This document shows positions 1 to 64,000 of a stretch of DNA of 64,000 nucleotides, piece after piece; the stretch's first letter is position 1, and the number at the start of each line of letters is the position of its first letter. The notes under the pieces are model-generated. The model saw only the letters and a list, made by a program, of their open reading frames with translations. It had not been told where the DNA came from and did not search any database. A program made the translations under genes and the position numbers. The stretch is from an uncultured Bacteroidota bacterium (lineage in GTDB: Bacteria > Bacteroidota > Ignavibacteria > UBA10030 > UBA6906), in contig CAVQPT010000009.1 of the NCBI GenBank assembly GCA_963714855.1, positions 31,438-95,437 on the forward strand. The letters run 5' to 3'.

Positions 1-206
1 TTCTTGTCCTCAAACCATTCCTTCATCGCTTCCGGCTCCTTCATAAGTTCTTGCATATCATTCATGGCTTTCAGATGCGCGGCATCGTTCTTCTGAAACA
101 TCTCCATGGCATGCTGTTTGCTCATCCCAGCAATCTCGTCAAAAGTATTTGCGTGAAATGTCTTGTTACAAGCCCCACCGAGTTGTTTGCAGGTCATAGT
201 CTTCAT
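1..206 (-). CDS. DUF1059 family small protein (likely cassette-borne); ATG at 204-206, coding sequence reaches nt 1 so the stop may lie just outside the window
   Basis: Reverse-strand translation MKTMTCKQLGGACNKTFHANTFDEIAGMSKQHAMEMFQKNDAAHLKAMNDMQELMKEPEAMKEWFEDKK matches the DUF1059 family pattern; GGAGGA Shine-Dalgarno 5 nt upstream of the ATG. Confidence 0.55.
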   Translation of the reverse strand, partial: MKTMTCKQLGGACNKTFHANTFDEIAGMSKQHAMEMFQKNDAAHLKAMNDMQELMKEPEAMKEWFEDK

Positions 207-348
207 ACCGTCCTCCATACTGAGATTCAACATACCGAACGCTCTGCATTATGCGCGGGCTGGGCTGGCGTGGACCGTGCACTCTTGGCACGGCCGTGAC
301 AGAACAGACAATTGCCTGCAAGCGGTTGTTGGGCAGAAGCCCCCGCCG

Positions 349-879
349 TCAGGACCCTCCCTTACCCAACACTCTGGCGATCGCGGTGATGGTGTTCCAA
401 TTGCGTGTGGTGACCGGAACCCCAAAGAGTCGGTCGAGTGTGCCCAGGTAGCCGATAGCCTTCATGTCGCGCCGGTATACGCCGAAGACGAACCGATTGT
501 CCCTCGCGAGGATCTTCAGAAACCACTTGCCGCTGGAAGGAAGGCTCATGGGCGTCGACGGCGCCGAGCGGGGGCGGTTGGACAGGATGCTCACGAAGCG
601 GACGATGCCGGGTCGCGCGGGCTGGTCCGCGAAGTGATCTTGAGACATCAGCCTGACAATCTCGCGGCCCTGGCAGATGATGATCTCGGCATCAAAGGGA
701 AGCCCGCGCACCAATTCGGCGCGCAGTTGCGCCCGGGTGACCGGCCGCCGGATCACAAAGGTGCCCGCCGCGCCGATGTTGACGGCGTCGAGATGCTTCA
801 GTTGTCCGGCCAGCGTCGTAGGTCGGAATGTCCTGTGACCGCCGACGTTGACCCCTCTCAGAAAAACCACGAGTGCCAT
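349..879 (-). CDS. DUF1697 domain protein
   Basis: Internal Met start MALVVFLRGVNVGGHRTF... is the typical DUF1697 N-terminus; the track ORF 349..1113 extends upstream from a GTG with no family similarity there. Confidence 0.7.
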   Translation of the reverse strand: MALVVFLRGVNVGGHRTFRPTTLAGQLKHLDAVNIGAAGTFVIRRPVTRAQLRAELVRGLPFDAEIIICQGREIVRLMSQDHFADQPARPGIVRFVSILSNRPRSAPSTPMSLPSSGKWFLKILARDNRFVFGVYRRDMKAIGYLGTLDRLFGVPVTTRNWNTITAIARVLGKGGS

Positions 880-951
880 GCGTCTCCTCTTGCTTGCGCC
901 GCTCGAGACTGGATCAACTCGGCCACCCGATAATTGATCCACCGTCCCGCG

Positions 952-1003
952 TGAGTGCCTAACGTCCAGCATCGCCGGCAGCGCACAGCGCCGTCCGTTA
1001 CAG
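952..1003 (-). other. short degenerate attC-like site (GCCTAAC ... GTTACAG) downstream of the frameshifted flavodoxin-like cassette gene
   Basis: RYYYAAC motif GCCTAAC at about 952-958; internal GC-rich dyad; TAA stop of the 998..1300 ORF lies inside the GTTAC end. Confidence 0.3.
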
Positions 1004-1690
1004 GCTGTTGTTACCTGGTTGTTCACCGGACCGTTCTGGGCTTTGCTGCGGTCGATTCCGCCGCTCAAGCCCGGAGGCTTTCCGGCCCGCTCTTTCGAAC
1101 TCCGGCATGGCACTCCTCTGCAGGCGCTCGGCTAGATCGAGACAGCGGTCGACCAGGGCGCGCGCACCATCATGCAGGTCTGTGCTGTGCTTGACCATCT
1201 CAACGTTGTGTTCCATGTCCTCCGCTGTCCAGCCGCGGCTGTGAGCAATGAACGGAAACTGGCGAAATTGCATGCCCAGTTCGCCAAAGAATAGCATCAT
1301 CTGTCCTGCGACGGCCTGAATGTTGTCCTGTCCCCCCTGTCACTATGACCCCGGCAACCTTGTTGTTCAGCATGACACGGTTCTTCAGCGTGATCTGGTT
1401 CTGCACCGTGTTCAGACGCTCCGCCATCTTGAAGTACAACGAACTTGCCGAACCCCAGCGGATGGGCGTCGAAACCAGAACGACGTCCGCCCAGAATACC
1501 AGGTTCTCATACACCGCGTGCATGCCGTCAGCCGGTTCCCTCTGTGAGATGCTGCACGGCCAGGTACAAGCCTGTGCACTCTTGGAGTAGTAACCTTCGC
1601 AGGCACACGGATATTCGCAAGGGCGACGCGGACCGTGCTCATTCCGGTACTCCGCTACGGCGTCGCGCCTTGACCAGGCAGATGCGTTTC
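998..1690 (-). pseudogene. flavodoxin-like fold / NADPH-dependent FMN reductase (iron-sulfur flavoprotein-like) gene, disrupted by frameshifts
   Basis: Fragments in two frames: ...HAVYENLVFWADVVLVSTPIRWGSASSLYFKMAERLN... (1200..1523) continuing as ...GELGMQF... (998..1300). The frame change falls at a C7 run near 1305-1315. The upstream in-frame region has a Cys-rich stretch but no start codon. Confidence 0.45.
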
Positions 1691-1723
1691 ATAATAGATG
1701 ACTTTCCTGCGGCCCCGGAGCAT

Positions 1724-2110
1724 TCATTGACCTGCGGGCGGCTGCCAAAGCTCGACCTTGTTTCCCTCCGGGTCGATAACCCAGGCGAACTTTCCGTACT
1801 CAGATTCGTCGATCTTGTCCAGGACGTTGCAGCCCTCGTCCTTGAGAATCTTGACCAGCGCGTGCACGTCCTCAACTCTGTAATTGACCATGAAACTTGC
1901 CGTGCCCGGTGCAAAGGAGTCGCCCTCTGCAGGTCCGATTGACCAGATAGTCGTGCCTCCCACCGCATTGCCTTCCCCGTCCGTCCATGTGAATGCGGCA
2001 CCACCCCATTCTTGGACATCGATTCCGAGGTGACGCTTGTACCATGCCCGTAGTCCCGCGGCATCTTTGGCTTTAAAGAAGATACCGCCAATACCAGTAA
2101 CTCGCCTCAT
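1724..2110 (-). CDS. VOC family protein (glyoxalase/bleomycin-resistance-like)
   Basis: 128-aa ORF with typical VOC signature (GIGGIFFKAKD..., ...WVIDPEGNKVELWQ); GGAGAG RBS upstream of the ATG. Confidence 0.85.
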   Translation of the reverse strand: MRRVTGIGGIFFKAKDAAGLRAWYKRHLGIDVQEWGGAAFTWTDGEGNAVGGTTIWSIGPAEGDSFAPGTASFMVNYRVEDVHALVKILKDEGCNVLDKIDESEYGKFAWVIDPEGNKVELWQPPAGQ

Positions 2111-2136
2111 CGTGCTCTCCTCTCTGTAGTTCCAGG

Positions 2137-2265
2137 GCCTAGCGCCTTGCGATTACCTGCGTCGCCGAAGCAAATCATCCTTCAGTGTGATACTGTGGAC
2201 GCGAGAATCCAGGAACTGATCATTTCCAGAGCTTCGGATGCCATCGGCTCCTTGCTAGTCAATTA
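2137..2265 (-). other. degenerate attC-like remnant downstream of the hydrolase cassette gene
   Basis: The plus-strand 5' end GGGCCTAGCGCCTTGCGATTACCTGCGTCGCCGAAGCAAA resembles the conserved end of the attC family (GCCTAACGGTCGCGCCTTACCTGCGCCGCGAAACGAA); the high-coordinate end is poorly conserved. Confidence 0.25.
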
Positions 2266-3291
2266 CTCGCCGGGCAGCCCAGTCCGGCATCTCTGGAAAA
2301 CGTGGTTCAGGTCGTCCAGTTCGGCCACCATGAAGGCACTATTACCTCCCTCGCGCAACGAGCTTTCAATGGCGACAAGGTGCTCTTTCGCAGGAATCTG
2401 TACATCTTTGCTGCCGTTGATCGCGAGAACAGGGCATTGCACCCGCGTCAGCATGTCCGCCGGATTATCGTCCATCGATTCGAGGACCTGCAGCGATCGC
2501 ATAAATGCGAGATATCCATCCACATTGTCCAGGTGAAAGAGGGTCCTGGATTCTGCACCCATGAAGCTCGCGATCTCTGCAAGGAGCCTTTTTGCTTTTT
2601 CCGTCTCTGAAGCCGACATCGTTTTCCTCGTGTAGAGTGGCCACATCTCATCGTACAACTGCCTGATGCGGACGACATCTCGTTCACCGAACCCCGACGC
2701 CCGTGCGATAGCGATGCTCGATGCGCACGCGAACTCCTTACCCCAGACCCCCGGCGCCGCCATCAACACAATGAATCCCACGTCGGAGGAACGCGTCGCC
2801 ATAGCGGGCACAATCAGCCCGCCCTGGCTGATACCGAGCGCGCCAATCCGCTTGGGGTCTATTGCCTCCTGTGCCTTGAGGAAGGCGATTCCTGCCAGCG
2901 CATCATCGACGAAGTTCTCAATGTCGTACGGCTCGTACTTTCCTCCCGATTGTCCACATCCACGTTTGTCATAACGGATCGTCGCCACGCCATGACGGCT
3001 CAGGTAGTCGGCGATTGTAAAGAACAGGCGATGCTTGCCAACCTGGACGTCACGGTCGTGTGGTCCGGAGCCTGCAACGAGAACAACCGCCGGGAAAGGT
3101 CCAGAACCATTGGGCAGAGTCAGAGTGCCCGCTGGCTGAATCCCATCAATGAAGTTCCGGAAGGTGATCGCTACTTCCTTGTAAGGGGAGCTGGCATCTT
3201 GCTCGGCACAGGACAAGGCCAGTGCACAGAAAGTGACTAAGAGAAGGGCAGTGGGATGTGTCTTCGGACGGAACACGGCCACCTCATCCAA
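2263..3291 (-). CDS. alpha/beta hydrolase lipoprotein (cassette-borne)
   Basis: 342-aa ORF with lipobox LALSC, GxSxG-type hydrolase core (GISQGG); track start is TTG at 3289-3291, only 3 nt from the GTCTAAC core, so the true start is uncertain (GTG at codon 4 or 6 possible). Confidence 0.8.
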   Translation of the reverse strand: MDEVAVFRPKTHPTALLLVTFCALALSCAEQDASSPYKEVAITFRNFIDGIQPAGTLTLPNGSGPFPAVVLVAGSGPHDRDVQVGKHRLFFTIADYLSRHGVATIRYDKRGCGQSGGKYEPYDIENFVDDALAGIAFLKAQEAIDPKRIGALGISQGGLIVPAMATRSSDVGFIVLMAAPGVWGKEFACASSIAIARASGFGERDVVRIRQLYDEMWPLYTRKTMSASETEKAKRLLAEIASFMGAESRTLFHLDNVDGYLAFMRSLQVLESMDDNPADMLTRVQCPVLAINGSKDVQIPAKEHLVAIESSLREGGNSAFMVAELDDLNHVFQRCRTGLPGE

Positions 3292-3294
3292 TCT

Positions 3295-3457
3295 GTCTAA
3301 CGGCTGCGGCTCACCTGCGCCGCGAAACGAATTGGGTCTTTTGAAAACCGCAACGAACCCAAAAAGCCACTGTCAACATCTCCGCGCACCGTGTACTTTT
3401 CCTACGGTCCTTTCCGCCTCCGCACCCACCACGCGGCGTCAGGTGCAACCGTTTGAT
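3295..3457 (-). other. attC recombination site, family A (belongs to the inverted brnTA cassette)
   Basis: Plus-strand GTCTAAC (3295-3301, RYYYAAC) ... CACCTGCGCCGCGAAACG ... CGCGGCGTCAGGTGCAACCGTTTGAT (to 3457); about 85% identical to the elements at 6093-6260 and 7107-7273; lies between two genes. Confidence 0.6.
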
Positions 3458-3467
3458 GGGGGGCATG

Positions 3468-3496
3468 TTGACATTGTATACTAAGCGCCTTACAGT
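3468..3496 (+). promoter_or_regulatory. putative sigma70-type promoter for brnTA (TTGACA-17-TACAGT), would give a nearly leaderless brnT mRNA
   Basis: TTGACA at 3468-3473, TACAGT at 3491-3496, brnT ATG at 3502. Confidence 0.3.
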
Positions 3497-3501
3497 GTCT
3501 T

Positions 3502-3780
3502 ATGGATATCACCTGGGATCCGCACAAGGAACGCAGGCTGCGCAAGGAGCGGGGAATTGAATTCCGCGGGGTCCCTGATTTGATCAGCGACCGTAAGTAT
3601 ATTGCCATCCTGCAGAATCCAAGTCGACCGTCTCAGTTTATCTTCATCCTTCCCTACCACGGCTACACCCATGTGGTACCATTTATCATAGGCAAAGATG
3701 AAACGATTGTGCTAAAGAGCGTATTTCCCAGTCGAAAGTTCCATCAACTCTATGGAAAGACTAATGAAGACGAAGCTTGA
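3502..3780 (+). CDS. brnT: BrnT family toxin (DUF497, RelE-like ribonuclease)
   Basis: MDITWDPHKERRLRKERGIEFRGVPDLIS... matches the BrnT/DUF497 N-terminal signature; overlaps the downstream antitoxin gene. Confidence 0.8.
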   Translation: MDITWDPHKERRLRKERGIEFRGVPDLISDRKYIAILQNPSRPSQFIFILPYHGYTHVVPFIIGKDETIVLKSVFPSRKFHQLYGKTNEDEA

Positions 3781-4018
3781 TGCCGCCGAACTGAGTATCG
3801 AACGCTCTGCTGGCTCCTATCGCCCCGTCTCGTCAAAGGACAGGAAGCACATTGAGGTCATTCTGACCCGCTCGCGCAAAAGCAGGAGCATCACTATTCG
3901 TATTTCTGAACCCACTCTGGCAGAGCTCAAGCAACGTGCTGAACGTGAGGGGCTACCCTATCGAGACCCTCGTCTCGAGCATTCTTCACAAGTATGTAAC
4001 CGACCGCCTCGTGGATGA
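3752..4018 (+). CDS. brnA: BrnA antitoxin (CopG/RHH-like), frameshifted near the 3' end; the conserved C-terminus ...TLVSSILHKYVTDRLVDEEA is encoded in the +1 frame up to about 4064
   Basis: ...ITIRISEPTLAELKQRAEREGLPY then in-frame junk RDPRLEHSSQVCNRPPRG*; the +1 frame from about 3963 reads ETLVSSILHKYVTDRLVDEEAVTKSLRFLRSAE*, which is the canonical BrnA tail. Confidence 0.7.
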   Translation: MERLMKTKLDAAELSIERSAGSYRPVSSKDRKHIEVILTRSRKSRSITIRISEPTLAELKQRAEREGLPYRDPRLEHSSQVCNRPPRG

Positions 4019-4099
4019 GGAGGCAGTCACCAAGTCTCTTCGTTTCCTTCGTTCAGCTGAGTAGTCCCGCGCGCGCTTGTCCACCGCATTACAGTCGTG

Positions 4100-4185
4100 C
4101 CCAATTGATCATGCCCACTCACGGCCGGTTTCAGCGGCGTTGCGGAGCGCAGCGAAGCAGCGACCGCTGCAACCCGTTGTTAGGT
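4100..4185 (-). other. attC-like site of the ADH cassette (divergent sequence type)
   Basis: GTTAGGT core at 4179-4185 overlapping the ADH TAA stop (ACCTAAC on the coding strand); imperfect dyad CAGCGGCGTTGCG...CGCAGCGACCGCTG; low-coordinate boundary not resolved. Confidence 0.35.
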
Positions 4186-5169
4186 TTTGTTACTATGTTC
4201 CACAGTTATTACTACATTTCCTTTCTTGTGCCCTTTTTCAACATAGCTATGGGCCTCGGCAATTCGTTCCAACGGATAGCGTCTATCCATGACCGATTTT
4301 ATCTTTCCCGCCTCAATAAGCCCTTTGAGCTCTTTGAGGAAGACTAGACGCTCTGGAACGGGTCGAAGGCCTGTGGCCGAAAATACGACTTTTTTGTTGC
4401 CAATTTTTGAAGTCCATAGCATTTGGCACATAATTGCAAACGTAGGGGCAGTAGAAAGATAGACACCTTTTTGCGTCAGCGAGCCTTTACAGCGTGAAAA
4501 TGAGCTCTTGCCTACCGTATCAAAAATGGCATCATAGGTCTGGCCGGTTTTGGTAAAATCCTCTTTAGTGTAATTAATTACCTTATCCGCACCAAGAGAT
4601 TTCACCAATTCTAGATTCGTGGTACTGCATACCCCGGTAACTTCCGCCCCAAAGTACTTGGCAAGCTGTACCGCAGAAGTGCCTACCGATCCAGAAGCGC
4701 CATTGATAAGAACTTTTTGCCCGCTCTGAATATTTGCCTTGTCTCTAAGGAAATTCCATGCTGTTAATGCCCCATCACAGACGGGGGCGGCTTCCTCATA
4801 GGTCATATTCGCCGGTTTTATTGCCACCACTCCTTCTTCGGGCAGACATATGTACTCGGCATAAGCTCCAAAATTAATCTCGGTAGATCCAAACACTTGG
4901 TCGCCTTCTTTAAATAGCTTTGCATCTTTGCCTACTGCTTCAATCTCACCGGCTAGCTCAACCCCAAGTATAGGGTTCTTTGGTCTTATGAGACCAGTGA
5001 AAAATCTTGAAATAAATGGGTCACCCTTTCGATTAGCACAGTCACTTGGTGTTGCTGTTGTCGCATATATTTTTATCAGTACTTCGTTGTTCCTGACAGT
5101 AGGTTTTTCTACCTCTTTGAACTGAAGAACATGAGGTGATCCGTATTCTGTGTATACAATCGCTTTCAG
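4180..5169 (-). CDS. zinc-binding MDR-family alcohol dehydrogenase / quinone oxidoreductase, apparent CTG start
   Basis: Track ORF 4180..4896 starts at an internal GTG. The same frame continues upstream as (L)[37 protein letters not shown]... (GroES-like N-domain) with no ATG/GTG/TTG. An AGGAGA Shine-Dalgarno lies 6 nt upstream of CTG at 5167-5169. Low GC (~42%). Confidence 0.75.
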
Positions 5170-5247
5170 GAGTTATCTCCTAATCTGGTTTTGTTTGTTG
5201 TCCATTATTGGAATAGTATACAACAATACATCCTGCAAGCCTGCAAA

Positions 5248-5374
5248 ACCTAAAGGTCGCGCCTTCCCTCGCCGCGAAACGACCGCATAATTGCAAGCGA
5301 CCAACATCTATAACAGACTTTCGTGACGACCCCGATGCCCCAGACGCGGCGTCAGGTACGGGCGCTGGTTAGGT
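5248..5374 (-). other. attC recombination site, family B
   Basis: ACCTAAA...CCTCGCCGCGAAACGACCGCATAATTGCAAGCGACCAACATCTATAACAGA...CCCCAGACGCGGCGTCAGGTACGGGCGCTGGTTAGGT; GTTAGGT core 5368-5374 contains the TAA stop (5369-5371) of the upstream membrane-protein gene; about 90% identical to the 8015-8153 element. Confidence 0.6.
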
Positions 5375-5986
5375 TGCCACCTTTGCTGCCCCCTGCGGAA
5401 ATCCCTTGAACCTCCAAATGACTACGATAATGGCATATATGGAAAATGCAATTGAGAGTACGAGGAAGGTCCATGTAACGAAACCACCTACAGTGAGCGC
5501 AATGTGAAATAGATCACCTCTAAAGCCTGTAGCAAATCCAATGGTTTCACATACTAAGTCAAAAGTCGGTCTCAAACACAGCAACATGAAGAGAAATCCA
5601 ATTAGAAAAGCGTTACGAAAGAGTTTCCGTTGAAGAACGTAAACGCCAATTGCAATACTCACCAGATCGAGAAGGTAAGGTGAGATAGTCATAATCAACT
5701 GGCTCCATTCGTTGGTGACGCCTACTGCTTTGATCCACGCCCCAGCAGTCTCTCCAGCCCAAAACCTGGGAATGAGTTTGACTTCGACAGTCTGAGCACC
5801 AACAAGGTATGCGCCAAGCAGATGGCTCAATTCATGTATAGGCGCGTAGACGAAATACCACAGTATCGGAATGGTAGACATGCACGCCACCATCGTTTTG
5901 GGTTTCCAAGTTCCCCTTAGATAGAGCACAAGAAGGGGAGCAACGACGGTGAAGAGTATTTCGAAAGTGATCAGTAGATGGCTCAT
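5369..5986 (-). CDS. integral membrane protein (hypothetical, cassette-borne)
   Basis: 205-aa ORF with about 6 predicted TM segments; low GC; stop codon embedded in the attC core. Confidence 0.6.
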   Translation of the reverse strand: MSHLLITFEILFTVVAPLLVLYLRGTWKPKTMVACMSTIPILWYFVYAPIHELSHLLGAYLVGAQTVEVKLIPRFWAGETAGAWIKAVGVTNEWSQLIMTISPYLLDLVSIAIGVYVLQRKLFRNAFLIGFLFMLLCLRPTFDLVCETIGFATGFRGDLFHIALTVGGFVTWTFLVLSIAFSIYAIIVVIWRFKGFPQGAAKVAT

Positions 5987-6092
5987 GACATTTTACGGAC
6001 TCCCTTGAGCCTATGTCGTCGATTGGGCAAGAGCCACCAAAGTTACCAAGAATGCACATCTCATGATTGGGGACTCCTCCTTTTTCGCGGCA

Positions 6093-6260
6093 ACCTAACG
6101 GCCCCTCTTCACCTGCGGCGTGAAACGAATTGGGCCTTTTGAAAACCCTCAACGAGTACCCAAGAAGCACCTTGTAACACCACCCCGTCCCTGCACTGTG
6201 CCTCCGGGCCTTTCCACCTCCGCTCCTGCTCGCGGCGTCAAGTGCAGCCGCTGGTTAGCG
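6093..6260 (-). other. attC recombination site, family A (orphan; no intact ORF between it and the next attC remnant)
   Basis: ACCTAAC (6093-6099) ... CACCTGCGGCGTGAAACGAATTGGGCCTTTTGAAAACC ... CGCGGCGTCAAGTGCAGCCGCTGGTTAGCG (GTTAGCG 6254-6260). Confidence 0.55.
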
Positions 6261-6399
6261 TCTCCACCACACCTTCGGCGCGGTTCTTTCCGATACTCGG
6301 CTCATTTTGCACAGGAATCAAGTCGTTCATTGTCAACAGGTTACAATGAGCTGCTTGGGAGGCAGCAACCCGCCGTGAGCCGGTTGGGGAACAACATTC

Positions 6400-6477
6400 T
6401 TGTCCACACCTCCATTTACCGCCGCGAAACTGCAGAAGAGTGCAGGGCCTGACCCCGCCGACCGATTCATTCTCTCA
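6400..6477 (-). other. partial/degenerate attC remnant immediately downstream of the 6475..7071 gene
   Basis: CACCTCCATTTACCGCCGCGAAACTGCAG resembles the conserved CACCTGCGCCGCGAAACG arm; the other arm is missing. Confidence 0.25.
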
Positions 6478-7071
6478 TGCGGATGTGGGGGCTGAATCTG
6501 AGGGATCGATCGCAGGCGTCCTTCGCAACCCCGCCAGCTGTCGGGCTGCTGAAGATATTCCCGCAATCGCAACGCCCAGCATGAACATGGAAGCCGAGCA
6601 TATCGCCATCACGATCAGGAAGATAGTCAGAGCAACATAGCGACCCATCTGAATGATGTACCCGGTGCGCAGATGGAGATAGAGCTTGCCGTGAAGTCCG
6701 CGACGAGCAGCTCTATAGCCCAGGAGATTGCCCAAATGAGTTGTGATCACGATGAGGTATAATCCCCAGACGTAACCGATCAACAGCACACGAAACTCCT
6801 CCGGGATCCACACTAGTCCCAATGCCACAACCACACTAAGAATTGCCGCCGGAACAATATGCCTCGGATCGACGATTCGCCGGGCCAACACCGCCTTCTG
6901 ATACAGAGGGTTTCCTTCAATGGTGTTGATCGGATAACTTTCATAGTGCTCGGAATAGTGCAGTTGACGCTCGCGTTCCTGGCCGATGGTAAGCAACCAA
7001 TCGCTCCACATCAAAAAGAATGTGACGACGCCTGTTACCCAGGGTTGGCCTGCAAACCATTCAATCATCAC
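6475..7071 (-). CDS. integral membrane protein (hypothetical, cassette-borne)
   Basis: 198-aa ORF with multiple TM segments; GAGGTG RBS 5 nt upstream of ATG at 7066-7068 (track start is GTG at 7069-7071). Confidence 0.6.
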   Translation of the reverse strand: MMIEWFAGQPWVTGVVTFFLMWSDWLLTIGQERERQLHYSEHYESYPINTIEGNPLYQKAVLARRIVDPRHIVPAAILSVVVALGLVWIPEEFRVLLIGYVWGLYLIVITTHLGNLLGYRAARRGLHGKLYLHLRTGYIIQMGRYVALTIFLIVMAICSASMFMLGVAIAGISSAARQLAGLRRTPAIDPSDSAPTSA

Positions 7072-7106
7072 GGCACCTCATTAATGGGGTGAGTCAGTGC
7101 ATTGCT

Positions 7107-7273
7107 GCCTAACGGCTGCGGCTCACCTGCGCCGCGAAACGAATTGTGTCTTGTGAAAACCCGAAAAGGGTACCGCAAAAAACCACTGTCAATACGTCCG
7201 CGCATCGTGTACTGTGCCTAAGGTCCATTCAGCCTCTGCACCCGCCTCGCGGAGTCAGGTGCAGACGTTTTTT
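7107..7273 (-). other. attC recombination site, family A
   Basis: GCCTAAC (7107-7113) GGCTGCGGCTCACCTGCGCCGCGAAACGAATTGTG ... CGCGGAGTCAGGTGCAGACGTTTTTTT (to about 7273); the MepA-like gene stops at 7283. Confidence 0.6.
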
Positions 7274-7282
7274 TTTGGCCGC

Positions 7283-7999
7283 TCAGTTATCCATCGTAAA
7301 GTCTATATGATAATGTTCGTCGTGCCGAACCCACGCGGGCTTTGTTGAGAACTTCATGAGACTCGGTAGGTTCTGCCCCCCCTTGGATGCAATGAGATGT
7401 TTCTGCAAAGTGGCGTCGAATATCACGACCTTGATGCCAACGCCGTGCTTCAACGCACTGTCATGAATAGCTTTGAGGTGAGCAGCCATCGCTTCAAAGT
7501 CAATAGAATAGGTCCGAGTCTTTCCCGCTGAATCGAATTCCACCGAATATCCGAACTCGTTGAAAATGTTTGTAGGAAGCACGGTTGGTGTCCCGTCTGC
7601 AGTGTTCACCGGAACCATGAAATCCACGGAAAGTCCATTTTGATGCGTCTTGTGAGGCCAGAATTTTCCTCCGTGAGGCCAACCCGTCTCGCCGTAGACG
7701 AACCTCCGGTGAGGACGAGTTTCCGCAAGCCGGGAGTATGCCTCCAGGATGGTAGCCTTTACCTTGTCGTGAACGCACGTTCGGCCGATGAGACTGCCCA
7801 ACCGAGAATATGTTGTGAAGTTAGGCCCGGACGACGGTAGCCTCTTGGCATTCTCAATTGAGCCGGTCGATGTTGTCCCCCGACTTATACTTGGAGCATC
7901 TGATTCGAATGCGATCAACACATAGTTCCCCCAGCAAACGATCGCAGTAAGTGCCACACTGAGGGCAACCAGTCCGAGAATAACTCGCTTCATCCTCAA
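7283..7999 (-). CDS. penicillin-insensitive murein endopeptidase (MepA / peptidase M74, LAS-type)-like protein
   Basis: 238-aa ORF with signal peptide; motifs ...HQNGLSVDF... and ...WVRHDEHYHIDF... resemble the MepA metal-binding region; track start is TTG, ATG at codon 3. Confidence 0.6.
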   Translation of the reverse strand: MRMKRVILGLVALSVALTAIVCWGNYVLIAFESDAPSISRGTTSTGSIENAKRLPSSGPNFTTYSRLGSLIGRTCVHDKVKATILEAYSRLAETRPHRRFVYGETGWPHGGKFWPHKTHQNGLSVDFMVPVNTADGTPTVLPTNIFNEFGYSVEFDSAGKTRTYSIDFEAMAAHLKAIHDSALKHGVGIKVVIFDATLQKHLIASKGGQNLPSLMKFSTKPAWVRHDEHYHIDFTMDN

Positions 8000-8014
8000 G
8001 AGTTCACATTCCTC

Positions 8015-8153
8015 AGCCTAGAGCGGCCTAACGGTCGCGCCTTACCTGCGCCGCGAAACGAATGCTTAATTGCAAGCAACCAACATCTATAACAGATTAC
8101 GGTGACGACCCCGATGCCCCAGACGCGGCGTCAGGTACAGGCGCTGGTTAGCG
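8015..8153 (-). other. attC recombination site, family B
   Basis: GCCTAAC (8015-8021) GGTCGCGCCTTACCTGCGCCGCGAAACGAATGCTTAATTGCAAGCAACCAACATCTATAACAGA ... CGCGGCGTCAGGTACAGGCGCTGGTTAGCG (GTTAGCG 8147-8153). Confidence 0.6.
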
Positions 8154-8173
8154 CAGCTAAGCCTGTCGTCTCA

Positions 8174-8689
8174 TCAATGATTGGGGTTCAGTGCGTTTGG
8201 CTCGCGACCTATAGCCGCAGCTGTGTCCGGTGGCATGATGAATAAGTAGTCATGGCCCAACGCTCCACCGAAAACTGCGCCGCAAAATCCACCCAACGTG
8301 ATGCTTCCCATCAGAAGGAATCCCTTCCCCATTCTTGCGTCTCCCCCCGATCCCATTCCGGTGCCAGCGACAAGACCGAAGGCAGCGCCACCGAGCCCTC
8401 CCAGCATCATCCCCTCCATCGCGCCACCGCCATGATGTGTCACTCGTACCGATGCGACGTCTCGAGAACAAACAGAAAGCTGACTGTCGCTTCGTGGATC
8501 CGTGAAGCGCGTTGTATCCTCACCAAACATCAAATGCTCGGCTTCAAGGGCTACACCTGAACGAAGCATCAGCACCGCAGAACTTTCCTGAACTTTGTGA
8601 TTCGCGTCCATTGGCGACCGCAAAGGAACTGTCGTCGTGCAACCTGATGCAAAGATGCACACGAAGACCACGAGCACAATTTGTCTCAT
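8174..8689 (-). CDS. glycine-zipper lipoprotein (hypothetical)
   Basis: 171-aa ORF; lipobox ASGC; Gly-rich membrane-associating segment GLGGAAFGLVAGTGMGSGG; GAGG RBS 5 nt upstream of the ATG. Confidence 0.55.
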   Translation of the reverse strand: MRQIVLVVFVCIFASGCTTTVPLRSPMDANHKVQESSAVLMLRSGVALEAEHLMFGEDTTRFTDPRSDSQLSVCSRDVASVRVTHHGGGAMEGMMLGGLGGAAFGLVAGTGMGSGGDARMGKGFLLMGSITLGGFCGAVFGGALGHDYLFIMPPDTAAAIGREPNALNPNH

Positions 8690-8711
8690 GCCGGCCTCAT
8701 CAATCTGCCAC

Positions 8712-9215
8712 CTATTCCAACAGTACGCCCGAGAGTTTCAGCGACAAGTACACTCTCGAATCGCCCCTCTTGTCGATTGCGCCGTTCGCCAGTTGAATCC
8801 TGTAGGGAAGCGGCGCGATCGCTTCGATCACAGCACATGCAGGAGGCATGCTTGAAGAATATGCCCACCAGAATGTCCCGAGATAGATACGATCGTTCCC
8901 GACGGTTACCACGAAGGGGACACCGCGTGTTGTTCCATGTGCCAATAGAAACTGCTCATATAGTGCACGCGCACTCTGCATAAGTGTAAAGGCATGCGTT
9001 GACCAGACATAGGAGTTCAGGTCATGGACGTCCAAGAGTGCTGAGTCGGCCAAGGCCAAGCTCCCGATCGGTTGCGAGAATGCATCGTTTGCGGTTAGTG
9101 TCGAGTCCCTTAGAAGATAGATTGCGAAAGAGCCTTCCGGGAATTCCTGATCTGACGTTGGGAAAGGGCACGCGAACAAAAGCACCGAGCATGAGATGAC
9201 GACGATGTATTTCAT
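8712..9215 (-). CDS. lipoprotein (hypothetical), first gene of the attI-proximal two-gene cassette
   Basis: Internal ATG (9213-9215) gives MKYIVVISCSVLLFACPFP... (lipobox) with a GGTGGAG RBS; the longer track ORF 8712..9425 would overlap the intI start and the attI core. Confidence 0.5.
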   Translation of the reverse strand: MKYIVVISCSVLLFACPFPTSDQEFPEGSFAIYLLRDSTLTANDAFSQPIGSLALADSALLDVHDLNSYVWSTHAFTLMQSARALYEQFLLAHGTTRGVPFVVTVGNDRIYLGTFWWAYSSSMPPACAVIEAIAPLPYRIQLANGAIDKRGDSRVYLSLKLSGVLLE

Positions 9216-9247
9216 GGCAATCTCCACCGAGTTCAATCGAGGCTGCC

Positions 9248-9412
9248 GCCTAACATTTAGTAGGTTATAAATTGAGATCGAAAGTGCTGGGGTTGTTGTG
9301 GTATATGTTTGCGTGTAGTCCGCTTGAGGGGCGGGAAATACTGCGCGCTGACAACGATGTGCCCCACACGAGAGGGATGGGCTGCGAGTAATTCCAAGAA
9401 TCCACCGCGACA
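9248..9412 (-). promoter_or_regulatory. putative attI site and divergent Pc/PintI promoter region
   Basis: GTTAGGC core (plus-strand gcctaac 9248-9254) about 33 nt upstream of the first cassette gene's start; AT-rich stretch between the first cassette and the intI ATG at 9413. Confidence 0.35.
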
Positions 9413-10134
9413 ATGCCACCACCAAAACTCCTCGACCAAGTCCGTACTACCGCCGCCCTCCGACACCTCAGCCCCCGAACTATAGAAGCATATGTCCAGT
9501 GGATCAAATGATTCGTTCTCTTTCATGACAAACGACACCCACTCGAAATGGGCGCACCAGAAATCCATACGTTCCTCTCGCACCTCGCACAAGCCCTCAA
9601 CGTCTCGGCGTCGACCCAAAATCAAGCCCTCAATGCGCTTGCATTCCTCTACCACCAAGTCCTCAAACGTACGCTTGGCGAACTCGGAAACCTCCCCCGC
9701 ACCAAGCGGCAAAAACGCCTCCCCGTTGTCTTTTCCCCGGCTGAGGCGCGACAGGTTCTCTCCTGCCTCACCGGCGTCGAAAACCTCATGGCATCCCTCC
9801 CTACGGGTCAGGCCTCCGCCTCACAGAATGCATCTCGCTTCGCGTAAAAGACATCGATCTCGACAAACACCTGATCCTTGTCAGACAGGCTAAGGGAGAA
9901 AAGGATCGAGTCACAATGCTCCCCCACAGTATCTTGCCAAGCCTCTTCCGTCAGCTCGAAACCGTCAGGGAAATCCACCACCGCGATATGCTCGATCAAT
10001 ACGCCGGCGCTACATTCCGGGAATCTCTCGAACGAAAGTACCCCAATGGACCACGAGAGCTCGCCTGGCAATACCTGTTCCCCGTCCTCACCAAAGGTGG
10101 CCTGGCTGTCCGAAGCCCGCTGGATGAACCGTGA
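9413..10134 (+). pseudogene. intI: integron integrase intI remnant: in-frame TGA, frameshift, and internal deletion of the catalytic region
   Basis: MPPPKLLDQVRTTAALRHLSPRTIEAYVQWIK*FVLFHDKRHPLEMGAPEIHTFLSHLAQALNVSASTQNQALNALAFLYHQVLK...RLPVVFSPAEARQVLSCLTGVENLMAS / frameshift / PPYGSGLRLTECISLRVKDIDLDKHLILVRQAKGEKDRVTMLPHSILPSLFRQLETVREIHHRDMLDQYAGATFRESLERKYPNGPRELAWQYLFPV-LTKGGLAVRSPLDEP*. This aligns with IntI1, including the IntI-specific ALERKYP segment. About 85 aa carrying box II and the catalytic Tyr are missing. Confidence 0.8.
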
Positions 10135-10659
10135 GTAGCAGTGGTTGTGATACATGGAGGTTCCCCCCGGGAAAGGTCTGTACCACCCGCCGGTCAAAGT
10201 TCGACGCCTGACTGTTGCAGAAATATAGAGATGATTCAGCGGCTTGTCAAGACCACCACCCGGGAAGCCCTGGCAGAGAAGAACTGACAACCAGATGCAC
10301 CTTCGCACTCCTCCTGTATATCGCCGTCAAGATTCTTCTGACAACTCCGACCTGTGCTTGCTGCTGCAATTTGCCTTTGCGTTTCTCCCCCATTCCAAGT
10401 ATCTTGCTGCGTAACGATCGTGTTCGCAAGGAGCCCCCGGTTCTTCCGTGTATCATGTCCCTCGAGCCCTTCAAGTCCGGCAAACTCATCGCCGAACTGT
10501 AGAGGGAACCCGGCCTCACCCATGTCATCACGCTGGCATCCAACGAGAACCCGCCCGGGGTAACCCCGCATATACAGACGCCCCCGGCGGGGACATGCTC
10601 CCGAAGAACGAAGGACTCTTGTGATCGGACGCCCGATCCTCTCATCGAAGGAAGAGATC

Positions 10660-12540
10660 ATGATGCTAAGAAGTGTCTCGCGGATCACAGCGCCACTGTA
10701 TGTTCTGTGTCTGTTGTTCCCGCTTTCCGTTGTGGCAGAAGACAATAATCAAGGAGCCATGAGAATGGATTCGAAGCAGAAGGTGATCTTTACCTGTCCT
10801 ACCAACAGTATGGAGGAGTTCCGTCGATTGGCCAGGCAGGCGGCCGAATTGGGTGCCACCCACGTGGCGATCAGCGACCTGCCGAAAAGCCGATGGCAGT
10901 GGGAACTGGACCTGAACGATCCGTATCCCACCTGGGGGATGCTCGTCACATCGATATTCAAAGTGGTGGTGCCCGAGGAATTGAAGCCATTCATTCCTGC
11001 CGACTATGCGAAGAAGAATCTGCAGATCGTAAAGGAACGATGCGTCATACTGAAAGAGTTGGGATTGAAAGCAGCGTTCTTTGGCAAAGAGCCGGCGTGG
11101 CTGCCGGAAGCGGTGTATCAAGCTCATCCGGAATGGCGCGGTCCACGCTGCGAGCATCCGCGACGCGCACGGCATACCTATTATGCACCCTGTATCGACC
11201 GGCCGGAAGTGCTGGCCATGTATCGCAAGGCGGTGGCGGAGTTGTGTCGCCAGGCACCCATCGAGGTTTTTTCCTTGTTGACTAACGATTCCGGTGGCGG
11301 CATCTGCTGGAGCGTCAGCCTCTATCCCGGCCAGAACGGACCGTCATGGTGCGAGAAACGATCCTATGCCGACCGTGTCGTCGGATTCATATCCACCATA
11401 CAAGACGGCGCCAGGGATGCTGGCCTGCAAGCCGAGGTTTCCATGAACTATGGCTCCGGCTATATCTCGCAGGCCGAAGTGGCATCGGTGATCCCGCTGC
11501 TCAAATCCGGGCAGGCACTCAATTTCAAGACCCGGGACGAATCCGTGCCAACACGTACCATCGGCTACAATTTTTACATCAGCGGTGTCGGTCCCGTCCT
11601 GGGGATCCCCCAAGTCTTCCGGGTCGCGGAGCAGTTGCAGGACGCCTCGAGCGATCAGACGACAAACCGGACGTTCATGATGGATGAGGCCAACGCGCCG
11701 GAGTACTTCGAACTGGTGCGTCAGTTCCGCAACAACCCGGCCACAACCATGATCGGTCGTATGCAGAACATTTTGCGCACTGCGGAACATTTCGCCGGTC
11801 CCGAAGGTGCACATCACCTGATGCAGGCATGGGACAAGATTGGCCGGGCAGCGTTGATCGTACACAATCTATCCGGCGATCCGCTCATGCTCGTCGGCAC
11901 AGTCAACCAGCGCTGGATCACCCGACCACTGGTACCGTTCCCCATGGAGCTGACGCCGGAAGAGAAGGACTATTACCGCAAGTACCAGTTCCAGTCCAAC
12001 TCCGAGGAAGAAGCAGCGGACCTGATGAATCTGCAGGGATTCGAGGTGATCAACGGATTCTCCGGAACGATGATCGCTGGCACCCAGTTCACGCAGGCGA
12101 TCGCACTGCTGCAGTCGGCCATTGACGATCTCGGCAAGGTAACGAAGGCACCGGACGATCAATGGGCAGTGTTGCAGAACAGAGTGCGGACGTTGGTCTG
12201 CTTCTATCGCAACGTGCTTTACACCAGCCAGTACCAGGACATCCTGGACCGGTCGGACTATTCAAAGCCACCTGTCGAGCAGAACATCTATCCCATGGAT
12301 GGTGATCAGCTCCTGCGGGAGATTCAGATCGTTACCCGGCACGACATTGACAACACCAATGAACTGATCCGGTTACTGGAGACAAGCAGGGTGCCTCTGG
12401 TGCAAACGGCGCCGACCAAAGAGGAAGAGGAGATATTTACCCTGGGTCCGGATCTCATTGATCAATTGAAAAAGAAGGTGGCGATCACACTGAAGCATCA
12501 ACTGGAGGTGCATCGGTTGTATCACCGCCGACAGGGGTAG
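10660..12540 (+). CDS. secreted hypothetical protein (signal peptide)
   Basis: 639-aa track ORF; AAGGAAGAG RBS before ATGATG at 10660; N-terminal signal peptide MMLRSVSRITAPLYVLCLLFPLSVVA. Confidence 0.6.
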   Translation: MMLRSVSRITAPLYVLCLLFPLSVVAEDNNQGAMRMDSKQKVIFTCPTNSMEEFRRLARQAAELGATHVAISDLPKSRWQWELDLNDPYPTWGMLVTSIFKVVVPEELKPFIPADYAKKNLQIVKERCVILKELGLKAAFFGKEPAWLPEAVYQAHPEWRGPRCEHPRRARHTYYAPCIDRPEVLAMYRKAVAELCRQAPIEVFSLLTNDSGGGICWSVSLYPGQNGPSWCEKRSYADRVVGFISTIQDGARDAGLQAEVSMNYGSGYISQAEVASVIPLLKSGQALNFKTRDESVPTRTIGYNFYISGVGPVLGIPQVFRVAEQLQDASSDQTTNRTFMMDEANAPEYFELVRQFRNNPATTMIGRMQNILRTAEHFAGPEGAHHLMQAWDKIGRAALIVHNLSGDPLMLVGTVNQRWITRPLVPFPMELTPEEKDYYRKYQFQSNSEEEAADLMNLQGFEVINGFSGTMIAGTQFTQAIALLQSAIDDLGKVTKAPDDQWAVLQNRVRTLVCFYRNVLYTSQYQDILDRSDYSKPPVEQNIYPMDGDQLLREIQIVTRHDIDNTNELIRLLETSRVPLVQTAPTKEEEEIFTLGPDLIDQLKKKVAITLKHQLEVHRLYHRRQG

Positions 12541-12607
12541 AGAAGGCGGAACGGCACCGGAAGCGGATACCATCGCCACGCGGCACCCCTGGCCCGCCGG
12601 CAAACAC

Positions 12608-12644
12608 GAGCGCCCAACGGTCTCCCGTCAGGCGCTCTTTTCTC
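12608..12644 (+). terminator. rho-independent terminator
   Basis: GAGCGCC-16 nt loop-GGCGCTC followed by TTTTCTC, about 70 nt after the stop of the 10660..12540 gene. Confidence 0.4.
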
Positions 12645-12689
12645 ACTTCTACCCTTTTCCTTGCCGTTCCGCTCCGCGGAACGGCTCAG

Positions 12690-12762
12690 TGCCCCCAACG
12701 AGATTCGAACTCGTGTTACAGGCTTGAAAAGCCCGTGTCCTAGGCCTCTAGACGATGGGGGC
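12690..12762 (-). tRNA. tRNA-Glu (anticodon TTC)
   Basis: Reverse complement GCCCCCATCGTCTAGAGGCCTAGGACACGGGCTTTTCAAGCCTGTAACACGAGTTCGAATCTCGTTGGGGGCA folds as a cloverleaf with GTTCGAATC T-loop; CCA not encoded. Confidence 0.85.
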
Positions 12763-12766
12763 AATG

Positions 12767-12839
12767 TGACCCCGCCGCGACTCGAACGCGGAACCTACAG
12801 CTTAGAAGGCTGTTGCTCTATCCGTTGAGCTACGGGGCC
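12767..12839 (-). tRNA. tRNA-Arg (anticodon TCT)
   Basis: Reverse complement GGCCCCGTAGCTCAACGGATAGAGCAACAGCCTTCTAAGCTGTAGGTTCCGCGTTCGAGTCGCGGCGGGGTCA; 4-nt spacer from tRNA-Glu. Confidence 0.85.
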
Positions 12840-13015
12840 ATCCTACTGTTCTCTCCCGCTGAAACCGGCCGGGATGATACTGCGGGGTATCCTTGAAACA
12901 ACAATCCAAGACGATGAATATACCAAAAAAGTCAAAATCTTGCAACCTGACAACAAGAAAGGGAACGGCACCACGGTTGTCGTCCATGGTGCCGTCGTTT
13001 GCTATCAATACCGTG

Positions 13016-13089
13016 TCGGGGCGACAGGATTTGAACCTGCGACTTCTTGCTCCCAAAGCAAGCGCTCTGCCGGGCTGAGCTACGCCCCG
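13016..13089 (-). tRNA. tRNA-Pro (anticodon TGG)
   Basis: Reverse complement CGGGGCGTAGCTCAGCCCGGCAGAGCGCTTGCTTTGGGAGCAAGAAGTCGCAGGTTCAAATCCTGTCGCCCCGA. Confidence 0.85.
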
Positions 13090-13438
13090 AAACTTACTTC
13101 CGACACCCTCTCTACATGCTACAACTCTTGAACCCAGCAGTATTTCTGGACCTGTAACTTTGGCGCCAAAGGCGCCACGCTCTGCCGGGTCCGTTCCCGC
13201 AAAAGGCGGGAACGCGACTCTCGTCTCCGCCACAGGCGGAGACGGAGCTGAGCTACGCCCCGAAACTTACTTCCGACACCCTCTCTACATGCTACAACTC
13301 TTGAACCCAGCAGTATTTCTGGACCTGTAACTTTGGCGCCAAAGGCGCCACGCTCTGCCGGGTCCGTTCCCGCAAAAGGCGGGAACGCGACTCTCGTCTC
13401 CGCCACAGGCGGAGACGGAGCTGAGCTACGCCCTGAAA
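13075..13438 (-). repeat. tandem direct repeat, 173-bp period, 2 full copies plus a partial third; each copy begins with the 5' 15 nt of tRNA-Pro
   Basis: Copies 13075-13247 and 13248-13420 are near-identical, and 13421-13438 repeats the start; this explains the duplicated ORF fragments 12802..13233 and 13119..13406. Confidence 0.8.
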
Positions 13439-13565
13439 AGCCCTCCTAATATACACATCTTCCCCCCGCCTTTCAACCTCCCCTCTGCAGTGTGCTCTGT
13501 GTCACGGCTCAATTGCCAGCCTCATAGTATTTTGTCTACACATCGCTCCACCACTGGTATGAGCT

Positions 13566-13835
13566 ATGAGCAACCGCAAAGACAATATCCCTGTTCCACA
13601 ATGGAAATACGCGGCAAGCATCTATCTGCCCCGCCACCACTGCCTGATCTTCCGCGATGATGCGCTGGGCGTGCAGAAACAGGTGCTAACCCGCCGGTCA
13701 TCCCTCCCGTTCTTCGCCCGCGAACGAGCATACTTCTTCATCGACGGGAAAAAGAATACCTTCCGGTCTGAGGAGAAACTCCTCCGCATCCTCTCGTCAC
13801 TCCCTCGCAATGGGCGGAACAAGGTACGACGGTAG
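13566..13835 (+). CDS. hypothetical small protein (weak call)
   Basis: 89-aa ORF only; no recognizable family. Confidence 0.2.
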   Translation: MSNRKDNIPVPQWKYAASIYLPRHHCLIFRDDALGVQKQVLTRRSSLPFFARERAYFFIDGKKNTFRSEEKLLRILSSLPRNGRNKVRR

Positions 13836-13838
13836 TCG

Positions 13839-15440
13839 CTACCGCACCAGCACCATCCGCTTCGTCTCTGCAAATCCGCCCGCTTCGAGCCGGTAGAAAT
13901 ACACCCCGCTCGACAATCCCGAAGCGTTGAAACCGACCCGATACTGCCCCGGCGGCATCTGCCCGTCCACCAGCGTCGCCACCTCCTTCCCCGTCACATC
14001 AAAGACCTTCAACAGCACCATGCCGCCGCCACGGCTTCCGTTTCCCGACACTGCGATCCTGTACCCGATCTGTGTTTCACCGTTAAAGGGATTCGGATAG
14101 TTCTGCTCCAGCGCGAAGGTCTGCGGTAACGGCTCTTCGTCTACCGCCAGGATGGCATCCGGCCTGATAATCGGTAATGGTGAGGGCTGACCCGGAAGGA
14201 CCGATTGCAGCTGACCCATCGTCGCCCCGAACCAGTCGCGCAGGATCCCCGCATACACCGCACGGAAATCAAACTGCATGGGAATGTTGTCGCCGGTCGT
14301 CGCCGCAGAAGGTAAAACGGGATTCGACCCGAGAACACCGCCGTTGACAGCCGCCCCAAACACAAAGAGCGGCGCTGCAGCTCCATGGTCCGTCCCTGTG
14401 CTGGCGTTCGATTTGATCCTCCTCCCGAACTCCGAAAACGTCATGCCGATGACCCGCTGCTCCTGGCCGAGCAGCTTCATGTCGTCCATGAACGCCGCAA
14501 TGGCGCCCGATACGCGTCCCAGAAGCGTTGCGTGCGTGCCGGTGGCCGTCGCTCCGCCCACCACCTGGGCCGAATGCGTGTCGAATCCTCCGATGTTCGC
14601 CACGTACACGCGTGTTTTCAACCCGCCCGCGATAAGCTGGGCAATAATTTTCATCTGGTCCGCAAGCGAATTGGTGCCCGCTGCCGGATACAGGGTAGAT
14701 TTGTTTGTCCCCCTTCCGGCGGCACTCTTGATCACGGTGGCGTACTGCGATGTCTGTTCCGCGACTTCCCGGACAAATGAAAGTTCGTGCCCCGCCGGTG
14801 TCGGCGGGGGAACGTCGACTCCCCCGGGGAGAAGATACGTGGCGTTCGGGTTGGTGATCGCCAGACCCATCGAGCCCGACGGGCCCTGCAATCCCGGCGT
14901 CACAACAGAGCCGATTTGAATTGCCAGTGGATCCGGCATCGCCGACGTCGGAAACGCGCCGGGGTAGCCGGGATATTCTCCGTCCAGATACCGCCCCAGC
15001 CATCCCGATGTCAGAATCTGGTTGGAATCGGATGCCGTGAGCCATATGTCGGTGGCCCGGAAATGGGAAAAGTTCGGGTTGGGATAACCCACGCTCTGGA
15101 CCACCACGATCTTCCCTTCCTGATACAATGCCTGCAGTCCAGTCATGGCCGGATGCAGCCCTGTTGCGTCCGTCAGGGGGAGGACGCTGGCCTCCGGGAT
15201 CATGATGTTCGAGCGTGCAGCTGCAAGTGCGCTGTATTGATCGCGCGGGATGACCGTGTTCAATCCGTCGTTTCCACCGTTGAGCTGAATCAGAACCAGG
15301 ACCCGGTCGGTATCTGCGGCAATGGCTGCCAGGCGATCAAGAAAGCCCGAACGCCCGTAGGCCGTAAGCGAAAATCCGCCCAACAGAAATGGAATTGTTG
15401 TGACAGGCACAGTATGTCGTAAGAACGCTCTGCGGTTCAT
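13839..15440 (-). CDS. DUF1501 domain protein with twin-arginine signal and C-terminal T9SS sorting domain
   Basis: GAGGGAG RBS 6 nt before ATG at 15438-15440 (MNRRAFLRHTVPV...); sulfatase-like DUF1501 core; C-terminus ...VFDVTGKEVATLVDG...YFYRLEAGGFAETKRMVLVR is a T9SS type-A CTD. Confidence 0.8.
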   Translation of the reverse strand: MNRRAFLRHTVPVTTIPFLLGGFSLTAYGRSGFLDRLAAIAADTDRVLVLIQLNGGNDGLNTVIPRDQYSALAAARSNIMIPEASVLPLTDATGLHPAMTGLQALYQEGKIVVVQSVGYPNPNFSHFRATDIWLTASDSNQILTSGWLGRYLDGEYPGYPGAFPTSAMPDPLAIQIGSVVTPGLQGPSGSMGLAITNPNATYLLPGGVDVPPPTPAGHELSFVREVAEQTSQYATVIKSAAGRGTNKSTLYPAAGTNSLADQMKIIAQLIAGGLKTRVYVANIGGFDTHSAQVVGGATATGTHATLLGRVSGAIAAFMDDMKLLGQEQRVIGMTFSEFGRRIKSNASTGTDHGAAAPLFVFGAAVNGGVLGSNPVLPSAATTGDNIPMQFDFRAVYAGILRDWFGATMGQLQSVLPGQPSPLPIIRPDAILAVDEEPLPQTFALEQNYPNPFNGETQIGYRIAVSGNGSRGGGMVLLKVFDVTGKEVATLVDGQMPPGQYRVGFNASGLSSGVYFYRLEAGGFAETKRMVLVR

Positions 15441-15466
15441 CGTTTTCTCCCTCACAGGTGGCTCCC

Positions 15467-17188
15467 TCACACGAGTTGAAATTCAGGCATCGACATCATG
15501 AAGGCGTACAGTGTCTGCAGCTTCGTCTTTACGCCGGTGGCTTTCTGCGCGTTGCTGGGGTCCGCACGATAGGCATTCCATTCCACGGTCCACTCGTAGT
15601 CCGGCAACCCCGGAATCAACGTCTCCTTGAGAAATGCTTTCTGGGTTGCCGTGATCGGAATCGCGAACAGGAGCCGGGCGCTCTCCTCAATAAGAACATT
15701 CGGATCGCCGGGGTTGGGCAGGTTGAGGACAAATGCGAGTGTATCGATTGCGTAGGTGAATCCCGTCGGCCTGTAGCCCGACCGGACAAGAGTATTCGAG
15801 AGGGTGGTCCGACGCGGCAACGTGTCGGAGTTGATCCAGATCTGGTAGAACTGGGGTGTCTGATAGTATGCAGGCCATCCGGCGACGTTCGGCGGCTCAC
15901 CGAGTTCCTGCTGGAGAGATGCGGCCTGCGTGACCATGTACGAATAGACTCTGTACGCTGTGACAACGTCCGGCGGGTACGGCATGCTGAAAAGCCGGGC
16001 AATCCCCGCCGTGAAATCCACCGGACTCTTGATCATGCACCCCATGCTGAGCGTGTCAAAGAAGTGCGCGCTTGTGAAGAGTGCCCGGAGCATGGGATGC
16101 ACGTCATAGTTCGACGACCGCAAGATGTTCGCCATCGGCGTGATAATGTTTGCTTCGGTCCAGTCGTCAATGACGTAGTACACAAACCAGCGGTAGATTT
16201 TCCGCGCGAGGAATTTTGCCGTCGCTTCCTGCGCAAAGATCATGTCGAGCAACGCAGTCAGCTCGCTCTCGCCGTCTGTCCCGCCGGTGATAACCGCATT
16301 TGCGTAACGCGAGGAAAATTGCTTGTTGGTCGTATCATGCCTGGATGCTGTGAAAATCCATTCCTCCGATCCCGGCATCGTCAGAGCCGCGGCATTATCC
16401 TGCCATCCTGTGAGCACGCGGGCCGCAGCCTTGACATCGGCTTCTGTATAGAAGGTATAGTCGCCCGGACCCGCCACGGGACCCTTTCCGATCGTGAACA
16501 GCTCCAGCAGCTCCCGCCCGAAATTTTCGTTGGGACTGGTCCGCGTGTTCGTATTGCCGTTCAGATAGCGGAGCATGGCGCCGTTCACGGTCATCCGCCG
16601 CGTCAGTTCCTTCCAGTTCCCGAGTGCAAAAGAACGCAGCAGAGCACCATAGCGCCAGCTGTAGCGCGGATCACCGACAACGTCCCGCTCAGTCACAAAA
16701 TGATTGTGCCAGAAGAGCACCATCTTTTCACGGATCGACACGGGCTGCCGGAGAATCATCCCCATCCACCAGGCCTTCAGCGACGACGTGCGGATGCTGG
16801 TCGGGCTGAAGGTCGAGTTCGGATCTTTGGCAAGCGCGTACACCCAGGTTTCACCGATCGGGACAAGGTCGCGACTGTCGGTGTTGAGGGGCATCGATGA
16901 CTCCGGTGGCGGCACGGCCAGGAGCATGTCGATCGCCTGTTGCATGGTCATCGTCTGCAGCATCTGAACGTCCGCCGGGTTTGGCCCAAACGTCGTCCGC
17001 CGGAGGAGGTGGAGGATCTGGTCCTTCCCCCACAAGCCGGAATAGGGCTCCAGTCCACCCGCATTATGCGGTACCGACGGGATCCGGGTATTGGCAAACG
17101 GATTGAAAAAGGAATCGCCGGTGGAGGCAGAACCGGCGAGAAGCTCCCCGGGATCGAGGAGGTTTACCACAGCGTCTCGTCTCTTCAT
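15467..17188 (-). CDS. DUF1800 domain protein
   Basis: 573-aa ORF; GAGGGTG RBS; DUF1800 is the conserved partner of DUF1501. Confidence 0.8.
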   Translation of the reverse strand: MKRRDAVVNLLDPGELLAGSASTGDSFFNPFANTRIPSVPHNAGGLEPYSGLWGKDQILHLLRRTTFGPNPADVQMLQTMTMQQAIDMLLAVPPPESSMPLNTDSRDLVPIGETWVYALAKDPNSTFSPTSIRTSSLKAWWMGMILRQPVSIREKMVLFWHNHFVTERDVVGDPRYSWRYGALLRSFALGNWKELTRRMTVNGAMLRYLNGNTNTRTSPNENFGRELLELFTIGKGPVAGPGDYTFYTEADVKAAARVLTGWQDNAAALTMPGSEEWIFTASRHDTTNKQFSSRYANAVITGGTDGESELTALLDMIFAQEATAKFLARKIYRWFVYYVIDDWTEANIITPMANILRSSNYDVHPMLRALFTSAHFFDTLSMGCMIKSPVDFTAGIARLFSMPYPPDVVTAYRVYSYMVTQAASLQQELGEPPNVAGWPAYYQTPQFYQIWINSDTLPRRTTLSNTLVRSGYRPTGFTYAIDTLAFVLNLPNPGDPNVLIEESARLLFAIPITATQKAFLKETLIPGLPDYEWTVEWNAYRADPSNAQKATGVKTKLQTLYAFMMSMPEFQLV

Positions 17189-17292
17189 TTCACCCTCACA
17201 ATGTATCGGTGCTGTGATCTGGGAATTATGGTCGTTTCATGGTGCCAAGAAAAGCCATCACTTACAAGGGGGGTTCGGACCCCCACAATTGC

Positions 17293-17320
17293 TTGACATA
17301 ACCCCAAAATCTCCTATATT
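17293..17320 (+). promoter_or_regulatory. sigma70-like promoter TTGACA-16-TATATT upstream of the lipoprotein gene
   Basis: TTGACA 17293-17298, TATATT 17315-17320, ATG at 17375 with AGGAGAG RBS. Confidence 0.4.
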
Positions 17321-17374
17321 GTGATGCACTCGCCCCATTAAACCACTTCGTGTCAATTCTCAGGAGAGAATCGC

Positions 17375-17875
17375 ATGAAACACGCTCTTGCTGGTCTCGT
17401 ACTTCTTATTGCCGTATCGATTCTTGTGGCCGGCTGCGGGAAGACGGAAGAGATGAAGAAGATGGAATCCAGCCTGAACGCCGAGGTCATGCAGAAGCAT
17501 GACGACCTTATGAAAAGCATGTCCGGACTGGACGACCTGACCGCACAGATCACCGCCGCTATGACGAAACACGACGAGATGGTGAAGAAGTATCCCAAAA
17601 TGGTGGCCGGGCACGAGTCTGCAGATCTGGTTGCCGCTCAGGAAAAAATCACCGCCGCCAAGACGGCAATGGAAAACTGGATGAAGGGGTTCAAACCCTT
17701 TGACCCTGAAGCAAAGCATGAGGTTGTACTTTCCGGCATGACCGTCACCAAGGATGCTCTCGTCGCAATGGAAAAGCAATTCGCCGATGCGATGAGCACA
17801 GCAAAAGGAGCGCTCGCCGCTCATGAAAAGGCAGCGGCAATGGTCATGGCCAAGATGCCGAAAAAGAAACGCTGA
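17375..17875 (+). CDS. lipoprotein (hypothetical, Ala/Lys/Met-rich)
   Basis: Signal peptide plus lipobox LVAGC; 166 aa. Confidence 0.7.
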   Translation: MKHALAGLVLLIAVSILVAGCGKTEEMKKMESSLNAEVMQKHDDLMKSMSGLDDLTAQITAAMTKHDEMVKKYPKMVAGHESADLVAAQEKITAAKTAMENWMKGFKPFDPEAKHEVVLSGMTVTKDALVAMEKQFADAMSTAKGALAAHEKAAAMVMAKMPKKKR

Positions 17876-17935
17876 TCCGTTCATCACAGAGAGTCGGAAG
17901 GGGATCATGCCTGCCGTGATCCCCTTTCGTTTTCC

Positions 17936-18721
17936 ATGCCGCGATACAAGATGCTCATCGAATACGAAGGAACCCGCTACCGGGGGTGGCAGGCGCAGAA
18001 GAACGCCCGCACCGTCCAGGGAGAGCTCCGCAACGCATTACAGACTGTAGCTTCTACCACAGACTTTGAATTTCAGGGGGCGGGGCGGACCGATGCAGGA
18101 GTCCATGCCCTCGGACAGGTCGCACACGTCGAGCTTTCGACCGTTCTCGCGCCCGAAATCCTCCGGATGAAGATCAACGACCAGCTGCCGGCCGACATCA
18201 ACATCCTCGATATCTGGAAAGCTGACCCGCGGTTCCACGCGCGCCACCATGCCGTGTCGCGATCGTATCTCTATCAGATATCACAGCGAAGAACAGCGCT
18301 CGGAAAACGGTTTGTCTGGTGGGTCAAAGACAGCCTCGCTATCGGCCGTATGGAACAGGTGCTTCCACTGTTCACGGGCATGAAGGACTACCGCTCATTC
18401 ACGGAAGACGATCCGGAAGAGAAATCCACGAAAGTCCAGATCGATGAACTCCGTCTCGCACCAGCCGGTGATCTGATCCTGATACGGATGCGGGGGTCCC
18501 ATTTCGTGTGGAAGATGGTACGGCGGGTCGTCGGCGTCCTCGTGGAGGTGGGACGCGGTTCTCTCTCCTCCGATGACGTGCGAAAACTCCTCGCCGAGAA
18601 GTCCGACGCACCGGCACGCTTCACAGCACCACCATCCGGCCTCTTTCTCGAACGGGTCTACTATCCCGGCGAACAAATCAACAACCACCTTCAACCAGTA
18701 ATGCCGATCGGACATGGCTGA
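17936..18721 (+). CDS. truA: tRNA pseudouridine(38-40) synthase
   Basis: MPRYKMLIEYEGTRYRGWQAQ...GAGRTDAGVHALGQVAHVE... is the canonical TruA N-terminus with catalytic Asp motif. Confidence 0.9.
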   Translation: MPRYKMLIEYEGTRYRGWQAQKNARTVQGELRNALQTVASTTDFEFQGAGRTDAGVHALGQVAHVELSTVLAPEILRMKINDQLPADINILDIWKADPRFHARHHAVSRSYLYQISQRRTALGKRFVWWVKDSLAIGRMEQVLPLFTGMKDYRSFTEDDPEEKSTKVQIDELRLAPAGDLILIRMRGSHFVWKMVRRVVGVLVEVGRGSLSSDDVRKLLAEKSDAPARFTAPPSGLFLERVYYPGEQINNHLQPVMPIGHG

Positions 18722-20384
18722 CAATAAGATAATTTTTTCGATGGTCGGAGCGGGGAAGGTCTATCCCCCCAACCGGCAGGTCCTGAAAGACATCTATCTC
18801 TCGTTCTTCTATGGAGCGAAGATCGGCGTCCTCGGCCTCAATGGCGCCGGAAAGAGCAGTCTTCTGCGCATCATCGCGGGACTTGACAAAGACCACCTCG
18901 GTGACATCACCGTCCAGAAAGGGATCACCTTCGGATATCTCCCCCAGGAGCCGGAACTGGACAAGAGCGTGACCGTCCGCGATATCGTCGAAGAGGGCGT
19001 CGCGGAAACTGCGAAACTCCTGCGTGAGTTCGAAGAGGTCAGCCATGCTATGGGCGAACCGGATGCCGACTTCGATACGCTTCTGGAGAAGCAGGCCTCG
19101 CTGCAGGAGAAAATCGACCATGCAAACGCATGGGACCTCGAGAGCAAACTCGAGCAGGCCATGGATGCGCTCCGCTGTCCTCCGGGCGAGACGCGGGTTG
19201 ACGTGCTGTCCGGAGGTGAACGCCGCAGGGTAGCGCTCTGCAGGCTTCTCCTCAAGAACCCCGACGTGCTGCTGCTTGACGAACCGACGAACCACCTGGA
19301 CGCCGAATCCGTAGCGTGGCTCGAACGCTTCCTCTCAGAGTACCCCGGCACCGTCCTGGCCGTGACCCACGATCGTTACTTCCTCGACAACGTTGCGGGC
19401 TGGATCCTCGAACTGGACCGCGGAGAAGGCATTCCCTTTCAGGGAAACTACACCTCCTGGCTGGAGCAGAAGAAGGCACGACTCGCAGTAGAGGAAAAAC
19501 ACGAGTCGAAGCGGCAGAAGACCCTGGAACAGGAGCTTGAGTGGATACGGCTCAATCCGAAAGGGCGCCACGCCAAAAGCAAAGCACGTATCTCCGCGTA
19601 TGAAAAGATGCTCGGGGAAGATTCGCAGAAGCGGAACGAAGAGATGGAAATCTTTGTCCCGCCCGGACCACGTCTCGGAAACGTCGTGATCGAGGCACAG
19701 GGCGTGGCCAAAGCCTACGGTGAAAACGTCCTCTTTGAAGACCTGAATTTTCAGCTGCCGCCCGGTGGTATCATCGGGGTCATCGGACCGAACGGCGCAG
19801 GAAAGACCACCATGTTCCGGATGATTATCGGCGCGGAAACTCCGGACAAAGGATCATTCAAGGTCGGTGAGACCGTGAAGCTGGGCTACGTCGATCAGAA
19901 TCGCCCGCTCGATCCGCAAAAGACCCTCTGGGAGGAGATCTCCGGCGGAGAGGACATTCTCATGCTCGGTAACCGCGAAGTAAATTCACGGGCCTATGTC
20001 GCACGGTTCAATTTCAGCGGAACGGACCAGCAGAAGAAAACCACAGCCCTGTCGGGCGGAGAACGGAACCGTGTGCATCTTGCCAAGATGCTCAAAGAAG
20101 GTGCTAATGTTCTCCTGCTCGACGAACCAACCAATGATCTCGATGTGCATACGTTGCGCGCTCTGGAAGAGGCGCTGCTGAACTTCGCAGGATGTGCCGT
20201 CGTTATCTCCCACGACCGATGGTTCCTCGACCGCATTGCCACACATATCCTCGCCTTCGAGGGAGAGAGCAAGGTCGTCTGGTATGACGGCAACTACTCG
20301 GAATACGAGGCGGATCGCAAGAAGCGTCTGGGAATCGAGGCAGACAGGCCCCACAGGATCAAATACAAACGGCTTGTGCGGTAA
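18714..20384 (+). CDS. ettA: ABC-F family energy-dependent translational throttle protein EttA
   Basis: 556 aa, two ABC domains; near-colinear with E. coli EttA (…VYPPNRQVLKDIYLSFFYGAKIGVLGLNGAGKSSLLRI…, …LLLDEPTNHLDAESVAWLERFL…). Confidence 0.9.
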   Translation: MADNKIIFSMVGAGKVYPPNRQVLKDIYLSFFYGAKIGVLGLNGAGKSSLLRIIAGLDKDHLGDITVQKGITFGYLPQEPELDKSVTVRDIVEEGVAETAKLLREFEEVSHAMGEPDADFDTLLEKQASLQEKIDHANAWDLESKLEQAMDALRCPPGETRVDVLSGGERRRVALCRLLLKNPDVLLLDEPTNHLDAESVAWLERFLSEYPGTVLAVTHDRYFLDNVAGWILELDRGEGIPFQGNYTSWLEQKKARLAVEEKHESKRQKTLEQELEWIRLNPKGRHAKSKARISAYEKMLGEDSQKRNEEMEIFVPPGPRLGNVVIEAQGVAKAYGENVLFEDLNFQLPPGGIIGVIGPNGAGKTTMFRMIIGAETPDKGSFKVGETVKLGYVDQNRPLDPQKTLWEEISGGEDILMLGNREVNSRAYVARFNFSGTDQQKKTTALSGGERNRVHLAKMLKEGANVLLLDEPTNDLDVHTLRALEEALLNFAGCAVVISHDRWFLDRIATHILAFEGESKVVWYDGNYSEYEADRKKRLGIEADRPHRIKYKRLVR

Positions 20385-20434
20385 CCGACAGGGGGACACA
20401 GAACGACGGAAGATCCCCCGGGTGAAGGGATCGT

Positions 20435-22879
20435 TCAGATGAGTATGCCGCCACTCCGCCGCCGGAAGAGAATGAGCGGAACGAGAAGAATTGCCATCGT
20501 GAGCACCAACACCGCAAGCGCGTCCATCGCAGCAATGGGGCCTCCCGCCGTCATCAGAAACGTACAGAGCAGGATCGCACCGAGAGCGGAACCGAACAGA
20601 TCCATAGCATAAAGGATGTCACCTTCGGCGGTAACGAGAAAGCGGAGCAAAGCCGGAAACATCATGCCCGCGAAACCGCCGCTTGCCGCAAGAACACCTG
20701 CCGCCGACACTAGGGCGCCCGTGCCTGTATCAGCGCCGGCAACCCAGCCCGAGAAGAACCGTGCACCTGCTGCAATAGCCAACATGCCCGCAAGTCCGGC
20801 ACCGGTGACACCCACGAGCATCGCAAACGAATTCCCACGCCGCTCAAGCGAACGCGCTACCAGCAGAACACCACAGGCCATGCCGGCCATGAATGCTGCA
20901 TTCAAGAGGCCGATGTGTGCATACACGTACCCCTGAGCACTCTGGTACACATGAAGGATGAATACCACGGCAGTGATCCCGAAGGCTCCGGTCACACACG
21001 TCATAATGTACACGATACTGCGTACGGCCGGCGCATTGGGGACGAACCCATCGGGTTGCCGGCGGAATCCCGCCAGGATTGCAACTGCGAGAAACACCAC
21101 GAAGAGCATTAGAACGACATTCAGCACACCACCCTTTCGCTTCTCAAGGAATTGCAGCACCCACAATGCGGGCGAAGTGTTCGTTCCTGGTGGATGCAAA
21201 AGCGTGTCCCAGAGGAGAAGACTGTAGAGGACCGCTGCCGGCCGGCTGTCCGAATTGATCCTCACCTGAACATCCCGGATCCTGTTCCGGAGAAGGTCCA
21301 CCAGAGGCTGCATGCTTCGTCCGCTCGAAGGATCCAGCTCCGCAGCAAGCACTCCCCCGCCAAAGCCACCGACATACGCCGTGAGGAGAGCCATCCGCGT
21401 GCTGTCGCTCGTCGCCCCGTGAAGGGCCGGGAAGAGATCCGGCGGCCAGGATGCGGGCCGTCGCAGCAGTCGCCGGGCAAGGACAGAGGGATCCAGAGTG
21501 ATGCTGTTCGCATGCCGACCGGCAATAAGGAGATGTCCGTACACGGGCGCGAGATCGACATCGGGAAAAACGGAAGCGACGGCTCCAGCAACAGACGCTG
21601 TCCGCCTCACCAGGGGACCAGCCTGATACTCCGGTCCCGAGCCGTACGTCGGCACCAGAACGCTCAGCACACCATCTTCGGTGAGCACACGGGAGATCTC
21701 CTGGAAGAACTCTCTCGTGCCGAATCTGTTGGCGGCAGACGAATGGAGGTCCGGAAGCTGAAGGATGAGGAGGTCGTACTCGGGCTCCATGAGGTTGCGC
21801 ACAAAATGCCGGCCGTCAACACCGATCTGACGAATGTGTTCATGAACGGTTCCTGCACCGCCTCCGACAACATCGAAGAGCCCGGGATCGACTTCGAGCA
21901 CGTCGACCCTCTCTGCTCCATGTTCGAGTATGCGGTCCGGAAACTCTCCGAGTCCTCCCCCAATGACGCAGACGTTTCGGAGAGAATCACGTTGTGCACA
22001 GCACACAGCCGCCAGTTCAGCCAGGGCCGGATCGCGGCGGCCCTTTTCCCATGCATAGACCTGATCATTGTTGTGAAAGACGACCCGATGACCCGTTGCA
22101 CTATCCGCCAGTCGGGCAATTCTCCCATAGGGGGTTTCCCGGGTGGCTTCCACGGTGTAGCGGGGAAGGGTCATCGACCATGTGTATTCAGACACCGTAT
22201 CGTCGATAGGAAGGAAAGCAATCACAGCAAGGCCTGTTGCACATGAGGCCAACAGGACAGTCATGCGGTTGGGTGTCCCGTTCCTTCTTTTTCGCATGCC
22301 GAGCATTGCAAGGAGAGAAAGCGCGCCGGTGAACAGGGCAAGGCTGACGGGCTGCAGCCGTGGCGCAAGGACGAACGTGCACAGGGCCCCGCCAATCAAC
22401 ATGCCGATGGTTTCACTACCATACAGAAGCGATGCCCCATGCCTGTCCGCCTCCCCGAGCAGAAGACCCCCGGCAAAGCCTCCGCACAGGGCAGCAGGAG
22501 CCGCTGTCACAACAACAAGGAGTGACGCTTCCAGAAAATCGAGCGGAGATCCGGGCGCGGCCACCAGGACCACCGCACCCAGCCGGAGCGCAATGATACC
22601 TGCGGCGAGCGCGGGGCCGAACGCCAGAAAGGGTCCAAGTTGCAGCCACGGACGGAGGCGGATCCGCTGATACCACGCCTTCGCCGCATGGCCGCCGATA
22701 ACCGTTCCGGCTGCAGTCCAGATCAGTCCGGACGCAAGCGCCACCCCGTACAGGATTCCCAAACCCCGCATCGAGGCGAATGCCTCACGGAAGAGAAACA
22801 CCTGGGCTACCTGCGTCAGCATGCCGATCAACAGCATGCGCCACAGGAGGATACCCTGAGATCCGGACATGAGGACCAA
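20435..22879 (-). CDS. fused MFS-like membrane domain / spermidine synthase-like protein
   Basis: 814 aa; N- and C-terminal polytopic membrane regions flanking a spermidine-synthase-like methyltransferase fold (...VCVIGGGLGEFPDRILEHGAERVDVLEVDPGLFDV...). Confidence 0.7.
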   Translation of the reverse strand: MVLMSGSQGILLWRMLLIGMLTQVAQVFLFREAFASMRGLGILYGVALASGLIWTAAGTVIGGHAAKAWYQRIRLRPWLQLGPFLAFGPALAAGIIALRLGAVVLVAAPGSPLDFLEASLLVVVTAAPAALCGGFAGGLLLGEADRHGASLLYGSETIGMLIGGALCTFVLAPRLQPVSLALFTGALSLLAMLGMRKRRNGTPNRMTVLLASCATGLAVIAFLPIDDTVSEYTWSMTLPRYTVEATRETPYGRIARLADSATGHRVVFHNNDQVYAWEKGRRDPALAELAAVCCAQRDSLRNVCVIGGGLGEFPDRILEHGAERVDVLEVDPGLFDVVGGGAGTVHEHIRQIGVDGRHFVRNLMEPEYDLLILQLPDLHSSAANRFGTREFFQEISRVLTEDGVLSVLVPTYGSGPEYQAGPLVRRTASVAGAVASVFPDVDLAPVYGHLLIAGRHANSITLDPSVLARRLLRRPASWPPDLFPALHGATSDSTRMALLTAYVGGFGGGVLAAELDPSSGRSMQPLVDLLRNRIRDVQVRINSDSRPAAVLYSLLLWDTLLHPPGTNTSPALWVLQFLEKRKGGVLNVVLMLFVVFLAVAILAGFRRQPDGFVPNAPAVRSIVYIMTCVTGAFGITAVVFILHVYQSAQGYVYAHIGLLNAAFMAGMACGVLLVARSLERRGNSFAMLVGVTGAGLAGMLAIAAGARFFSGWVAGADTGTGALVSAAGVLAASGGFAGMMFPALLRFLVTAEGDILYAMDLFGSALGAILLCTFLMTAGGPIAAMDALAVLVLTMAILLVPLILFRRRSGGILI

Positions 22880-24048
22880 TCACTTAAGAAGGAGCAACAT
22901 CTTCGACGATGTAGAGTGCGGCGTCACCAATCTGCAGAACAGAGGGCCGGAAGAAACCATGCTCCCGTCAAAGATCACGGTATGCAGGCCGGCCTTCTGG
23001 ACACCATCAACAAGGGTCCTGATCTCTCGCCCCAGGAGGTCGAACACCGTCAGACGCACGGTCTCTGTGCGGTACAGAGCGAATTGGATTGAGGTGACTG
23101 GATTGAAGGGATTCGGGAAAACATTCTCGAGCTCCGGGAACGGCTCATCCGGGCTACCATTGTCCGACTCATCCACTGCCGCCGGTGTTTCGCCATATCG
23201 CGGCCGTGCAATCACTCCCTCATCACTCAGAAGCGGCCAGAGGGTCGGGCTGGTGAGAATTCCGGCCACAGTGGCGGGCTGGCCGTCGAGAAGCACCGAA
23301 TCCTGCACTAAACGAGTACCGTGACTGTAATCAACATACGTCTCACTGTGGCCGTTGTAGAGAGGTTGAATCGGAACGCCGTTCAGCTGGTGCCAGCCAT
23401 AAATGACCACGGGACGTGGAACGGCCGGCTTGAGATTCGTCACGATCGCATTGGAGATCACCACGTCCTTCTTGTGGCCACCCACGAGCTGTCCGAGGGG
23501 ATGGGCTGCGAGAAAAACCGATCGCTGCACACGGAGGGTATCATTGTGGTCTTTGAATACGGGAACAGTTGTCATGGCCGGACTCGGCGGGATCGGCCGG
23601 GGGGCCAGTCGTACGTCCGCCGTCTGATAGACGGCATCCACCATTTTTCTGGTGGGAAGTATGCAATGGAGCGAATCCGCGATCTCCTGGGCGGCAAGAG
23701 GCGTCAGCGGCATGAGAAAGTAGTTTTCGTCCGAGCCTACAGCAAGATACTCCGGAAGAACATACCAGGTGACCGAATGCTCTTGGTTTTGAATAGTCGC
23801 CCGCGTCGTTACCGGGACGAGCGCCCGGAACGAGACGGGAATGTTGCCGGCGAGGACTTCCCGTACCACCCGAGACTCTCGTTCCTCGCGGGTCAACGGA
23901 AAGAGAGAGACGGCGAACGCGTCTCCTTCGGGAGCTGCCGGGGAACGCTGGGGCAGCGGAAGGAACTGGGCGGCCGCCGGCCCGGCGACACAGAGCAGCA
24001 TCATCACAAGTCCCCGAAGACTCGATATGATGCACGGAGAGGACTTCA
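22880..24048 (-). CDS. secreted hypothetical protein with C-terminal T9SS sorting domain
   Basis: Internal ATG gives signal peptide MKSSPCIISSLRGLVMMLLCVAGPAAAQ; C-terminus ...FPNPFNPVTSIQF...VFDLLGREIRTLVDG... is a T9SS CTD; track ORF extends to 24190. Confidence 0.65.
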
Positions 24049-24201
24049 TTTGATACGCGTCGCCTTCTGCGTCTGCGACTATGAGCGGTGATGAAGGCAG
24101 GGATATGAGACGACAAACGCCCCACAGCGAACGTGATCGAGGTCGATGCCCCGTCATAGTGCTGACCAATCGGCAGCCCGGTCGTCTCATGGCGTCCGGA
24201 T

Positions 24202-24906
24202 CTACTTCCGCAGCCCGGCCATGCGGGTCTGGAGCTGTGTTCGCTGTGCCGTGGAGAGCCCGTCCATGCGCGTCATCGCACCGTACTCGGCAAGGGCCTC
24301 TCCTTTGAGGTTGGCTTTCTCCATGGCCTCCGCGAGCATCAGCCGATGGTCATAAGTCGAACCGAGCGATGGGTACATCCTGAACACTTCAAGCGTCCGG
24401 AGAACGCCGGTTGCATAGTAGCCGTGCTCGAGCAGAAACCGCGTGCCGTTCAGGAGGAACGTGCCTATCTGCGGATCGTTTTCCCGTGGTGCCTCGCCTG
24501 AGCCGGCCGGTTCACCGTGCGTGACGGCAGCATTGGGGATATGCAATCCATCACTCTTCCACTGCGTCGACGAGGCCCGGACCTTTTCCATGGTCAGCTT
24601 CAGCATCAACTCTTCCTGAGAGAGTTCACGGATATCCGACATGTCCACTATCACGCTTGGCGGGAGCGTCAGCTTCTTCTGGGATCGGTCCGATTGTCCT
24701 TGCATGATCAGGACGGCGCTGCCATCCTTGCCCGTGCGGACCGTATCGTTCGGCCGGAGAGCATCGCCAACAGAGACGGTATTCCACACTTCGGTCACGC
24801 CGTGGCGGACGGCGACCTCCCCGTCGCGTTTTTGAACGATGATTGATTCCGCGAGAGCACAGGAAAGGCCCAGCAGCACCACAAGAATCCCGGTGACGGT
24901 TTTCAT
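24202..24906 (-). CDS. secreted hypothetical protein
   Basis: Signal peptide MKTVTGILVVLLGLSCALA at the internal Met; track ORF 24202..24945. Confidence 0.55.
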   Translation of the reverse strand: MKTVTGILVVLLGLSCALAESIIVQKRDGEVAVRHGVTEVWNTVSVGDALRPNDTVRTGKDGSAVLIMQGQSDRSQKKLTLPPSVIVDMSDIRELSQEELMLKLTMEKVRASSTQWKSDGLHIPNAAVTHGEPAGSGEAPRENDPQIGTFLLNGTRFLLEHGYYATGVLRTLEVFRMYPSLGSTYDHRLMLAEAMEKANLKGEALAEYGAMTRMDGLSTAQRTQLQTRMAGLRK

Positions 24907-24917
24907 GACACCCTCCT

Positions 24918-26924
24918 TCAATTCACATCCAGAATGTGGACCCAACCATGGGCGACGCCCAGGCCGATTTCCACAGAGTCAAAATATTTTTGCGCCCCGC
25001 TCGTCCATGCTTCCTCGAACCCGCGATCGATCACGGTCGTCTCGATCGGTATCCAGAGAGTCTCCCCTCCGCCGGCACTGCGGCGGATGACATAGCGTTT
25101 CGGGTTGCCGGCAATCGCGGACCCGAAGCGCGGTTCCACCCCCGTATCGAACAACAGAAAGATGTGCGCTTTGTCCGGTGCATCCGGCGGGACAATGTCC
25201 ACAAACGCGGTTGAGATACCGATGCTGCTGAGCAGCGAAGCAAAACAGACCGTCATATCGTCACAGTCCCCGCCCCGGAGTTCAAGCGTTTCCGCCGGAT
25301 ATTGCACATAGTCGGCGGTCAGCTTCGGATCGCGGACATACTGGAGTTTTCCGGCAAACGTGTCCAGGAGGATCCGCGCCTTCACGAATCGCTCGAAGAC
25401 CGTTGAAACGCCCGCGAGCGAATCACGGTGGTCAAGCAACACATCACGCGAGTACCGGAGAATCGCAGGGTCGTCGGGGGTGACAAAATACCGGAGTGTC
25501 CGAGCATCGCCGTCCCATGCGTTCCGGCCGAGTATTAAAATACGCGTCTGATATTTGTCATCGTACTCTTCCGCGGGTGTCGCGTTGACGAACACATTCC
25601 CGTCTCGGACCGTCAACGAACGCACCCGCTGAACCTGTTCATTGAACACCGCGGTAAGCGGAATGTCCTCGGCCTCGCCGGGGAGAAGCAGGACCGGGGA
25701 AGACTCCGTGGGAGCGTCCATATAGCGTTCCACAAACAAGCTCACCCGTGCGTGGATCGGACGTGTGGATATGTTGCGTACCCGCGCCGTTCCAATGGGT
25801 GCAAATGCCAGCATCTCCCGCGACGCTGGGTAAACACCACCGGAGATCGTCACGCCTTCGATCCGTGCGAGGCTCTCGCGCACATGGCCGAACATGGCTT
25901 TTGCTGTGAATGCGATCCGGTCGCGGCTGTACGGATTCATGTCAAGATTGACGATTCTGTCCGGGTCGAATGTATCCGCCGACGTGCTTCCCCCGTGGTT
26001 CTCTCTGTCAAAGAAGCGAAGGTACGATGCATCAACTGCAAAGAACTCATACGACCATCCGACCCCTGCCGCCGCGGCAGCAATCGTTTTCTGTTCCCGT
26101 CGATTGGCAGAGATGCTTCCCCTGAGAGAAAGGCCGAAGTCCGTCGACCATTCCACTCCCACCGAGCCTGACCCTTCGGTCGATAGAGAACCGAGAAGAT
26201 CCAGGCGAGAACCGGGGGAATACAGGAGGCCAAACTCAGCCGCCCTCCGTGTGGGCAACCGGTAGGTCAGGAGGACTTCCTCGTCATCTCCCCGCCGCCA
26301 CTGCAGGAGGTTTCGCCCCGCAAGTGCAAGACTCAGAGCTTCTGTGACTTTCCATTGCAAGGCAAGATCGCCAAGCCACACCGTCGAACTGAATCCGACG
26401 GTGCTTGCCGCCGGATACGATATCGAATCACGATAGACAATCTGATAGCGTGTGTCTGTGACATTCTCCTGCCGGTTGCGCACGCCGATCCCGGCACTGA
26501 TCTGGCTGCTGAACCGGTGGGCGAACGAGAACGCATATGGCTCGCGGTATTCAATCTCCCGATCGGACGATTCCGGGCTGTTTGCATTACCGAGCGTCAG
26601 GACCGGAGGGGCGACGAATCGCAGGAGCGATCCGGGCGCATATCTGAATGCCAGGGCCTCGTTCTCGAACAGCCGTTTCCCGATTGCCAGTCCCTGAAAT
26701 ACAAATCCGTTCAGCGCCTTCGAGGGTACTGCATATGCGGAAATGCTGAAATCCCAATCACGTATCCGCGTGAGCCCGGCCGGGTTCGACGGAAACTCCC
26801 GGGTGTCTTTGACCACGGGCAGGGGCGAACCCAGGGCTAGAGACCGGGCATCCATAAGCGATTGCGCATGTGTCGACATGGCGATCATCCCAAGACCCAT
26901 CATGGCCGGAAGTCTGAAGTTCAC
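24918..26924 (-). CDS. hypothetical outer-membrane-type protein with C-terminal transglutaminase-like (Cys protease) domain
   Basis: 668 aa; signal peptide; N-terminal two-thirds rich in alternating beta-strand-like segments; C-terminal ...ELRGGDCDDMTVCFASLLSSIGI... is the transglutaminase-like core motif. Confidence 0.6.
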   Translation of the reverse strand: MNFRLPAMMGLGMIAMSTHAQSLMDARSLALGSPLPVVKDTREFPSNPAGLTRIRDWDFSISAYAVPSKALNGFVFQGLAIGKRLFENEALAFRYAPGSLLRFVAPPVLTLGNANSPESSDREIEYREPYAFSFAHRFSSQISAGIGVRNRQENVTDTRYQIVYRDSISYPAASTVGFSSTVWLGDLALQWKVTEALSLALAGRNLLQWRRGDDEEVLLTYRLPTRRAAEFGLLYSPGSRLDLLGSLSTEGSGSVGVEWSTDFGLSLRGSISANRREQKTIAAAAAGVGWSYEFFAVDASYLRFFDRENHGGSTSADTFDPDRIVNLDMNPYSRDRIAFTAKAMFGHVRESLARIEGVTISGGVYPASREMLAFAPIGTARVRNISTRPIHARVSLFVERYMDAPTESSPVLLLPGEAEDIPLTAVFNEQVQRVRSLTVRDGNVFVNATPAEEYDDKYQTRILILGRNAWDGDARTLRYFVTPDDPAILRYSRDVLLDHRDSLAGVSTVFERFVKARILLDTFAGKLQYVRDPKLTADYVQYPAETLELRGGDCDDMTVCFASLLSSIGISTAFVDIVPPDAPDKAHIFLLFDTGVEPRFGSAIAGNPKRYVIRRSAGGGETLWIPIETTVIDRGFEEAWTSGAQKYFDSVEIGLGVAHGWVHILDVN

Positions 26925-26932
26925 AGACCGTC

Positions 26933-27811
26933 CTATCGTAACTCAAGAAAACAGTTATACACCGACGCAGCCTGGACGAAGACCTTGCCCGAAACCGGCT
27001 GCGTAACCTGCAACTCCTTCTTGTTCGCCAGAATGAACGTGAATATGTACGACGTCTGTTTCGGAAGCTGCGTCAGGAGCTTTGCCGGTATCATTGCTCT
27101 CCCTGTGTTCGCACGCACGCGCAGCTCCACGAGCGGTCTTGCCTTCTGGCTGAGGGGATCGTACTGACTGATCACCAGCGAGAGACTCCCCTTCCCGCCG
27201 GCCCATCGCAACGGGAGGTCCTTTGACCGGAAGTACACACCGCCTCCCCGGGGAGTATTTACCGAGATCTTCTCCGGCGATTCGCCAACAACCGTGTAGA
27301 CCGGCTGGAGGTTTTTCGTGATCGACCAGATATACAGATGATCTGCCTGATACGACGAGGTCAGGTCGGAAAGGTACTCCACGCCCGAGGTGATGATTGT
27401 ATCTCTGCTTAGAAACCGGGGTACCGCTATCCGGTGGGGAAGCTTGAACATGAGGTCGCCGTTCAGCGTAACCGTACCGACGTCCCTGCCGAGAAATCCC
27501 ACCACCCTGTCAAATACGCGCACGGTACTGTCGGTGAAAAAGACCCGGGAAAAGGCGAGGGATTTTGTCACAACGCCTGCGTCCCACGTGATCGCGGTAA
27601 TCGTAAAGAATCCGGCAAAGCGCACCTGGTCCACCGGAAGAATCCCGGTCGAGTCCACCGAAGCGACCGTGATATTGGTGTCTGGAAGTGCCACCGGATA
27701 GACTTCGATGTTGTTCAGGTCCTCGTCGGAGGTCAGCTCGATATCCGCCGGCTGGCGGCAGCCGCCCAGCATCAGGGCAGTCAGGGCAAATATCCAGATT
27801 CTTGTCTTCAT
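26933..27811 (-). CDS. lipoprotein (hypothetical)
   Basis: MKTRIWIFALTALMLGGC lipobox at the internal Met. Confidence 0.55.
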   Translation of the reverse strand: MKTRIWIFALTALMLGGCRQPADIELTSDEDLNNIEVYPVALPDTNITVASVDSTGILPVDQVRFAGFFTITAITWDAGVVTKSLAFSRVFFTDSTVRVFDRVVGFLGRDVGTVTLNGDLMFKLPHRIAVPRFLSRDTIITSGVEYLSDLTSSYQADHLYIWSITKNLQPVYTVVGESPEKISVNTPRGGGVYFRSKDLPLRWAGGKGSLSLVISQYDPLSQKARPLVELRVRANTGRAMIPAKLLTQLPKQTSYIFTFILANKKELQVTQPVSGKVFVQAASVYNCFLELR

Positions 27812-27997
27812 GGTTGCACCTCGCATACCGCAAATATACTGAGAAATCCTGTTGAAAAACTACTCCATATCCCGATCGATGCCACCGTGTTTGTCAGACA
27901 CTGCGGGCGGATCGCATCCCACCCCGCGATCCGCCCACCAGTTCCTCCCTGCTCTGTGCCGCGAGCCTTCCCGGTACGGCAATCACACCCAGTCCGC

Positions 27998-28978
27998 TTA
28001 GAACACCCGATACGGCACACCCCACCAGCTCACGGCATACGGGGTGGTATCATCGAGCAGTGTTGCGCGCGTGACGGCATCAAACCCCATGTGGAAGTAG
28101 CCGCGATGGAAGTGCATATACTGGGGGGCTATCCGCGAAATCTCGAACACCCGTGTGAAGGTGCCGTCGCCGTTGTCGGCCTGCGACGCCATGGTCAGAC
28201 GGACGCGTTTGCGCTGGGAAGGACCGGCACCATACCGCAGCGCAACGAAATCCGTGTCCGGTGACGCCGAGACCAGGGTGAGCTCGACTTTCAGTGGCTG
28301 GCCCGCCACGAACTCCGGCACATCCTTCCGCCCGCCGTTGAACATCTTGAGCCAGCGGTAGCGGAGATAGTATCCATTCGGGTCAGTGATGGTGATCGTA
28401 TCATTGTTGGGAAGATAGACCACTAGCTTCGTGATGTCGATCATGTTGTTCGGTGCCACCGTGCCGCCATCGACCAGCGAGCTCGCAACCGGCACCCAGT
28501 TCAGCCAGTACCGCACCGCATCGCGCCCCATACGCTTGAAAATCACGTTCCGGGTCGATTTGTCATTGAACGGTTTTTCGATGGTGACGGTATCTCCGTT
28601 CTGGTTCAGCGCACGGATCTTGAGCGTTCCGAGTATGTTTTTCTCGACGAGAGCGATCGCAATCGTGTCGCCGGGCTGGATCGTGCTGGTCACCGTCCGC
28701 GTAATGCTGCTGGTGAACCGGCCCCACCGCAACGGCGTGACTGCAGCGTCGACTTTGCCGAACGTACCGTAATCAAACGGCTGAATCGCCTCGTCCGAAA
28801 AAGTTTCTTCGTCATTGGCCACAAACTCGTCATTCTCGGCGAAATACTGCATCGCCTGTTCTTCGTTGGTCACGCCCACAGGCGCCTGTTCTTCAGGCCC
28901 GTTGTCCTTGTTGCATCCCGTAACAAACAACCCTGCCAACAGAAGAACCGACAGCGTCAGAACTGCTGAGAACTTCAT
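27998..28978 (-). CDS. lipoprotein (hypothetical)
   Basis: MKFSAVLTLSVLLLAGLFVTGC lipobox at the internal Met. Confidence 0.55.
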   Translation of the reverse strand: MKFSAVLTLSVLLLAGLFVTGCNKDNGPEEQAPVGVTNEEQAMQYFAENDEFVANDEETFSDEAIQPFDYGTFGKVDAAVTPLRWGRFTSSITRTVTSTIQPGDTIAIALVEKNILGTLKIRALNQNGDTVTIEKPFNDKSTRNVIFKRMGRDAVRYWLNWVPVASSLVDGGTVAPNNMIDITKLVVYLPNNDTITITDPNGYYLRYRWLKMFNGGRKDVPEFVAGQPLKVELTLVSASPDTDFVALRYGAGPSQRKRVRLTMASQADNGDGTFTRVFEISRIAPQYMHFHRGYFHMGFDAVTRATLLDDTTPYAVSWWGVPYRVF

Positions 28979-29206
28979 GACAACCTCCCCTAGAATGTTG
29001 AATTGTGATTGTGAGTGCATCATGTTTGTCTGTCCTTTCTGCCGGCTTGAATTGCAAGCCCTGTGCCAGAAGGTGCAGGGAGGATGGTGAGGTTTGCTAA
29101 AGGACTCTGCAACAAGGCATTAGCACGATTTCCGAAACCTGGGGTGGCGGCGTGGTGGTTGGAACAACTGCGGGAATTTCAGGACGAAGTGCGGGAATCG
29201 TAGACT

Positions 29207-31858
29207 TCAGGCGGAATCCGGCAGGGACCAGATATTACGATAACTTGCCTCTGCCACCTGCTCGAGCCAGGAATGGTACCGCTGCGGAAGGTTCTTGGTC
29301 TTCGGCTTCAGTGCCTCGCGCGCCATTTCCCAGGGTTGGGATCTGTCGATCCCGTCGGCGATGTTCCCGAGATACTCCTGGAGCCGCCTGCGGACTCGGC
29401 CATTGACGAGAGCATCGGAAGAGAGGGACAGCACAAGAATGGTCTGCTGGAGATCGAAACGATGCTCGACGAACGCCTTCAGAAACTCCCCGCGAAGGTA
29501 TTCGGCCACCGTACCCCTGTTCAGCCCACCCAGGGCAGCCGCGGTCTGGGACACGGAACTCCGCGAGAATCCAAATTCGCGGACCATCTCGAGTATCTGT
29601 TCCTCGAGGGGGACCTTGCCCTGAACGGCTTCGGCAACTTCCACCGTAAGGTCGCTCAAGGTCAGAAGCACACGGTGCTCCGCCTCGGCCAGAACGCTCC
29701 CCCTGCGTATGACACTCTCGAGTTCACGCACGTTTCCCGGCCAGCCATATTCCTGTAACGCATCCATGACGTTTCTGGAGACGCGCAGTGCCTCTCCTTC
29801 CCTCCGGAGAAAGTGATTCACCAGGAGCGGGGTGTCTTCCTTCCGTTCACGCAGGGGAGGGAGAGAGACCGTCAGAACGTTCAAGCGGTAGTACAGGTCC
29901 TCGCGAAACCGCTGCGCTTTCACCTGGATCCTCAGGTCCTTATTTGTCGCCGCAAGCACTCGCACGTCGACGTGAACGGTTTTCGTTCCGCCGACGCGTT
30001 CGAACTCCCCTTCCTGGAGCACTCTGAGGAGTTTCAGTTGAAAACCGTCGGAAACCTCGCCGATTTCATCAAGGAAGATCGTTCCGCCGTCGGCGAGTTC
30101 AAAGCGTCCCATCTTGTCCTTGACGGCTCCCGTGAACGACCCCTTTTCGTGTCCGAAGAGTTCGCTTTCGAGAAGATTCTCAGCAAGGGCACCGCAATTG
30201 ACGGCAATGAAAGAACCGCCGGACCGCGTGCTGCGTTTGTGGATTGCCTGCGCGATAAGCTCTTTCCCCGTCCCGCTCTCTCCCAGAATGAGCACGGGAG
30301 CGTCACTTCCCGCGATTTTCGCAACAAACTCTATTGCCGGCCGCATCGCACCGTTTTTGCTGTAGACGATTCCTTCGAACACCGCAGAGGCATCCTCACC
30401 AGTCCCCGGTGTTGCTTCAACCATGTCATCGGCCCGCTCGGAGAGCGACCGGATTTCGGCTTTGTGCCGGCGGATTTCTTCAAGCAACTCTTCGGTACGG
30501 TCCCTGTTCTGCGCGGCCTGATCGTCAAGGAACTGGCGTTCGAGCACGGCAAGCTGCGCTTCTTTGTCATGCAGCCGTGAGAGGACCGCGTCTTTTTCTG
30601 CAGTGAGCTGGTCCACCTGACCGCGCACGATGCGGTGACGCGCCAGGATTCCGGCGAGGGTCGCGACGCCAGCGACCAGCAGCATCGGGAGGACCGGCAG
30701 AACCACGGCGGACACAGCAAAGAAGAAGAAGGATAGCGCAATCGCGCAGGTCACGATCGTTCCGGCCAGAACTTTGCCCCACGGGCCCGGCACTCCCAGA
30801 ACCGCCATCAGACAGAGCACGCTTACAAGAAGTGCAAACAGTAGTGACACTGCGGGGGATGCCGTTGTCTGGAATCCGGCGTGGAGGGCATTGTCGAGAA
30901 ATGCAGCGTGAAGACCGATCGACGGCATCCGCGGATCCACTGGCGTCGTGAACACGACTCCCCGACCTTCAGCAACCACACCGATCAGCACGATCTTGTC
31001 CTGGAGCTGGAGGACCGGAACCCTCGCGGTGCCGCCGGATCGTAACTGATCGTACGCCCGCAGGACGTCCAGAAATGGATAGACGGTGTAGGTGGCAAGT
31101 GGGCCGGAGTAGTTCAGTGCGACCTCTCCACCGGCTGTTGTGCCGAATGCCACCTGGTCCGCCCTGTGCCGCATCATGACGGAGCCACCGTCGGATTGCA
31201 CGCCCGCACGCTCAACGCCAAGGAAAAGGCGGGTGACCTCGAGACCAAACGAGGGGATAGATTCACGCCCCCGGCCGATGAAGACGGGAATAGAGCCGTC
31301 GGCTGAGAGGTTCACATGGCCGATCCCTGCGGCCGCGGTCGCAAACTGCCCGAGCGGCATGTGGAGACCAAACCCAATCACGGCCGGATCCATGACCGCC
31401 GGGAAATGGAACGCCGGATGTCCTTCCCCGCCGGTGCCGCCGGTCGCCGCCCGGCCGGAAAGCGAATCGAAATAGCAGGTCAACGCAACGGGACGCGACG
31501 ACGCCATCATCCCCGCCAGGAGATCGTCATACTCCGGATACTCAACGCGCTGATCTTCCAGAACCAGTTCAATACCCATGGCCCGGACCTTGAGATCCGT
31601 GAGCGCTTTGACCATCAGGGCATGAAAATTCCGTCGCACCGGCCACCCCACGACCTTGATAGCAGCATCGTCGATATAGACAACTACGATATTCGAATCC
31701 GGCACTCGATCACCCCGCACGGCATACCGGAGGGCAGTGACGCGCTCCTCCAGTGACCTCAGGGGAGAGAAGAGCAGGATCGCTGCCAGCAACGCCAGAA
31801 ATGTCGCGGCAGCCGCGGGAAGGAGTGTGCGAGGGTTTGTTATTGCCGCAGGAGCCAT
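29207..31858 (-). CDS. CHASE2 sensor domain-containing sigma-54-dependent transcriptional activator (membrane-anchored bEBP)
   Basis: 883 aa; N-terminal periplasmic CHASE2-like region with TM segments, coiled coil, sigma54-interaction AAA+ domain (GESGTGKE...GAFTGA-like GSFTGA...), putative HTH and a ~100-aa C-terminal extension. Confidence 0.75.
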   Translation of the reverse strand: MAPAAITNPRTLLPAAAATFLALLAAILLFSPLRSLEERVTALRYAVRGDRVPDSNIVVVYIDDAAIKVVGWPVRRNFHALMVKALTDLKVRAMGIELVLEDQRVEYPEYDDLLAGMMASSRPVALTCYFDSLSGRAATGGTGGEGHPAFHFPAVMDPAVIGFGLHMPLGQFATAAAGIGHVNLSADGSIPVFIGRGRESIPSFGLEVTRLFLGVERAGVQSDGGSVMMRHRADQVAFGTTAGGEVALNYSGPLATYTVYPFLDVLRAYDQLRSGGTARVPVLQLQDKIVLIGVVAEGRGVVFTTPVDPRMPSIGLHAAFLDNALHAGFQTTASPAVSLLFALLVSVLCLMAVLGVPGPWGKVLAGTIVTCAIALSFFFFAVSAVVLPVLPMLLVAGVATLAGILARHRIVRGQVDQLTAEKDAVLSRLHDKEAQLAVLERQFLDDQAAQNRDRTEELLEEIRRHKAEIRSLSERADDMVEATPGTGEDASAVFEGIVYSKNGAMRPAIEFVAKIAGSDAPVLILGESGTGKELIAQAIHKRSTRSGGSFIAVNCGALAENLLESELFGHEKGSFTGAVKDKMGRFELADGGTIFLDEIGEVSDGFQLKLLRVLQEGEFERVGGTKTVHVDVRVLAATNKDLRIQVKAQRFREDLYYRLNVLTVSLPPLRERKEDTPLLVNHFLRREGEALRVSRNVMDALQEYGWPGNVRELESVIRRGSVLAEAEHRVLLTLSDLTVEVAEAVQGKVPLEEQILEMVREFGFSRSSVSQTAAALGGLNRGTVAEYLRGEFLKAFVEHRFDLQQTILVLSLSSDALVNGRVRRRLQEYLGNIADGIDRSQPWEMAREALKPKTKNLPQRYHSWLEQVAEASYRNIWSLPDSA

Positions 31859-33039
31859 TGTTCGGGGTTCTGTTTTTCGCGGTCTTTCCAGACTTCAAAA
31901 TGCAGACGCGGGCCATCAAGAGTATCACCACTGGTTCCGAGGACATCTCCTTCACCGATGGTTTGCCCTTCGAGGACTTCAACGTCCGCGAGATGCGTGT
32001 AGACGGTGCGGTACCCGTTCTGATGATTCACGATCACGAGGTTTCCGTAGGTGGGAAGCCACCAGATTGTCGCGACTTCCCCGGCGGCAACAGCGGTAAC
32101 CCTGGAGCCAGCCTCCACGGAGATGTCGATGCCGGTATTCTGCGTGATAGTCCGCAGCGTGGGATGGCGTTGTGGCCCGAACCGTGCAACAATGCTTCCC
32201 TGTGTCACGGGCCAGCGCAGCTTCCCTCTCCGCTGCTCAAAGGCAGCCGCATCCGAGAATGGTTGTGGAAGCTGAGGAAGGTGCTTTTCCGTGGTGGACT
32301 TTGCCTTCCGGATTCGTTCGGCCTCCACGAGCCGCGCGATCATAGTTTCCATGTCGCGGGCGGCACGGGTCTGGCGCTGAATCTCACGGGCCAGAAGGTT
32401 CTTGTCCTTGCGTATGCGCTGAAGAGTTACACGGCGTTCTTCCGCAAGCGTACCCAGCCGGTCTTCTTCCGCCCCTTTTTCTGCGATCAGGCGGCGTTCT
32501 TCACTAAGATCCTTTGACGCCCTCGCCTGGGTCTCTTCGAGTTCACGCTGCTTTTGCGCTATGCGTTCTGCGTCACGTTTGCGCTGCTCGCTGAACCGGC
32601 GGAGATACTCGTTCCGAATAGCGAACTGTGTCAGTGACGACGACGTGAACAGGAGTTCTGCATCGTAATGACGTCCGGTCTTATACACGGACGTAACGTA
32701 GCGCGCATAGTGGTCCTTCAGGAAGGCAAGCTGTTCCTCGAGGTGGTGCAGTTGGCTGCGCGTCCCATCGATGCGAATCTGTATGCGTCGCTCATCAGTA
32801 CGAAGCTTTCCGATGAGACGCCGGAGAAGCGTCGCTTTCCGATCGTAGGTGTCGAGCAATTCGAGCGTCTCGTTTTCGTTTTGTTGATGCGCCTTGCTTC
32901 GGGCTTCCAGTTCCTGGATCTGGTCCCGTAACGATTCCAGTTCTGCCTGCCGCTGCTGGAGCTCCTCCTGGCACAGACCGGCTGACGGAAATCCGGCACA
33001 GAGGAGGAATACACCCAGGAGTGTCGTACGCATTCTCAT
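31840..33039 (-). CDS. M23 family peptidase with N-terminal coiled coil (EnvC-like murein hydrolase activator)
   Basis: ATGA overlap with the upstream DUF4292 gene gives start 33039; C-terminal M23/LytM domain (...NGYRTVYTHLADV...HFEVW...). Confidence 0.8.
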   Translation of the reverse strand: MRMRTTLLGVFLLCAGFPSAGLCQEELQQRQAELESLRDQIQELEARSKAHQQNENETLELLDTYDRKATLLRRLIGKLRTDERRIQIRIDGTRSQLHHLEEQLAFLKDHYARYVTSVYKTGRHYDAELLFTSSSLTQFAIRNEYLRRFSEQRKRDAERIAQKQRELEETQARASKDLSEERRLIAEKGAEEDRLGTLAEERRVTLQRIRKDKNLLAREIQRQTRAARDMETMIARLVEAERIRKAKSTTEKHLPQLPQPFSDAAAFEQRRGKLRWPVTQGSIVARFGPQRHPTLRTITQNTGIDISVEAGSRVTAVAAGEVATIWWLPTYGNLVIVNHQNGYRTVYTHLADVEVLEGQTIGEGDVLGTSGDTLDGPRLHFEVWKDREKQNPEQWLLRQ

Positions 33040-33818
33040 GGCTTCGTGAATGTCCGCCGCTGTGCCGAGCGGGGAATCGTATAGGTGAAGGAAAGCTCTG
33101 CGGGGTTTAATGTGATCGACGAATAGTAGACCGAGAGCCGCCCCGACTGCAGAGGAAAGGATGCGATAATCTGGCGGGGGGCGCAACGATCGTCCTGTTC
33201 CACGGGTAACGACGCTTCGGCCTCAAACACAGGGGAGCCACCGGATTCCGATCGATACCGTGTGACCAGCCGTGAGGATGGGTCGACCCAGAATGTCTTC
33301 GACTCCTCCGGACTGTCGTACCGGAGACGGAAGAGGTTCCCTTCAATGGAATACACCGACGGTTCGGCCCCGCCGGGAAGGCGGAATGTGCCCGTAAAAG
33401 CGTCGATCAGTTCATCGACTGTCAGGGAAAGCGGAAGAACAGAGCGAATCCCCGCTGCCGTCGGGACGCCCGTGAACGCGACGTTTTCGAGCCGGTTATA
33501 GATCACGTAGGAGGATCGGCTGAGAAAGAAAAACCCCGCATCCATGCCGAACGGTCCTTCGAACCGAATGAGCAGGCTATCGGGTTTGCGAAGACTGATA
33601 GTGAAAAACACCGAACCGCTGAGTTCCGAACTTTCAAAAGCGACGCTCCCGCTGCCGCTCAGTCCCGTTACGCGGGCGTCGTTGTCCCGGATTATCCGCG
33701 CAAGTTCTCCGGCAGGGACCCGGCCGGTGTCAAGCAGAAGGTCAGCTCTGTGCGGTGCACAACCAGACAGCGCCAGCACTGTCAGAAGCACCACCCACAG
33801 CCGGAACAGAATACTCAT
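33036..33818 (-). CDS. DUF4292 family lipoprotein
   Basis: 260 aa, lipobox LALSGC; conserved position between the TPR and M23 genes. Confidence 0.7.
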   Translation of the reverse strand: MSILFRLWVVLLTVLALSGCAPHRADLLLDTGRVPAGELARIIRDNDARVTGLSGSGSVAFESSELSGSVFFTISLRKPDSLLIRFEGPFGMDAGFFFLSRSSYVIYNRLENVAFTGVPTAAGIRSVLPLSLTVDELIDAFTGTFRLPGGAEPSVYSIEGNLFRLRYDSPEESKTFWVDPSSRLVTRYRSESGGSPVFEAEASLPVEQDDRCAPRQIIASFPLQSGRLSVYYSSITLNPAELSFTYTIPRSAQRRTFTKP

Positions 33819-35554
33819 AGCGATCCGCGGGAAATCTTGTCCCGAAGTGCTGCATTGCCCTCATCGAGCTTGAGCGCCATCCCCCAGTGCTCGATGGCAA
33901 GGTCCTTCTGGTTCATCCGGAAGTAGATATCGCCGAGGTGTTCGTAGACCACGGCATTCACCTCGCCTTTGCCGATCGCCTTTTTTACGTAACGTTCTGC
34001 TTCTGTGTAGTCGCCCAGGCGATAGTAAATCCAGCCGATCGTGTCGAGATACGAGGGGTTGTCGGGCTGCGCCTCAACGGCCTTGCGCGACATGGCAAGG
34101 GCACGTTCCAGTTGCAGGCCGCGTTCGGCCAGACTGTAGGCATAGTTGTTCAGCACCAGGTGGTTCCCCTGGTCCAGTTTCAACGCCTCCTCGTACAGCG
34201 CATCGGAATCCTCGAAACGTCGCATCGTGTCGTACACGAGGGCGAGCTGTGCGATGGCGTCCTGATCCCTGGGATTGATCTCTCGCGCGTGCTCGAGGAC
34301 AAGCGCCGCATCGATGTTCCGGTTCAACCGGCTGTAGGAAATCCCGAGGAAGAAATTCACCCGAAAATCATCGGGGAGGACTTTCCGGGCGGCTTCCAGG
34401 ATGGTGACCACCTCGGCGAAGTTGTTGCGGCCCAGGAACACGGACGAGAGGTAGACCCAGGCATCGGGATTCCAGCTCGCCAGTTCGGTGACACGCTTGA
34501 AACTTCGTACCGAGAGCGAATCGTCACGCGTCATGCTCCCGATGGCGCCGAGGAACCAGTACGGTCGCCAGTCATCGGGATGCTCGCCGGCAATTTTCTC
34601 GAACAGCGATCGTGTCACAGGCGCCAGCGTGGAGTCTTTTCCCATTTCAGCGAAGTACATCTCGCCGATACGGATTTTCACGTTGGGGCTTACCGAGTCG
34701 CTGGAAAGAACAGCATCAAATTCGCGGGCGGCGCGCTCATATTCGCCCTTGGCAAGAAATATGCCTGCAACGTCAGCATGCAGCTCAAGGTCGTCCGGAG
34801 AAAGTTCCCGCAGCTCGCGGTAGACCGCAAGACCGTCATCATAATTGCCTGCCCGGACGTACGTCTGGGCGAGTGTTTTCCGGAGCTCCTGATTGCTGGG
34901 ATCCAGCAGGGTCATTTCCTTCAACGCAGCAGCAGCCTTGTCAAATTTCCCCATCTTGTTGTAGATATCGGCTGTCTGCAGCAGAACTTCCCAATCAGGC
35001 CCGAACCGTGACAGGATTTGCTCATACACTTCCAGTGCCCTGAGCGGTCTGCGGCTTTGGTAGATGCGCGCCAGGTTGTACCAGACGTCGATCTGGGTCG
35101 AGTCACCGGCAAGAATTTCCTCGAACACGCGGGCTGCAGCATCAAAATCAAATGCCGCACCGTAGGCGTCTGCAAGAGTGCGCTTGTAGGTGATCTCTTC
35201 GGGCGCCCTGCGAACTGCTTCGCGTGCGGCCTCAATGGCCAGGGAGTGCTTGTTCAGGCGGGTATAACTCTTCGACAGGGCGAAGTAAATGGCCGGATCC
35301 TGGTCATACCGGAGCGCGTCCTGGTATTCGAGGACCGCTTTGGCATATTCTCCCTTCATGTCAAAGACGGAGCCATCGACAAAGTGCTGCAGAGCGGTAT
35401 TGCGATTCTGGTCTTCCGCGCGCACTTGCGCGTTCCTCGACTGTGTCGGAATGCCTTCGGTGCCGACCCAGCAGCCCGTCAGGGCCACCACGAGAGGAAA
35501 AACCAGGGTGATACGAACAATTGATGCCACAGTCAGCCTCCTCAGACCATACAA
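33815..35554 (-). CDS. tetratricopeptide repeat protein
   Basis: 579 aa of TPR repeats with signal peptide. Confidence 0.8.
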   Translation of the reverse strand: MYGLRRLTVASIVRITLVFPLVVALTGCWVGTEGIPTQSRNAQVRAEDQNRNTALQHFVDGSVFDMKGEYAKAVLEYQDALRYDQDPAIYFALSKSYTRLNKHSLAIEAAREAVRRAPEEITYKRTLADAYGAAFDFDAAARVFEEILAGDSTQIDVWYNLARIYQSRRPLRALEVYEQILSRFGPDWEVLLQTADIYNKMGKFDKAAAALKEMTLLDPSNQELRKTLAQTYVRAGNYDDGLAVYRELRELSPDDLELHADVAGIFLAKGEYERAAREFDAVLSSDSVSPNVKIRIGEMYFAEMGKDSTLAPVTRSLFEKIAGEHPDDWRPYWFLGAIGSMTRDDSLSVRSFKRVTELASWNPDAWVYLSSVFLGRNNFAEVVTILEAARKVLPDDFRVNFFLGISYSRLNRNIDAALVLEHAREINPRDQDAIAQLALVYDTMRRFEDSDALYEEALKLDQGNHLVLNNYAYSLAERGLQLERALAMSRKAVEAQPDNPSYLDTIGWIYYRLGDYTEAERYVKKAIGKGEVNAVVYEHLGDIYFRMNQKDLAIEHWGMALKLDEGNAALRDKISRGSL

Positions 35555-35721
35555 GCGTAAAAGTCTACAAAAAATATACCCATTGGCAAAGTGAATAACA
35601 AGCCGATCAGATGGGGCCTTTCTTGCCCCCTGGGGTCATGGACGCACGATTTGGCCGGCGCCCGCGCCGGGAAGCCTAAATATTGCCCCTCGGCGAGAGA
35701 CCCGCCGACCCCCGGGTCAGC

Positions 35722-35750
35722 TTGACATTGCCCCGCGGGTTTTATACATT
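35722..35750 (+). promoter_or_regulatory. sigma70-like promoter (TTGACA ... TACATT) upstream of the YbgF-like gene
   Basis: TTGACA 35722-35727, -10-like element near 35744-35750, AAGGAGGA RBS before ATG at 35792. Confidence 0.35.
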
Positions 35751-35791
35751 TACGCCACACAAAACACCTAATCCTTTAAGGAGGAAGTCCA

Positions 35792-36484
35792 ATGAGCAGC
35801 AGCGCACAAAGGTTTAGCGGTTTGGTCGGACTCGTACCCGCGTCGGTTCTGGCCCTGTCCCTGACCGTGTTCGGATGCGGCTCGTCTGAGGAATCGATGG
35901 AAGAGTGGGAGAGCACCCCCGCCGTTTCTCCGACGGCGATGCTCGAATATCGTGTCGACAGCCTCCAGAACGAGAACCGCCGCATGCAGGACCAGCTCGA
36001 GGTCGTTGCTGCAGAAAATCGGAAACTGACAGCGAGAAACGCCGAGCTCGAAACGAAGCTCGCAGATGCCATGGCGGCCCAACAGCCCGCGACCCCACCG
36101 CCGAGCCAGCCGGCATCAGTTGCCGGTGGCTATGATGGCGCATTGTCAAAGTTCCAGGCACGTGACTACAAGGGAGCTATCGCCGACTTTCAGGCGCTAC
36201 TTGACAGTGGGATCGAGGCAACACTGGCAGACAACTGCCGGTACTGGATCGGCGAATCGTATTTCGGCCTCCGCCAGTATCGGGATGCTCTTAAGAATTT
36301 CCAGTCGGTAGTCGATTTGCCCAGGTCGGGGAAGAAAGCGGATGCAACGTTTATGCTCGGCAACTGTCAGCTCGCCCTGAGGAATTCACCTGCGGCGCGT
36401 GAGGCGTATGAGAAAGTGATCTCGGACTTCCCCACCAGTCCGCTTGTGGAGAAAGCCCGCCAGAAGCTGGCAAAGATTCAGTAA
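35792..36484 (+). CDS. YbgF/CpoB-like TPR lipoprotein with coiled-coil N-terminus
   Basis: 230 aa; lipobox VFGC; coiled coil then TPR-like C-terminal domain. Confidence 0.6.
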   Translation: MSSSAQRFSGLVGLVPASVLALSLTVFGCGSSEESMEEWESTPAVSPTAMLEYRVDSLQNENRRMQDQLEVVAAENRKLTARNAELETKLADAMAAQQPATPPPSQPASVAGGYDGALSKFQARDYKGAIADFQALLDSGIEATLADNCRYWIGESYFGLRQYRDALKNFQSVVDLPRSGKKADATFMLGNCQLALRNSPAAREAYEKVISDFPTSPLVEKARQKLAKIQ

Positions 36485-36686
36485 TCCTGTTTCCGGCCTG
36501 GTTCATTCGATTTGCAACCAAGCCTGTTGGTCGGAAAGAATCGCCAGCCATTGAGTCGTGAGGTCTCCCCTGCGGGGGTGCATGAGCCTGATGATGTTTC
36601 TGCGGACCGGTTCAACGAACGGTTCCGGGAGCAAAGCAGCAGACTCATTCACCCCCGCGGCAGTTCTTGACGACAGGCACGCCGGT

Positions 36687-37766
36687 CTACGAAGCGCTCA
36701 AGAAGCTCGTCGCGGTGCGCACATCCTCAATGCTTCCAATGAACAACGCCGAACGCTCATGAAGGCTTGTCGGCTCGATGTCCAGTGTTCGAATGACACC
36801 GTTCGATGCAGCTCCCCCGGCCTCCTCCACGATATACGCAAGCGGATTGTTCTCGTACATCAGGCGTAATTTTCCCTGCGGATTCTTTGTGTCCCCCGGA
36901 TAGCAATAAATCCCTCCATACAACATCGTTCGATGGACATCGGCAACCAGCGACCCGATATAGCGTGAAGAGTACGGTCTGCCCGTCGATGCGTCTTCTT
37001 CCTTGAGGTACTGAACATACTTTTGCATGCACGGCGACCACCGTCCGAAATTTCCTTCATTGGTGCTGTAGATGGTGCCCTTGCTGGGGATACGGATGTT
37101 CTCATGCGAGAGGAGGAATTCCCCCACACTGGGATCGAGCGTGAAGCCATGGACGCCATGACCGGTGGTGTAGACGAACATCATGCTGGAGCCAAACAGG
37201 ATATACCCCGCCGCCACCTGACGGTTCCCGGGCTGGAGAACATCCTCCATTGTCCCCGGTCCGGACGTCGTGATACGTTTGTAGATCGAGAATATGGTCC
37301 CGATGGTGACGTTCGCATCGATGTTCCCGGACCCATCCAGCGGATCATACAGAAGGACATATTTGCCGTTTGGGTAGTTCTCCGGGATATGAAGCAGATC
37401 TTCGTTCTCTTCCGATGCCATGACACAGAGATGTCCGAGGTGGTCCATGGCTTTGTAGATGGTCTGATCCGCGAATTCATCCAGTTTCTTGACCACGTCG
37501 CCGCTGATGTTCATGCGGTCGGTCTTGCCAAGGATATTCACGAGCCCCGCTTTCGTCACTTCACGCCACACGAGCTTCGCGGCCAGGGAAAGTCCGTGCA
37601 ACAGCCCTGAGAATTCACCCGTGGCCCCGGGGTGCTTACGTTCCCCTTCGATAATGTGGCGTTCGAGGGTGAGAAGTCTGGCAGGTTGTGGAATTTCCGA
37701 GATCATGGTCTGCCTCTGGAGTGTGAGGTTTGTGAAGAATGTACCGAATCCGGGTTTGAGTTCCAA
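36687..37766 (-). CDS. fbp: class 1 fructose-1,6-bisphosphatase
   Basis: 359 aa with the FBPase class 1 metal-binding region (...LLYDPLDGSGNIDANVTIGTIFSIY...). Confidence 0.9.
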   Translation of the reverse strand: MELKPGFGTFFTNLTLQRQTMISEIPQPARLLTLERHIIEGERKHPGATGEFSGLLHGLSLAAKLVWREVTKAGLVNILGKTDRMNISGDVVKKLDEFADQTIYKAMDHLGHLCVMASEENEDLLHIPENYPNGKYVLLYDPLDGSGNIDANVTIGTIFSIYKRITTSGPGTMEDVLQPGNRQVAAGYILFGSSMMFVYTTGHGVHGFTLDPSVGEFLLSHENIRIPSKGTIYSTNEGNFGRWSPCMQKYVQYLKEEDASTGRPYSSRYIGSLVADVHRTMLYGGIYCYPGDTKNPQGKLRLMYENNPLAYIVEEAGGAASNGVIRTLDIEPTSLHERSALFIGSIEDVRTATSFLSAS

Positions 37767-37781
37767 CCCCGGCGGACACGG

Positions 37782-39578
37782 TTACGCAGGCCGGCGGAGT
37801 TCCTGGTCCTTGTACTGCAGTTGATACAGGCGGTAGTACAGCCCCCCCAGCGAAAGCAGCTCCTGGTGCTTGCCCATTTCGCGGATTTCGCCTTTGTGCA
37901 TCACCAGGATCGTGTCCGCCGATTGTATGGTGGAGAGCCGATGGGCAATAACGATGGAAGTCCGTCCCTGAAGCAGTTTCTTGATGGCTTGCTGAATCAG
38001 AATCTCGGTCTCCGTATCGACACTTGATGTCGCTTCGTCGAGAATGAGGATGCTTGGATGGAATGCAAGGGCCCGGGCAAATGAGATGAGTTGCTTCTGA
38101 CCGACCGACAGCGTCGAACCACGTTCTTTGACTTCCGCATGATAGCCACCCGGCAGCTGCTCGATGAATCTGTGTGCTCCGACAACACGCGCCGCCGCAC
38201 GCACCCGGTCATCGGAAATTGCCTCGCTTCCAAGACCGATATTGCCGGTGATGTCACCGGAAAACAGGAACACATCCTGCAGCACAACTGCCATGTGCCG
38301 GCGGAGGTCCTGCTGCTTTACCTGCCGGATGTCAATGCCGTCAACAAGAATCTGCCCCTTGACGACGTCATAGAACCGCGCCAGCAAACTAATGATGGTC
38401 GTTTTGCCCGCACCAGTATGCCCCACGATTGCAATCGTCTCCCCGGCCTTGATTGTGAAGGAAACGTCCTTCAACACCCATTCCGGCTCTTTTCCGCCCG
38501 GTGCCGGGTTGTAGGCAAACCAGACATTACGGAACTCGATTTCGCCGCGGGCCTTCGGCAGGGGCTGCGCATCAGCGGAATCGCGGATCATCGTGGTGTC
38601 GTCCAGCAGCCGGAATACCCGCTCCGAGCTGGCCATGGCGGTCTGCATGATATTGTATTTTTCCGAGAGGTCGCGGATCGGCCGCCAGAACATTTCGTTG
38701 AACTGGAGGAAAGCCATCACCGTACCGATGGTCAGGGCACCGTCGAGCGCTGCCACACCAGCGTACCAGACGATCAGGCCGACAGCAATCGCCCCGATGA
38801 GGTCCACGCCGGGATAGAACAGCGCATAATAGAAGATCGACTTGATGTTCGCATCCCGGTGCTGGGCGTTGATTCCGGAAAATTGTTCGAAGGCCCTGCG
38901 TTCGCGGTTGAATACCTGGTCGACCATCATGCCGGTGATGTGTTCCTGCATGAACGTGTTGATCCGCGCAATGTGCAGACGCACCTCCCGGTACGCTTCA
39001 CGGGCCTTCTTGCGGAAGAGAAATGTTCCGTAGAACAGCAGCGGGAGGACGCTCAGCGACATCAGCGCGAGCTGCCAGTTCATCGAGAACATGAAATAGA
39101 GGATGCCGATGATCGTAAAGATATCGCTGAACACCATGACGATTCCCGAGGAAAACATCTCGTTGAGGACCTCGATATCGTTGGTGACGCGCGTAATCAA
39201 CCGGCCGATGGGATTACGGTCGAAGAACCGGAGCCCGAGGCGCTGGAGATGTTCGAAGACCTCCATGCGCAGATCGAAGATCGTTCTCTGGCCGATCCAC
39301 TGGGTGAGATACGCGTTGAAATACTGGACGATGCCGCGGACAACCATCACTCCGAAAAAGAGCAGCGTGGTGGTCAACAACCCCTGCGGGTCTTTCTCCG
39401 CGATATTAACGTCCACCGCGACCTTGGTGAAATACGGGCGCACTGCCTCCATCGCTGACACCGCAATACTCAGAGTAATCCCCAGCACGACGTGCCACCG
39501 GTATGGCTTCAGATAGCGGAGGAGGCGACGCATCAACGTCCCGTCGTACGCTTTGCCGAGGATTTCGTCTTCCTGCAT
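37782..39578 (-). CDS. ABC transporter ATP-binding/permease protein (exporter, MsbA-like)
   Basis: 598 aa; 6-TM permease domain plus ABC ATPase (Walker A GHTGAGKTT, LSVGQKQ signature). Confidence 0.85.
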   Translation of the reverse strand: MQEDEILGKAYDGTLMRRLLRYLKPYRWHVVLGITLSIAVSAMEAVRPYFTKVAVDVNIAEKDPQGLLTTTLLFFGVMVVRGIVQYFNAYLTQWIGQRTIFDLRMEVFEHLQRLGLRFFDRNPIGRLITRVTNDIEVLNEMFSSGIVMVFSDIFTIIGILYFMFSMNWQLALMSLSVLPLLFYGTFLFRKKAREAYREVRLHIARINTFMQEHITGMMVDQVFNRERRAFEQFSGINAQHRDANIKSIFYYALFYPGVDLIGAIAVGLIVWYAGVAALDGALTIGTVMAFLQFNEMFWRPIRDLSEKYNIMQTAMASSERVFRLLDDTTMIRDSADAQPLPKARGEIEFRNVWFAYNPAPGGKEPEWVLKDVSFTIKAGETIAIVGHTGAGKTTIISLLARFYDVVKGQILVDGIDIRQVKQQDLRRHMAVVLQDVFLFSGDITGNIGLGSEAISDDRVRAAARVVGAHRFIEQLPGGYHAEVKERGSTLSVGQKQLISFARALAFHPSILILDEATSSVDTETEILIQQAIKKLLQGRTSIVIAHRLSTIQSADTILVMHKGEIREMGKHQELLSLGGLYYRLYQLQYKDQELRRPA

Positions 39579-41338
39579 CAGAGGTGCTCGATTTCTTCTT
39601 CCAGCAACTGCTTCTGGTGAAGCTCTGCGTAGATACCGCCGCGTTCCACCAGGACTTCGTGTGTCCCCCGTTCGACGATCCGACCTTCGTTCAGGACGAC
39701 AATCAGATCGGCATCTTTGACCGTGGAGATCCGGTGACTGATCAGGATGCTCGTGCGCCCCTTCATCACCTCGCGCATGCGTCTCAGGATCTCTTCTTCC
39801 GTGTAGGTGTCGACCGCGGACAGCGCGTCGTCCAGAATGAGAATTTTCGGTTTGCGCAAAACTGCCCGGGCAATACTGGTGCGCTGCTTCTGGCCACCGG
39901 AGAGCGTGATCCCGCGTTCCCCCAGCATGGTGCCGAACTGCTGGGGAAAATCAGCGACATCTTTGGCCAGCTGAGAAATCTCCGCCGCTTCACGGATATG
40001 GATCTCCGCGCCGGTATCAACACCGTAGCTGATATTGTCGGCAATGGTCTCGGAAAAGAGAAAGGTCTCCTGGGGAACGTACCCTATGTGGGTCCGGAGC
40101 ACCTGCAGCGGAATCCTGCGGATGTCGATGCCGTCGATGAGCAGCTCTCCACCTGTGACATCATAGAGTCGCGGGAGCAGGTTCACCAGAGTGCTCTTGC
40201 CGGATCCCGTGTACCCGACAATGGCCACGGTGCTGCCGGCCGGAATATCGAGCGATATGTCTTCCAGGGCGTTGTGCTCGGCGTTCTTGTGGCGGAACTG
40301 CACATGCCGGAACGTAATGTGCCCTTCGAGCGTGACGATCGATGGATCCGTGGCTTCGCTATCCCTGATCTCCGGTTCGGTATCCATGATCTTCGCCAGT
40401 CGCCCCATCGACGCCGCACCCTGCTGCAGGATGTTGATCACCCACCCGAATGCGATCATCGGCCAGATCAGCATCACGAGATATCCAAAGAAGGCCGTGA
40501 GAGTCCCGATGGTCATCCGTCCTTCGATCACGCGGGTACCGCCGAAATACAGCGTGATGATCAGGGAGAACCCTACCAGCAGGAACATCAACGGCCACAT
40601 GATCGATTGAATCCGGGCAAGCACGAGGTTTTTTTTCAGGTATTCCCAGCTCAGCGTCCGGAAGAGACCGATCTCGTACTGCTCCCGCACGTAAGCCTTG
40701 ACGACCCGGATGCCGGACAGATTTTCCTGCGCTCGCGTGGTGAGTTCGGAATATTTTGCCTGCCGCTCTTCAAACTTTCGGTGAACCAACTTCCCGAGCC
40801 GGTACACCGCAAACGACACGAACGGCAACGGGACGAGCGCAAGCAACGTCAGTTGCCAGTCCTGCGTCAGCATCACCCCGATAACCATCAGGAAGGTCAT
40901 CAGGGTATCGATCGGATACATGACGCCGGGGCCGAGGGAATTGCGCACCGCGCTGATATCATTCGTCGCGTGCGCCATGAGGTCGCCGGTGGGCGTGTTC
41001 TGGAAGAACGACAGAGGGAGTTTCTGGCAATGGCTGAGGAAATCGTTGCGAAGGTCAAACTCGATGTGTCTCGATACGACGATAATACTCTGCCGGGTCA
41101 TGAAAGAGAAGATGCCCGAGACAAGGGAAAAGGCAACCACTAGGCCCGCATACATCACAAGTCCGCCGGCATCCATACGCCCAGCTTCAAGACCCGCCTT
41201 CAGCGTATCAATAGCCCGGCCCACAAAGAGGGGCTGGGCCACCGTGAATACATTGCTCAGGACAACGGCGATGATGCCGGTCCACAGCAGTTTTCGGTAC
41301 CGGCGGAGATATGGAATGAGACGCAGGAGTGGTTTCAC
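39578..41338 (-). CDS. ABC transporter ATP-binding/permease protein (exporter, partner half-transporter)
   Basis: 586 aa; GYTGSGKST Walker A, LSGGQKQR signature. Confidence 0.85.
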   Translation of the reverse strand: MKPLLRLIPYLRRYRKLLWTGIIAVVLSNVFTVAQPLFVGRAIDTLKAGLEAGRMDAGGLVMYAGLVVAFSLVSGIFSFMTRQSIIVVSRHIEFDLRNDFLSHCQKLPLSFFQNTPTGDLMAHATNDISAVRNSLGPGVMYPIDTLMTFLMVIGVMLTQDWQLTLLALVPLPFVSFAVYRLGKLVHRKFEERQAKYSELTTRAQENLSGIRVVKAYVREQYEIGLFRTLSWEYLKKNLVLARIQSIMWPLMFLLVGFSLIITLYFGGTRVIEGRMTIGTLTAFFGYLVMLIWPMIAFGWVINILQQGAASMGRLAKIMDTEPEIRDSEATDPSIVTLEGHITFRHVQFRHKNAEHNALEDISLDIPAGSTVAIVGYTGSGKSTLVNLLPRLYDVTGGELLIDGIDIRRIPLQVLRTHIGYVPQETFLFSETIADNISYGVDTGAEIHIREAAEISQLAKDVADFPQQFGTMLGERGITLSGGQKQRTSIARAVLRKPKILILDDALSAVDTYTEEEILRRMREVMKGRTSILISHRISTVKDADLIVVLNEGRIVERGTHEVLVERGGIYAELHQKQLLEEEIEHL

Positions 41339-41342
41339 CGGG

Positions 41343-42611
41343 TCAGCCTATCACCTCAAATCCGGTGTATCGGTGCAACACCGACGGGAGCACCACCTTC
41401 CCCTCGGGGGTCTGACAATGTTCAAGGAGTGCGGCAACGACACGGGGCAGCGCGAGAGCGGATCCGTTGAGCGTATGGACAAATTCGGGCTTTCCCCCAC
41501 CTGCAGGCCTGTATCGGATATTCAACCTGCGGGCCTGATATGATTCATAATTGCTCACAGAGGACACTTCCAACCATTTTTGCTGCCCGACAGACCAGAC
41601 TTCGAGGTCGAATTTCTTGGTTTGCGTGAACCCCAGGTCACCGGCACACATTAGTAACACCCGATAGTGCAGTCCGAGTTTCCGAAGCAACTCCTCGGCG
41701 GTCGTTCGCATCTCCTCCAGCATCCGCCCCGAGGCGTCCGGCTGCACCAGGTTGACGATCTCAACCTTGTCGAATTGGTGCACACGATTCAAACCGCGCA
41801 CATCTTTCCCGTAGGAGCCCGCCTCCCTTCGAAAACAGGGCGAATACGCGCAGAATCGTACGGGAAGCTGTTCGCCAGCCAGGATCTCGTCCCGGAAGTA
41901 ATTGGTGACCGGCACTTCGGCGGTCGGAACCAGGTAGAAATTGTCGGCTGGCACAACGTACATCTGGCCTTCCTTGTCCGGCAGCTGGCCGGTTCCCGTT
42001 GCACTCTCGGCATTGACCATCAGCGGAGGGAGAAGCTCCGTGTACCCCGACGCGCCGGCATGATCGAGAAAGAACGAAATCAACGCGCGCTCCAGCCGGG
42101 CACCTTTGCCCACAAATACCGGGAACCCTGCTCCGGCGATCTTCGTGCCCCGATCGAAGTCGACAATGCCGAGCGAACGAACCAGATCCCAATGCGGCTT
42201 GGGCTGGAAATCGATCACCGGGGGTTCTCCCCAAACGGACACGGTGACATTATCGGCAGCTGATCGCCCATCGGGAACCGAAGGGTCAGGGAGGTTGGGA
42301 ATCAGCAGCATCAGCCCGCGCAACGCATCTTCGACTGGACGCAGTTCCTCCTCGAGCGCTTTGATCTCGTCGGCCACGCCACGCATCTCCGCGATAACGG
42401 CGGTAGCGTCTTCTTTTTTTGCCTTCATCGCCGCGACCTGCTGCGAAACGGTATTCTTCCGGCTCTTCAGGGCCTCCCCTTGTTGCAACAGGTGACGCCG
42501 CCGCGCATCAAGATCGAGCGCAGCATCGACGTTCGAAGGATCTTCGCCCTTTCGACGAATGCCCTCCCGAACCCTCTCGGGGTCTTCACGAAGGAGTTTG
42601 ATATCGAGCAT
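41343..42611 (-). CDS. serS: serine--tRNA ligase
   Basis: 422 aa; N-terminal coiled coil MLDIKLLREDPERV... and class II core motifs. Confidence 0.9.
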   Translation of the reverse strand: MLDIKLLREDPERVREGIRRKGEDPSNVDAALDLDARRRHLLQQGEALKSRKNTVSQQVAAMKAKKEDATAVIAEMRGVADEIKALEEELRPVEDALRGLMLLIPNLPDPSVPDGRSAADNVTVSVWGEPPVIDFQPKPHWDLVRSLGIVDFDRGTKIAGAGFPVFVGKGARLERALISFFLDHAGASGYTELLPPLMVNAESATGTGQLPDKEGQMYVVPADNFYLVPTAEVPVTNYFRDEILAGEQLPVRFCAYSPCFRREAGSYGKDVRGLNRVHQFDKVEIVNLVQPDASGRMLEEMRTTAEELLRKLGLHYRVLLMCAGDLGFTQTKKFDLEVWSVGQQKWLEVSSVSNYESYQARRLNIRYRPAGGGKPEFVHTLNGSALALPRVVAALLEHCQTPEGKVVLPSVLHRYTGFEVIG

Positions 42612-42644
42612 AGCCTGCTATCCTGTTCAACAATGGTTGGGGGA

Positions 42645-43559
42645 CTATCGGGAAGCGTGAGCGACCTGACTCTTGAGCACGGCAAGGCCCTGTTCAACAC
42701 CTGACGGTCTGAACCCCAGGTCGACCTCCGCTTTCAGCGTGATCAGGCCGGAGTTGAGCGGCCGCGCCGCCGGTTGCTTGAGCGTTGCGGTCTTGATGGG
42801 GCGGATCAGGCGCTCATCCAGCCCGAACATCCGGGCAAGCGTCACGGCGAAGTCATACCTGCTCAGAATGTCGCGTCCGGCCAGATGGTAGATCCCTGTT
42901 TTTCCCAGTTCCATCGCACGGATGAGCCCGAAAGCAAGGTCATCAACCAGAGTGGGGTTGCCGATTTGATCGTCTACCACCTTCACCGATTTCCGTTCCT
43001 CGAGACTTTTCATCAGCCACACCGCAAAATTCGCCTTCACACCGGTGGCGATGCCGTACAGGACCATGGTCCGGGCGATGAAGTGCGGAACTCCGGAACT
43101 CCGCAGCGCGTTCTCGCTGGCAAGTTTGGATTTGCCGTAATAACTGAGGGGCTCGGGACGGTCATCCTCGCTGTACGGTCCGCTTTTTCCGTCGAAGACG
43201 TAATCGGTGGAGATGTGGATGATGGTGTTTCCTTTTTTGCGCGCAGCGTCAATCAAGTGCTCAACACCGCCCACATTGATCTTCCATGCCGTTTCCCTCT
43301 CGGTCTCGCATGCGTCAACATTGGTCATGGCGGCGCAGTTGATGATGACCTCGGGGTTCACAGCGGACACGGCATCCCGCACCTGTTTGCGATTGGTGAT
43401 ATCCACCGACAGATACGGAGCCGATTGGAGTTCCCGCACAGGGCGTTCTTCAATCGATGCGAGGGTGATGTGGTAGCTTGAGCCACGCACCAGCTGCTCG
43501 GCTACCTTCTGCCCCAGAAGGCCATTACTCCCTACCACCAGAATTCGTTCTATGTCCAT
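42645..43559 (-). CDS. rfbD: dTDP-4-dehydrorhamnose reductase
   Basis: 304 aa; MDIERILVVGSNGLLG Rossmann start and RmlD-type architecture. Confidence 0.8.
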   Translation of the reverse strand: MDIERILVVGSNGLLGQKVAEQLVRGSSYHITLASIEERPVRELQSAPYLSVDITNRKQVRDAVSAVNPEVIINCAAMTNVDACETERETAWKINVGGVEHLIDAARKKGNTIIHISTDYVFDGKSGPYSEDDRPEPLSYYGKSKLASENALRSSGVPHFIARTMVLYGIATGVKANFAVWLMKSLEERKSVKVVDDQIGNPTLVDDLAFGLIRAMELGKTGIYHLAGRDILSRYDFAVTLARMFGLDERLIRPIKTATLKQPAARPLNSGLITLKAEVDLGFRPSGVEQGLAVLKSQVAHASR

Positions 43560-43709
43560 ACGCCTGTCGTCATTCGTGCGCGTCGCCGGACCGCTCAGGT
43601 CAGAGGTACAGCGCGCATGGTGATCCCCCGTTTTTTGGCAACGGTCTCCACCGCCCTCCCCATCCTGCCGTAGCGATGAGAGCGATATTCATGGCGACCT
43701 CCTTGAGTG

Positions 43710-44615
43710 CTATCCCCCGTTGCGGGGAGGCGCTGCGGATCCTCCTGTCGTCCCTGCGGCCGCCTGCGCTTTCGTGGCCGCCGCAAGCAGGTCGCGGTTC
43801 TTGAGATAGTGCAGGAAAAAGATCGCACCGAAGACGTCTCCGTGGCCGACCGGGGGGCCATGCGCGGGAGTCTCCGGCCCGGGAAGATCGGTACGGGACA
43901 CTTTTTTGTGCTCGTTTTCAAAAATCGATACCCCGCGCACACCGCGGGTGACCACAACTCCCTTCACGCCCAGCGTCAGCAGGTGGCCGACGGTCTGTTC
44001 CTCTGTCAACGATTCGAGTGTGAGTCCCGCGACTTCTTCCTGATTCATCTGGACGGTGCCGATCATGAACGCCCAGCGACGCCACTCCGCAATGGGGCGC
44101 CGGAACCGTTCGTTCCGTTCATTGACACCGAGGGTCAGGTTGTGTATATCGAGGTGAATGGGAATATCTTCCCCCCGCACGGACATCCGGATCTCATCGA
44201 GGGTGTTCAGTGTGAGATCCACCCCCGAGGTCATATTGATGAGGATTCCATTGACATCGAGGTGCGGTTTGATCCTGTGGAACGGAATGGGTGGGGCGAG
44301 GTCTTTCGTACATTCAACATATTCTTCTTCGCTGCGGAAGTAATAATGTACCCGGTGCAACGGGGTGTCCTGTGCAAACAGCCCATCAGTCTCAACGCCG
44401 GGCATGGCAGCCAGCCGTTCCCTGATTGCAGGTCCATCCTTCCGGTTCACTCCTGCCACGGGAATGATCCGGTCGGCTTTTCCCGATGCATCGGATAGTG
44501 CCTGCAATGCGCGAAACAGGCCTCCGGCGGTTTCCTGTTCCGAACCATCAGGTGAGTGGAACACATCAACGGAAAGATGACCAAGCACGAGCAGCTTCAT
44601 GGCGGCGGCATACAC
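43710..44615 (-). CDS. PfkB/ribokinase-family carbohydrate kinase-like protein
   Basis: 301 aa; weak ribokinase-like features; possible alternative start at MKLLVLG. Confidence 0.5.
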   Translation of the reverse strand: MYAAAMKLLVLGHLSVDVFHSPDGSEQETAGGLFRALQALSDASGKADRIIPVAGVNRKDGPAIRERLAAMPGVETDGLFAQDTPLHRVHYYFRSEEEYVECTKDLAPPIPFHRIKPHLDVNGILINMTSGVDLTLNTLDEIRMSVRGEDIPIHLDIHNLTLGVNERNERFRRPIAEWRRWAFMIGTVQMNQEEVAGLTLESLTEEQTVGHLLTLGVKGVVVTRGVRGVSIFENEHKKVSRTDLPGPETPAHGPPVGHGDVFGAIFFLHYLKNRDLLAAATKAQAAAGTTGGSAAPPRNGG

Positions 44616-44631
44616 ATGGGGGATGAATGAA

Positions 44632-45090
44632 TCAGAACTTGGCGCCGTTCTTGCGGAATTCGCGGAGCTTTACGGTCAGCGACGGCTCTGCGAGCGCAAG
44701 GATCTCCGCCGCGAGGACGGCAGCGTTCTTGGCTCCGGCGGATCCGATGGCGACGGTGGCGACAGGGATCCCCGCCGGCATCTGGACGATCGAGTACAGC
44801 GCGTCGATGCCCCGCAATTCTGAACCGGCCAGCGGAACCCCGATAACTGGCAGGGTCGTATACGCGGCAGCCACCCCCGGAAGATGTGCGGCCATCCCGG
44901 CGGCTGCGATAATCACGCCGTAACCGGCGCTCTCCGCACCTTTGACGAATGCTGCGGTCTCTTCAGGTTGCCGGTGGGCGGACGAGATCTTCAGATCGTA
45001 CGGAATGCCAAATCGCGTCAGGTAGTCCGTACACCCTTTCATCACTTCCTCATCAGACGCACTACCGAGGAGAATTGCCACTTTTTTCAT
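44632..45090 (-). CDS. purE: 5-(carboxyamino)imidazole ribonucleotide mutase
   Basis: [17 protein letters not shown]...[31 protein letters not shown]... is canonical PurE; track ORF extends to 45129. Confidence 0.85.
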
Positions 45091-45091
45091 G

Positions 45092-45844
45092 TCAGACTCG
45101 TGCCGTGTAGGGATAGTCGCCGGCTTCACACACCCGCCAGAGCTCCTGGCAGGAAAATTTGTTCTGGTACAGTGCTCTGCCGATTACCACCGAATCAACG
45201 CCCAGCGGTTCAAGCTCCTGGATTTTCAGAAGATCGTCAAGCCCACCCACTCCTCCGGAGGCGGTAATGCGCAGGCCGGTCTTCCGGGCCAATTCACTGA
45301 TGACGGGAATGTTTACCCCGCGCAGGGTGCCATCCAGACGAATGTCGGTGTAGACCATTCGCCTGAAACCAAGCGCTTTCGCGTTGAGGGCAACGGTCAT
45401 CGCTGTCAGATACGATGATTCCACCCATCCTTTCGTCGCAACAATGCCGTCCATCGCGTCGATGCCGAGCACGACTTTGCTGGGACCGTAGGCTTCGATC
45501 AGGCGACGCGCCTCCTCGGGATTTTCGATTACCATGGTTCCCACACGAACACGGTAGACGCCCAGCGAAAACGCCTTCTTAACTTCGTCCATTGAGCGGA
45601 GCCCGCCCCCAAGCGCGATCGGAATGTCCACCGTCTCAACCATCCGCTTGATCGCCTCAGCGTTAACCAGATGACCGTCCAGGGCCCCGTCGATGTCAGT
45701 GACATGCAGTGCCTTGGCGTTCTCAAGTCGGCAGAGTCGCGCCATGTCCACAGGATCGTCGGAGTAGGTGAATCCTTCGACGCCTTGCACCATCTGGACG
45801 GATCGACCGCCTTTGATATCAATTGCAGGGATAACCAGTAACAT
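45092..45844 (-). CDS. hisA: HisA-type (beta/alpha)8-barrel isomerase (ProFAR isomerase)
   Basis: 250 aa; MLLVIPAIDIKGGRSVQMVQG... and C-terminal GG...GGVGGLDDL phosphate-binding motifs. Confidence 0.75.
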   Translation of the reverse strand: MLLVIPAIDIKGGRSVQMVQGVEGFTYSDDPVDMARLCRLENAKALHVTDIDGALDGHLVNAEAIKRMVETVDIPIALGGGLRSMDEVKKAFSLGVYRVRVGTMVIENPEEARRLIEAYGPSKVVLGIDAMDGIVATKGWVESSYLTAMTVALNAKALGFRRMVYTDIRLDGTLRGVNIPVISELARKTGLRITASGGVGGLDDLLKIQELEPLGVDSVVIGRALYQNKFSCQELWRVCEAGDYPYTARV

Positions 45845-45971
45845 AATGGGTGTAAAGTGCAGAAAAATCGATTGACATTCAAGCGGACGGATGCGGACCA
45901 GGCGATGCTGGCAGGGTGGAGTCAGTGTTTCGTACGGCGCCTGGAGGAAGAGAACTGTGCGACGGCGGGAG

Positions 45972-48610
45972 TCAACTTATGAATCTCTTCCGCCGGTTGC
46001 GAACGTAATCGACGAACACGCATTCCCCGAGATTTCCCAGGGATGAATAATACGCCCGGCCGTGATTGGCCTTGGTCAGCTCTTCGACAAAGTTGACCAG
46101 GTAGGGATCGCGCGCGACCATGAAGGTGGTGATGGGGATCTTCTCCCGCCGGCAGGCGACCGCCTCATCCAGCGTCTTGTTGACGATGCTTCTGGTCCAG
46201 ACCGAAGGCGTTCTTGTAGACACGCCCGCCCGTTCGGAAGGTCATGGCCGAGGGCTTTCCGTCGGTCACCATGAAGATTTGCTTGTTGGCGTTCCCGTTC
46301 CGCCGAAGGAGCATCCCGCGCCATCTGAAGCCCCGCGCGCGTGTTTGTGTGAAACGGGCCGACACTCAAGAATGGGAGCTCGTTGATGCTCACCAGCCGT
46401 GCATCGTCTCCGAAGGACGACCAGCGCCAGGTAGTCTTTGGGAAAGCGCGTCATGATCAGCTCCGACAGCGCCAGGGCCACCTGCTTGGCCGGCGTGATA
46501 CGGTCCTCGCCGTACAGGATCATGCTGTGACTGATGTCGATCATCAGCACCGTGGCGCAGCGAGGTCTGGTGTTCGGTTTCGTAGACTTCGAAATCGTCT
46601 TCACGACAGCGAGAAATTCGTCGATGCCGTCACGGCGGAAGGCGTTGGAGAGCGTTGAGGTGAGGTCGATGTCTGTGGGCTGATCGCCAAAGGTGAACTT
46701 GCGCGTCTCGCTCAGGCGGTCACACCCTCCGAGCCGGTGTGCGGGGTTTCATGAACGCCAGAGCGGGTCTTTTTGAGGGAGGTAAAGATCTCCCGCAGTG
46801 CATCCTGCCGGATCCGTTGGATGCCCCTGGTGGTCAGCTCTAGAGTCGGTGCGGACTTCCTCAATGAAGCCCCATCTCCTTGCAGCTTGTCAAGCAGCTC
46901 CTCCAGCGTGAGGTTCTCGTCAAAGAGCCCGTACTCCTCGACCCAGCTGGCGGAGCCACTCCAGGGCCTCCTCCGCGTCGCCACTGGTCTGGGTGACAAG
47001 GACACTGAAGAGCGAGATCATCTGCTCGAGGCGCTGCTCGTCTGTTGCAGAACCCGGACGCCAGGCGCGAACAGATCAACCGCACGATATTCCTCCTCGA
47101 AGGTGCGTTCCTGCCAGAGAAGATGCTCCCTACAAGGTCCTTATAGGACGTTCGGTGGTCCAGCTCGTCCTTAGCGATCCGGCTGTTCTGGTGTAGCCCG
47201 TCTAGCACGAACTCCATGACCGAGGGGAGCTCCCAGCTCCGATCCTTCGTCGGGAGATGACGCTCGGCAAAGGCCCGGAGTCCATGAACCGATTCCAGCA
47301 CCGTGCAGTATTCCGGACCGGCATGTGTCGGAAAGCTCCACGCCGTTGCCGGCCTCAAACCACTCGATGATCTTTCCGTATTCGATGTCGTGTTCACGTG
47401 TTTCGGCTTCGGCTGTGACGGACGCGGCCGCTTGCGAAGCGGGTCAGGGAAGTACGTCCGGAACGTCTCCCGAACAGCTTTCCCGACCAGGGCCTTGCTG
47501 ACCTTGGTGGGCCCTTCCTGTTCGCCCTCGAAGACCAGCTCGATCTTCCCGGTCAGTCCCGGGGAGAACATGCGGGAGGTCGCAGAGACGCGGCATGATC
47601 GACCGGTGTCGCCCAGAAGCAGCGCGCGTCGCTCGGCGTTGCTGACGAGATTCTCCATCGCCGAGATCGTCAGCCGGGCGCTCACACCGGACTTCTGGTC
47701 GACAAATTCGCTCTTCCGCGCCTCGAACGCGACCTGTACTCGACGATCTCCTTGAAAGAACTGGGGAATGCGGATTTCGTTTCCATCCGCGAGAGATCGG
47801 CCTCCTGTTCGGTGATCCCGATCGCATCATCGATAGTGCGCGGATAGTGCGTCAGGATCTGCGAGTCGATCCGGTCCTTCAGCGGCGTGATGATGTTGCC
47901 CACGGTTAGTGTAGTCTTCCGGGTTCGCCGTGAACACAAGCATGATGTCCAGCGGAATCCGTACGTTGAATCCGCGGATCTGGATGTCCTTTTCCTCCAG
48001 AATATTGAAGAGTCCCACCTGGATCCGGGGCTGGAGATCGGGCAGCTCGTTGATGGCAAAGATCCCGCGGTTTGTAGCGCGGGATGATCCCGAAGTGGAT
48101 CGCTCCTTCATGTGCATAGTGGAGGCGTTGCGCTCGCCGCCTTGATCGGGTCGATGTCACCGATCAGGTCGGCGATCGTCACGTCGGGCGTGGCCAGCTT
48201 CTCGCCGTAGCGCTGGCTCCGGTGCAGCCAGTCGATCGGAGTATCATCTCCGATTGCTGCGACCATGATCGACGGCGTACTGCTGACCGGCGCGAGCGGG
48301 TTGTCGTTGATCTCACTGCCACGGACGATCGGGACATACTCGTCGAGCAGCGAATTCAGCTGCCGGACAATTCTCGATTTCGCCTGACCGCGGAGCCCGA
48401 GCAGGATGATATCGTGCCGGGCGAGGATGGCGTTGACGATCGCCGGGAACGACAGTTTCTTCATATCCGATGACGCCGGGAAACAGTTGCGCACCGGCAT
48501 GCATCCGCGCTATAAGGTTTTCCCGCAGCTCATCCTTGACCGGACGGACGACATATCCGTTCTGACGAAGGCGGCCGAGGGTTGATGGCCGCACGGCAAT
48601 GGCCGGGGCG
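45972..48610 (-). pseudogene. AAA+ (ChlI/BchI-like) ATPase / VWA domain (ChlD-like) gene disrupted by at least 6 frameshifts
   Basis: Collinear protein-like fragments spread over 3 frames: ...NTRIHEAPDAPAIAV... / ...SDMKKLSFPAIVNAILARHDIILLGLRGQAKSRIV... / ...[56 protein letters not shown] / [19 protein letters not shown]... / ...LESVHGLRAFAERHL... / VWA part ...VLMIDISHSMILYGEDRITPAKQV... / ...IFMVTDGKPSAM... / ...KTLDEAVACRREKIPITTFMVARDPYLVNFVEEL... Confidence 0.65.
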
Positions 48611-48694
48611 TCGGGTGCTTCGTGAATCCGAGTGTTCATTGCAATTGCCAGAGAAAAATGGTACCATGCTCCACAACCGGCGTGAAGCGTACTA

Positions 48695-49741
48695 TTGACT
48701 ACAACACTTATCATCCGGTTAAGTTCCGTCGGCGATATTATCCTCACGTCACCGCTTATTCGTACGCTGCGTGCCCGTTTTCCGCACTGCCGCATTGACT
48801 TCCTGGTCAAAGAGGAATACGCTGACCTCATCCGGCACAATCCGCATCTGACGCAGACGCTGCTGTTTCCGTCCGGCGGGACGCTGGCCGATCTCCGTCG
48901 TTTGCGAAACCGCATCCGGACATCCCGCTATGACCTCATTGTGGATGTGCATGACAGCCTCCGGAGCAGGTTCGTGAGCACCGGTCCGGCACCGGTGGTG
49001 CGTTATCGGAAAAGGAAATTCGCACGTCTTGTCCTCGTCAGCACAAAGCGGGACATCTATTCATGGTTCGGCGGTGCTCCGTCTGTTGTCCGACGGTATC
49101 TCGAACCGCTCAAACCATATGGTGTCGAGGATGACGGACTGGGGTTGGAGGTTTTCGTTCCGGATTCAGTGCGGAAGTCGGCAGATCGGCTTCTCCAGCA
49201 GGAGGGTCTCGATCTGCAACGGACAACCCTGGGCGTGTGCCCTTCGGCCCGTCATGGCAACAAAATGTGGCTGCCGGAACGTTTCGCAGACGCGGCCGGC
49301 AGCATCGCCCGCAGCTCCGGCCAGGCGGTAACCCTCTTTGGAGATGGGAAGGAGCGCGAACGATGCAGTGCGATCGCCGATGCAATCGGCCGCAACGCAC
49401 CCGATGTCCGGGTCTTCAACCTTGCGGGAAAGTTGTCCCTTCTGCAAACGGCCGCCGCCATGGACACCTGTTCGCTTGTCCTGACAAACGACACCGGACT
49501 CATGCACCTAGCCCTCTCCCGGAAGCGGAACGTCGTCGCTGTATTCGGGCCGACCGTTCGACAGTTCGGCTTCTATCCTGAAAGTCCGCAGGCCCGTGTG
49601 GTCGAGACCTCCGGCCTCTCGTGCAGGCCCTGCACAACGATCGGCGGCCCGACCTGTCCCCGCGGCCACTTTCGGTGTATGCGGGATATCGCAGTGGATC
49701 GGGTGACCGAAGCGGCAGATGAACTTCTGAATCGAATGTGA
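48695..49741 (+). CDS. glycosyltransferase family 9 (LPS heptosyltransferase-like)
   Basis: MTTTLIIRLSSVGDIILTSPLIR... is the typical GT9 N-terminus; 348 aa. Confidence 0.85.
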   Translation: MTTTLIIRLSSVGDIILTSPLIRTLRARFPHCRIDFLVKEEYADLIRHNPHLTQTLLFPSGGTLADLRRLRNRIRTSRYDLIVDVHDSLRSRFVSTGPAPVVRYRKRKFARLVLVSTKRDIYSWFGGAPSVVRRYLEPLKPYGVEDDGLGLEVFVPDSVRKSADRLLQQEGLDLQRTTLGVCPSARHGNKMWLPERFADAAGSIARSSGQAVTLFGDGKERERCSAIADAIGRNAPDVRVFNLAGKLSLLQTAAAMDTCSLVLTNDTGLMHLALSRKRNVVAVFGPTVRQFGFYPESPQARVVETSGLSCRPCTTIGGPTCPRGHFRCMRDIAVDRVTEAADELLNRM

Positions 49742-49748
49742 GAATCAC

Positions 49749-51053
49749 ATGCAACAATTCTGGGCGTTCATCTATAGTGTCCTGTTCATCCCACTGTTCT
49801 GGACGACCCTCCATATCCTCAGCCTGGCCCAGTCCAAGATCCGCCGCGGCATTCGCGGACGCAGGGGGCTCTTCCAACATGTGACGGCCGGAATGCAGAC
49901 GCTCGGACCCGGACCACGCATCTGGTTCCACTCGTCATCCATGGGTGAGTTCGAACAGGCGAAACCGATCATCGCCGCGCTGAAGAGCAGAATCCCTGAC
50001 GTGCGGATTATTGTGACCTTTTTCTCCCCCTCCGGGTATGAACATTCCCGCACCTATCCCCTCGCCGATGTCATCGCGTACATTCCGTTCGATTCGCGGC
50101 GGGGCGCCCGGCGGTTTCTCGATATCGTCCGACCATCGGTCGCCGTCATGGTGCGGTATGACATCTGGCCCAATCACATCTGGGAACTACGTCGCAGGTC
50201 GATTCCCATTCTCCTGGCCAATGCAACGATGAGCCGGCTGACACTGCGCCGTTTTCCGCTCCTCCGCTCGCTCCACCAGCACATCTATAATGATATCGAT
50301 GCCATTCTCACCGTGGCGCAGAGCGATGTCGAGGCCTTCCTCCCCTTCGGTCTGGATCGGCCGAAGATCGAAGCGATCGGCGACACGCGCTACGACCAGG
50401 TCGTTGCGCGGAGTGTCGAAGCACGCAAACGAAATCTGATCCCCCCCGCGGTCCTGCAGGGAAAACGGGTGCTCGTGGCAGGAAGCAGCTGGCCTGAAGA
50501 TGAAGAAGTCCTCATCCCAGCATTTCTCGCCATGCGGCGGGTCGTGCCGGATATCCTCCTCCTCCTGGTCCCGCATGAGCCGACGGTCGAGCACCTCGAA
50601 GAAATCGAGCAGAAGCTCGAGGGCCAGGTTTCTACGATCCGGTTTTCGGGACTGAACGAGTACCGCAATGAACAGGTGATTCTCGTGGACAGCATCGGCA
50701 TCCTGCTCGTCCTCTATGCCTACGCCCACATCGCGTACGTCGGAGGAAGTTTTCGTCAGGGAATCCACAACGTCCTTGAAGCTGCTGTGTACGGCATCCC
50801 TGTCCTTTTCGGACCGAAGCACAGAAATTCCCATGAACCGATTCTCCTGGTGGAGCGCGGAGGAGCCTTTGTTGTCAATGACAGCGATTCCCTGGAACGC
50901 GCGGCAACGAACCTCTTCCAGGACAATGCGGCACGCATCACAGCAGGCGAACGCGCAGCGTCATTCGTCCGGGCAAACACAGGAGCAACCGACCGCTTCA
51001 TGCACTTTATCGAACCGTATCTCTCGCAGGCACGGGGGACCGACCACATATGA
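49749..51053 (+). CDS. waaA: 3-deoxy-D-manno-octulosonic acid (Kdo) transferase
   Basis: 434 aa; ...WFHSSSMGEFEQAKPIIAALK... is the conserved KdtA/WaaA motif. Confidence 0.85.
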   Translation: MQQFWAFIYSVLFIPLFWTTLHILSLAQSKIRRGIRGRRGLFQHVTAGMQTLGPGPRIWFHSSSMGEFEQAKPIIAALKSRIPDVRIIVTFFSPSGYEHSRTYPLADVIAYIPFDSRRGARRFLDIVRPSVAVMVRYDIWPNHIWELRRRSIPILLANATMSRLTLRRFPLLRSLHQHIYNDIDAILTVAQSDVEAFLPFGLDRPKIEAIGDTRYDQVVARSVEARKRNLIPPAVLQGKRVLVAGSSWPEDEEVLIPAFLAMRRVVPDILLLLVPHEPTVEHLEEIEQKLEGQVSTIRFSGLNEYRNEQVILVDSIGILLVLYAYAHIAYVGGSFRQGIHNVLEAAVYGIPVLFGPKHRNSHEPILLVERGGAFVVNDSDSLERAATNLFQDNAARITAGERAASFVRANTGATDRFMHFIEPYLSQARGTDHI

Positions 51054-52245
51054 AAATTGCGTATTTCGACACCATCGCTGGGATCGCCGGCGATATGACC
51101 ATGGCGGCGTGTGTCGCGGCAGGGGTCCCCATCGATATTCTGCGCAACGAACTCCTGAAACTCAATCTCTCCGGATTCGAACTTGACGCCCGGCATGTGC
51201 AGCGGAGCGCCATCGATGCCGTCCATTGCGATGTCACCATCATCGAACAGCCGCACTACCACCGGCACCTGAAAGACATCCTTGCCCTCCTCGGCAGCAG
51301 TGCGCTCTCCCCCACCGCAAAAGACCGCGCCACCCGTATCTTCACCCTCCTTGCCGAGGCGGAGGCGAGGGTTCACAATACGACAGTCGAGAAAATCCAT
51401 TTCCATGAGGTCGGCGCCCTGGATGCCATCGTGGACATTGCGGGAGTTGCAATCTGTCTCGAACTCCTGGGCATCGAGCAGGTGTACTCATCGCCGGTCC
51501 GTCTTGGCAGCGGCGGGACCATCCGTACCGAACACGGCCTTCTTCCTACGCCGGCACCCGCAACAGTGGAAATACTCCGGAATTATCCTGTGATTCTGAC
51601 CTCGATCCCCGAGGAGCTGACGACCCCGACTGGTGCCGCCATTATCAAAGCCCTGTCCGCCGGTGTTCTCGATGAAGAGACGATCACGATCGAAACGGTT
51701 GGGTACGGGGCGGGAACCCGTGAGATCGAGGGGAGGCCGAATCTCCTCCGCCTCGTTGTCGGAACACTCGACCAGGACACTGACCGGGATGCCTCCATCG
51801 TCGTCGAGACGAACATCGATGACATGAATCCCCAGATTCATCCATACATTATCGACCAGCTCCTGCAGGCGGGTGCCCACGATGCGTATCTGATCCCCAT
51901 CATCATGAAAAAGGACGGCCGGGAATCCTGCTGTCGGCGCTGACAGACGCACAACACCTCGATGCTGTCACCCGCATTGTGTTCCGCGAGACTCCATCTA
52001 TCGGGTTGAGGATCCAGCACGTCGGCCGGCGTAAACTGCGCCGTCGTCCGATGACCATGACGACATCCTTCGGCCCCGTCCGCGCAAAGGCAATCGAACG
52101 CGATGGTGTAACTGTTGTCACCGCCGAATTCGAGGAATGTAAACGCATCGCCATTGAGAAGTCGTTGCCACTCGCGGATGTCATGCGCATCATCAACTCC
52201 GAACTCCGCTCATCCTCATCCACATCCGGGGAATCATCACCATGA
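51050..52245 (+). CDS. larC: LarC-family nickel-insertion protein (DUF111), split by a frameshift in an A-run near 51915-51925
   Basis: N-terminal ORF 51050..51943 ends ...IIMKKDGRESCCRR*; shifting one base in the AAAAA(G) run restores ...IMKKGRPGILLSALTDAQHLDAVTRIVFRETPSIGLRIQHVGRRKL..., which continues as ORF 51979..52245. Confidence 0.7.
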
Positions 52246-53909
52246 ACGCGTCTCGTCTTCCGGTGGCCCTCCTTGTTGCCGGGCTGCTGGCTATCTCCTG
52301 CACATCACACAAAAGCGCCGATCCTGCAATGACAAGACTGGAACACCAGCTGAGCCGATTCCTTCCGGCAGCCATCTCGGCAGAGACATCGCGACTTGCC
52401 CCCGGTGATCGTGAAGCACTCGTTCATTTGATCGCCGCGACCCGGGCCATGGACACACTGTACCGCCGTCAGGTGTGGAGCGGTAACGAAGCACTCCTGG
52501 AAAAGCTCGAGGCCGACACCTCGCCTATGGGCAGGCTGCGGCTGGCGTACTTCACCGTCAATCAATCCCCCTGGTCCGGGCTCGACCACAATGAACCGTT
52601 CATCGAGGGTGTTCCGAATCCGCGCCCTCCGATGGCGAACCTCTATCCCGAAGATCTTACCAGGGAAGAGTTCCAGACCTGGGTCTCCCGGCTCCCGGAA
52701 GGCGAACAGCGCAAGGCAACGGGCTTCTTCTTTACCATCCGGCGGAACGCTGATGGTTCGTTGCGATCCGTTCCCTACAACGAGGAATATGCGCCGGAGC
52801 TGCAACGCGCGGCCGGACATCTGCGGAAGGCTGCCGCACTGACCGAAAACGCATCCCTGCGGCGGTTTCTCACACAACGCGCGGACGCGTTTCTCTCGAA
52901 CGACTACTACCAGAGCGACGTCGCCTGGATGGACCTTGATAGTCCGATCGACATCACGATCGGTCCATACGAAGTGTATATGGATGAGCTCTTCAATTAC
53001 AAAGCCGCCTTTGAGGCGTATCTCACCATTCGCAATACTGCCGAGACGGCTAAGCTCGGACAATTTTCATCTCTCCTGCAGGATATCGAAAACAACCTGC
53101 CCATCGAACCACGCTACCGGAACCCGAAACTCGGCGCAATGGCGCCTATCCGCGTTGTGGACGAAATCCTGGTCGGTGGAGAAGCACGGGCAGGAGTGCA
53201 AACTGCAGCGTTCAATCTCCCCAACGATGAACGGGTCGTCGCCGAAAAGGGGAGCAAACGTGTGATGTTGAAGAATGTTCAGGAAGCGAAGTTTCTCCAG
53301 GTTCTTACGCCGATCGCCGGGGTGGTGCTCGACTCGGCCCAGCGCTCCCTCCTTGCCTTCGAACCGTTCTTTACCCACATCCTCGCGCATGAACTCATGC
53401 ACGGTCTCGGGCCGCACTCCATCACTGTCGCCGGAAAGGCCACCACCGTCCGGAAGGCGATGCGCGATCTGAGTTCTGCGTTCGAAGAAGCGAAGGCGGA
53501 TATTGCGGGACTTTTTGCGCTGCAGTATCTCATCGACAAAGGTGTTGTCGACAAGTCCACCGAACAAGAGATGTATGTCACGTTTCTGGCGGGTGTCTTC
53601 CGGTCAGTCCGCTTCGGCATCAACGAGGCCCACGGGCGCGGGATGGCGTTTCAGTTCAACTACCTTATGGATGCAGGTGCATTCACCTTCGACAGCACCA
53701 CGGCCACGTTCCGTGTGCAGTTTGACCGCATCCAGCCTGCGGTACGGGAGCTGACCGGACTGATCATGACCGTTCAGGCCGAAGGGAACTACGAGAAGGC
53801 CCGGCAGTTGCTGGAAACGTATGCTGTCGTCCGGCCACCGATGCGTCTCGCACTGGACAAGTTGACCGACATCCCGGTCGACATCGTGCCGATGTTTTCC
53901 GTCGAATAA
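52242..53909 (+). CDS. M49 (dipeptidyl-peptidase III-like) zinc peptidase lipoprotein
   Basis: 555 aa; lipobox LAISC; HELMH...E zinc-binding motif (...HILAHELMHGLGPH...EEAKAD...). Confidence 0.7.
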   Translation: MNASRLPVALLVAGLLAISCTSHKSADPAMTRLEHQLSRFLPAAISAETSRLAPGDREALVHLIAATRAMDTLYRRQVWSGNEALLEKLEADTSPMGRLRLAYFTVNQSPWSGLDHNEPFIEGVPNPRPPMANLYPEDLTREEFQTWVSRLPEGEQRKATGFFFTIRRNADGSLRSVPYNEEYAPELQRAAGHLRKAAALTENASLRRFLTQRADAFLSNDYYQSDVAWMDLDSPIDITIGPYEVYMDELFNYKAAFEAYLTIRNTAETAKLGQFSSLLQDIENNLPIEPRYRNPKLGAMAPIRVVDEILVGGEARAGVQTAAFNLPNDERVVAEKGSKRVMLKNVQEAKFLQVLTPIAGVVLDSAQRSLLAFEPFFTHILAHELMHGLGPHSITVAGKATTVRKAMRDLSSAFEEAKADIAGLFALQYLIDKGVVDKSTEQEMYVTFLAGVFRSVRFGINEAHGRGMAFQFNYLMDAGAFTFDSTTATFRVQFDRIQPAVRELTGLIMTVQAEGNYEKARQLLETYAVVRPPMRLALDKLTDIPVDIVPMFSVE

Positions 53910-53931
53910 CACAGAAATCCGTCGTGAGACC

Positions 53932-54720
53932 TTGGAGACACTCCATATGCAGGATCTGAAAGACAAGATCGTTTTCATCACGGGCGCCAGCAGCGGCATA
54001 GGCGAAGCATGCGCCCACGCCTTTGCACGCGAGGGAACACTCCTCCTGCTCGCAGCGCGGCGAAAAGACCGGCTTGACAACCTCGCCGCGACCCTTCAGC
54101 GCGAGCACGGGGTCCGGACGCATACCGTACAGCTCGACGTTCGCAACCGCACCGCAGTCGATGCTACCATCGCCGGCCTGCCAGACCCGTGGCGCTCCAT
54201 CGATATCCTCGTCAACAACGCCGGCCTTGCCAGTGGATTCAGCAAGGTCCATGAAGGCGACGTCGAGGATTGGGAGGCGATGATCGATACCAACGTGAAG
54301 GGTTTACTGTACGTGTCCAGAGCCGTCGTGCCCGGAATGGTCGCGCGGAAACGGGGCCACATTCTCAATGTCGGATCAATCGCCGGCCATCAGGTGTATC
54401 CAAACGGTAATGTGTATTGCGCAAGCAAGTTTGCGGTCCGCGCCCTTACCGAAGGCCTCAAGATGGACCTTCTCGGAACGGGTGTGCGCGTCTGCTCACT
54501 TTCGCCGGGACTCGTGGAAACCGAGTTCAGCCTCGTGCGGTTCCACGGCGACAGTCAGCGTGCGGAGCAGGTGTATCATCATACCCGGCCGCTCCGCGGC
54601 GAGGATATCGCCGAGGTCGCGGTGTTCTGCGCACAGCGGCCGCCGCACGTGGACATCAGCGAGGTGATTATCATGCCCACGGACCAGGCTTCAGTGTATC
54701 ATGTACACCGGGAAGGATAA
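53932..54720 (+). CDS. SDR family NADP-dependent oxidoreductase (YdfG-like)
   Basis: TGASSGIG cofactor motif, YxxxK (YCASK) active site. Confidence 0.85.
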   Translation: METLHMQDLKDKIVFITGASSGIGEACAHAFAREGTLLLLAARRKDRLDNLAATLQREHGVRTHTVQLDVRNRTAVDATIAGLPDPWRSIDILVNNAGLASGFSKVHEGDVEDWEAMIDTNVKGLLYVSRAVVPGMVARKRGHILNVGSIAGHQVYPNGNVYCASKFAVRALTEGLKMDLLGTGVRVCSLSPGLVETEFSLVRFHGDSQRAEQVYHHTRPLRGEDIAEVAVFCAQRPPHVDISEVIIMPTDQASVYHVHREG

Positions 54721-55011
54721 ATGACTGATCCTGCACAGTCGGACAATCCGACGGATCTGCACCTGTTCAACGACGGGAATCTGTTCCTCCAGCTGGAAAC
54801 TGCTCCGTTTGCGCTGGGATACTACACCCTGAGATTTTACAGCGACCAGGGAAAGCCGGTTAACCGGATCACTCCCACTGTCTCGGAATTCTATCTCTAC
54901 CCTTCGGGAGGGACCCTGCGGGACTCCACATTCAACCTCATCTTCTACGATTCCCGATTCGACACGTATCGTGGTTTTCAACCGCCCCATCTTCGCCGAA
55001 AGGACGCCTGA
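54721..55011 (+). CDS. hypothetical protein (weak)
   Basis: 96-aa ORF, no family recognized; 3' end overlaps the extended murB ORF. Confidence 0.25.
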   Translation: MTDPAQSDNPTDLHLFNDGNLFLQLETAPFALGYYTLRFYSDQGKPVNRITPTVSEFYLYPSGGTLRDSTFNLIFYDSRFDTYRGFQPPHLRRKDA

Positions 55012-55021
55012 CGCAATACAA

Positions 55022-56125
55022 ATGAGTGGAGCTCCCCATACCGTTCGCGAGATGGTTCCGCTGGGCCCGCTCACTACAATCGGACTGGGCGGTCCGGCGC
55101 GCTATTTTGTCTCGTGCGCAACGGGGGAGGAGTGCCGATGGGCGCTCGCCTTCGCCAGGGAACGCGGCCTTCCGGTGTTCATCCTTGGAGGGGGAAGCAA
55201 CACGCTCTTCCCGGATGAAGGGTTCTCCGGCCTTGTACTGCATATCGGCATCACAGGCCTGGCGTTCTCAGAGTCGCCCGAAGGAACCGTCGTCACGGTC
55301 GGTGCTGGAGTGGCCTGGGACGATCTGGTCTCGACCTGTGTCGATCGGGGACTCGGAGGAATCGAATGCCTGGCTGGCATCCCGGGAACTACCGGCGCAA
55401 CTCCTCTCCAGAATGTGGGCGCATACGGGCAGGAGGTCGGGGACTCTGTTCTTTCTGTTCATGCCATTGATGTCACGACCGACAGTGATTGCGTCTTTCC
55501 ATCGTCGGAATGCGGATTCAGGTATCGGTGGAGCAGATTCAAAGGCAACGACGCGGGACGGTACCTCATCACATCGGTAACCTTCCGCTTCGAGCCGGAA
55601 GCCCGTCCACGCATCCGGTATCCCGAACTTCTCCGCGCGCTCAGCGAACACGGACCCGCGGAATCTCCTGCACCGGGGAAGCCGGGACTCATCCGGGTGC
55701 GGGAAACTGTCCTGCGCCTGCGTCGCGCAAAAGCAATGGTGATCGATACCAACGAACCGGACAGCCGGTCACTCGGCTCATTTTTCATGAATCCGGTCCT
55801 TTCTGCGCGGCAGTTCAAAGACGTGCAACAACGGTTCCTCGCATCAGGGAATGCGGACGCAATCCCGTTTTTTGCGACGCCCGAAGGTGTGAAGGTCCCC
55901 GCGGCATGGCTCGTTGAGCACGCCGGTTACCCCAGGGGAACACAGCGGGAAGGCGTTGGAATTTCGGAAAAGCACGCGCTTGCGCTCGTCAACAGGGGAG
56001 GAACGACCCGCGCAATCGTTGCGCTGGCTCAGGAGATCCAGGATGCCGTGGAACGGGTCTTCGGCATCCGGCTTTCGATCGAACCGGTCGTTGTCACTTC
56101 ACCCATGAACAGGACCATCACATGA
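55022..56125 (+). CDS. murB: UDP-N-acetylenolpyruvoylglucosamine reductase
   Basis: ...LGPLTTIGLGGPARYFV...LPVFILGGGSNTLF... FAD-binding domain and MurB C-terminal domain; track ORF begins at 54971, the internal Met at 55022 is preferred. Confidence 0.8.
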   Translation: MSGAPHTVREMVPLGPLTTIGLGGPARYFVSCATGEECRWALAFARERGLPVFILGGGSNTLFPDEGFSGLVLHIGITGLAFSESPEGTVVTVGAGVAWDDLVSTCVDRGLGGIECLAGIPGTTGATPLQNVGAYGQEVGDSVLSVHAIDVTTDSDCVFPSSECGFRYRWSRFKGNDAGRYLITSVTFRFEPEARPRIRYPELLRALSEHGPAESPAPGKPGLIRVRETVLRLRRAKAMVIDTNEPDSRSLGSFFMNPVLSARQFKDVQQRFLASGNADAIPFFATPEGVKVPAAWLVEHAGYPRGTQREGVGISEKHALALVNRGGTTRAIVALAQEIQDAVERVFGIRLSIEPVVVTSPMNRTIT

Positions 56126-56727
56126 TCAAAGCGGTAATATTCGATTTTGGAAACGTTCTCTGCTCCTTCAGCGTATCGACATTTTTCGAGAAACTCTCCC
56201 GCCAGAGCAGCTGCACGGTGGAAGAGCTCTTTGCCCTGATGCCGGAAATTTCCCGCCTTGCCATCGCATATGAAACCGGACTGATGACCTCGGATGAATT
56301 CTTTTCTCAAATCACAGCGCTCGCCCGGATCAGCATATCGCGGGAAGGGTTCATCCAGGCATATACGACAATCTTCACTCCGATTGACACCACGTTTGAC
56401 CTCATCCGATCACTGAAACCCCGGTTTCGCCTTGGCCTTCTCTCCAATACCAACGAGTGGCATTTTCAGCACAGCATTCAACCCGTGGAGGTCTTCCCGC
56501 TGTTCGATGCCGTGACGCTCTCCTACGAGGTGAAAGCCATGAAGCCGTCCGAGGCCATCTACCGGGACATGCTCCGGAAGCTGGACGTGGAGGCCGGCAC
56601 GTGCGCGTTTATCGACGACATCCAGGAGAATGTGGACGCCGCGCAACGTCTCGGCATGCATGCCATGCTGTACTCATCCCACGCGGCGCTGCTGCGCGAC
56701 CTCGGACATCTGGGCGTGCACGCGTGA
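56122..56727 (+). CDS. HAD family hydrolase
   Basis: MIKAVIFDFGNVL motif I and downstream HAD motifs. Confidence 0.8.
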   Translation: MIKAVIFDFGNVLCSFSVSTFFEKLSRQSSCTVEELFALMPEISRLAIAYETGLMTSDEFFSQITALARISISREGFIQAYTTIFTPIDTTFDLIRSLKPRFRLGLLSNTNEWHFQHSIQPVEVFPLFDAVTLSYEVKAMKPSEAIYRDMLRKLDVEAGTCAFIDDIQENVDAAQRLGMHAMLYSSHAALLRDLGHLGVHA

Positions 56728-56790
56728 GCCACCAGGAACCTCCGGCATAGCGCCGCTGTTGAGAAGTGTGATCAACCGTACGAGAGGAGT

Positions 56791-57168
56791 GTGACTATGA
56801 GCGGTCTTTCCATTGGCATCGGAGTGTTGCTGTCGGCACTCGGCCTGGTTGGATACATGATGAGCGGGGGGGCGAGCCTTACAGCCCTGATCCCTACCGC
56901 GTTCGGACTTGTCTTTCTCCTGCTCGGCATTCTCGCCAGGGATAAGAGCAAACGCAAACACGTAATGCATGCCGCTGCGGCGCTTTCCCTGCTCGGGGCC
57001 GCCTTCACTGTCGGGGGACTCGTGAAGGCCTTCAGCATGCTCGGCGGAGCCACGATCGAGCGCCCGCAGGCTGTGATCGCACAGGCAATCATGGCGGTCC
57101 TCTGTCTCGTCTTCCTCGTCTTTGCGGTCCGTTCTTTCATCAGAGCCCGCCGCACACAACAGCAATAG
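56791..57168 (+). CDS. small membrane protein (hypothetical)
   Basis: 125 aa, three to four hydrophobic helices. Confidence 0.5.
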   Translation: MTMSGLSIGIGVLLSALGLVGYMMSGGASLTALIPTAFGLVFLLLGILARDKSKRKHVMHAAAALSLLGAAFTVGGLVKAFSMLGGATIERPQAVIAQAIMAVLCLVFLVFAVRSFIRARRTQQQ

Positions 57169-57190
57169 TCCTGTGACAGGATAACACACC

Positions 57191-57553
57191 ATGCCCCACC
57201 TGATTCCCCGTCCGACCGTTATCAAGGCTGCAGGAAACAAGCCGAAGATCATTGAAGAGTTTTTCGGCCGCGTCAACTCTGGCGACACCTCGCTCAGCAT
57301 TGCCCACATGGTAAGCCCCGGAGGCTGGGTGGAGCCCGGGCAGGAACCGGAGTTCGATGAGTACACCGTCGTCCTCCGTGGGATGCTCCGTGTCACGCAC
57401 CGGGCTGGCGTCATCGATGTCAGAGCAGGCCAGGCGGTTCTGACCCGCGGGGGGGAATGGATCCAATATGCGTCGCCCGACGATGAGGGCGCAGAGTACA
57501 TTGCAGTGTGTCTTCCCGCATTTTCTCCGGAGGCGGTCCATCGGGATCCGTAG
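57191..57553 (+). CDS. cupin domain protein
   Basis: 120 aa, cupin-like beta-barrel motifs. Confidence 0.55.
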   Translation: MPHLIPRPTVIKAAGNKPKIIEEFFGRVNSGDTSLSIAHMVSPGGWVEPGQEPEFDEYTVVLRGMLRVTHRAGVIDVRAGQAVLTRGGEWIQYASPDDEGAEYIAVCLPAFSPEAVHRDP

Positions 57554-57609
57554 TCTCCGCTCCGGCTCGGCCCCTTGCACTCCTGTCCGTTTCTGGTGAT
57601 ATTCCGTGT

Positions 57610-60138
57610 ATGCCGCACTACGCAGAAGTCGCCATCCCCGCCGGTGTCGACAAAACATTCACCTATCTCGTCCCTGAAACGCTTCTCAAGACCGCTCGTG
57701 CGGGAACACGCGTGCTCGTTCCGTTCGGAAGGAAGCTCACCACGGGGATGATCGTTGCACGCCCCGCGTCCTCCAACCACCCCCGGTTGAAATCCCTCGC
57801 CGATGTTCTGGACAGTGAGCCCGTGTTGCCGGCCGATCTGCTTGCGCTCTGCTCATGGGTCGCGCAGTACTACATGGCCCCTCTTGGGGAAGTGCTCCGC
57901 ACCGCTCTTCCGCACGGATTCGGCCAGACCAGCAGAAGAAAGGTTCACGCCCTCGTGTCGCCGGACGATCCTGATGCCGCCCAGCTCCGCACGCGGGCAC
58001 CGAAGCGCGCGCGGATCCTGGAGTATCTTGCGCGTCATGGTGACTCCCTCGCCCCGGAATTGCAGAAGGCGGCCGGACTGAAGTCCATCCATGCTGTGTT
58101 GAACGAAATGGAACAGGCGGGACTCCTTCTGACGCAAGAAGTGCTCCCGCGGTCCAAAGTCAACATCAAAACCCGCGATGTGCTGGATGTCCGGGCAACT
58201 GATACCGCTGCGCTTCAATCAACGGTGGATTCCCTCTCGCCACGGAAGAAACGCCTGCATCAGTTTCTTTCGTCCATTCTCTGGTTGAAGGACCAGGGAG
58301 TTCTGGAGACCGATCTCCTGGAGTTGATGAAACGGTCACAGGCATCAACGTCAATGGTCAACCCGTTGCGCGACAGTGGCGTGCTGGTTGTCCAGCGGCG
58401 TGAAATGACACGCCAGCAGGAATTCGGGGTGGAGGAACAGACACTCCACATTGCATTGAATGCCGCACAGGTAAAGGTTCGCAACCGGCTTGTCGAGGCA
58501 ATGGATGCAGGTGAACATCGAACGTTTCTGGTGCACGGAGTGACAGGTAGCGGAAAAACCCAGGTCTATATTGAAACCATCCGGCACTGCCTTGATGCAG
58601 GGAAAACGGCCATCGTTCTGGTCCCGGAGATCTCCCTTACGCCACAGATCGTCCGGCGCTTCAAGAGCCACTTTGGCGACAGTGTGCTGGTTGTGCACAG
58701 CAGAATGTCCCCCGGCGAGCGGTACGACGTGTGGCGTCTTTCTCTCGCCGGCAGCTGCAAGGTCGTCATAGGGCCTCGTTCAGCCGTCTTCGCTCCTCTT
58801 CCGCATCTCGGCCTGATCGTCGTCGATGAGGAGCACGAAGCATCGTACAAGCAGTATGATGCGGTCCCGCGGTATCATGCACGGGACGTCGCCATCATGC
58901 GCGGACACAACGCATCCGCCGTCGTCGTCCTTGGATCGGCGACACCGTCCGTGGAATCGTTTGCCAATACTCAATCGGGAAAATTTGAACTGCTCGAGAT
59001 GCCGGAGCGCATTGACGATGCGGTTCTTCCTGACGTGCGGATCGTCGACATGACGGTGGAACGAAAGGAGGCGTACGCTGCAGCACGCGCGGCGCTGCCT
59101 GACGATCAGCGCGGACGTATGAAGGAGTTCCGTCACACGTCGCTCTCCCGTGTGCTGCGGAGAAAGATCACCGAACGACTCGAACGCCGCGAGGGCATTA
59201 TCCTGCTTCAGAACCGGCGCGGCTTTGCGCCGTTTGTCGAATGCGAAGAATGCGGCACCGTTGAGATGTGTGAGAACTGTCACGTTTCCATGACCTACCA
59301 TCTCAGCAAGAAGCACCTTCGCTGTCACTACTGCGGGCACGTGCGCAAGCCTGCAATCCTTTGCCCCGCCTGCGGAGGATCGGACATCCGGTTGCATGGC
59401 GTGGGGACCCAACGCGTGGAGGAGGAACTGGCGGTCGCCTTCCCTGATGCAAGAGTCCTGCGCATGGACCTCGATACCACAACGGGGCGGGGAGCCCACG
59501 ACCGGATTCTCCGGCGTTTCGGCGACAAGGAAGTCGACATCCTCCTCGGAACCCAGATGGTGGCAAAGGGCCTGGATTTTCCCCATGTGACGCTCGTGGG
59601 CGTCATCAGCGCCGATACACAGATGCTCCTTCCCGATTTCCGCTCGTCCGAACGTACGTTTCAGCTGCTCACGCAGGTCGCCGGACGGGCGGGGCGGAGT
59701 ACCCTCCAGGGGGAAGTAATCGTCCAGACCTCTCAACCCGGCCATCGTACGCTTGTCCATATTCAGAAGCATGACTTTGGAGGTTTCTTCCGGGAGGAAA
59801 TCGCGGAGCGGGAAGAACTCCAGTATCCTCCGTTTTCCCGCCTGGTCCTCATCGAGACCCGCGGAGAGGACGAGGATCAGGTCCGGACTCTCGCCGAACG
59901 CCTGGGTGCCGCGTTGAAACAGGAAGGACCACCATTGCTCCTGCTCGGGCCAGCTCCGGCAGTGATAGGGAAAATCAACAGGCAATTCCGCTGGCATATC
60001 GTCCTGAAAGCACCCCGTGGGACCGATCCTTCAGGGGCGCTCACCCACTCGCGTATCCGGCGCGTGCTCGACCATGTCCCGGTGCGCGGAAAGACCGTTC
60101 AGATCATCGTTGATATCGACCCCGTCGGCGTGCTGTAA
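57610..60138 (+). CDS. priA: primosomal protein N' (replication restart helicase)
   Basis: MPHYAEVAIPAGVDKTFTYLVPE..., DEEH box helicase motifs, Cys-rich zinc-binding region CEECGTVEMCENC...CHYCGH...CPACG; track ORF starts upstream at 57508. Confidence 0.9.
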   Translation: MPHYAEVAIPAGVDKTFTYLVPETLLKTARAGTRVLVPFGRKLTTGMIVARPASSNHPRLKSLADVLDSEPVLPADLLALCSWVAQYYMAPLGEVLRTALPHGFGQTSRRKVHALVSPDDPDAAQLRTRAPKRARILEYLARHGDSLAPELQKAAGLKSIHAVLNEMEQAGLLLTQEVLPRSKVNIKTRDVLDVRATDTAALQSTVDSLSPRKKRLHQFLSSILWLKDQGVLETDLLELMKRSQASTSMVNPLRDSGVLVVQRREMTRQQEFGVEEQTLHIALNAAQVKVRNRLVEAMDAGEHRTFLVHGVTGSGKTQVYIETIRHCLDAGKTAIVLVPEISLTPQIVRRFKSHFGDSVLVVHSRMSPGERYDVWRLSLAGSCKVVIGPRSAVFAPLPHLGLIVVDEEHEASYKQYDAVPRYHARDVAIMRGHNASAVVVLGSATPSVESFANTQSGKFELLEMPERIDDAVLPDVRIVDMTVERKEAYAAARAALPDDQRGRMKEFRHTSLSRVLRRKITERLERREGIILLQNRRGFAPFVECEECGTVEMCENCHVSMTYHLSKKHLRCHYCGHVRKPAILCPACGGSDIRLHGVGTQRVEEELAVAFPDARVLRMDLDTTTGRGAHDRILRRFGDKEVDILLGTQMVAKGLDFPHVTLVGVISADTQMLLPDFRSSERTFQLLTQVAGRAGRSTLQGEVIVQTSQPGHRTLVHIQKHDFGGFFREEIAEREELQYPPFSRLVLIETRGEDEDQVRTLAERLGAALKQEGPPLLLLGPAPAVIGKINRQFRWHIVLKAPRGTDPSGALTHSRIRRVLDHVPVRGKTVQIIVDIDPVGVL

Positions 60139-60229
60139 TTGAGCCCGGTGCTGCTACGGGAAGGAACCACGGCGCCGTTCCTGACGTTCTGTAGAGAGCA
60201 AGGAACTGTCATCAAGAGGAGGAATCAGT

Positions 60230-60853
60230 ATGGTGGATCGTATCACGTCGTTGATTCGGGTGACTTTTGTTCTACTGCTGGTAGGCGGCATACCGGCAAT
60301 CGCAGGGTCTCCGCTTCCCCCGACAGCCGAGGTGGGAAAGGCAGCTCCGGCATTCTCTCTGACTGATATGGCCGGCACAGCGCATCAGCTTTCCGATTTC
60401 AAGGGCAAAATTGTCGTGCTCGAATGGACAAATCCCAATTGTCCGTTTGTCAACCGCGTGTACAGCACGGGGATCATGAGCTCGTTGCAGAAAGAGCATG
60501 TCGGCAAAGGCGTTGTCTGGCTGGCGATCAACTCCACGAGCGAGGACCACGGTGATTTTGAGACAGCCGCGTCGCTCGCAAAGATATACACCGAGTGGGG
60601 GGCCGGCTTCAGCGGGCTCCTGATGGACGCCGACGGCACGGTCGGACGGCTGTACGAGGCCAAGACCACTCCGCATATGTACATCATCGACGCCAAGGGG
60701 ATGCTGGTGTATGCCGGGGGTCTCGATGACGATCCGCGCGGGAACAAGAGCGAGAAGACCAATTATGTGCGCGATGCGCTGGATAACCTCATGGCGGGTA
60801 CGGCCGTTATGACATCAACCACCAGGCCGTATGGCTGCAGCGTGAAGTACTAG
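60230..60853 (+). CDS. thioredoxin-like/redoxin family protein (secreted)
   Basis: 207 aa; signal peptide; ...VVLEWTNPNCPFV... thioredoxin-fold motif. Confidence 0.7.
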   Translation: MVDRITSLIRVTFVLLLVGGIPAIAGSPLPPTAEVGKAAPAFSLTDMAGTAHQLSDFKGKIVVLEWTNPNCPFVNRVYSTGIMSSLQKEHVGKGVVWLAINSTSEDHGDFETAASLAKIYTEWGAGFSGLLMDADGTVGRLYEAKTTPHMYIIDAKGMLVYAGGLDDDPRGNKSEKTNYVRDALDNLMAGTAVMTSTTRPYGCSVKY

Positions 60854-61042
60854 ACGCCTCGGGCATCATGCAACGCTGAAGAACTACAGCAGCACCATTT
60901 GTACACCGGGCGCAGAGGACGGGTCACCGTTCTTTGCGCCCGTTTGTTTTCAGGAGGACGTCGGCGTCTACCTGTTCAATGGCAGCTGAATCATTGCTTT
61001 TCACCTCGCGCCTGCGCACATTTCTGAACACATGCACGGGGA

Positions 61043-62299
61043 ATGCAGCACATGCAGAGCACCGGAGTTTCAGAGAGCACACTCAACCCGATGGCGGAAG
61101 AATATGTTCGACTGGTACTCGCAGTCGGACATCATGACGCCGATTATGTCGATGCGTACTACGGCCCTGCAGCATGGAAAGCCGAGGTCGAAAAGGAACA
61201 TCTTTCTCTGGATCACATCGCGAAACGCGCCGCGTCGCTACTCCAGGCACTGGAGCGCGCCAAAAGCCCGGCAGCCGACCCTATGCATAATCTGCGGCAC
61301 GACTACCTGATGAGGCAAACGGCTTCTCTGGGCGGTCGGGTGAAGATACTGCTGGGAACGCCCATGAGGTTTGATGAGGAAGCCCGCACACTGTACGACG
61401 TCACACCTCCTTCCTTCCCTGAAGAGCACTTTGACACACTGCTGTCCCGCATCGGAACACTCCTTCCCGGCGATGGAGAGGTGGCCGAACGATACCTGCG
61501 CTTCATTAAAGACTTTATCGTTCCGAGAGACCGTCTCGACGCGGTCTTCTCTACAGCCATCGCCGAAGGCAGAACGCGCACCATGACGTATCTGCCCCTC
61601 CCGGATGGTGAACAGTTCTCAGTAGAGTATGTTACGGGAAAATCCTGGAGCGGATACAATTGGTACAAGGGTGGCGGGAAGAGTCTTATTCAGGTGAATG
61701 TCGATTTCCCCATAACGATCGACCGGGCTGTCGACCTGGCATGCCACGAAGGCTATCCGGGACACCATGTGTACAACAGTCTGCTTGAGCACCACCTCGT
61801 GCAAAGGCGCGGATGGAAGGAATTCAGCGTGTACGCGCTCTTCAGCCCCCAGTCAATGATCGCTGAAGGAACTGCCAACTTCGGGATTGAGATGGCGCTG
61901 CCCGGTGAGGAACGGATTGCGTTCGAACGGAGGACGCTCTTCCCTCTCGCGGGATTGGATGCAGAACGCGCCGGGGAGTACTACAGGGTGCAGACAATGG
62001 TGCAGCAGCTTGCATATGCAGGGAATGAGGCTGCGCGCAGGTATCTTGACGGCGCCATAACCCGGGGGGAAGCCGCCCGCTGGCTGACGCGCTACGCGCT
62101 CATGTCACCCGACCGGGCACTGCAGCGAACGAAGTTTTTTGACACGTACCGGAGTTATGTGATCAACTACAACGTGGGGCAGGATCTCGTACGCCGGTAC
62201 GTCGAAGCGCAGGGAGGTGGCGTAGACAATTCCCTCCGTCGCTGGGAAGTTTTTTCCTCACTCCTTACGTCGCCCCGGGTGCCGTCGGGTCTTACCTAG
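61043..62299 (+). CDS. DUF885-like hypothetical protein (HEGYPGHH motif)
   Basis: 418 aa; ...DLACHEGYPGHHVYNSLLEHH... resembles the DUF885 signature; possible alternative start at MAEEYVRL (61091). Confidence 0.5.
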   Translation: MQHMQSTGVSESTLNPMAEEYVRLVLAVGHHDADYVDAYYGPAAWKAEVEKEHLSLDHIAKRAASLLQALERAKSPAADPMHNLRHDYLMRQTASLGGRVKILLGTPMRFDEEARTLYDVTPPSFPEEHFDTLLSRIGTLLPGDGEVAERYLRFIKDFIVPRDRLDAVFSTAIAEGRTRTMTYLPLPDGEQFSVEYVTGKSWSGYNWYKGGGKSLIQVNVDFPITIDRAVDLACHEGYPGHHVYNSLLEHHLVQRRGWKEFSVYALFSPQSMIAEGTANFGIEMALPGEERIAFERRTLFPLAGLDAERAGEYYRVQTMVQQLAYAGNEAARRYLDGAITRGEAARWLTRYALMSPDRALQRTKFFDTYRSYVINYNVGQDLVRRYVEAQGGGVDNSLRRWEVFSSLLTSPRVPSGLT

Positions 62300-62459
62300 A
62301 GCTGCACTCGTTCTCTGCCCCTGGTCGCTGTGGTGCTGTGGCATGGAGAACCCGTTCCCCTTGTCCGGGAAATCCTCTGTCAACGGACACACGTACGTCA
62401 CAGGAGAAGTACGGGGCTCCGGGCGCAGCAGGCGAATTGATGCCATGCCGGGCCGCACT

Positions 62460-63365
62460 CTATGACGACTTGATGAACGTACCGTTCCGCAATTCCGTGT
62501 AGGCCTGCCGAAGCTCTTCCTGCGTGTTCATGACGATAGGCCCCTGCCAGGCAATTGGCTCCTCGAGAGGGCGGCCGGAAACAAGAAGGAACCGCACCCC
62601 CGCCTCTCCGGCAGTCACCACCACTTCATCTCCGCTGTCGAAGAGCACGAGCGATCTGTTACCGGTCATCTCGATGGCCGAGTTGCCGTCTGCACCGACC
62701 CGGTCAGTACGCACCGGTTGTGGTGTCGACGCATCACGGAAACTCCCCGATCCTTCAAACACATAGGCGAATGCGTGCCGCGTAGTTTCCACCGGCAGGA
62801 CCTTCCGCCGTCCCGGCGGCACCCATACGTCCAGGTAACGGGGATCCGCAGCGACCCCGTCCACCGGTCCACGCTTTCCCCAGAACTCCCCGCAAACAAC
62901 CCGCACCAGCGTTCCATCATCATCGGCAATCTCGGGAATTTCTTTGGAGACGACATCCTGGTACCGGGGTGCTGTCATCTTGAGCGAGGACGGGAGATTT
63001 GCCCAGAGTTGAAAACCGTGCATTCGTCCTTTCGGGTCCCCCTTCGGCATTTCCTGATGGAGGATTCCGCTTCCCGCGGTCATCCACTGCACATCACCTG
63101 CCCCCAGCGTGCCCCTGTTGCCAAGGGAATCGCCGTGGTCGACGGTTCCGGCGAGCACGTAGGTGATCGTTTCGATACCGCGGTGGGGGTGCCATGGGAA
63201 TCCCGCCATGTAGTCTCCGGGATTTTCATTCCTGAAATCGTCGAGGAGCAGGAACGGATCGAACTCGTTGGTTGCCCCGAAGCCGAATGCCCGGCGCAGA
63301 TGGACGCCGGCGCCTTCGAGTGTTGGCTGCGACTCTTCTATACGCTTAATTGCTCGAATGGACAT
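62460..63365 (-). CDS. pirin family protein
   Basis: 301 aa; ...GFPWHPHRGIETITYVL...GDVQWMTAGSGILHQE... cupin/pirin motifs. Confidence 0.9.
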   Translation of the reverse strand: MSIRAIKRIEESQPTLEGAGVHLRRAFGFGATNEFDPFLLLDDFRNENPGDYMAGFPWHPHRGIETITYVLAGTVDHGDSLGNRGTLGAGDVQWMTAGSGILHQEMPKGDPKGRMHGFQLWANLPSSLKMTAPRYQDVVSKEIPEIADDDGTLVRVVCGEFWGKRGPVDGVAADPRYLDVWVPPGRRKVLPVETTRHAFAYVFEGSGSFRDASTPQPVRTDRVGADGNSAIEMTGNRSLVLFDSGDEVVVTAGEAGVRFLLVSGRPLEEPIAWQGPIVMNTQEELRQAYTELRNGTFIKSS

Positions 63366-63424
63366 GAATACGTATTCCTCTGATTCCGGTCAACAAGAAG
63401 TCCCCGCTTCATATGGTAACACAC

Positions 63425-63440
63425 CCGGATTTGTCCGGGG
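63425..63440 (-). terminator. putative intrinsic terminator hairpin downstream of the DUF1579 gene
   Basis: CCCGGA-TTTG-TCCGGG stem-loop followed on the minus strand by TGTGTT. Confidence 0.3.
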
Positions 63441-63483
63441 TTCCGTCGTGTGCAGGGACGTGCGGTATCGTCAATTCCCGCCT

Positions 63484-63996
63484 TCACTTCTTTCGTGTGT
63501 ACACCAGCTCCACAACTTTCGTCACCCCGCCGGGAATCGCCAGATCGTGGATCTCGAAGACGTGTTTTTCCTTGTTCACGACACGCGTGATATACTTCAC
63601 CGGTTTGTCTTTCTCCCCGGTCATTGGCTCATCCATCGTTCCCTCCATCGTGAAGACGGTATTGTCTTCATTGGCCTTCCCCTGCATGGTAAAGATGGCC
63701 GTCGTGGAGTTGTCGATCCAGAACCCGACATACGCTTTTTTGAAGTTGTCGTATCCCGTATAGCCGATCCCCTGGAACGGCATCCCCATCATCTCTCCGG
63801 ACATCTCCTGTTGGAGGAACCTTCCTCCCAGAGCCATGGTCATGGTGGCGCTCCCCTTGGCAACCGTCGGGGGAGCGGTGGGCCCGTTCATCCACGTCCG
63901 TGTTTCAACATCCCATTGGCCGACCATCGCCTCGAGTACCGTGTGCGGGGCGCCCGGAGTCATGGACTCCTGCCATTTTTTCATCATCGCATCCAT
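63484..63996 (-). CDS. DUF1579 domain protein (5' end may extend past the window)
   Basis: 170-aa ORF; the reading frame stays open to the window edge. Confidence 0.6.
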   Translation of the reverse strand: MDAMMKKWQESMTPGAPHTVLEAMVGQWDVETRTWMNGPTAPPTVAKGSATMTMALGGRFLQQEMSGEMMGMPFQGIGYTGYDNFKKAYVGFWIDNSTTAIFTMQGKANEDNTVFTMEGTMDEPMTGEKDKPVKYITRVVNKEKHVFEIHDLAIPGGVTKVVELVYTRKK

Positions 63997-64000
63997 CTCG

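Follow-up and report, generated by a model that had tools for sequence, protein, structure and literature searches.

Is the tyrosine recombinase-like sequence that lies beside a row of small genes in this DNA the integrase of an integron, and could such an integron still be at work? An earlier note, made from the sequence alone, had described the locus as a degenerate chromosomal integron, with a decayed intI gene divergent from an array of gene cassettes. Our analysis of the whole stretch (the window, 64 kb) leads us with high confidence to read it as a sedentary chromosomal integron in decay, belonging to an Ignavibacteriota genome.

The intI pseudogene is located on the + strand at positions 9413-10134. 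Its fragments, joined across one stop codon and one frameshift before scoring, match the integron integrase profile TIGR02249 with an E-value of 1.9e-76 (257 bits, profile positions 1-221 of 315, so 70% of the profile survives), whereas Xer models score only 55-84 bits. They can be aligned with residues 8-225 of VchIntIA (2a3v), and the alignment includes the IntI-specific insert ...LERKYPNGPRELAWQYLFP that the earlier note had claimed, and the conserved Trp of ...AWQYLFP. The difference in scores, together with the insert, rules out XerC/XerD identity and places the fragments in the IntI family. By nucleotide alignment to three intact orthologues we found three lesions: an in-frame TGA at 9509-9511, a 1-nt deletion causing a frameshift near 9800/9801, and a 240-nt in-frame internal deletion at approximately 10085/10086. 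The gene is thus decayed, as had been proposed, but 10134 is not a simple truncation point: the sequence still ends at its original stop codon, and its last 16 codons show 100% conservation relative to the orthologues. The segment lost by the internal deletion carries RHH, HxxR and the catalytic Tyr (the RHH...HTFRHS...IYTH region), and the Arg-His-Arg-Tyr set of a functional integrase is therefore incomplete. Judged from the sequence, these lesions would abolish integrase activity. Because of them we call the integron degenerate; it is a member of its class by descent and not by activity. The remnant is about 75% complete and still adjoins the array. Intact IntI proteins of the relatives score 430-439 bits against TIGR02249 (cut-off 265). 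Nucleotide identity is 70-73% between the window intI and its orthologues and 76-80% among the orthologues themselves; since the window gene is only modestly more diverged than they are from one another, its inactivation may be recent.

If the defects in intI were errors of assembly or sequencing, the integron would be intact and active. The 1-nt deletion does fall within a C-rich run (CCCTCC-C), and frameshifts in two cassette genes, BrnA-like and FMN-reductase-like, could be errors of the same sort. However, basecalling errors do not typically produce a TGA substitution or an exact, in-frame deletion of 240 nt, the cores of the attC sites are mutated too, and long uninterrupted ORFs tile the 50 kb that make up the rest of the window, so we regard this explanation as very improbable.

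The decayed integron has intact counterparts at the same chromosomal location. Outside the integron lies a conserved gene for a 591-amino acid protein (10765-12540, + strand), which served as a synteny anchor and whose product is 92% identical in locus L001. An intact intI adjoins this same gene in L001, L002 and L027 (79.5-88% nucleotide identity). These relatives, which are Ignavibacteria metagenome-assembled genomes (MAGs), have an intact 320-amino acid IntI, share the attI site and the flanking gene with the window, and carry arrays in which the window's attC family numbers from 11 to more than 100 copies. The fixed chromosomal position among relatives, combined with a homogeneous attC family, is that of a sedentary integron. 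The nearest IntI proteins and the syntenic contigs are labelled Ignavibacteria or Ignavibacteriota, which agrees with the suggestion in the earlier note that the host belongs to the FCB group.

The junction between attI and the first cassette is at 9246-9257 on the − strand (GCCGCCTAACAT on the + strand). It contains a GCCTAAC core at 9248-9254 (read on the cassette strand as GTTAGGC), which precedes the ATG at 9215 by about 32 nt, in line with the core that the earlier note had placed upstream of the first cassette gene, where attI is expected. This GTT crossover core is beside intI, about 160 nt from its start, and both loci that cover the attI side, L001 and L027, have the junction sequence conserved at an equal distance from intI. 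A scan for promoters other than those of Bacteroidota type gave a single sigma-70-like match, which lies within intI on the strand of the cassettes (9507-9479). The cassettes may be transcribed from a promoter near or within this gene.

Our identification of the attC sites rests on an in-house covariance model, built from the window sites and the relatives' copies. Five window sites score 77-152 bits (E-values 1e-21 to 2e-44) and a sixth, E2, scores 23.7 bits (E = 1e-5); the six scores are 152, 127, 99, 84, 77 and 24 bits, as against 135-156 bits in L001. With one further remnant defined by homology, they make up the divergent array that the earlier note had described. The model also matches these sites, more weakly, on their other strand. 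An Rfam scan of the window at gathering thresholds found only three tRNAs, and the Rfam set has no attC family.

The sites have the architecture of attC: R' (RYYYAAC) and R'' (GTTRRRY) cores forming a paired R box, an unpaired spacer, an L box, a long stem and two extrahelical bases, although several copies are damaged. The lineage's arms read CCTAAC-GGyC-GCGsCT-yACCTG-CGCCGCG ... CGCGGCG-T-CAGGTr-C-AGsCGC-TG-GTTAGG, and mean column identity in the family is 92% across two genomes. The extrahelical bases are located 16 and 23 nt from the R'' end, on the 3' arm of the + strand, opposite the AAC triplet. Bulged bases opposite the AAC triplet define the bottom strand of an attC site [PMC5027507], so the + strand of the window is the recombinogenic bottom strand, consistent with the strand of the ORFs and the position of intI. 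In 16 copies, 94.7% of cells are paired, as against 28-43% when the partners are slid; in 150 model-aligned copies the figure is 98.2%, and 10 pairs have changed on both sides, a level reached in 0 of 500 shuffles. Thus, in a check that had been set in advance, the elements fold and covary with an attC-type hairpin in which R'' and R' are paired. Minimum free energy folding of E6 gives z = −3.6. For E1, E4 and E5 folded alone it gives no significant hairpin (z = +0.2, +1.2 and −0.45), because their long terminal regions and damaged arms favour alternative folds, and the arms of these sites were therefore judged by alignment and by the covariance model.

All the sites lie on the − strand, and they differ greatly in preservation. 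Nearest to intI, E6 (8025-8154, 130 nt) is essentially intact, and its score of 151.8 bits resembles those of the active relative's copies. E5 (7106-7278, 173 nt) has lost its R'' core to a poly-T lesion that changed GTTAGG to GTTTTTTTTTGG. E4b (6318-6359; 5' limit uncertain) is a remnant of a 3' (R''/L'') arm with its core mutated to TTGGGAGG, recognised only through homology with intact sites in loci L044 and L106 and its boundary signature with E5. E4 (6092-6261, 170 nt) has several stem mismatches in its 5' arm. E3 (5247-5375, 129 nt) has a mutated crossover base in R' (CCTAAA), and E2 (4115-4186, 72 nt) is divergent in sequence with unchanged geometry (6 bp, C, 6 bp, A, 6 bp). E1 (3294-3462, 169 nt) has a decayed R'' core (GTTTGATGG). 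E1, E4 and E5 form a long-VTS subfamily, so the lengths fall into three groups: 72 nt (one site), 129-130 nt (two) and 169-173 nt (three). The length of 130-170 nt given in the earlier note fits the second and third groups but not the 72-nt site. The R'' core or stem is damaged in four of the seven recognisable sites (E1, E4, E4b and E5), and E3 is without its crossover C. Three further candidates lie beyond E1, also on the − strand. The site at 956-1017 (62 nt) is a probable short attC with a borderline score (15.7 bits, E = 0.0025), C and T bulges at the family positions, and an overlap with the stop codon of the frameshifted FMN-reductase-like gene. A possible decayed remnant at 2136-2262, after a hydrolase gene, has a 5' arm 65% like the attC family, and is graded only as possible because it gives no covariance-model match even at E-values up to 10. 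Lastly, a possible attC-like hairpin (ATTCAAC ... GTTGGGC) at 225-334, seen by folding only, sits between a DUF1697 gene and the next small ORF.

Imperfect palindromes at the ends of genes could also be a dispersed intergenic element of the REP or MITE type, lying by chance beside a tyrosine recombinase fragment, and the opposite-strand matches of the covariance model would fit such an element. The distribution of the repeats is nevertheless that of an array. Covariance-model matches are confined to 3294-8154, plus the weak one at 956, with none between 11000 and 64000, so that the remaining 53 kb of the window is free of the repeats, as is the side of L001 and of L002 that faces away from the array. 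Within any locus all copies are co-oriented and 550-900 bp apart, three genomes have them at identical positions with respect to intI and attI, and 91% of adjacent pairs have the hybrid boundary described below. We therefore give almost no credence to a dispersed element. Finding the family in other genomes needed more than its sequence motif: a scan of GTDB with an 18-nt arm pattern mainly picked up isolated matches due to chance, in GC-rich Proteobacteria (for example Variovorax and Ramlibacter), and true members were sorted out by an arm-motif regular expression scan plus TBLASTN with IntI, followed by the covariance model.

The attC sites divide the array into cassettes, most of them on the − strand. 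Cassette 1 (8174-9215) has two lipoprotein-like ORFs (8712-9215 and 8174-8689) with no Pfam match and no attC between them; the earlier note's statement that an element follows each gene therefore fails for the first of the pair, which shares a cassette with the second. Cassette 2 codes for an M74-like murein endopeptidase (7283-7999), and cassettes 3 (6475-7071) and 4 (5369-5986, in a low-GC stretch) for membrane proteins; three other MAGs contain DNA with 94-97% identity to that of cassette 3. Cassette 5 codes for a zinc-type alcohol dehydrogenase (4180-5157), is also low in GC, and has CTG in place of its ATG start codon. Cassette 6 (3502-4064) is inverted, and so not all of the small genes lie on the strand opposite to intI, as had been thought. 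On the + strand, it has genes for a BrnT-like toxin (3502-3780) and a BrnA/CopG-like antitoxin frameshifted near 3957, although their Pfam matches (18 and 21 bits) are both under the curated cut-offs. Four genes at 349-3291 (− strand) are probable distal cassettes: an alpha/beta hydrolase (2263-3291), a glyoxalase/VOC protein (1724-2110), the frameshifted FMN-reductase-like gene (998-1642) and DUF1697 (349-879). Two stop codons (TAA) are contained within attC cores, as the earlier note had observed: those of ORFs 5369-5986 (in R'' of E3, GTTAGG at 5368) and 4180-4896 (the alcohol dehydrogenase gene, in R'' of E2, GTTAGG at 4179).

The boundaries show that these are discrete mobile cassettes with hybrid attC sites, the outer R' bases of which come from the neighbouring cassette. 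In 91% of the 90 adjacent site pairs from the relatives, the 5 nt that follow one R'' core form a perfect complement to the 5 nt that precede the next site's R' core; the same holds for 11% of comparisons between the two flanks of one site, and for 6% of pairs that are not adjacent. Five of the six testable junctions in the window have boundary complementarity of 6-7 nt, and the junction of E6 with attI obeys the rule only if two 1-nt gaps are allowed. E4 was considered as the attC of the cassette at 6475-7071 and rejected: it fails the boundary signature (0/5), and homology with loci L044, L105 and L106 stops at the decayed core near 6353-6359.

In its active form, as in L001 and BIN5, the system would work as follows. 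The 320-amino acid IntI, a tyrosine recombinase, would fold the bottom strand of attC into a hairpin, with the AAC triplet for cleavage in an R box, a short spacer left unpaired, and bulges 16 and 23 nt from R'' in a long stem. By joining this hairpin to attI or to another attC, it would insert, excise and reorder promoterless cassettes, which would be read divergently from intI. In the window the platform appears to be frozen, with an IntI that lacks the catalytic His/Arg/Tyr segment and has a nonsense codon and a frameshift besides. Once recombination in cis is lost, nothing would maintain the attC sites, which would lead to R'' mutations, stem mismatches and a remnant such as E4b. Loss of selection would explain the decay of the sites. 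Cassette genes are damaged as well: the alcohol dehydrogenase in its start codon, the BrnA-like antitoxin and the FMN-reductase-like gene in their reading frames.

The array might still be alive if the cell has another, intact IntI, from a mobile element or from some other part of its genome, that acts in trans through the best-preserved sites, E6, E3 and E2. The score of E6 is within the range of 135-156 bits seen in the active relative, multiple intI genes occur in approximately one-fifth of the genomes that encode IntI [PMC9024848], and the portion of this genome examined for a second intI is 64 kb. Against it, we found no further IntI-like sequence within those 64 kb, E1, E4, E4b and E5 are damaged in R'' cores or stems, the crossover C of E3 is gone, and several cassette genes are themselves damaged. 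We consider an integrase acting in trans to be unlikely, and prefer the reading of an integron that is decaying.

Complete integrons have already been reported in Ignavibacteriae and Chlorobi by IntegronFinder surveys, and these share host phylum and element type with the window [PMC9024848]. The window integron therefore belongs to a known type, and the earlier note's description of it as unusual for being outside the Proteobacteria was overstated. The surveys give counts only, and in the literature searched we did not find the window's attC family, locus or decay described. Since close relatives carry an intact version at the same chromosomal spot, the element represents a known system in an ordinary but well-preserved form. 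It resembles the V. cholerae superintegron in being sedentary, with a large co-oriented array and a homogeneous family of long attC sites, and its IntI aligns with VchIntIA through the IntI-specific insert. In contrast, its host is in Ignavibacteriota and not Gammaproteobacteria, its integrase is a pseudogene, and its array is short and eroding. Inverted toxin-antitoxin cassettes are a known feature of superintegron-like arrays. Sites of 125-134 nt in the window's family are comparable to the Vibrio VCR2 attC (133 bp) [PMC5027507], so the claim of unusual length holds only for the variant of approximately 170 nt. The family has two bulges (C16 and T23) where VCR2 has three (G16, T20 and T24), its unpaired spacer (4 nt and 2 nt) is shorter, and its continuous stem is longer [PMC5027507]. 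The attC of aadA7, from a class 1 mobile integron, has the same RYYYAAC and GTTRRRY cores and extrahelical bases (G16 and T23) at the same distances, but its first bulged base is G instead of C, and it is only about 60 nt long with a 3-nt terminal loop, whereas the terminal structure of the window sites is 13 to approximately 110 nt [PMC5027507].

The closest parallels in terms of decay are degenerate integrons and CALINs, in which the array is kept, intI is inactivated by stop codons, frameshifts or deletions, and the chromosomal position is fixed across related genomes. CALINs are clusters of attC sites without an integrase, and Xanthomonas integrons with inactivated intI are an example of degenerate chromosomal integrons. 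The window differs in that its intI remnant is still adjacent and intact orthologues from the same locus are available.

A more far-reaching interpretation, which we think doubtful, is that this is a locus-fixed ancestral integron in which the terminal region of attC, unusually long (60-110 nt) and conserved in sequence, has an extra function. That region could bind a lineage-specific accessory or host factor, or act as a regulatory RNA or a terminator, and the seemingly dead array might still be shuffled in trans. If so, these sites would be a mechanistically distinct class of attC and not a phylogenetic variant.

The window integron leaves the understanding of how integrons work unchanged. 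It documents the death of an integron outside the Proteobacteria, and it suggests superintegron-scale arrays in uncultured Ignavibacteria/Bacteroidota MAGs. The bulge positions of 16 and 23 are the class 1 attC distances, despite very different sequence, length and host, and this lineage-specific attC family might serve to assign environmental cassettes to Ignavibacteriota. With intact orthologues at the same locus, decay after the loss of IntI can be traced base by base, in R'' cores, stems, cassette start codons and an antitoxin.

The fragments at 9413-10134 on the plus strand, which the earlier note had read as an integron integrase carrying the IntI-specific insertion, encode a 240-aa product when joined over one stop codon and one frameshift, and that reading was borne out. 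The joined product matches TIGR02249, the NCBIfam integron-integrase model, at 1.9e-76 (257 bits, profile positions 1-221 of 315), and scores just 55-84 bits on the XerC, XerD and XerA models. Pfam recognizes its SAM-like domain at the N terminus and the initial part of the catalytic domain. Of the solved structures, the Vibrio cholerae integron integrase (2a3v; 3e-47) matches best; its residues 8-225 align with no large gap, the IntI-specific segment ...LERKYPNGPRELAWQYLFP included. Aligning the gene at nucleotide level with the intact 963-nt orthologues on three relatives' contigs (L001, L002 and L027) revealed three lesions on the plus strand: an in-frame TGA at 9509-9511, a 1-nt deletion near 9800/9801, and a clean 240-nt (80-codon) deletion at ~10085/10086. 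The last removes residues ~225-304 of intact IntI (ASRR...RHH...HTFRHS...GH...MIYTH), which make up the latter half of the catalytic pocket and include the nucleophilic tyrosine. Although intI at first appears to be truncated at 10134, its last 16 codons (100% identical in protein sequence to the intact IntI of L001) and its stop codon are retained, so the gene is internally deleted and we rejected truncation.

Repeat finding and alignment within the window gave five clear elements that share their arms and have two kinds of centre: two of ~130 nt (8025-8154 and 5247-5375) and three of ~170 nt (3294-3462, 6092-6261 and 7106-7278). A covariance model trained on these five and on eleven copies from a relative scores them at 77-152 bits (E = 1e-21 to 2e-44). 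It also finds a sixth attC of 72 nt at 4115-4186 (23.7 bits, E = 1e-5), divergent in sequence with the same architecture, and a borderline candidate at 956-1017 (15.7 bits, E = 0.0025). The model has no matches in window positions 11000-64000, and the arm motifs are absent from the rest of the window. When an 18-nt arm motif was searched against one genome per GTDB species, every true family member came from a MAG labelled Ignavibacteria, Ignavibacteriota, Bacteroidota or Bacteroidetes; outside the window these copies form co-oriented arrays with a spacing of 550-900 bp, and the other matches were single chance ones in GC-rich genomes. We therefore rejected a REP or MITE element dispersed through the genome as the identity of the repeat, its copies being restricted to arrays both in the 64 kb and in relatives.

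The best-preserved copy (8025-8154) folds into a single long hairpin with a paired R box (-31.4 kcal/mol, z = -3.6), as the earlier note had anticipated. The plus-strand consensus is 5'-CCTAAC / GGTC / GCGCCT-TACCTG-CGCCGCG / centre / CGCGGCG-T-CAGGTA-C-AGGCGC / TG / GTTAGG-3', in which the 6-bp R box includes the AAC triplet, the spacer is unpaired and asymmetric (4 nt versus 2 nt), and a T and a C, each bulged singly from the 3' arm, interrupt the 19-bp stem. Pairing holds in 94.7% of cells of a 16-copy alignment, compared with 28-43% after the partners are offset by 1-3 columns. Among 150 model-aligned copies from several genomes–an alignment fitted to the covariance model and containing some opposite-strand matches to the same sites–pairing reaches 98.2%, and both-sided changes occur at ten pairs (74 cells), a level attained in none of 500 shuffles. 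Two arm variants, GCGCCT-TACCTG / CAGGTA-C-AGGCGC and GCGGCT-CACCTG / CAGGTG-C-AGCCGC, differ by compensatory changes, and both occur in the window and in relatives.

The recombinogenic bottom strand is defined by RYYYAAC in R' and by extrahelical bases that lie near L'', on the opposing arm (PMC5027507). By this definition the plus strand of the window is the bottom strand and the cassettes are read on the minus strand, away from intI, in agreement with gene orientation. The bulges lie at positions 16 and 23, counted from the R'' end; the extrahelical bases of attC-aadA7 are labelled G16 and T23 (PMC5027507). The bulged bases are C16 and A23 at 4115-4186, and C16 and T23 at 956-1017. The window sites and attC-aadA7 thus carry the same position labels, our numbering presumably corresponding to that of the aadA7 sequence. 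In some attC of the 'Bacteroidota bacterium BIN5' MAG (contig L047, 2521-2696, 3347-3507, 4095-4255 and 4988-5163) a 28-nt nested hairpin, GGTCGAAGATCCCGCCGTCTTTTGGCGG, is inserted in the 3' (L'') arm and splits the stretch between the two extrahelical bases.

Integron recombination cuts within the R' core, which makes every attC in an array a hybrid. Therefore, the bases outside R'' should pair with those outside R' of the next site towards intI, and not with those of their own site. In 17 related arrays, complementarity is 5/5 nt in 91% of 90 adjacent attC pairs; the two flanks of a single site reach this in 11% of cases and non-adjacent pairs in 6%. Of the six testable junctions in the window, five have boundary complementarity of 6-7 nt (3462 to 4115; 4186 to 5247; 5375 to 6092; ~6359 to 7106; 7278 to 8025), so that the cassettes behave as modules; the attI junction obeys the rule only if two 1-nt gaps are allowed. 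We rejected 6261 as the end of the 6475-7071 cassette, since the boundary test places it at a decayed core near 6353-6359, which reads TTGGGAGG where GGTTAGG is expected. This core is recognizable only because two contigs from other MAGs (L044 and L106) carry this cassette with its GTTAGG unaltered.

The closest relatives of the reconstructed IntI are uninterrupted 320-aa proteins, 69-73% identical to it, that score 430-439 bits on TIGR02249 (cut-off 265). All those named by source are labelled integron integrase, two of them from Ignavibacteria/Ignavibacteriota MAGs. The locus is orthologous to active integrons: L001 (471 kb) has an intact intI, a junction GCCGCCTAACAT ~150 nt upstream, and eleven co-oriented attC copies of the window family (124-125 nt core-to-core) up to the contig end, and on its other side a 591-aa gene with 92% protein and 88% DNA identity to window 10765-12540. 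The same pairing of intI and flanking gene occurs in L002 and L027. The shared flank and the restriction of the repeat to arrays identify the repeat as attC and the element as an ancestral, sedentary chromosomal integron of this Ignavibacteriota lineage. The non-array side has also been rearranged, because an 817-aa gene (L001 9339-11792) separates intI from the 591-aa gene in L001 and is missing from the window and L002. Contigs L016-L112 belong to JAUQWO01 (BIN5) and JAUQWQ01 ('Ignavibacteria bacterium BIN7'). BIN5 has more than 100 copies of the window attC family, in co-oriented arrays on ~25 short contigs, with its intI and conserved flanking gene on L027; its array is of superintegron scale, in an uncultured FCB-group bacterium. 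Further along the window, a 173-nt unit is perfectly repeated in tandem (13074-13246 and 13247-13419), with a third, partial copy (13420-13438); the unit starts inside the 5' end of tRNA-Pro (13015-13089, minus strand), beside tRNA-Arg and tRNA-Glu. This repeat may be the scar of an integration or duplication, or may have arisen in assembly.

The first cassette contains two lipoprotein-like ORFs (8712-9215 and 8174-8689) with no attC in the 22 nt between them (8690-8711), and is either a genuine two-gene cassette or the product of a clean attC deletion. After it come cassettes for an M74-like endopeptidase, for two membrane proteins and for a zinc-type alcohol dehydrogenase (ADH). All the small genes had been noted as lying on the strand opposite to intI, which holds for most cassettes but not for an inverted BrnT/BrnA-like toxin-antitoxin pair (Pfam matches weak, below curated cut-offs). 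The genes left of 3294 all lie on the cassette strand, with only weak or possible attC remnants as separators, and encode an alpha/beta hydrolase, a glyoxalase-fold protein, an FMN-reductase-like protein and a DUF1697 protein; the array probably continues to the start of the window. GC content is 45-49% over 4200-6000 (the ADH and membrane-protein cassettes) versus 55-60% in neighbouring cassettes and flanks, which fits a foreign origin. The membrane-protein cassette at 6349-7144 has 94-97% DNA identity to contigs from three other MAGs (L088 1-619, L105 2673-3414 and L106 869-1653), two of which bear different labels (Ignavibacteriota and 'Bacteroidetes'); identity in the chromosomal flank is just 79.5-88%, as compared among L001, L002 and L027 and not those three MAGs. 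Such similarity points to either a recent exchange of the cassette or its strong conservation. A sigma-70-like promoter match (TTGATC, 17-nt spacer, TATAGT) faces the cassettes from within the intI coding region (9479-9507, minus strand), a location that may resemble that of Pc in class 1 integrons. It was the single match, only slightly above expectation, in a scan that models sigma-70-like and not Bacteroidota-type promoters.

Decay extends beyond intI. In the window the attC model scores range from 152 down to 24 bits, and the L001 copies score 135-156 bits. Three R'' cores (3455-3462, ~6353 and 7267-7276) have been destroyed and the crossover C at 5252 is mutated, ADH starts with CTG, and the antitoxin and FMN-reductase-like genes are both frameshifted. 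Because long intact ORFs tile the other 50 kb, assembly noise is an unlikely source of these defects. In the ancestor, IntI would have bound the folded bottom strand of attC, cleaved the R' AAC triplet between A and C, and exchanged strands with attI or another attC, inserting cassettes beside attI in the expressed orientation (PMC5027507). With the nucleophile lost to the 240-nt deletion, the array in this genome would be frozen and drifting. An IntI encoded elsewhere in the genome could instead act on it in trans, but we consider this improbable, there being no second IntI-like sequence within the 64-kb window.

The degenerate chromosomal integron proposed in the earlier note is thus real and was correctly interpreted, as judged by the intI lesions, attC sites, boundaries and relatives. 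Going by its sequence, the element is an integron on every structural criterion tested, and counts as degenerate since it lacks the single functional feature required, a catalytically intact integrase. The closest analogues are the Vibrio superintegron, which shares a long homogeneous attC family and also has inverted toxin-antitoxin cassettes, the degraded integrons and CALIN elements of IntegronFinder surveys, and Xanthomonas integrons with an inactivated intI. Our literature search gave no account of the window's attC family or of its locus. Complete integrons were previously reported in Ignavibacteriae and Chlorobi (PMC9024848), so the host is not new; of the unusual attC length claimed in the earlier note, only the ~170-nt variant stands, the ~130-nt sites being equal in size to the VCR.

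Follow-up and report, generated by a model that had tools for sequence, protein, structure and literature searches.

Long repeats of two families are very probably attC sites of a chromosomal integron in an Ignavibacteria-lineage bacterium

Introduction

In a 64,000-nt stretch of DNA from an uncultured Bacteroidota bacterium (the window, meaning the whole stretch analysed), five long repeats with complementary ends lie between open reading frames. A sequence-only reading had taken them for attC sites of two families, A and B. This raises the question whether they are attC sites and, if so, how two families came to stand in one array. We give a probability of about 0.9 to the reading that all five are attC sites and belong to the chromosomal integron of a bacterium of the Ignavibacteria lineage. 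The sites are unusually long, and otherwise an ordinary member of a known system. The host lineage is suggested by sequence comparison, because named relatives belong to Ignavibacteria and an Ignavibacteriota MAG carries cassettes that are 95-97% identical.

Results

The repeats and their array

All five repeats are present, and the coordinates first given for A1, A2, A3 and B1 are right. The start of B2 had to be moved from 8015, which fell on unrelated GCCTAGAG, to 8026 (GCCTAAC at 8026-8032). Family A (A1, A2, A3) measures 163-168 nt and family B (B1, B2) 127-128 nt. The two-arm pattern CGCCGCGAAACG..CGCGGCGTCAGG occurs three times in the window, against 0.00 expected from 100 shuffles. The array and its surroundings, with the sites named according to the attC reading, are as follows:

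9413..10134, plus strand: integron-integrase pseudogene (TIGR02249)
9249..9266, plus strand: attI core block CCTAACATTTAGTAGGTT, start of the array, which extends leftwards
8712-9215, minus strand: cassette ORF
8174-8689, minus strand: cassette ORF
8026..8153, plus strand (bottom strand on plus): attC B2, of the attI-proximal cassette
7283-7999, minus strand: cassette ORF, Peptidase_M74
7107..7273, plus strand: attC A3, 167 nt with a 111-nt loop, of the M74-peptidase cassette; lesions present
6475-7071, minus strand: cassette ORF, membrane protein
6093..6260, plus strand: attC A2, 168 nt, of the membrane-protein cassette 6475-7071
5369-5986, minus strand: cassette ORF, membrane protein
5248..5374, plus strand: attC B1, 127 nt, of the membrane-protein cassette 5369-5986
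4180-5172, minus strand: cassette ORF, Zn dehydrogenase
4110..4185, plus strand: short attC of a different class, of the zinc-dehydrogenase cassette; left end approximate
3502-4018, plus strand: toxin-antitoxin pair, BrnT/CopG-like, the only cassette ORFs off the minus strand
3295..3457, plus strand: attC A1, 163 nt with a 107-nt loop, of the inverted BrnT/BrnA-like toxin-antitoxin cassette
2263-3291, minus strand: cassette ORF, alpha/beta hydrolase
about 2138-2262, plus strand: degenerate sixth attC, of the alpha/beta-hydrolase cassette (family D2, 65%)

The identity of 85-90% claimed within each family was confirmed for family B (89%); in family A it is lower, at 71-83% (A1/A3 83%, A1/A2 74%, A2/A3 71%). 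Between the families identity is 52-59%, and they share more than the terminal arms and ends to which their likeness had been confined: GAAACGA, a CAAC motif and a CCCCG/CCGCG motif near the 3′ end of the loop are common to both. Nor do the families strictly alternate, as had been suggested, since the order from attI is B2, A3, A2, B1, the short site and A1. Sites of this kind had been placed at the long extreme for attC. Measured against the descriptive range of 57-141 bp (PMC5371416), this holds for family A, which lies outside it, but not for family B, which falls within it and inside the usual range of chromosomal integrons.

The array is mixed, with three A-type, two B-type and several short or degenerate sites, where a sedentary chromosomal integron typically has more than about 10 attC of homogeneous sequence. 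At least 8-9 sites lie in the window, and the array passes its left end (L001); the locus is flanked by housekeeping genes and tRNAs. The long sites, placed at the 3′ ends of their cassettes, separate minus-strand ORFs, next to the attI block and the divergent integrase remnant. The latter matches TIGR02249 with E=1.9e-76 over profile positions 1-221 of 315, and it is interrupted by an in-frame stop near 9509 and a frameshift near 9810; the catalytic C-terminal half is lost to an internal deletion that spares the last 15 codons. The best intact relatives of the remnant, 72% identical, are annotated integron integrases of Ignavibacteria MAGs, and three related loci (L054, L055, L056) have a conserved copy of the attI block upstream of intI. 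A tblastn search with the remnant, covering the rest of the window and the first 31 loci, found no intact intI.

Anatomy and folding of the sites

Along the plus strand the general plan of the long sites is GCCTAAC, a spacer, 6 bp, an extra C, 6 bp, an extra T, a 7-bp GC stem, the loop and a closing GTTAGG. The arms had been described as differing by one extra base. There are in fact two on the 3′ arm of the plus strand, a T and then a C 6 bp further out, and in addition the spacer is asymmetric and partly unpaired (GGATC on the 5′ side, TG on the 3′ side). A consensus fold of 72 sites has 25 conserved arm pairs, namely a 5-bp R box, a G-T pair and then 6 + 6 + 7 bp. Several arm variants are compensatory: CACCTG/CAGGTG is replaced by CACCCG/CGGGTG and by TACCTG/CAGGTA, and GCGGCT/AGCCGC by GCGCCT/AGGCGC.

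These features agree with what is known of attC sites. The ends conform to RYYYAAC ... GTTRRRY, the consensus of 143 related sites being CCTAAC/GTTAGG, and the T and C stand opposite the AAC arm with the 6-bp spacing described for attC (PMC7439510). Extrahelical bases opposite the AAC arm mark the bottom strand (PMC5027507), and for this reason we assign the plus strand as the attC bottom strand. Predicted folds thus contain both the extrahelical bases and the R/L box spacing, the lack of which had been named as evidence against attC. In place of the G that is typical of the first extrahelical base (PMC7439510), these sites have C; the second base is mostly T, but A, G or C in some related sites. 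The residue aligned with W157 of VchIntIA is R in a related integrase, as in IntI1, and is uninformative on the C base.

By analogy with the established attC mechanism, the plus strand would be the recombinogenic bottom strand and would fold into a hairpin as single-stranded DNA, running inwards from the R box (CCTAAC/GTTAGG) through spacer, 6 bp, extrahelical C, 6 bp, extrahelical T and the 7-bp all-GC stem to an open loop, which would form the variable terminal structure. An ORF and its own attC would then move together as one cassette, by excision and reinsertion. The terminal loop is large and unpaired (67-111 nt overall; 107-111 nt in family A, about 68 nt in family B), and a hairpin with such a loop should form more slowly. 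In predicted folds the top strand is more stable than the bottom strand by 1.5-6 kcal/mol, the reverse of the average mobile-integron site (PMC5027507). The loop of the bottom strand is C- and A-rich, a feature also described for chromosomal-integron attCs (PMC5371416).

B2 is the only long site in the window with the full consensus geometry. Its minimum free energy fold shows the R box, both bulges (C and T) and the 7-bp GC stem; its pfold, the probability that the 13-bp L stem forms, is 0.87; its ends are GCCTAAC/GTTAGCG; and it is 96% identical to one attC of an intact integron (L054). A1 has a perfect inner stem, a 3′ spacer that is 4 nt short and ends GTCTAAC/GTTTGAT, with a pfold of 0.24. 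In A3 (pfold 0.19) there is one stem mismatch (CGCGGAG), and the ends are GCCTAAC and GTT followed by a T-run and GGCCGCTC, where the other cassette end predicts GTTAGGCCGCTC. A2 and B1 have lost the consensus attC fold. A2 retains intact R boxes and ends ACCTAAC/GTTAGCG; its L stem has three mismatches, the arms are absent from the minimum free energy fold and the pfold is 8e-5. In B1 the conserved AAC is changed to AAA and the 5′ L arm is damaged (pfold 0.003). The degenerate site at 2138..2262 has a B-like 5′ arm (CCTAGC..TACCTGCGTCGCCGAA) and an unrelated 3′ arm. Lesions are thus found in four of the five long sites, consistent with a dead integrase. The integrase in cis is dead and these lesions hit essential positions; unless the array is served by an integrase from elsewhere in the genome, it is therefore probably frozen and in decay.

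Relatives and cassette ends

Ignavibacteria/Bacteroidota MAGs and metagenomes yielded about 170 distinct sites with the same arms and at least five loop types. Chance matches (L006, L013, L031, L035, L041, L043, L044, L046, L051) were left out of the scans. An intact intI, which it had been suggested to look for in relatives, is present in L054, followed by 11 sites, all of B type (11/11), with one ORF between each pair. Array BIN5 has mostly M-type loops, and L040, from an unrelated metagenome, carries an intact 167-nt A-type site with 72-73% identity to the A copies of the window. L009 has structured insertions in the arms, giving sites of about 260 nt, and one site of the same class lies on a 177-kb Terriglobia contig (L019). 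A single match on a viral contig was discarded as chance; it lies within coding sequence and has no R boxes.

In the relatives, the exact run from GTT that an outer repeat shares with the far end of its own cassette has a median of 13 nt (n=104); with the adjacent flank the median is 6 nt (n=139). This contrast is the footprint of G|TT crossover. Cassette-specific bases lengthen the R box to 12-13 bp. In the window, the outer repeat GTTAGGTTGCC of B1 (outer end GTTAGGT) matches the far end of its cassette at A2 over 11 nt, TTAGGTTTTG of the short site 4110..4185 (outer repeat GTTAGGT at 4179-4185) matches its far end at B1 in 10/11 positions, and A3 to B2 match over 8 nt; for the A2-to-A3 cassette the match is only 5 nt. 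The window cassette 6399-7142 recurs at 95-97% identity behind a different attC in an Ignavibacteriota MAG.

With ends, extrahelical bases, the ORF/attI/intI context, an intact intI in a relative and the crossover footprint all in agreement, the attC reading stands. Lookalikes such as REP- or MITE-like palindromes, RNA-level terminators or structured non-coding RNAs have in their favour that the repeats are GC-rich dyads in intergenic positions, that a hairpin could also form in top-strand RNA and that A2 contains one terminator-like match. However, the hairpins are not followed by T-runs; Rfam searches of the whole window with gathering thresholds and of 1-10200 with E<=1 returned only three tRNAs outside the array; and relatives with arm insertions gave only noise. 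Outside the arms neither structure nor covariation was seen, and no copies were found away from cassette arrays; the covariation of a non-coding RNA, also named as evidence against attC, is missing. All copies lie in arrays with one ORF per unit, which in the window and in L054 adjoin intI and attI; on viral contigs no true copy was found. The RYYYAAC/GTTRRRY ends, and a cassette-specific complementarity that changes partner exactly at GTTAGG, likewise contradict a chance resemblance, which we regard as largely refuted and of very slight probability.

Conservation of the loops

Within a type the loops are 82-89% identical, although their parent cassettes are unrelated, and GAAACGA, CAACCAAC and ACCCCG recur across types. 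In consensus folds, whether of all sites together or of one loop type at a time, only the arms paired and no loop structure was conserved. Four A-type sites share a weak TTGGG..CCCAA hairpin with one wobble-compensated pair, too little to count, while in type D loops a small inner hairpin TTGCC..GGCAA covaries with CTGCC..GGCAG. A 51-aa ORF spanning A1 was considered and rejected, as it is not conserved in A2 or A3. The loops are thus strongly conserved in sequence yet unstructured, for which shared descent is the sole account that we can offer.

The loops of these attC sites might also be functional modules, serving as a site for a host factor or integrase accessory, as a transcription or translation signal for the cassette next to them, or to tune folding and, through it, cassette stability. 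Their identity between unrelated cassettes, the motifs shared across types, the covarying type D hairpin and the influence of loop length on folding from double-stranded DNA (PMC5027507) are compatible with this. We nevertheless consider it unlikely. No loop type has a conserved structure, a sigma-70 scan detected no promoter within the long sites, and Bacteroidetes-style -33/-7 motifs, inspected by eye, vary between copies. The arms (near 100%) are more conserved than the loops, as expected if selection acts on the arms only, and high attC identity is already a general, unexplained property of chromosomal integrons (PMC5371416). A wider proposal, unlikely in our view, is that the sites form a distinct attC class, with near-invariant arms, C for the extrahelical G, interchangeable long unpaired loop "cartridges", a dedicated integrase clade and exchange across Ignavibacteriota and possibly Acidobacteriota (L019), the conserved loops and the insertions in L009 being functional. 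If so, these parts could, for example, allow folding only in replication or transformation intermediates, or be bound by a host factor.

Origin of the two families

Sequence comparison indicates that related genomes carry at least five loop types on common arms, A and B being two of them, and most likely each type marks the lineage in which the cassette was made. Of the two explanations offered earlier, separate cassette origins are favoured, because arrays elsewhere are dominated by a single type (L054, BIN5) and window cassettes recur beside different attCs; for homogenisation no direct evidence was found. Duplication and gene conversion within the array, instead of import, would fit the 83% identity of A1 and A3 and the general homogeneity of chromosomal arrays (PMC4889954). 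Yet both types exist elsewhere, B throughout L054 (with B2 96% identical to a site there) and A in L040, and the A copies, at 71-83%, are no closer to each other than to L040 (72-73%). As window cassettes also recur in other arrays, we think it quite improbable that the families arose in place.

Discussion

Among the closest parallels to the sites are the attCs of sedentary chromosomal integrons, such as the Vibrio cholerae repeats (VCRs, 120-129 bp). In both, the bottom strand forms a hairpin that has R and L boxes, a spacer left unpaired, extrahelical bases 6 bp apart opposite AAC (PMC5371416, PMC5027507) and a GC-rich apical stem, and is rich in C and A. Sites of one lineage are about 80-90% identical, each unit has one promoterless ORF, and intI and attI stand at one array end. 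Unlike VCRs, the window sites have C as the first extrahelical base, an open loop of 67-111 nt without conserved pairing in place of a complex branched terminal structure (PMC5371416), an R box extended to 12-13 bp by cassette-specific bases, a length of 163-168 nt in family A and several loop types on one near-invariant arm pair. With class 1 mobile-integron attCs (attC-aadA7, attC-aadA1) they share the RYYYAAC/GTTRRRY ends and two extrahelical bases at 6-bp spacing. In the present class 8 nt separate the first extrahelical base from GTT, as likewise in attC-aadA1. Mobile-integron attCs are mostly <100 bp and sequence-diverse, with purine-rich bottom strands (PMC5371416), whereas the sites described here are long, homogeneous and C/A-rich.

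Complete integrons in Ignavibacteriae have been mentioned (PMC9024848), and the Ignavibacteriae/Chlorobi integrons reported by IntegronFinder come from the same host group. In the literature searched we found no description of this attC class with its arms, loop types and extrahelical C, and none of the 11 taxon-specific attC models in PMC8352920 covers this host group.

The window probably shows an integron caught in decay, its integrase broken and most of its sites damaged. The sites extend the known attC anatomy beyond Proteobacteria: the extrahelical pair at 6-bp spacing and the G|TT crossover have been kept in Ignavibacteria, while the identity of the base (C for G) and the total length have not. 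Surveys that filter by the classical range of 57-141 bp would lose family A. The default upper attC limit of IntegronFinder is 200 nt, and the variants of about 260 nt in relatives exceed even this. Since length limits lose these sites, cassette content in the Ignavibacteria lineage may be under-counted, and the arm sequence provides a simple search pattern for recovering such arrays from metagenomes.

Organisation of the integron locus

The repeats A1, A2 and A3 (family A) and B1 and B2 (family B) represent one class of attC sites in a chromosomal integron, and elements of this kind are known. That five long repeats lie between minus-strand ORFs was borne out when the window was read directly and analysed with a repeat finder. 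The start of B2, which had been placed at 8015, was about ten bases too early and is corrected here. Three occurrences of the paired arms CGCCGCGAAACG..CGCGGCGTCAGG were counted in the window, and none in 100 shuffles.

Features of the integron locus
3295-3457, attC A1, 163 nt
5248-5374, attC B1, 127 nt
6093-6260, attC A2, 168 nt
7107-7273, attC A3, 167 nt
8026-8153, attC B2, 128 nt
9249-9266, block CCTAACATTTAGTAGGTT, putative attI upstream of the integrase remnant
9413-10134, plus strand, integron-integrase remnant with in-frame stop, frameshift and internal deletion

The sequence-only reading had given 85-90% identity within families. This applies to family B (B1/B2 89% globally), while family A is looser (A1/A3 83%, A1/A2 74%, A2/A3 71%). 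Between A and B the global identity is 52-59%, and what they have in common is not restricted to the terminal arms and ends, as had been assumed, since short loop motifs are common as well.

The internal deletion of the integrase remnant has removed the catalytic half and kept the last 15 codons. The translation of the remnant, once reconstructed, has a match to NCBIfam TIGR02249 'integron integrase' (E=1.9e-76, profile positions 1-221 of 315), with additional matches to Pfam Phage_int_SAM_4 and Phage_integrase. Among intact proteins, its best relatives have 320 aa, share 72% identity with it and are annotated as integron integrases of Ignavibacteria. The block at 9249-9266 is conserved before the intI of three intact relatives and we take it to be attI. 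From the remnant and this conserved upstream block, the order of the locus is a dead intI, attI, and then a leftward cassette array, which extends past the left end of the window, as seen via the related contig L001.

Between 2263 and 9215, every ORF of cassette size is on the minus strand, with the sole exception of a BrnT/CopG-like toxin-antitoxin pair (3502-4018, plus strand). This is the only cassette that is inverted relative to the array, and a good sigma-70-like promoter (TTGACA-17-TACAGT, 3468-3496, plus strand) is located directly upstream of it.

Structure of the attC sites

By definition from the arm with the extrahelical bases, the plus strand is the attC bottom strand, which is consistent with the orientation of the ORFs and of intI. 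In the consensus of 72 sites (5′ to 3′), the first arm is GCCTAAC / GGATC / GCGGCT / CACCTG / CGCCGCG; the loop then follows, and after it CGCGGCG / T / CAGGTG / C / AGCCGC / TG / GTTAGGC. There are 25 conserved pairs and the apical stem is purely G-C. The unpaired extrahelical bases and the box spacing expected of attC are present in the consensus fold, with eight nucleotides between the first bulge and GTT and with two bulges 6 bp apart, a spacing that is reported to matter for IntI1 (PMC7439510). The first bulge has C in place of the typical G (PMC7439510), and in the second T predominates, with A, G or C in some sites. Arm pairing is kept by compensatory variants, CACCTG/CAGGTG being replaced by CACCCG/CGGGTG or TACCTG/CAGGTA, and GCGGCT/AGCCGC by GCGCCT/AGGCGC.

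Beyond the apical stem, the loop has 67-68 nt in family B and 107-111 nt in family A. On the bottom strand it is rich in C and A, as reported for chromosomal-integron attCs (PMC5371416). A structure of the ncRNA type outside the arms, which had been raised as an alternative, did not emerge from consensus folding: whether all sites, each loop type or the four A-type sites were folded, only the arms paired. Rfam searches gave no match to the sites, even at E<=1, and no sigma-70-like promoter was found inside the long sites. On these grounds we regard the loops as variable terminal structures, the conservation of which reflects common origin. Such a pattern of loop conservation is general, and still unexplained, in chromosomal integrons (PMC5371416, PMC4889954). 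A function of their own is possible but less likely.

Relatives and loop types

A two-arm scan of one genome per species gave about 75 true sites, nearly all from three Ignavibacteria/Bacteroidota MAGs, and one from a Terriglobia contig. Additional sites were recovered when metagenomes were scanned for longer versions. Relaxed matching resulted in 172 distinct cores with at least five loop types on common arms, with a within-type identity of 82-89%.

Loop types of the attC cores
M, 74 distinct cores
C, 36 distinct cores
B, 35 distinct cores
D, 11 distinct cores
A, 4 true members (6 cores in the class defined by length, two of them artefacts)
Other, 10 distinct cores

Family B of the window has the B loop type. 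Family A has one relative outside the window, an intact 167-nt site in contig L040. An intact intI in a relative, proposed earlier as a check, was found on the 471-kb contig L054, where it encodes one of the 320-aa integrases mentioned above. It is preceded by 11 B-type sites, with strands arranged as in the window. Each of these flanks one minus-strand ORF, and one L054 attC is 96% identical to B2.

A lone site in a MAG with the label Terriglobia (Acidobacteriota), on a contig of 177 kb (L019, 7101-7253), has the same arms and a D-like loop, which points to either cross-phylum spread of the site class or a binning error. On a contig of the Ignavibacteriota MAG MFD00032.bin.2.15 (L029, 4398-4803), an attC of about 60 nt abuts only the C-terminal half of intI (..HTFRHSFAT..THVLTKGGLAVRSPLEEP*), the reciprocal of the window remnant, which has the N-terminal half and the last 15 codons.

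Recombination footprint and cassette mobility

If cassettes move by G|TT crossover, complementarity is expected between an attC's outer repeat and the far end of the cassette to which it belongs; in a linear array, this end adjoins the next attC. Exact matches counted from GTT in the relatives have a median length of 13 nt against the far end of the own cassette (104 cassettes) and of 6 nt against the flank next to the site itself (139 sites). In the window, the end match is 11 nt for the B1-to-A2 cassette and 10/11 for the cassette from the short site, an attC of a different class (4110-4185), to B1. For the A3-to-B2 cassette it is GGCCGCTC, after a T-run which replaces the A of GTTA. The window cassette at 6399-7142 recurs in an Ignavibacteriota MAG with 95-97% identity, behind a B-type site instead of A3, and two others have relatives (71-82%) in the arrays of the MAG BIN5.

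Between A2 and the ORF at 6475-7071, this cassette contains a remnant (6405-6470, CACCTCCATTTACCGCCGCGAAACTGCAG..ACCCCGCCGACC) that resembles an internally deleted attC and is common to L029; two cassettes may have been fused here. The contig L001, which comes from a different sample, shares 98.4% identity with window positions 1-2113. The two diverge (L001 1-120, window 2111-2262) at a point 3 nt before the start codon of the glyoxalase gene and not at a GTTAGG cassette boundary, and there the L001 sequence is preceded by a different attC. Canonical cassette exchange does not account for this breakpoint.

Probable decay of the array

With DNA energy parameters, the computed probability that the 13-bp L stem forms (pfold) is 0.87 for B2 and for four L054 sites. 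It is 0.24 for A1, where the 3′ spacer is 4 nt short, and 0.19 for A3, where the outer repeat is lost to the T-run. B1, in which AAA stands in place of AAC and the 5′ arm is damaged, has a value of 0.003, and A2, with three stem mismatches, of 8e-5. As the integrase is broken, we infer, as the simplest reading, that the array is decaying. The GC skew, negative over the entire window with no origin in view, weakly suggests that the leading-strand template carries the bottom strands, the arrangement found in most chromosomal integrons (PMC5371416).

Following the glyoxalase gene, a flavodoxin/FMN-reductase-like ORF (998-1523, minus strand) is split across two frames; it is a pseudogene, because L001 has a single 241-aa gene. 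At 13074-13434, a segment of 173 nt is duplicated exactly and in tandem (13074-13246, 13247-13419). Each unit has three GC-rich hairpins. The duplication opens with the initial 16 nt of tRNA-Pro (13015-13089, minus strand), and a third, partial copy of the tRNA-Pro end is found at 13419-13434.

Comparison with known attC sites

Integrons have already been reported in Ignavibacteriae (PMC9024848); we found no description of this particular attC class in the searchable literature. The sites differ from textbook attCs in the C as first extrahelical base, in their very long unpaired loops, in the length of family A (163-168 nt, versus a quoted range of 57-141 bp; PMC5371416) and in having several loop types on one arm pair. 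None of these four departures alters the mechanism.

Some attCs of BIN5 carry a 28-nt hairpin insertion (TCGAAGATCCCGCCGTCTTTTGGCGGAG) within the 3′ L arm (L009 4905-5165 and 3960-4215, minus strand; also L009 3340-3490, L011 and L047), and some also have a multi-hairpin insertion of about 85 nt in the 5′ L arm. Rfam gave no match for the insertion-bearing attCs. The two insertions pair with each other. The resulting sites, about 260 nt long, are predicted to be well folded (z = -4.5) and would surpass an attC size limit of 200 nt.

What the first reader, a model, noticed from the sequence alone, without database searches (positions are those of the whole stretch)
3468..4064. Inverted brnT/brnA toxin-antitoxin cassette whose antitoxin gene is frameshifted
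brnT and brnA are the only array genes on the plus strand, so they are inverted relative to the cassette array. A TTGACA-17-TACAGT promoter lies just inside the cassette and would give a nearly leaderless transcript. This matches the known tendency of integron TA cassettes to carry their own promoter and stabilize large arrays. In brnA an extra G near 3963 (tatcGagaccctc, where tatcagaccctc would give ...LPYQTLVSSILHKYV) puts the conserved C-terminal BrnA motif TLVSSILHKYVTDRLVDEEA into the +1 frame. The annotated frame instead ends in unrelated residues. Either the antitoxin is truncated while the toxin is intact, which is unexpected to be tolerated, or this is an assembly error.
Basis: seen in the sequence. 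Interest (0 to 1): 0.6.

Follow-up and report, generated by a model that had tools for sequence, protein, structure and literature searches.

The report
Frameshifted antitoxin in integron toxin-antitoxin cassette
A small toxin-antitoxin gene pair sits backwards in a decaying chromosomal integron, and one extra G has cut off the DNA-binding end of its antitoxin; the change looks like a recent real mutation, and this kind of decay is ordinary.

Summary
ORFs 3502-3780 (92 aa) and 3752/3764-4018 form a toxin-first pair on the + strand, in an attC array whose other genes lie on the - strand. Removing G3963 restores a 99-103 aa BrnA/CopG antitoxin. It passes both Pfam thresholds and is colinear with more than 400 full-length relatives of up to 89% identity. 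DNA alignment to two relatives shows exactly one extra base.

The toxin is intact but misses the BrnT Pfam threshold. Its predicted fold best matches Brucella BrnT (3U97).

The TTGACA-17-TACAGT promoter lies 5 nt before the ATG. This layout, with an ACATT-N8-AATGT palindrome, is conserved in 70 relatives.

I favour a real, recent mutation (0.6) over an assembly error (0.2):
- A second assembly, from run ERR12037370, encodes the same truncated product.
- The G completes a perfect 7-bp inverted repeat, the signature of template-switch mutation.
- The palindrome's right arm and both flanking recombination cores are also mutated.
- The integron integrase is a pseudogene, and another cassette gene is frameshifted.
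- The 50-kb backbone shows no frameshifts.

The frameshift removes helix B of the ribbon-helix-helix domain and leaves the N-terminal half. How the intact toxin is tolerated is unresolved. This is a known kind of element and of modest interest.

The parts
3295..3461 (-). The TA cassette's own attC site, with its top strand on the window - strand. R' is GTTAGAC at 3301->3295. There is an L-box stem and a long variable centre. The R'' core is degenerate: + strand GATGGGG at 3455-3461 where relatives have GTTAGGG.
   Evidence: Searches show five attCs sharing 5' CTAACCAGCGgCTGCACCTGACGCCGCG and 3' TTCGTTTCGCGGCGCAGGTgAGgCGCgGCCGTTAGG. One search shows an 18-bp consensus stem with two unpaired bases on the 5' arm. 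One search gives the comparison with L001, L004, L084 and L085.
3468..3496 (+). Sigma-70-type promoter TTGACA-17-TACAGT, 5 nt upstream of the brnT ATG, which implies a leaderless mRNA.
   Evidence: One search shows 10 of 12 matches. Searches show the -35 box, the 17-nt spacer, TAnnnT and 5-6 nt to the start codon conserved in 70 distinct loci.
3471..3488 (+). Remnant of the family's conserved palindrome ACATT-N8-AATGT, inferred to be the BrnA operator. The left arm ACATT (3471-3475) is intact. The right arm reads AGCGC (3484-3488).
   Evidence: the window bases at 3485, 3486 and 3488 occur in 1%, 9% and 4% of 70 relatives, whose majority bases there are A, T and T.
3502..3780 (+). brnT-like toxin gene, 92 aa, intact.
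   Evidence: One search gives the ORF. Searches show 46 homologues of 88-92 aa. Searches show sub-threshold PF04365 hits. One search gives an AF2 pLDDT of 88.8. One search gives 3U97 BrnT as the top Foldseek hit (probability 1.00, TM 0.61/0.71). One search gives omega 0.145 against L001.
3752..4018 (+). brnA as encoded: 88 aa from ATG 3752, or 84 aa from ATG 3764. Residues 1-70 are native, followed by 18 out-of-frame residues (RDPRLEHSSQVCNRPPRG). It overlaps the brnT end by 29 or 17 nt.
   Evidence: The 84-aa product is on record as P0070.
3963..3963 (+). The extra G (+1 frameshift).
   Evidence: One search shows a single gapped column against L001 and L002.
3961..3978 (.). Perfect 7-bp inverted repeat, TCGAGAC / GTCTCGA with a 4-nt loop, that exists only because of G3963.
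   Evidence: One search identifies repeat I1. One search gives a DNA hairpin of -6.5 kcal/mol (z -4.7) with the G and -2.0 without it. One search finds 11 of 1690 possible insertions do as well.
3964..4064 (+). Displaced C-terminal part of brnA in the +1 frame (TLVSSILHKYVTDRLVDEEAVTKSLRFLRSAE, stop TAG 4062-4064). It encodes RHH helix B and a C-terminal helix.
   Evidence: One search aligns profile positions 41-78 to CopG 2CPG residues 3-40. One search counts 10 synonymous and 2 non-synonymous differences from L001, omega 0.047.
4116..4185 (-). attC of the upstream (ADH-like) cassette, forming the 5' boundary of the TA cassette. R'' is ACCTAAC at 4185->4179. R' is mutated to GTGAGTG (4122->4116) where relatives have GTTAGGG.
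   Evidence: One search shows + strand CATGCCCACTCAC against CATGCC(C/A)CCTAAC in L004, L084, L085, L087 and L088.
9413..10090 (+). Integron integrase pseudogene, divergent from the array. It has an in-frame stop near 9509 and a frameshift near 9800. The C-terminal third, which holds the catalytic region, is not recognisable.
   Evidence: Searches give the frames and coordinates. One search gives TIGR02249 at 261 bits, E 1.3e-77, covering profile positions 1-221 of 315.

Best explanation
This is an 821-bp integron gene cassette (window 4121 down to 3301 on the - strand) carrying a type II toxin-antitoxin operon of the BrnT/BrnA kind on the strand opposite its attC.

How the intact family works (inferred):
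- A conserved sigma-70-type promoter next to the attC R'' box starts a leaderless brnT-brnA transcript, and the two ORFs overlap.
- The toxin has a BrnT/RelE-like RNase fold.
- The antitoxin neutralises the toxin with its N-terminal half.
- Its C-terminal ribbon-helix-helix (RHH) dimer represses the promoter at the ACATT-N8-AATGT palindrome.
- Because the cassette has its own promoter, it acts as an addiction module that penalises cassette loss.

What happened in this genome:
- A single G was inserted at 3963. It was most likely templated by the opposite arm of a quasi-palindrome during replication.
- The insertion shifts brnA out of frame after Tyr70, at the start of RHH helix B.
- The product keeps the N-terminal about 45 residues, the beta-strand and helix A. 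It cannot form the RHH dimer or bind DNA.
- The lesion is recent and sits in a cassette and an integron that are decaying. The operator's right arm and both flanking recombination cores are mutated, intI is a pseudogene, and a neighbouring cassette gene is also frameshifted.

Shown here: the frameshift, the homology, the context and the extra lesions.

Inferred: that the mutation is real and not a consensus error, how the toxin acts, which half of BrnA neutralises it, and why the host tolerates the change. Possible reasons for tolerance are residual neutralisation by the N-terminal half, weak expression from the altered promoter, or an antitoxin paralogue elsewhere in the genome.
For: Frameshift and identity:
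- The repaired frame passes the PF12441 and PF14384 thresholds; the encoded frame does not.
- There are 426 homologues. The best 120 are nearly all 97-103 aa, and those aligned read GLPYQTL... across the junction.
- There is one extra base relative to L001 and L002.

Real rather than artefact:
- The exact 84-aa truncated product is encoded on the 109-kb NCBI/ENA contig. It is also encoded on a separately assembled 991-bp Logan contig of run ERR12037370, which corresponds to window 3305-4295.
- G3963 converts an imperfect inverted repeat into a perfect 7-bp one. Only 0.65% of possible insertions would do as well. This is the pattern of quasipalindrome template-switch mutation (PMC7202029).
- The site is not a homopolymer.
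- Backbone genes at 13-64 kb show full-length domain coverage.
- The integron region holds a dead intI and an FMN-reductase-like gene split over three frames.
- The cassette has independent lesions in its operator and in both boundary cores.

Recent:
- The displaced C-terminus shows 10 synonymous and 2 non-synonymous differences from L001, omega 0.047, with no stop codon.

Toxin:
- It is intact and full length, with 4 deviations at conserved columns against a family mean of 2.3.
- The BrnT fold is the top hit.

RHH damage:
- The profile aligns to CopG residues 3-40, and the frameshift falls at the start of helix B.

Known biology:
- Integron TA cassettes carry their own promoters and stabilise arrays (PMC13108822, PMC11023631).
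- A reverse-oriented TA promoter is described in the V. cholerae superintegron (bioRxiv 10.1101/2023.11.21.568050).
Against: - No reads could be inspected. The two assemblies may derive from the same read set, so a systematic sequencing error is not excluded.
- The otherwise pristine C-terminal coding sequence and the intact toxin are also what an artefact would produce.
- The quasipalindrome test was devised after seeing the sequence.
- Which part of BrnA neutralises BrnT was not established here, because the primary paper is not held.
- The BrnA monomer model is of low confidence (pLDDT 54).
- The toxin lacks the K16-H17 dyad reported as important in Brucella BrnT. By motif register it has E16-R17, so its activity is unverified.
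Confidence: 0.6

Rival explanations
1. Consensus, sequencing or assembly artefact. The organism carries an intact brnA, and the extra G arose during sequencing, polishing or consensus calling in a strain-variable integron region of a metagenome-assembled genome.
For: After repair, the C-terminal 33 codons have no stop codon and show omega 0.047. The toxin is intact, which makes an intact antitoxin the biologically easy state. The source is evidently a metagenomic contig, since its relatives are all MAGs.
Against: The same truncated product is encoded on an independent k-mer assembly from raw reads. The site is not a homopolymer. No frameshifts were detected in about 50 kb of backbone genes. 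The inserted base is exactly the one predicted by a replication template switch. The cassette carries other, substitution-type lesions that cannot be indel errors.
Confidence: 0.2
2. The frameshift is real and the cassette is still functional. The truncated BrnA keeps only its N-terminal neutralising half and still inactivates BrnT. It has lost autorepression, so the operon is constitutively expressed and remains an addiction module. The variant would be neutral or even selected.
For: The N-terminal 70 residues are intact, and that part is under purifying selection against L001 (omega 0.199). The toxin is intact. The -35 box, the spacing and a usable -10 box are retained. The operator's right arm is lost together with the DNA-binding domain, which fits a regulation-free state.
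Against: RHH antitoxins normally need dimerisation for stability and for the 2:2 complex reported for BrnTA (PMC5086665), and helix B is part of the dimer core. The truncated protein carries 18 foreign residues. No other truncated allele appears among the best 120 relatives, so this state is not recurrent. With intI dead and both flanking core sites mutated, there is little left for an addiction module to protect.
Confidence: 0.15
3. Programmed +1 ribosomal frameshifting or transcriptional slippage restores full-length BrnA as a regulatory device.
For: Only the fact that both halves are preserved in adjacent frames.
Against: All relatives examined at the DNA level lack the extra base and encode a single ORF. 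The site CCC UAU CGA GAC has no slippery run or in-frame stop of the kind used by known +1 sites (known +1 sites recalled from established knowledge of prfB and similar genes).
Confidence: 0.01

Closest known systems
[quoted passage not shown] 2012; PDB 3U97; Pfam PF04365 and PF14384)
   Same: The gene order is toxin first, with overlapping ORFs. The toxin is small, and its predicted fold best matches BrnT. The antitoxin has a C-terminal CopG-type RHH and passes PF14384 and PF12441 once repaired. A palindrome within its own promoter fits the autoregulation by BrnA reported for Brucella (PMC5086665, PMC10714953).
   Different: The toxin is sequence-divergent: 18 bits against a threshold of 34.5, and no sequence hit to 3U97. 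It appears to lack the K16-H17 dyad. The mRNA is probably leaderless. The operon is borne on an integron cassette. The antitoxin here is truncated by a frameshift.
Promoter-containing TA cassettes of sedentary chromosomal integrons, such as the Vibrio cholerae superintegron ('cassette loss killing', PMC13108822; PMC11023631)
   Same: It is an attC-bounded cassette encoding a TA pair with its own promoter inside an otherwise promoterless array next to intI. Its orientation is opposite to the array, as described for parDE3 (bioRxiv 10.1101/2023.11.21.568050).
   Different: The host is an uncultured bacterium, probably of the Bacteroidota/Ignavibacteriota group, judged from its relatives and not from a direct test. 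The attCs are long, 130-170 nt. The integrase is a pseudogene, the array is short and decaying, and the flanking core sites are mutated, so the stabilising role is probably obsolete here.
Quasipalindrome-associated template-switch mutations (PMC7202029)
   Same: A single-base change makes an imperfect inverted repeat perfect, and it produces a frameshift.
   Different: The event is inferred from one natural allele compared with relatives, not observed in a reporter assay.

Membership tests
BrnT toxin (Pfam PF04365 / DUF497) | Sequence match to the family HMM at or above the gathering score | tested here: not met
   The score is 18 bits, E 0.0036, against a cutoff of 34.5. Of 44 relatives, 27 give sub-threshold hits and 11 hit DUF4258 instead. 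The profile finds no PDB sequence.
BrnT toxin (Pfam PF04365 / DUF497) | BrnT/RelE-like fold (four-stranded antiparallel sheet packed on short helices) | tested here: met
   The AF2 model has pLDDT 88.8. The Foldseek top hit is 3U97, with E 1.3e-3, probability 1.00, TM 0.61/0.71 and rmsd 2.8 A over 78 columns. The next hits are RelE, HigB and ParE toxins.
BrnT toxin (Pfam PF04365 / DUF497) | Catalytic or toxicity residues of B. abortus BrnT (D6, E7, K9, K16, H17, R41, R72, E78 as cited in PMC5086665 and PMC13284704) | tested here: inconclusive
   By motif register, W5-D6-x-x-K9 and R42 are invariant or nearly invariant in the family. Position 7 is P, and positions 16-17 are E-R instead of K-H. 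No residue-level alignment to 3U97 was obtainable.
BrnT toxin (Pfam PF04365 / DUF497) | Ribonuclease activity and growth inhibition neutralised by the cognate antitoxin | not testable with these tools
   This needs expression assays.
BrnA / CopG-type antitoxin (PF14384, PF12441) | HMM match at or above the gathering score | tested here: met
   This is met only after removing G3963: PF12441 30.1 against 28 and PF14384 26.8 against 26.1. The as-encoded product scores 21.2 and 13.3, below threshold.
BrnA / CopG-type antitoxin (PF14384, PF12441) | Complete ribbon-helix-helix DNA-binding domain (strand, helix A, helix B) | tested here: not met
   The family profile aligns positions 41-78 to CopG 2CPG residues 3-40. 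The encoded protein leaves the frame at the first residue of helix B, and RHH_1 matches only profile positions 2-23 of 39.
BrnA / CopG-type antitoxin (PF14384, PF12441) | Encoded immediately downstream of, and overlapping, the toxin gene | tested here: met
   The overlap is 17-29 nt. The same arrangement is seen in L001, L002, L004, L005, L084 and L085.
Integron gene cassette | Bounded by attC sites with inverted core sites (R'' RYYYAAC / R' GTTRRRY), an imperfect L-box stem with extrahelical bases and a variable centre | tested here: met
   Five attCs of one family plus a short one all have the same polarity. The consensus stem has 18 bp with two unpaired bases on the 5' arm. The two cores that delimit the TA cassette are degenerate, GTGAGTG and GATGGGG.
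Integron gene cassette | Array adjacent to a divergently oriented integron integrase | tested here: met
   TIGR02249 scores 261 bits on the + strand at 9413-10090. The gene is a pseudogene.
Integron gene cassette | Competence for IntI-mediated excision or integration | not testable with these tools
   The sequence suggests impairment: the R' GTT is changed to GTG, R'' is mutated and intI is dead.
Promoter-bearing TA cassette (addiction module of chromosomal integrons) | Own promoter inside the cassette, independent of Pc | tested here: met
   There is a consensus match. The -35 box, the spacing, the -10 box and the distance to the start codon are conserved in 70 loci. Promoter activity was not measured.
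Programmed ribosomal frameshift site | Frameshift conserved among relatives, with a slippery or stall motif | tested here: not met
   Relatives encode one uninterrupted ORF. There is no slippery motif at 3955-3970.
Quasipalindrome template-switch mutation | The mutation increases complementarity between the arms of a pre-existing imperfect inverted repeat | tested here: met
   A 4-bp stem plus a bulge becomes a perfect 7-bp stem. The hairpin free energy goes from -2.0 to -6.5 kcal/mol. The insertion ranks in the top 0.65% of all possible insertions.

The most novel reading that the evidence does not exclude
The truncated BrnA is a working 'neutraliser-only' antitoxin. Loss of its RHH domain and of the operator's right arm has left a constitutively expressed, unregulated, leaderless TA module. 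Its flanking recombination sites are also disabled, so the addiction cassette is locked in place. More broadly, this BrnTA-like lineage would be a cross-phylum, integron-disseminated TA cassette whose promoter and operator are built directly against the attC R'' box.
Probability: 0.12. Interest if true: 0.45.

Novelty: new member of a known kind. Interest (0 to 1): 0.27.

Why it matters
If the frameshift is real, this is a natural example of an integron addiction module caught just after losing its antitoxin's DNA-binding domain while the toxin gene is still intact. It would be a useful test of which half of BrnA neutralises the toxin, and of how TA cassettes decay once the integrase is dead.

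The family-level findings may help people annotating integron cassettes in uncultured Bacteroidota, Ignavibacteriota and related phyla. These are the conserved leaderless promoter, the ACATT-N8-AATGT palindrome and the reverse orientation next to attC.

None of this changes current understanding. TA cassettes with their own promoters in chromosomal integrons, and pseudogenised TA genes, are both well known.

Tried and rejected
- A strict regular-expression search for RYYYAAC...GTTRRRY pairs found nothing. The attCs were instead found by reading the intergenic regions and by motif search.
- Rfam found only three tRNAs.
- Profile and single-sequence searches of the toxin against PDB sequences found nothing relevant.
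- The metagenome-contig scan returned only two loci.
- Several JGI and Logan contigs, including the Logan contig carrying the truncated allele, came back without DNA. The promoter and the G could therefore not be checked at nucleotide level in the second assembly.
- The primary BrnTA paper is not held.
- The run accession appears in no held paper.
- The repaired BrnA could not be submitted for structure prediction. The closest intact relative gave a low-confidence monomer model (pLDDT 54), which I used only as a rough guide to secondary structure.
- The toxin might have been inactivated by missense changes (E23G, A25P). It is not an outlier, with 4 deviations against a mean of 2.3 and a range up to 9, and residue 25 lies in the first turn of a helix, so I do not claim inactivation.
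- There is no second brnA copy in the window.
- The whole cassette is not inverted, because its attC has the same polarity as the others.
Full report
**1. What is in the sequence**

On the + strand there are three relevant ORFs:
- ORF 3502..3780, 92 aa.
- ORF 3752..4018, 88 aa, or 84 aa from the ATG at 3764. It overlaps the first ORF by 29 or 17 nt.
- ORF 3936..4064 in the +1 frame, which carries ...ETLVSSILHKYVTDRLVDEEAVTKSLRFLRSAE.

Deleting G3963 joins the last two into a 103-aa protein, or 99 aa from the second ATG.

**2. The frameshift is real in the record and is a single base**

- Pfam. The repaired protein passes the gathering scores of PF12441 CopG_antitoxin (30.1 against 28) and PF14384 BrnA_antitoxin (26.8 against 26.1). 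The encoded 88-aa product fails both, at 21.2 and 13.3.
- Homologues. A search of 5.8 billion proteins found 426 homologues. The best are 97-103 aa long, cover 92-100% of the repaired query and reach 89% identity. Every intact homologue aligned reads GLPYQTL(V/I)SSILHKY across the junction.
- DNA. Alignment with two intact relatives shows one gapped column, CCCTATC-AGACC against CCCTATCGAGACC, at window 3963. The relatives are L001 (ENA k141_122417) and L002 (Logan ERR4183324).
- tblastn splits the repaired protein into two HSPs in different frames.
- The only truncated relative in the hit list, P0070 (84 aa), is this locus's own product.

**3. What the two proteins are**

The antitoxin profile aligns positions 41-78 to the whole ribbon-helix-helix of CopG, 2CPG residues 3-40. 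The frameshift falls at the first residue of helix B. The encoded protein therefore keeps the N-terminal about 45 residues, the beta-strand and helix A. It loses helix B and a C-terminal helix and gains 18 foreign residues.

A monomer model of the closest intact relative has low confidence (pLDDT 54). It predicts helices at 7-17, 24-39, 49-62, 66-79 and 85-98.

The toxin is full length, like its 46 close homologues of 88-92 aa. It misses the BrnT Pfam threshold, at 18 bits against 34.5. Of 44 relatives, 27 give sub-threshold BrnT hits and 11 hit DUF4258.

Its AF2 model has pLDDT 88.8. The best PDB match is Brucella abortus BrnT, 3U97, with probability 1.00, TM 0.61/0.71 and rmsd 2.8 A. RelE, HigB and ParE toxins follow.

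- D6, K9 and R42 are invariant or nearly invariant in the family. D6, K9 and R41 are reported as important in BrnT (PMC5086665).
- By motif register, the K16-H17 dyad (PMC13284704) is E16-R17 here.
- The toxin is therefore BrnT-like in fold and operon layout, but a divergent subfamily.

**4. Context: a decaying chromosomal integron**

On the - strand there are five long (130-170 nt) attC sites of one family, at about 8150-8020, 7270-7100, 6255-6085, 5372-5245 and 3461-3295. A short attC lies at 4185-4116.

Their consensus fold is an 18-bp L-box stem with two unpaired bases on the 5' arm of the - strand. The R'' CTAAC and R' GTTAGG cores flank the stem.

From my own knowledge of attC(aadA7), extra bases on the 5' arm mark the top strand. 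That agrees with all other cassette ORFs lying on the - strand. These encode DUF1697, an FMN-reductase-like protein, a glyoxalase, an alpha/beta hydrolase, a zinc-ADH-like protein, an M74-like peptidase and several proteins of unknown function.

It also agrees with a divergent integron integrase on the + strand at 9413-10090. TIGR02249 scores 261 bits, E 1.3e-77, over profile positions 1-221 of 315. That integrase is a pseudogene. It has an in-frame stop, at least one frameshift and no recognisable catalytic C-terminus.

The TA genes are thus the only credible array genes on the + strand, but the cassette itself is not flipped. Its own attC (3295-3461) has normal polarity, and the genes are simply encoded on the bottom strand.

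Relatives show the same arrangement. The TA pair is on one strand and all neighbours are on the other in contigs of 3, 6 and 9 kb. The attC R'' box lies 8-13 nt upstream of the -35 box in L001, L004, L084 and L085.

Across 71-78 more distant genome loci the association is partial:
- GTTA occurs within 45 nt upstream of the -35 box in 26 of 71 loci, against about 12 expected by chance.
- In 17 of 57 loci all neighbours lie on the opposite strand, against 7 with all on the same strand.

**5. Promoter and operator**

TTGACA (3468-3473), 17 nt, TACAGT (3491-3496) scores 10 of 12, and the ATG follows after 5 nt.

In 70 distinct related loci the consensus is TTGACATTGTATAYnnAATGTnATATATT, followed by 5-6 nt and the start codon. 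No Shine-Dalgarno sequence fits in that space. A leaderless transcript is the natural reading, but this is inferred and not measured.

The consensus contains a palindrome, ACATT-N8-AATGT, between the -35 and -10 boxes. I infer it is the BrnA operator, because BrnA is reported to bind its own promoter (PMC5086665, PMC10714953).

- In the window the left arm is intact and the right arm reads AGCGC.
- The window bases at 3485, 3486 and 3488 occur in only 1%, 9% and 4% of relatives.
- The -10 G at 3495 occurs in 6% of relatives.

**6. Real mutation or artefact?**

Reads could not be inspected. Five lines of evidence favour a real mutation.

(a) The exact 84-aa product is encoded on the 109-kb NCBI/ENA contig. 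It is also encoded on a separately built Logan contig of run ERR12037370, whose gene coordinates map to window 3305-4295.

(b) The G is not in a homopolymer. It is exactly the base that turns an imperfect inverted repeat into a perfect one.
- The repeat is TCGAGAC 3961-3967 / GTCTCGA 3972-3978.
- The DNA hairpin is -6.5 kcal/mol (z -4.7) with the G and -2.0 without it.
- Only 11 of the 1690 possible single-base insertions in the repaired operon (0.65%) would place the new base in a stem of at least 7 bp.
- This is the known signature of quasipalindrome template-switch mutation (PMC7202029).
- The test was devised after seeing the sequence.

(c) The cassette carries further substitution-type lesions:
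- the operator's right arm;
- the R' core of the upstream attC, GTGAGTG where five relatives have GTTAGGG;
- the R'' core of its own attC, GATGGGG against GTTAGGG.

(d) The neighbourhood is decaying. intI is dead. An FMN-reductase-like cassette gene is split over three frames. The ADH-like cassette gene has no ATG, GTG or TTG start.

(e) The 50-kb backbone shows dense, full-length genes, including AIRC, HisA/F-type, MurB and PriA with complete domain coverage. The assembly is therefore not generally indel-prone.

Against this, the displaced C-terminus is pristine in the repaired frame. It has 10 synonymous and 2 non-synonymous differences from L001, omega 0.047, and no stop codon. The event is therefore either very recent or not real. 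I put a real mutation at about 0.75 in total, split as 0.6 for decay and 0.15 for still functional. An artefact gets about 0.2.

**7. Mechanism and consequence**

For the intact family (inferred):
- A leaderless brnT-brnA mRNA is made from a cassette-internal promoter.
- BrnT acts as an RNase-type translation inhibitor.
- BrnA neutralises it in a complex and represses the promoter through its RHH dimer.
- The cassette penalises its own loss, as described for integron TA cassettes (PMC13108822).

In this window the RHH cannot form, so DNA binding and probably dimerisation are lost.

The toxin looks intact. Its omega against L001 is 0.145, and it has 4 deviations at conserved columns (E23G, A25P, V62I, T73S) against a family mean of 2.3. 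That is not enough to call it inactive.

Tolerance could come from residual neutralisation by the N-terminal half, from the altered promoter, from a paralogous antitoxin outside the window (none inside), or from the event being so recent that selection has not yet acted. These cannot be separated with the tools available.

**8. Comparison and novelty**

The closest known systems are Brucella BrnTA and the promoter-bearing TA cassettes of sedentary chromosomal integrons. The latter include a reverse-oriented one, parDE3, in V. cholerae (bioRxiv 10.1101/2023.11.21.568050).

This is a new, sequence-divergent member in uncultured bacteria, whose relatives are mostly Ignavibacteriota and Bacteroidota MAGs. 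It is caught in a pseudogenised state.

Programmed frameshifting is excluded, because relatives lack the extra base.

Interest is modest. The finding is correct and well explained, and the kind of element is known.

Noticed in passing
window 9413-10090 (+): An integron integrase pseudogene. TIGR02249 scores 261 bits over profile positions 1-221 of 315. It has an in-frame stop near 9509 and a frameshift near 9800, and the catalytic C-terminal third is unrecognisable. The integron is therefore integrase-dead.
   Followed up: yes
window ~1000-1700 (-): An FMN-reductase-like cassette gene is split over three reading frames: MKRICLV... in one, ...VYENLVFWADVVLVSTPIRWG... in a second, and ...GGQDNIQAVAGQMMLFFGELGM... 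in a third. It is a second frameshifted cassette gene in the same array.
   Followed up: partly
window 4183-5172 (-): A zinc-ADH / quinone-oxidoreductase-like cassette gene with all three Pfam domains present. Its ORF begins LLKAIVY directly after a stop codon, with CTG where a start codon is expected and no upstream ATG, GTG or TTG. This may be a lost start codon. Its TAA stop lies inside the attC R'' core ACCTAAC.
   Followed up: partly
L001-L089 and window 3468-3506: Across 70 distinct loci from several phyla the TA promoter is nearly invariant: TTGACATTGTATAYnnAATGTnATATATT, then 5-6 nt, then the start codon. This implies a conserved leaderless operon with a palindromic ACATT-N8-AATGT element.
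   Followed up: partly
window 4116-4122 and 3455-3461: Both recombination core sites that delimit the TA cassette differ from the GTTAGGG seen in relatives. They read GTGAGTG and GATGGGG, including loss of the conserved GTT triplet. The cassette is probably no longer excisable.
   Followed up: partly
window 3368-3379 vs 3465-3476; also 7180-7200: The TA -35 region (ATGTTGACATTG) is a 12-nt inverted copy of a motif inside the cassette's own attC (CACTGTCAACAT). At least two of the long attCs (those at 3295-3461 and about 7100-7270) carry TTGACAGTGG on the - strand, facing the next cassette. Whether this is an attC-internal promoter was not examined.
   Followed up: no
window 6260-6475: A partial attC 3' half (GTTTCGCGGCGGTAAATGG, around 6433) lies upstream of the complete attC at 6255-6085 with no convincing gene between them. 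It may be a gene-less or truncated cassette.
   Followed up: no
window 12690-13089 (-): Three tRNA genes lie in a cluster about 2.5 kb beyond the integrase pseudogene. A 639-aa secreted protein with no Pfam hit (10621-12540, +) lies between them.
   Followed up: no
window 13839-15470 (-): The C-terminus of this 543-aa protein reads like a type IX secretion sorting domain (...NYPNPFNGETQI...GVYFYRLEAGGF...). This suggests a host in the Bacteroidota/Ignavibacteriota group. I judged it by eye only.
   Followed up: no
window 2105-2270 (-): A degenerate attC remnant lies between the hydrolase and glyoxalase genes. Its 3' end, TTCGGCGACGCAGGTAATCGCAAGGCGCTAGGCC, has R' GCTAGGC instead of GTTAGGC. 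No attC is recognisable further left, so the distal array appears more decayed.
   Followed up: no

Follow-up and report, generated by a model that had tools for sequence, protein, structure and literature searches.

An integron-integrase pseudogene with three lesions beside attI and five attC sites in a chromosomal setting

The 64-kb stretch of DNA that we analyzed, referred to below as the window, contains at 9413..10134 on the plus strand an integron-integrase (intI) pseudogene, the repaired conceptual translation of which has 240 aa, versus 320 aa in intact relatives. Very probably this is the decaying intI of a chromosomal integron, which ancestrally encoded a 320-aa integrase, has received three lesions, and whose array would no longer recombine unless there is a second integrase. 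To judge from its sequence, the copy is a pseudogene of the IntI family and not a functional member of it.

The chromosomal position is marked by a conserved flanking gene of 591 aa downstream of intI (10765..12540, plus strand), which matches no Pfam family. Two relatives carry an intact intI of 320 aa at the window's position and in the same orientation, beside the same flanking gene: a 471-kb ENA contig, L001 (flanking gene 92% aa identity, 11 near-identical attC sites), and the NCBI assembly GCA_030835135.1, L083 (87.5% aa, three attC sites). A third relative, the ENA contig L082, has neither intI nor attC sites, and its flanking gene is 95.6% identical at the aa level.

The integrase pseudogene and its three lesions

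Several lines of evidence identify the gene as intI. Firstly, the repaired translation matches the NCBIfam integron-integrase model TIGR02249 with E=6.8e-78 over profile positions 1-221 of 315. The score, 262.2 bits, falls just below the curated cut-off of 265 because the deletion described below took a third of the protein; the intact syntenic relatives score 439 and 436 bits, and the XerC and XerD models give the repaired translation only 64-67 bits, far under TIGR02249. Secondly, Pfam family PF13495 (SAM-like N-terminal core-binding domain) is matched at residues 6-89 with E=4.9e-28, and PF00589 over the first half of the catalytic domain. Thirdly, the best solved structure is that of VchIntIA (PDB 2a3v), with E=3.4e-48. 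The segment ALERKYP...W.YLFP, which sets IntI apart from XerC/D-type recombinases, is present, and SLERKYPNGPRELAWQYLFP aligns to VchIntIA 206-224 and to TIGR02249 up to position 221. Furthermore, the closest database proteins in BLASTP are intact 320-aa integron integrases with 68-73% identity; over aligned columns, identity is 71-75% to the eight closest intact relatives (320-324 aa) and 64% to two more distant ones. Those close IntI relatives that have an organism name on record are all Ignavibacteria MAGs.

Read from the ATG at 9413 (MPPPKLLDQV...YVQWIK*FVLFH), the frame comprises MPPPKLLDQVRTTAALRHLSPRTIEAYVQWIK, a TGA at 9509-9511, and then FVLFHDKRHP...ENLMAS, and the integrase match resumes one frame over as YGSGLRLTECISLRVKD...WQYLFPVLTKGGLAVRSPLDEP*, ending at 10134. 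The reading frame is interrupted, therefore, by the TGA and by a change of frame at about 9800. Tblastn with four intact relatives as queries against the 64-kb window (both strands, all frames, E<=10) gave three collinear pieces, corresponding to residues 1-132 (9413-9808, frame 2), 131-225 (9802-10086, frame 1) and 305-320 (10084-10131, frame 1). The original prediction, namely that intI carries three separate inactivating lesions and that one of them has removed the catalytic C-terminal region, was fully borne out by these matches together with the protein and DNA alignments.

The first lesion, evident from the ORF reading and the alignment, is the in-frame TGA stop at codon 33 (9509..9511, plus strand). 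It had been predicted to replace the residue aligned with an Ala of IntI1, which holds for IntI1, but the nearest relatives have Arg there: the column is Arg (WIKRF) in all ten of the closest intact relatives aligned. As the two syntenic relatives read CGC in this column, the nonsense change would most simply have arisen by CGA to TGA. We could rule out an alternative genetic code for TGA from stop-codon usage: TGA is the commonest stop in the window, where it terminates 21 of the 38 long ORFs, some of them genes of at least 800 aa, and the standard code therefore applies, with TGA taken as a stop.

The second lesion is a 1-nt deletion, and hence a -1 frameshift, at 9797..9802 on the plus strand, seen both as the tblastn shift from frame 2 to frame 1 and as a single-column gap in the DNA alignment, in which the window reads tccctcc-ctacggg and the relatives read ATCCTCTACGG (MASLLYGSGLRL). 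The frameshift falls between MASL and LYGSGLRL, just upstream of the box I catalytic Arg. A -1 frameshift had been proposed in a short C-run around 9795-9805, and one base is indeed absent between 9797 and 9802.

The third lesion, found in the alignments and by tblastn, is an in-frame deletion of 240 nt (80 codons) with its junction at 10083..10086 on the plus strand. WQYLFP runs straight into VLTKGGLAVRSPLDEP*, a 100% match to the 16 C-terminal residues of the relatives P0001-P0004. The lost block corresponds to residues 225-304 of both P0001 and VchIntIA, the numbering of which is in register. VchIntIA (IntI4 of the Vibrio cholerae superintegron) belongs to the same family and is matched over its residues 8-225; unlike the window copy, however, it is intact and active, whereas the window copy lacks H267, R270, H293 and Y302. 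Thus, four of the six active-site residues (both residues of HxxR, the second His and the nucleophilic Tyr) have been deleted. The only ones left are the box I Arg, R136, and the hairpin Lys, K161, so that in this intI copy the active site of a tyrosine recombinase (R, K, H-x-x-R, H/W, Y) is no longer complete. It had been estimated that some 85 residues were gone after WQYLFPV; the loss of HxxR and of the Tyr stands, but the size is exactly 80. Nor does the deleted segment lie downstream in another frame, because residues 226-304 of the four intact relatives gave no other match in any frame of the 64-kb window at E<=10. The microhomology at the junction is just 1-2 nt (C-G), and we discarded a repeat-mediated origin of the deletion on account of so short an overlap, which does not allow a mechanism to be named.

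A tyrosine recombinase without its Tyr nucleophile cannot cleave DNA. The deletion alone would be fatal, because the tyrosine-recombinase mechanism needs the nucleophile that has now been deleted. The earlier view that the array can no longer be rearranged by its own integrase would thus follow from the chemistry of these enzymes, given that the Tyr and three further active-site residues are gone. The sequence of events that we envisage starts from an ancestor whose intI encoded 320 aa, as do the intact copies that two related genomes have retained at this locus. This lineage would then have been hit by three mutations, namely the nonsense mutation at codon 33, the 1-nt deletion at about codon 130 and the 240-nt deletion with almost no junction homology, which would have left the product of the locus unable to cleave and join attI and attC DNA. 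As a result, the excision, capture and reshuffling of cassettes would have ceased at the array, unless a second integrase is encoded elsewhere in the genome.

Support for the lesions and their age

It could be argued that the lesions are sequencing or assembly errors, and that the organism has an intact 320-aa intI. Exact-sequence look-ups retrieved a second public assembly of the region, a k-mer-based Logan contig of 2277 bp from run ERR12037370, which contains three exact products: the 171-aa cassette protein, that of a 151-aa ORF antisense to intI at 9260-9712 and that of a 115-aa antisense ORF at 9811-10155. The start and stop spacings of all three ORFs are identical to those in the window. 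The 115-aa ORF crosses the deletion junction and is identical in the Logan contig, and the 95-nt gap between the two antisense ORFs, which covers the frameshift site, is unchanged. Therefore, both the frameshift and the deletion are reproduced in the second assembly. The exact-protein look-up cannot discriminate the TGA, because base 9509 is a synonymous third position of a Ser codon (TCN) in the antisense ORF and likewise of an Asn codon (AAY) in the sense ORF that overlaps there. Thus, of the two interruptions for which support was in question, the C-run frameshift gains it, as does the deletion, but the TGA cannot be cross-checked in this way, which leaves some room for error at that codon. 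The Logan contig may derive from the window's own sample, in which case its independence would extend to the assembler and not to the population.

One more gene of the window, larC, is split by a frameshift at an A-run, and this too would be in line with errors in the assembly. However, the larC split matches a known programmed frameshift between LarC1 and LarC2 (PMC13510736), and more than 20 other genes of the window are intact with full-length matches, among them those for SerRS, FBPase, PriA, MurB, a sigma-54 activator and the 591-aa flanking protein. Furthermore, the frameshift in intI lies outside any long homopolymer (tccctccc), and a clean 240-nt deletion without a flanking repeat is atypical of a collapse artefact. 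Together with the agreement of the k-mer-based assembly on frameshift and junction, this makes it very unlikely that the lesions are errors, and we treat them as real.

The larC gene (nickel insertion protein, PF01969) occupies 51050-52240 on the plus strand. Its ORF at 51050-51943 covers profile positions 1-285 of 375, and from atg aaa aag gac (G AAA AAG G) onward the conserved continuation GRPGILLSALTD... is read in the -1 frame. The shift site, at about 51906-51913, coincides exactly with the LarC1/LarC2 boundary, at which a programmed ribosomal frameshift has been reported in Lactiplantibacillus plantarum (PMC13510736). The split in the window may reflect recoding that is conserved as far as a distant phylum, or else a homopolymer error.

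The gene caller used for the second assembly annotated two antisense ORFs, of 151 and 115 aa (9257-9712 and 9808-10155, minus strand), in place of the intI pseudogene, and these are now in protein databases; they are almost certainly spurious. The locus is best annotated as an integron whose integrase is dead (a CALIN-like array), and not as two or three small "XerD-like recombinase" ORFs or as antisense ORFs.

The extent of divergence bears on the age of the inactivation. With L083 as the outgroup for the branch comparison, as indicated by the flanking gene, the window branch of intI has 33 unique amino-acid changes versus 10 on that of L001 (p=6e-4). Unique codon changes, given as nonsynonymous/synonymous, are 22/34 for the window versus 6/26 for L001 (p=0.058). 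The flanking gene, taken as a control, displays a milder asymmetry in the same direction (26 versus 15), and the asymmetries of the two genes do not differ significantly (Fisher p=0.23). Among the 57 columns that are conserved at >=95%, three are altered in the window intI; intact homologues have a mean of 0.9 altered conserved columns, and three or more are altered in 10 of 98. As L001 and L083 form the closest intI pair (76% nt identity), the window intI could come from a more distant lineage rather than having evolved faster. It looks as if constraint has been relaxed only mildly and as if the branch was mostly under purifying selection, and from the mild relaxation in the surviving codons the inactivation looks fairly recent.

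These data also bear on the possibility that intI is still expressed, by TGA read-through combined with ribosomal frameshifting, as a 240-aa, catalytically dead, DNA-binding protein that regulates or stabilizes the array. On the one hand, the 240-nt deletion preserves the reading frame, the last 16 residues and the native stop, and the surviving codons are largely constrained, as the counts of unique codon changes and of altered conserved columns indicate. On the other hand, one in three deletions is in frame by chance, and recent inactivation accounts equally well for the residual constraint. Moreover, TGA is the genome's main stop codon, the frameshift site has no slippery heptamer, and a single protein would require two extra recoding events. 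We find continued expression hardly credible, and a fairly recent loss of the integrase is the reading that we follow below.

The attI site, attC sites and cassettes

The setting of the pseudogene is chromosomal: the window includes the housekeeping genes serS, priA, murB, a hisF-like gene and kdtA, and a T9SS (type IX secretion) sorting domain is encoded nearby, which, with the Ignavibacteria names among the close IntI relatives, makes the FCB group the probable group of the host. The attI core is located at 9248..9254 on the minus strand; read on the cassette strand it is GTTAGGC, embedded in CGCCGCCTAACAT..TAGGTT, and it is conserved with L001. The sequence CGCCGCCTAACATTTAGTAGGTTAT upstream of intI, which contains this GTTAGGC crossover box, is kept in that relative. 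The arrangement is that of an integron, with attI directly upstream of intI and with attC-bounded cassettes that run away from it on the opposite strand.

A covariance model (R1), built from the 11 attC sites of L001, detected exactly five attC sites in the 64 kb, all of which are on the minus strand and to the left of intI. By length, one class has 128 nt and the other about 170 nt. The site closest to attI, attC 1 (8022..8155), is of the 128-nt class, has the R' box GTTAGGC, scores 141.9 bits (E=9e-33) and is well folded (z=-2.9); it shares 94-98% identity with nine of the 11 attC sites of L001 and 88-90% with the remaining two. The sites of the longer class, attC 2 (7103..7281; 36.3 bits, E=8e-7), attC 3 (6089..6262; 30.5 bits, E=2e-5) and attC 5 (3291..3463; 51.4 bits, E=1.5e-10), score lower with R1; attC 2 is also recovered by the repeat families D1-D3 and D5, and attC 3 by repeat families as well. 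The remaining site, attC 4 (5244..5376; 110.4 bits), is of the 128-nt class and is eroded: its R' box is TTTAGGT, so that the crossover G is lost, versus GTTAGG kept in all 11 attC sites of L001, and its L' arm has a 1-nt deletion and its stem is weaker (fold z=-1.2). The other four keep the canonical GTTRRRY box and a paired stem.

To the left of position 3291, as far as position 1 of the window, we found no convincing further attC site, and the array could run on beyond it. A weak half-remnant of a possible sixth site, with GCTAGGC for GTTAGGC, lies at 2136..2169 on the minus strand (65% identity to family D1), and is missed by R1. A short candidate at 1018-953 (R1 E=0.16) was rejected, as shuffled sequences fold at least as well (z=+0.24).

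attI and the five attC sites delimit five cassettes on the minus strand (3464..9247, from ORFs and attC positions). The first, between attI and attC 1, contains two ORFs (8712-9215 and 8174-8689) of 167 and 171 aa, which are 22 nt apart, have lipoprotein-like signal peptides and match no Pfam family; a cassette with two genes is unusual. The next three ORFs, all on the minus strand, are at 7283-7999 (Peptidase_M74-like), 6475-7071 and 5369-5986. The fifth cassette encodes a zinc-type dehydrogenase / quinone oxidoreductase at 4180-5163, also on the minus strand, with the open frame extending to 5172. No ATG, GTG or TTG stands at the head of this open frame of 331 codons (4180-5172); after a good Shine-Dalgarno sequence, AGGAGA, it reads CTG AAA GCG ATT where MKAIVY would be expected, and the start codon has probably been lost or weakened. 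An alpha/beta hydrolase ORF at 2263-3291 on the minus strand comes after the last attC site, outside the range of the cassettes.

A sigma-70-like promoter, TTGATC-17-TATAGT, is predicted by consensus match at 9479..9507 on the minus strand, inside the 5' end of intI and directed toward the cassettes; the search gave two sites versus 0.6 expected in shuffled sequences. Its position is presumably comparable to that of Pc in class 1 integrons. A promoter of the class 1 Pc type itself (TGGACA-N17-TAAGCT) was dismissed: TGGACA is present antisense to codons 28-29, but GGGGCT stands at the -10 position, 17 nt off. The nonsense codon of intI lies 2 nt upstream of the -35 box of the promoter match, on that strand.

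Given that the pseudogene is real, the array might still not be frozen if a second, intact integron integrase encoded elsewhere in the genome acted on it in trans. More than one fifth of integron-containing lineages have more than one intI (PMC2426708), the attI core is intact, and four of the five attC sites keep their box and paired stem. Against this, the 64-kb window contains neither a second intI nor any other tyrosine recombinase, one attC site lacks the crossover G and part of its stem, a state shared by none of the 11 sites of L001 with its active-looking integrase, and the array is short, with five sites versus at least 11 in L001. We consider action in trans unlikely, and return to an array that stopped recombining with the loss of IntI. 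The original prediction spoke of a frozen record, and this is plausible to the extent that the site at 5376-5244 has eroded, although a second integrase acting in trans would be compatible with continued change. The erosion of attC 4 fits decay after the loss of the integrase, a fit that rests on one site.

Comparison with relatives and with known integrons

In L001, at least 11 attC sites of 133 nt occupy positions 1-8156, and the array runs into the contig end. Compared by blastn, each of them is 82-98% identical to the window's two sites of the 128-nt class. The second class of the window, of about 170 nt, is absent from these 8 kb. The window and L001 have no cassette in common, and hence the cassette content has evidently turned over after the two lineages split, while the attC type stayed. 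Searches for an intact allele from the same species gave a best match of 58%, a partial one, in GTDB representative genomes and of 68% in JGI metagenomes. Some tblastn matches in the GTDB and JGI tables reach query residue 239 within about 730 nt; these seem to be weak extensions across the junction, and we did not retain them as cases of a shared deletion.

Although L082 has the closest flanking-gene relative, its homology to the window begins only at window position 10326, about 190 nt downstream of the intI stop. At 9368-9601 of L082, before the homology (9572 onward), there is a fragment of 77 aa similar to transposases (HTH_Tnp_1, IS3-type OrfA-like), which suggests that the integron was lost in association with an IS, or that this is a rearranged copy. 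It is conceivable, though improbable, that the window, L001, L083 and L082 make up a natural decay series within one uncultured lineage of the FCB group, all descended from a single chromosomal integron. An intact integrase and a long, very homogeneous set of attC sites would come first, followed by an integrase that has only just died and whose array is short, mixed and eroding, and lastly by a locus with an IS fragment but no integron. If true, such a series could be used to measure the rate at which attC sites and cassette genes decay after the loss of IntI.

It has been shown in a genome survey that pseudogenes, disabled by a stop, a frameshift or a major indel, make up nearly one third of intI genes but only 4% of those in Vibrio, and that Xanthomonas strains have intact and broken intI orthologues side by side (Nemergut et al. 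2008, PMC2426708). The window copy resembles these chromosomal-integron pseudogenes in that it has a stop, a frameshift and a major deletion, lies in the chromosome beside an array, and has intact as well as broken orthologues. It differs from them in that it joins all three types of lesion in a single gene, and in that its host is uncultured and probably belongs to the FCB group, with an IntI that shares only 45-55% identity with most of the proteobacterial loci compared. The intI2 gene of class 2 integrons also has an internal stop codon (PMC2426708). There, as in the window, a premature in-frame stop silences the integrase and the cassette array persists; however, the single stop of intI2 can be suppressed and activity returns, whereas the catalytic residues of the window copy have been deleted, so that no such rescue is possible.

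The array can also be compared with CALIN. A recognizable intI pseudogene is nearby in 15 of 279 CALIN, and loss of intI has been proposed as one origin of such elements (Cury et al. 2016, PMC4889954). With five attC sites, and with a pseudogene as the only intI, the window has the features that define CALIN (at least two attC sites and no functional intI within 4 kb). The likeness extends to size, about five attC sites being the average for CALIN (PMC4889954), and to a decayed intI within 10 kb; unlike CALIN, the window still has a well-preserved attI, and the N-terminal two thirds of its intI are in a similar state, with the IntI-specific segment among them. Because these parts survive, IntegronFinder might call the array either way.

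The original prediction likened the array to those of sedentary chromosomal integrons, a likeness that is loose, since such integrons often have active integrases and two relatives are intact here. Operationally, a sedentary chromosomal integron is one that is present in all genomes of a species or has >19 attC sites (Cury et al. 2016, PMC4889954). The window contains five attC sites, and the arrangement of intI and flanking gene is present in L001 and L083 and absent in L082, in a comparison of few genomes.

The locus is an ordinary event of a known phenomenon, in a lineage in which it was previously undescribed. It adds one more case to the frequent loss of integron integrases, here in a poorly sampled lineage, and leaves the current view of integron function unchanged. 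Taken along with the syntenic relatives that are intact, the locus could serve as an example for dating the decay of attC sites and cassettes after integrase loss.

Among 160 IntI loci, about 16-20 have stops, frameshifts, insertions or truncations. One of these, an unrelated intI pseudogene of Planctomycetota (L029 10086-10091, MAG contig CAWFRS010000001.1, 52% identity), has a TAA in the very alignment column of the window's nonsense codon (YVDWIK*Y in L029, YVQWIK*F in the window, 9506-9511). One such coincidence with about nine other internal stops among the 160 loci has a probability of about 3% by chance, for an observation made post hoc. Codon 33 could perhaps be a favored site of inactivation, tied to cassette expression.
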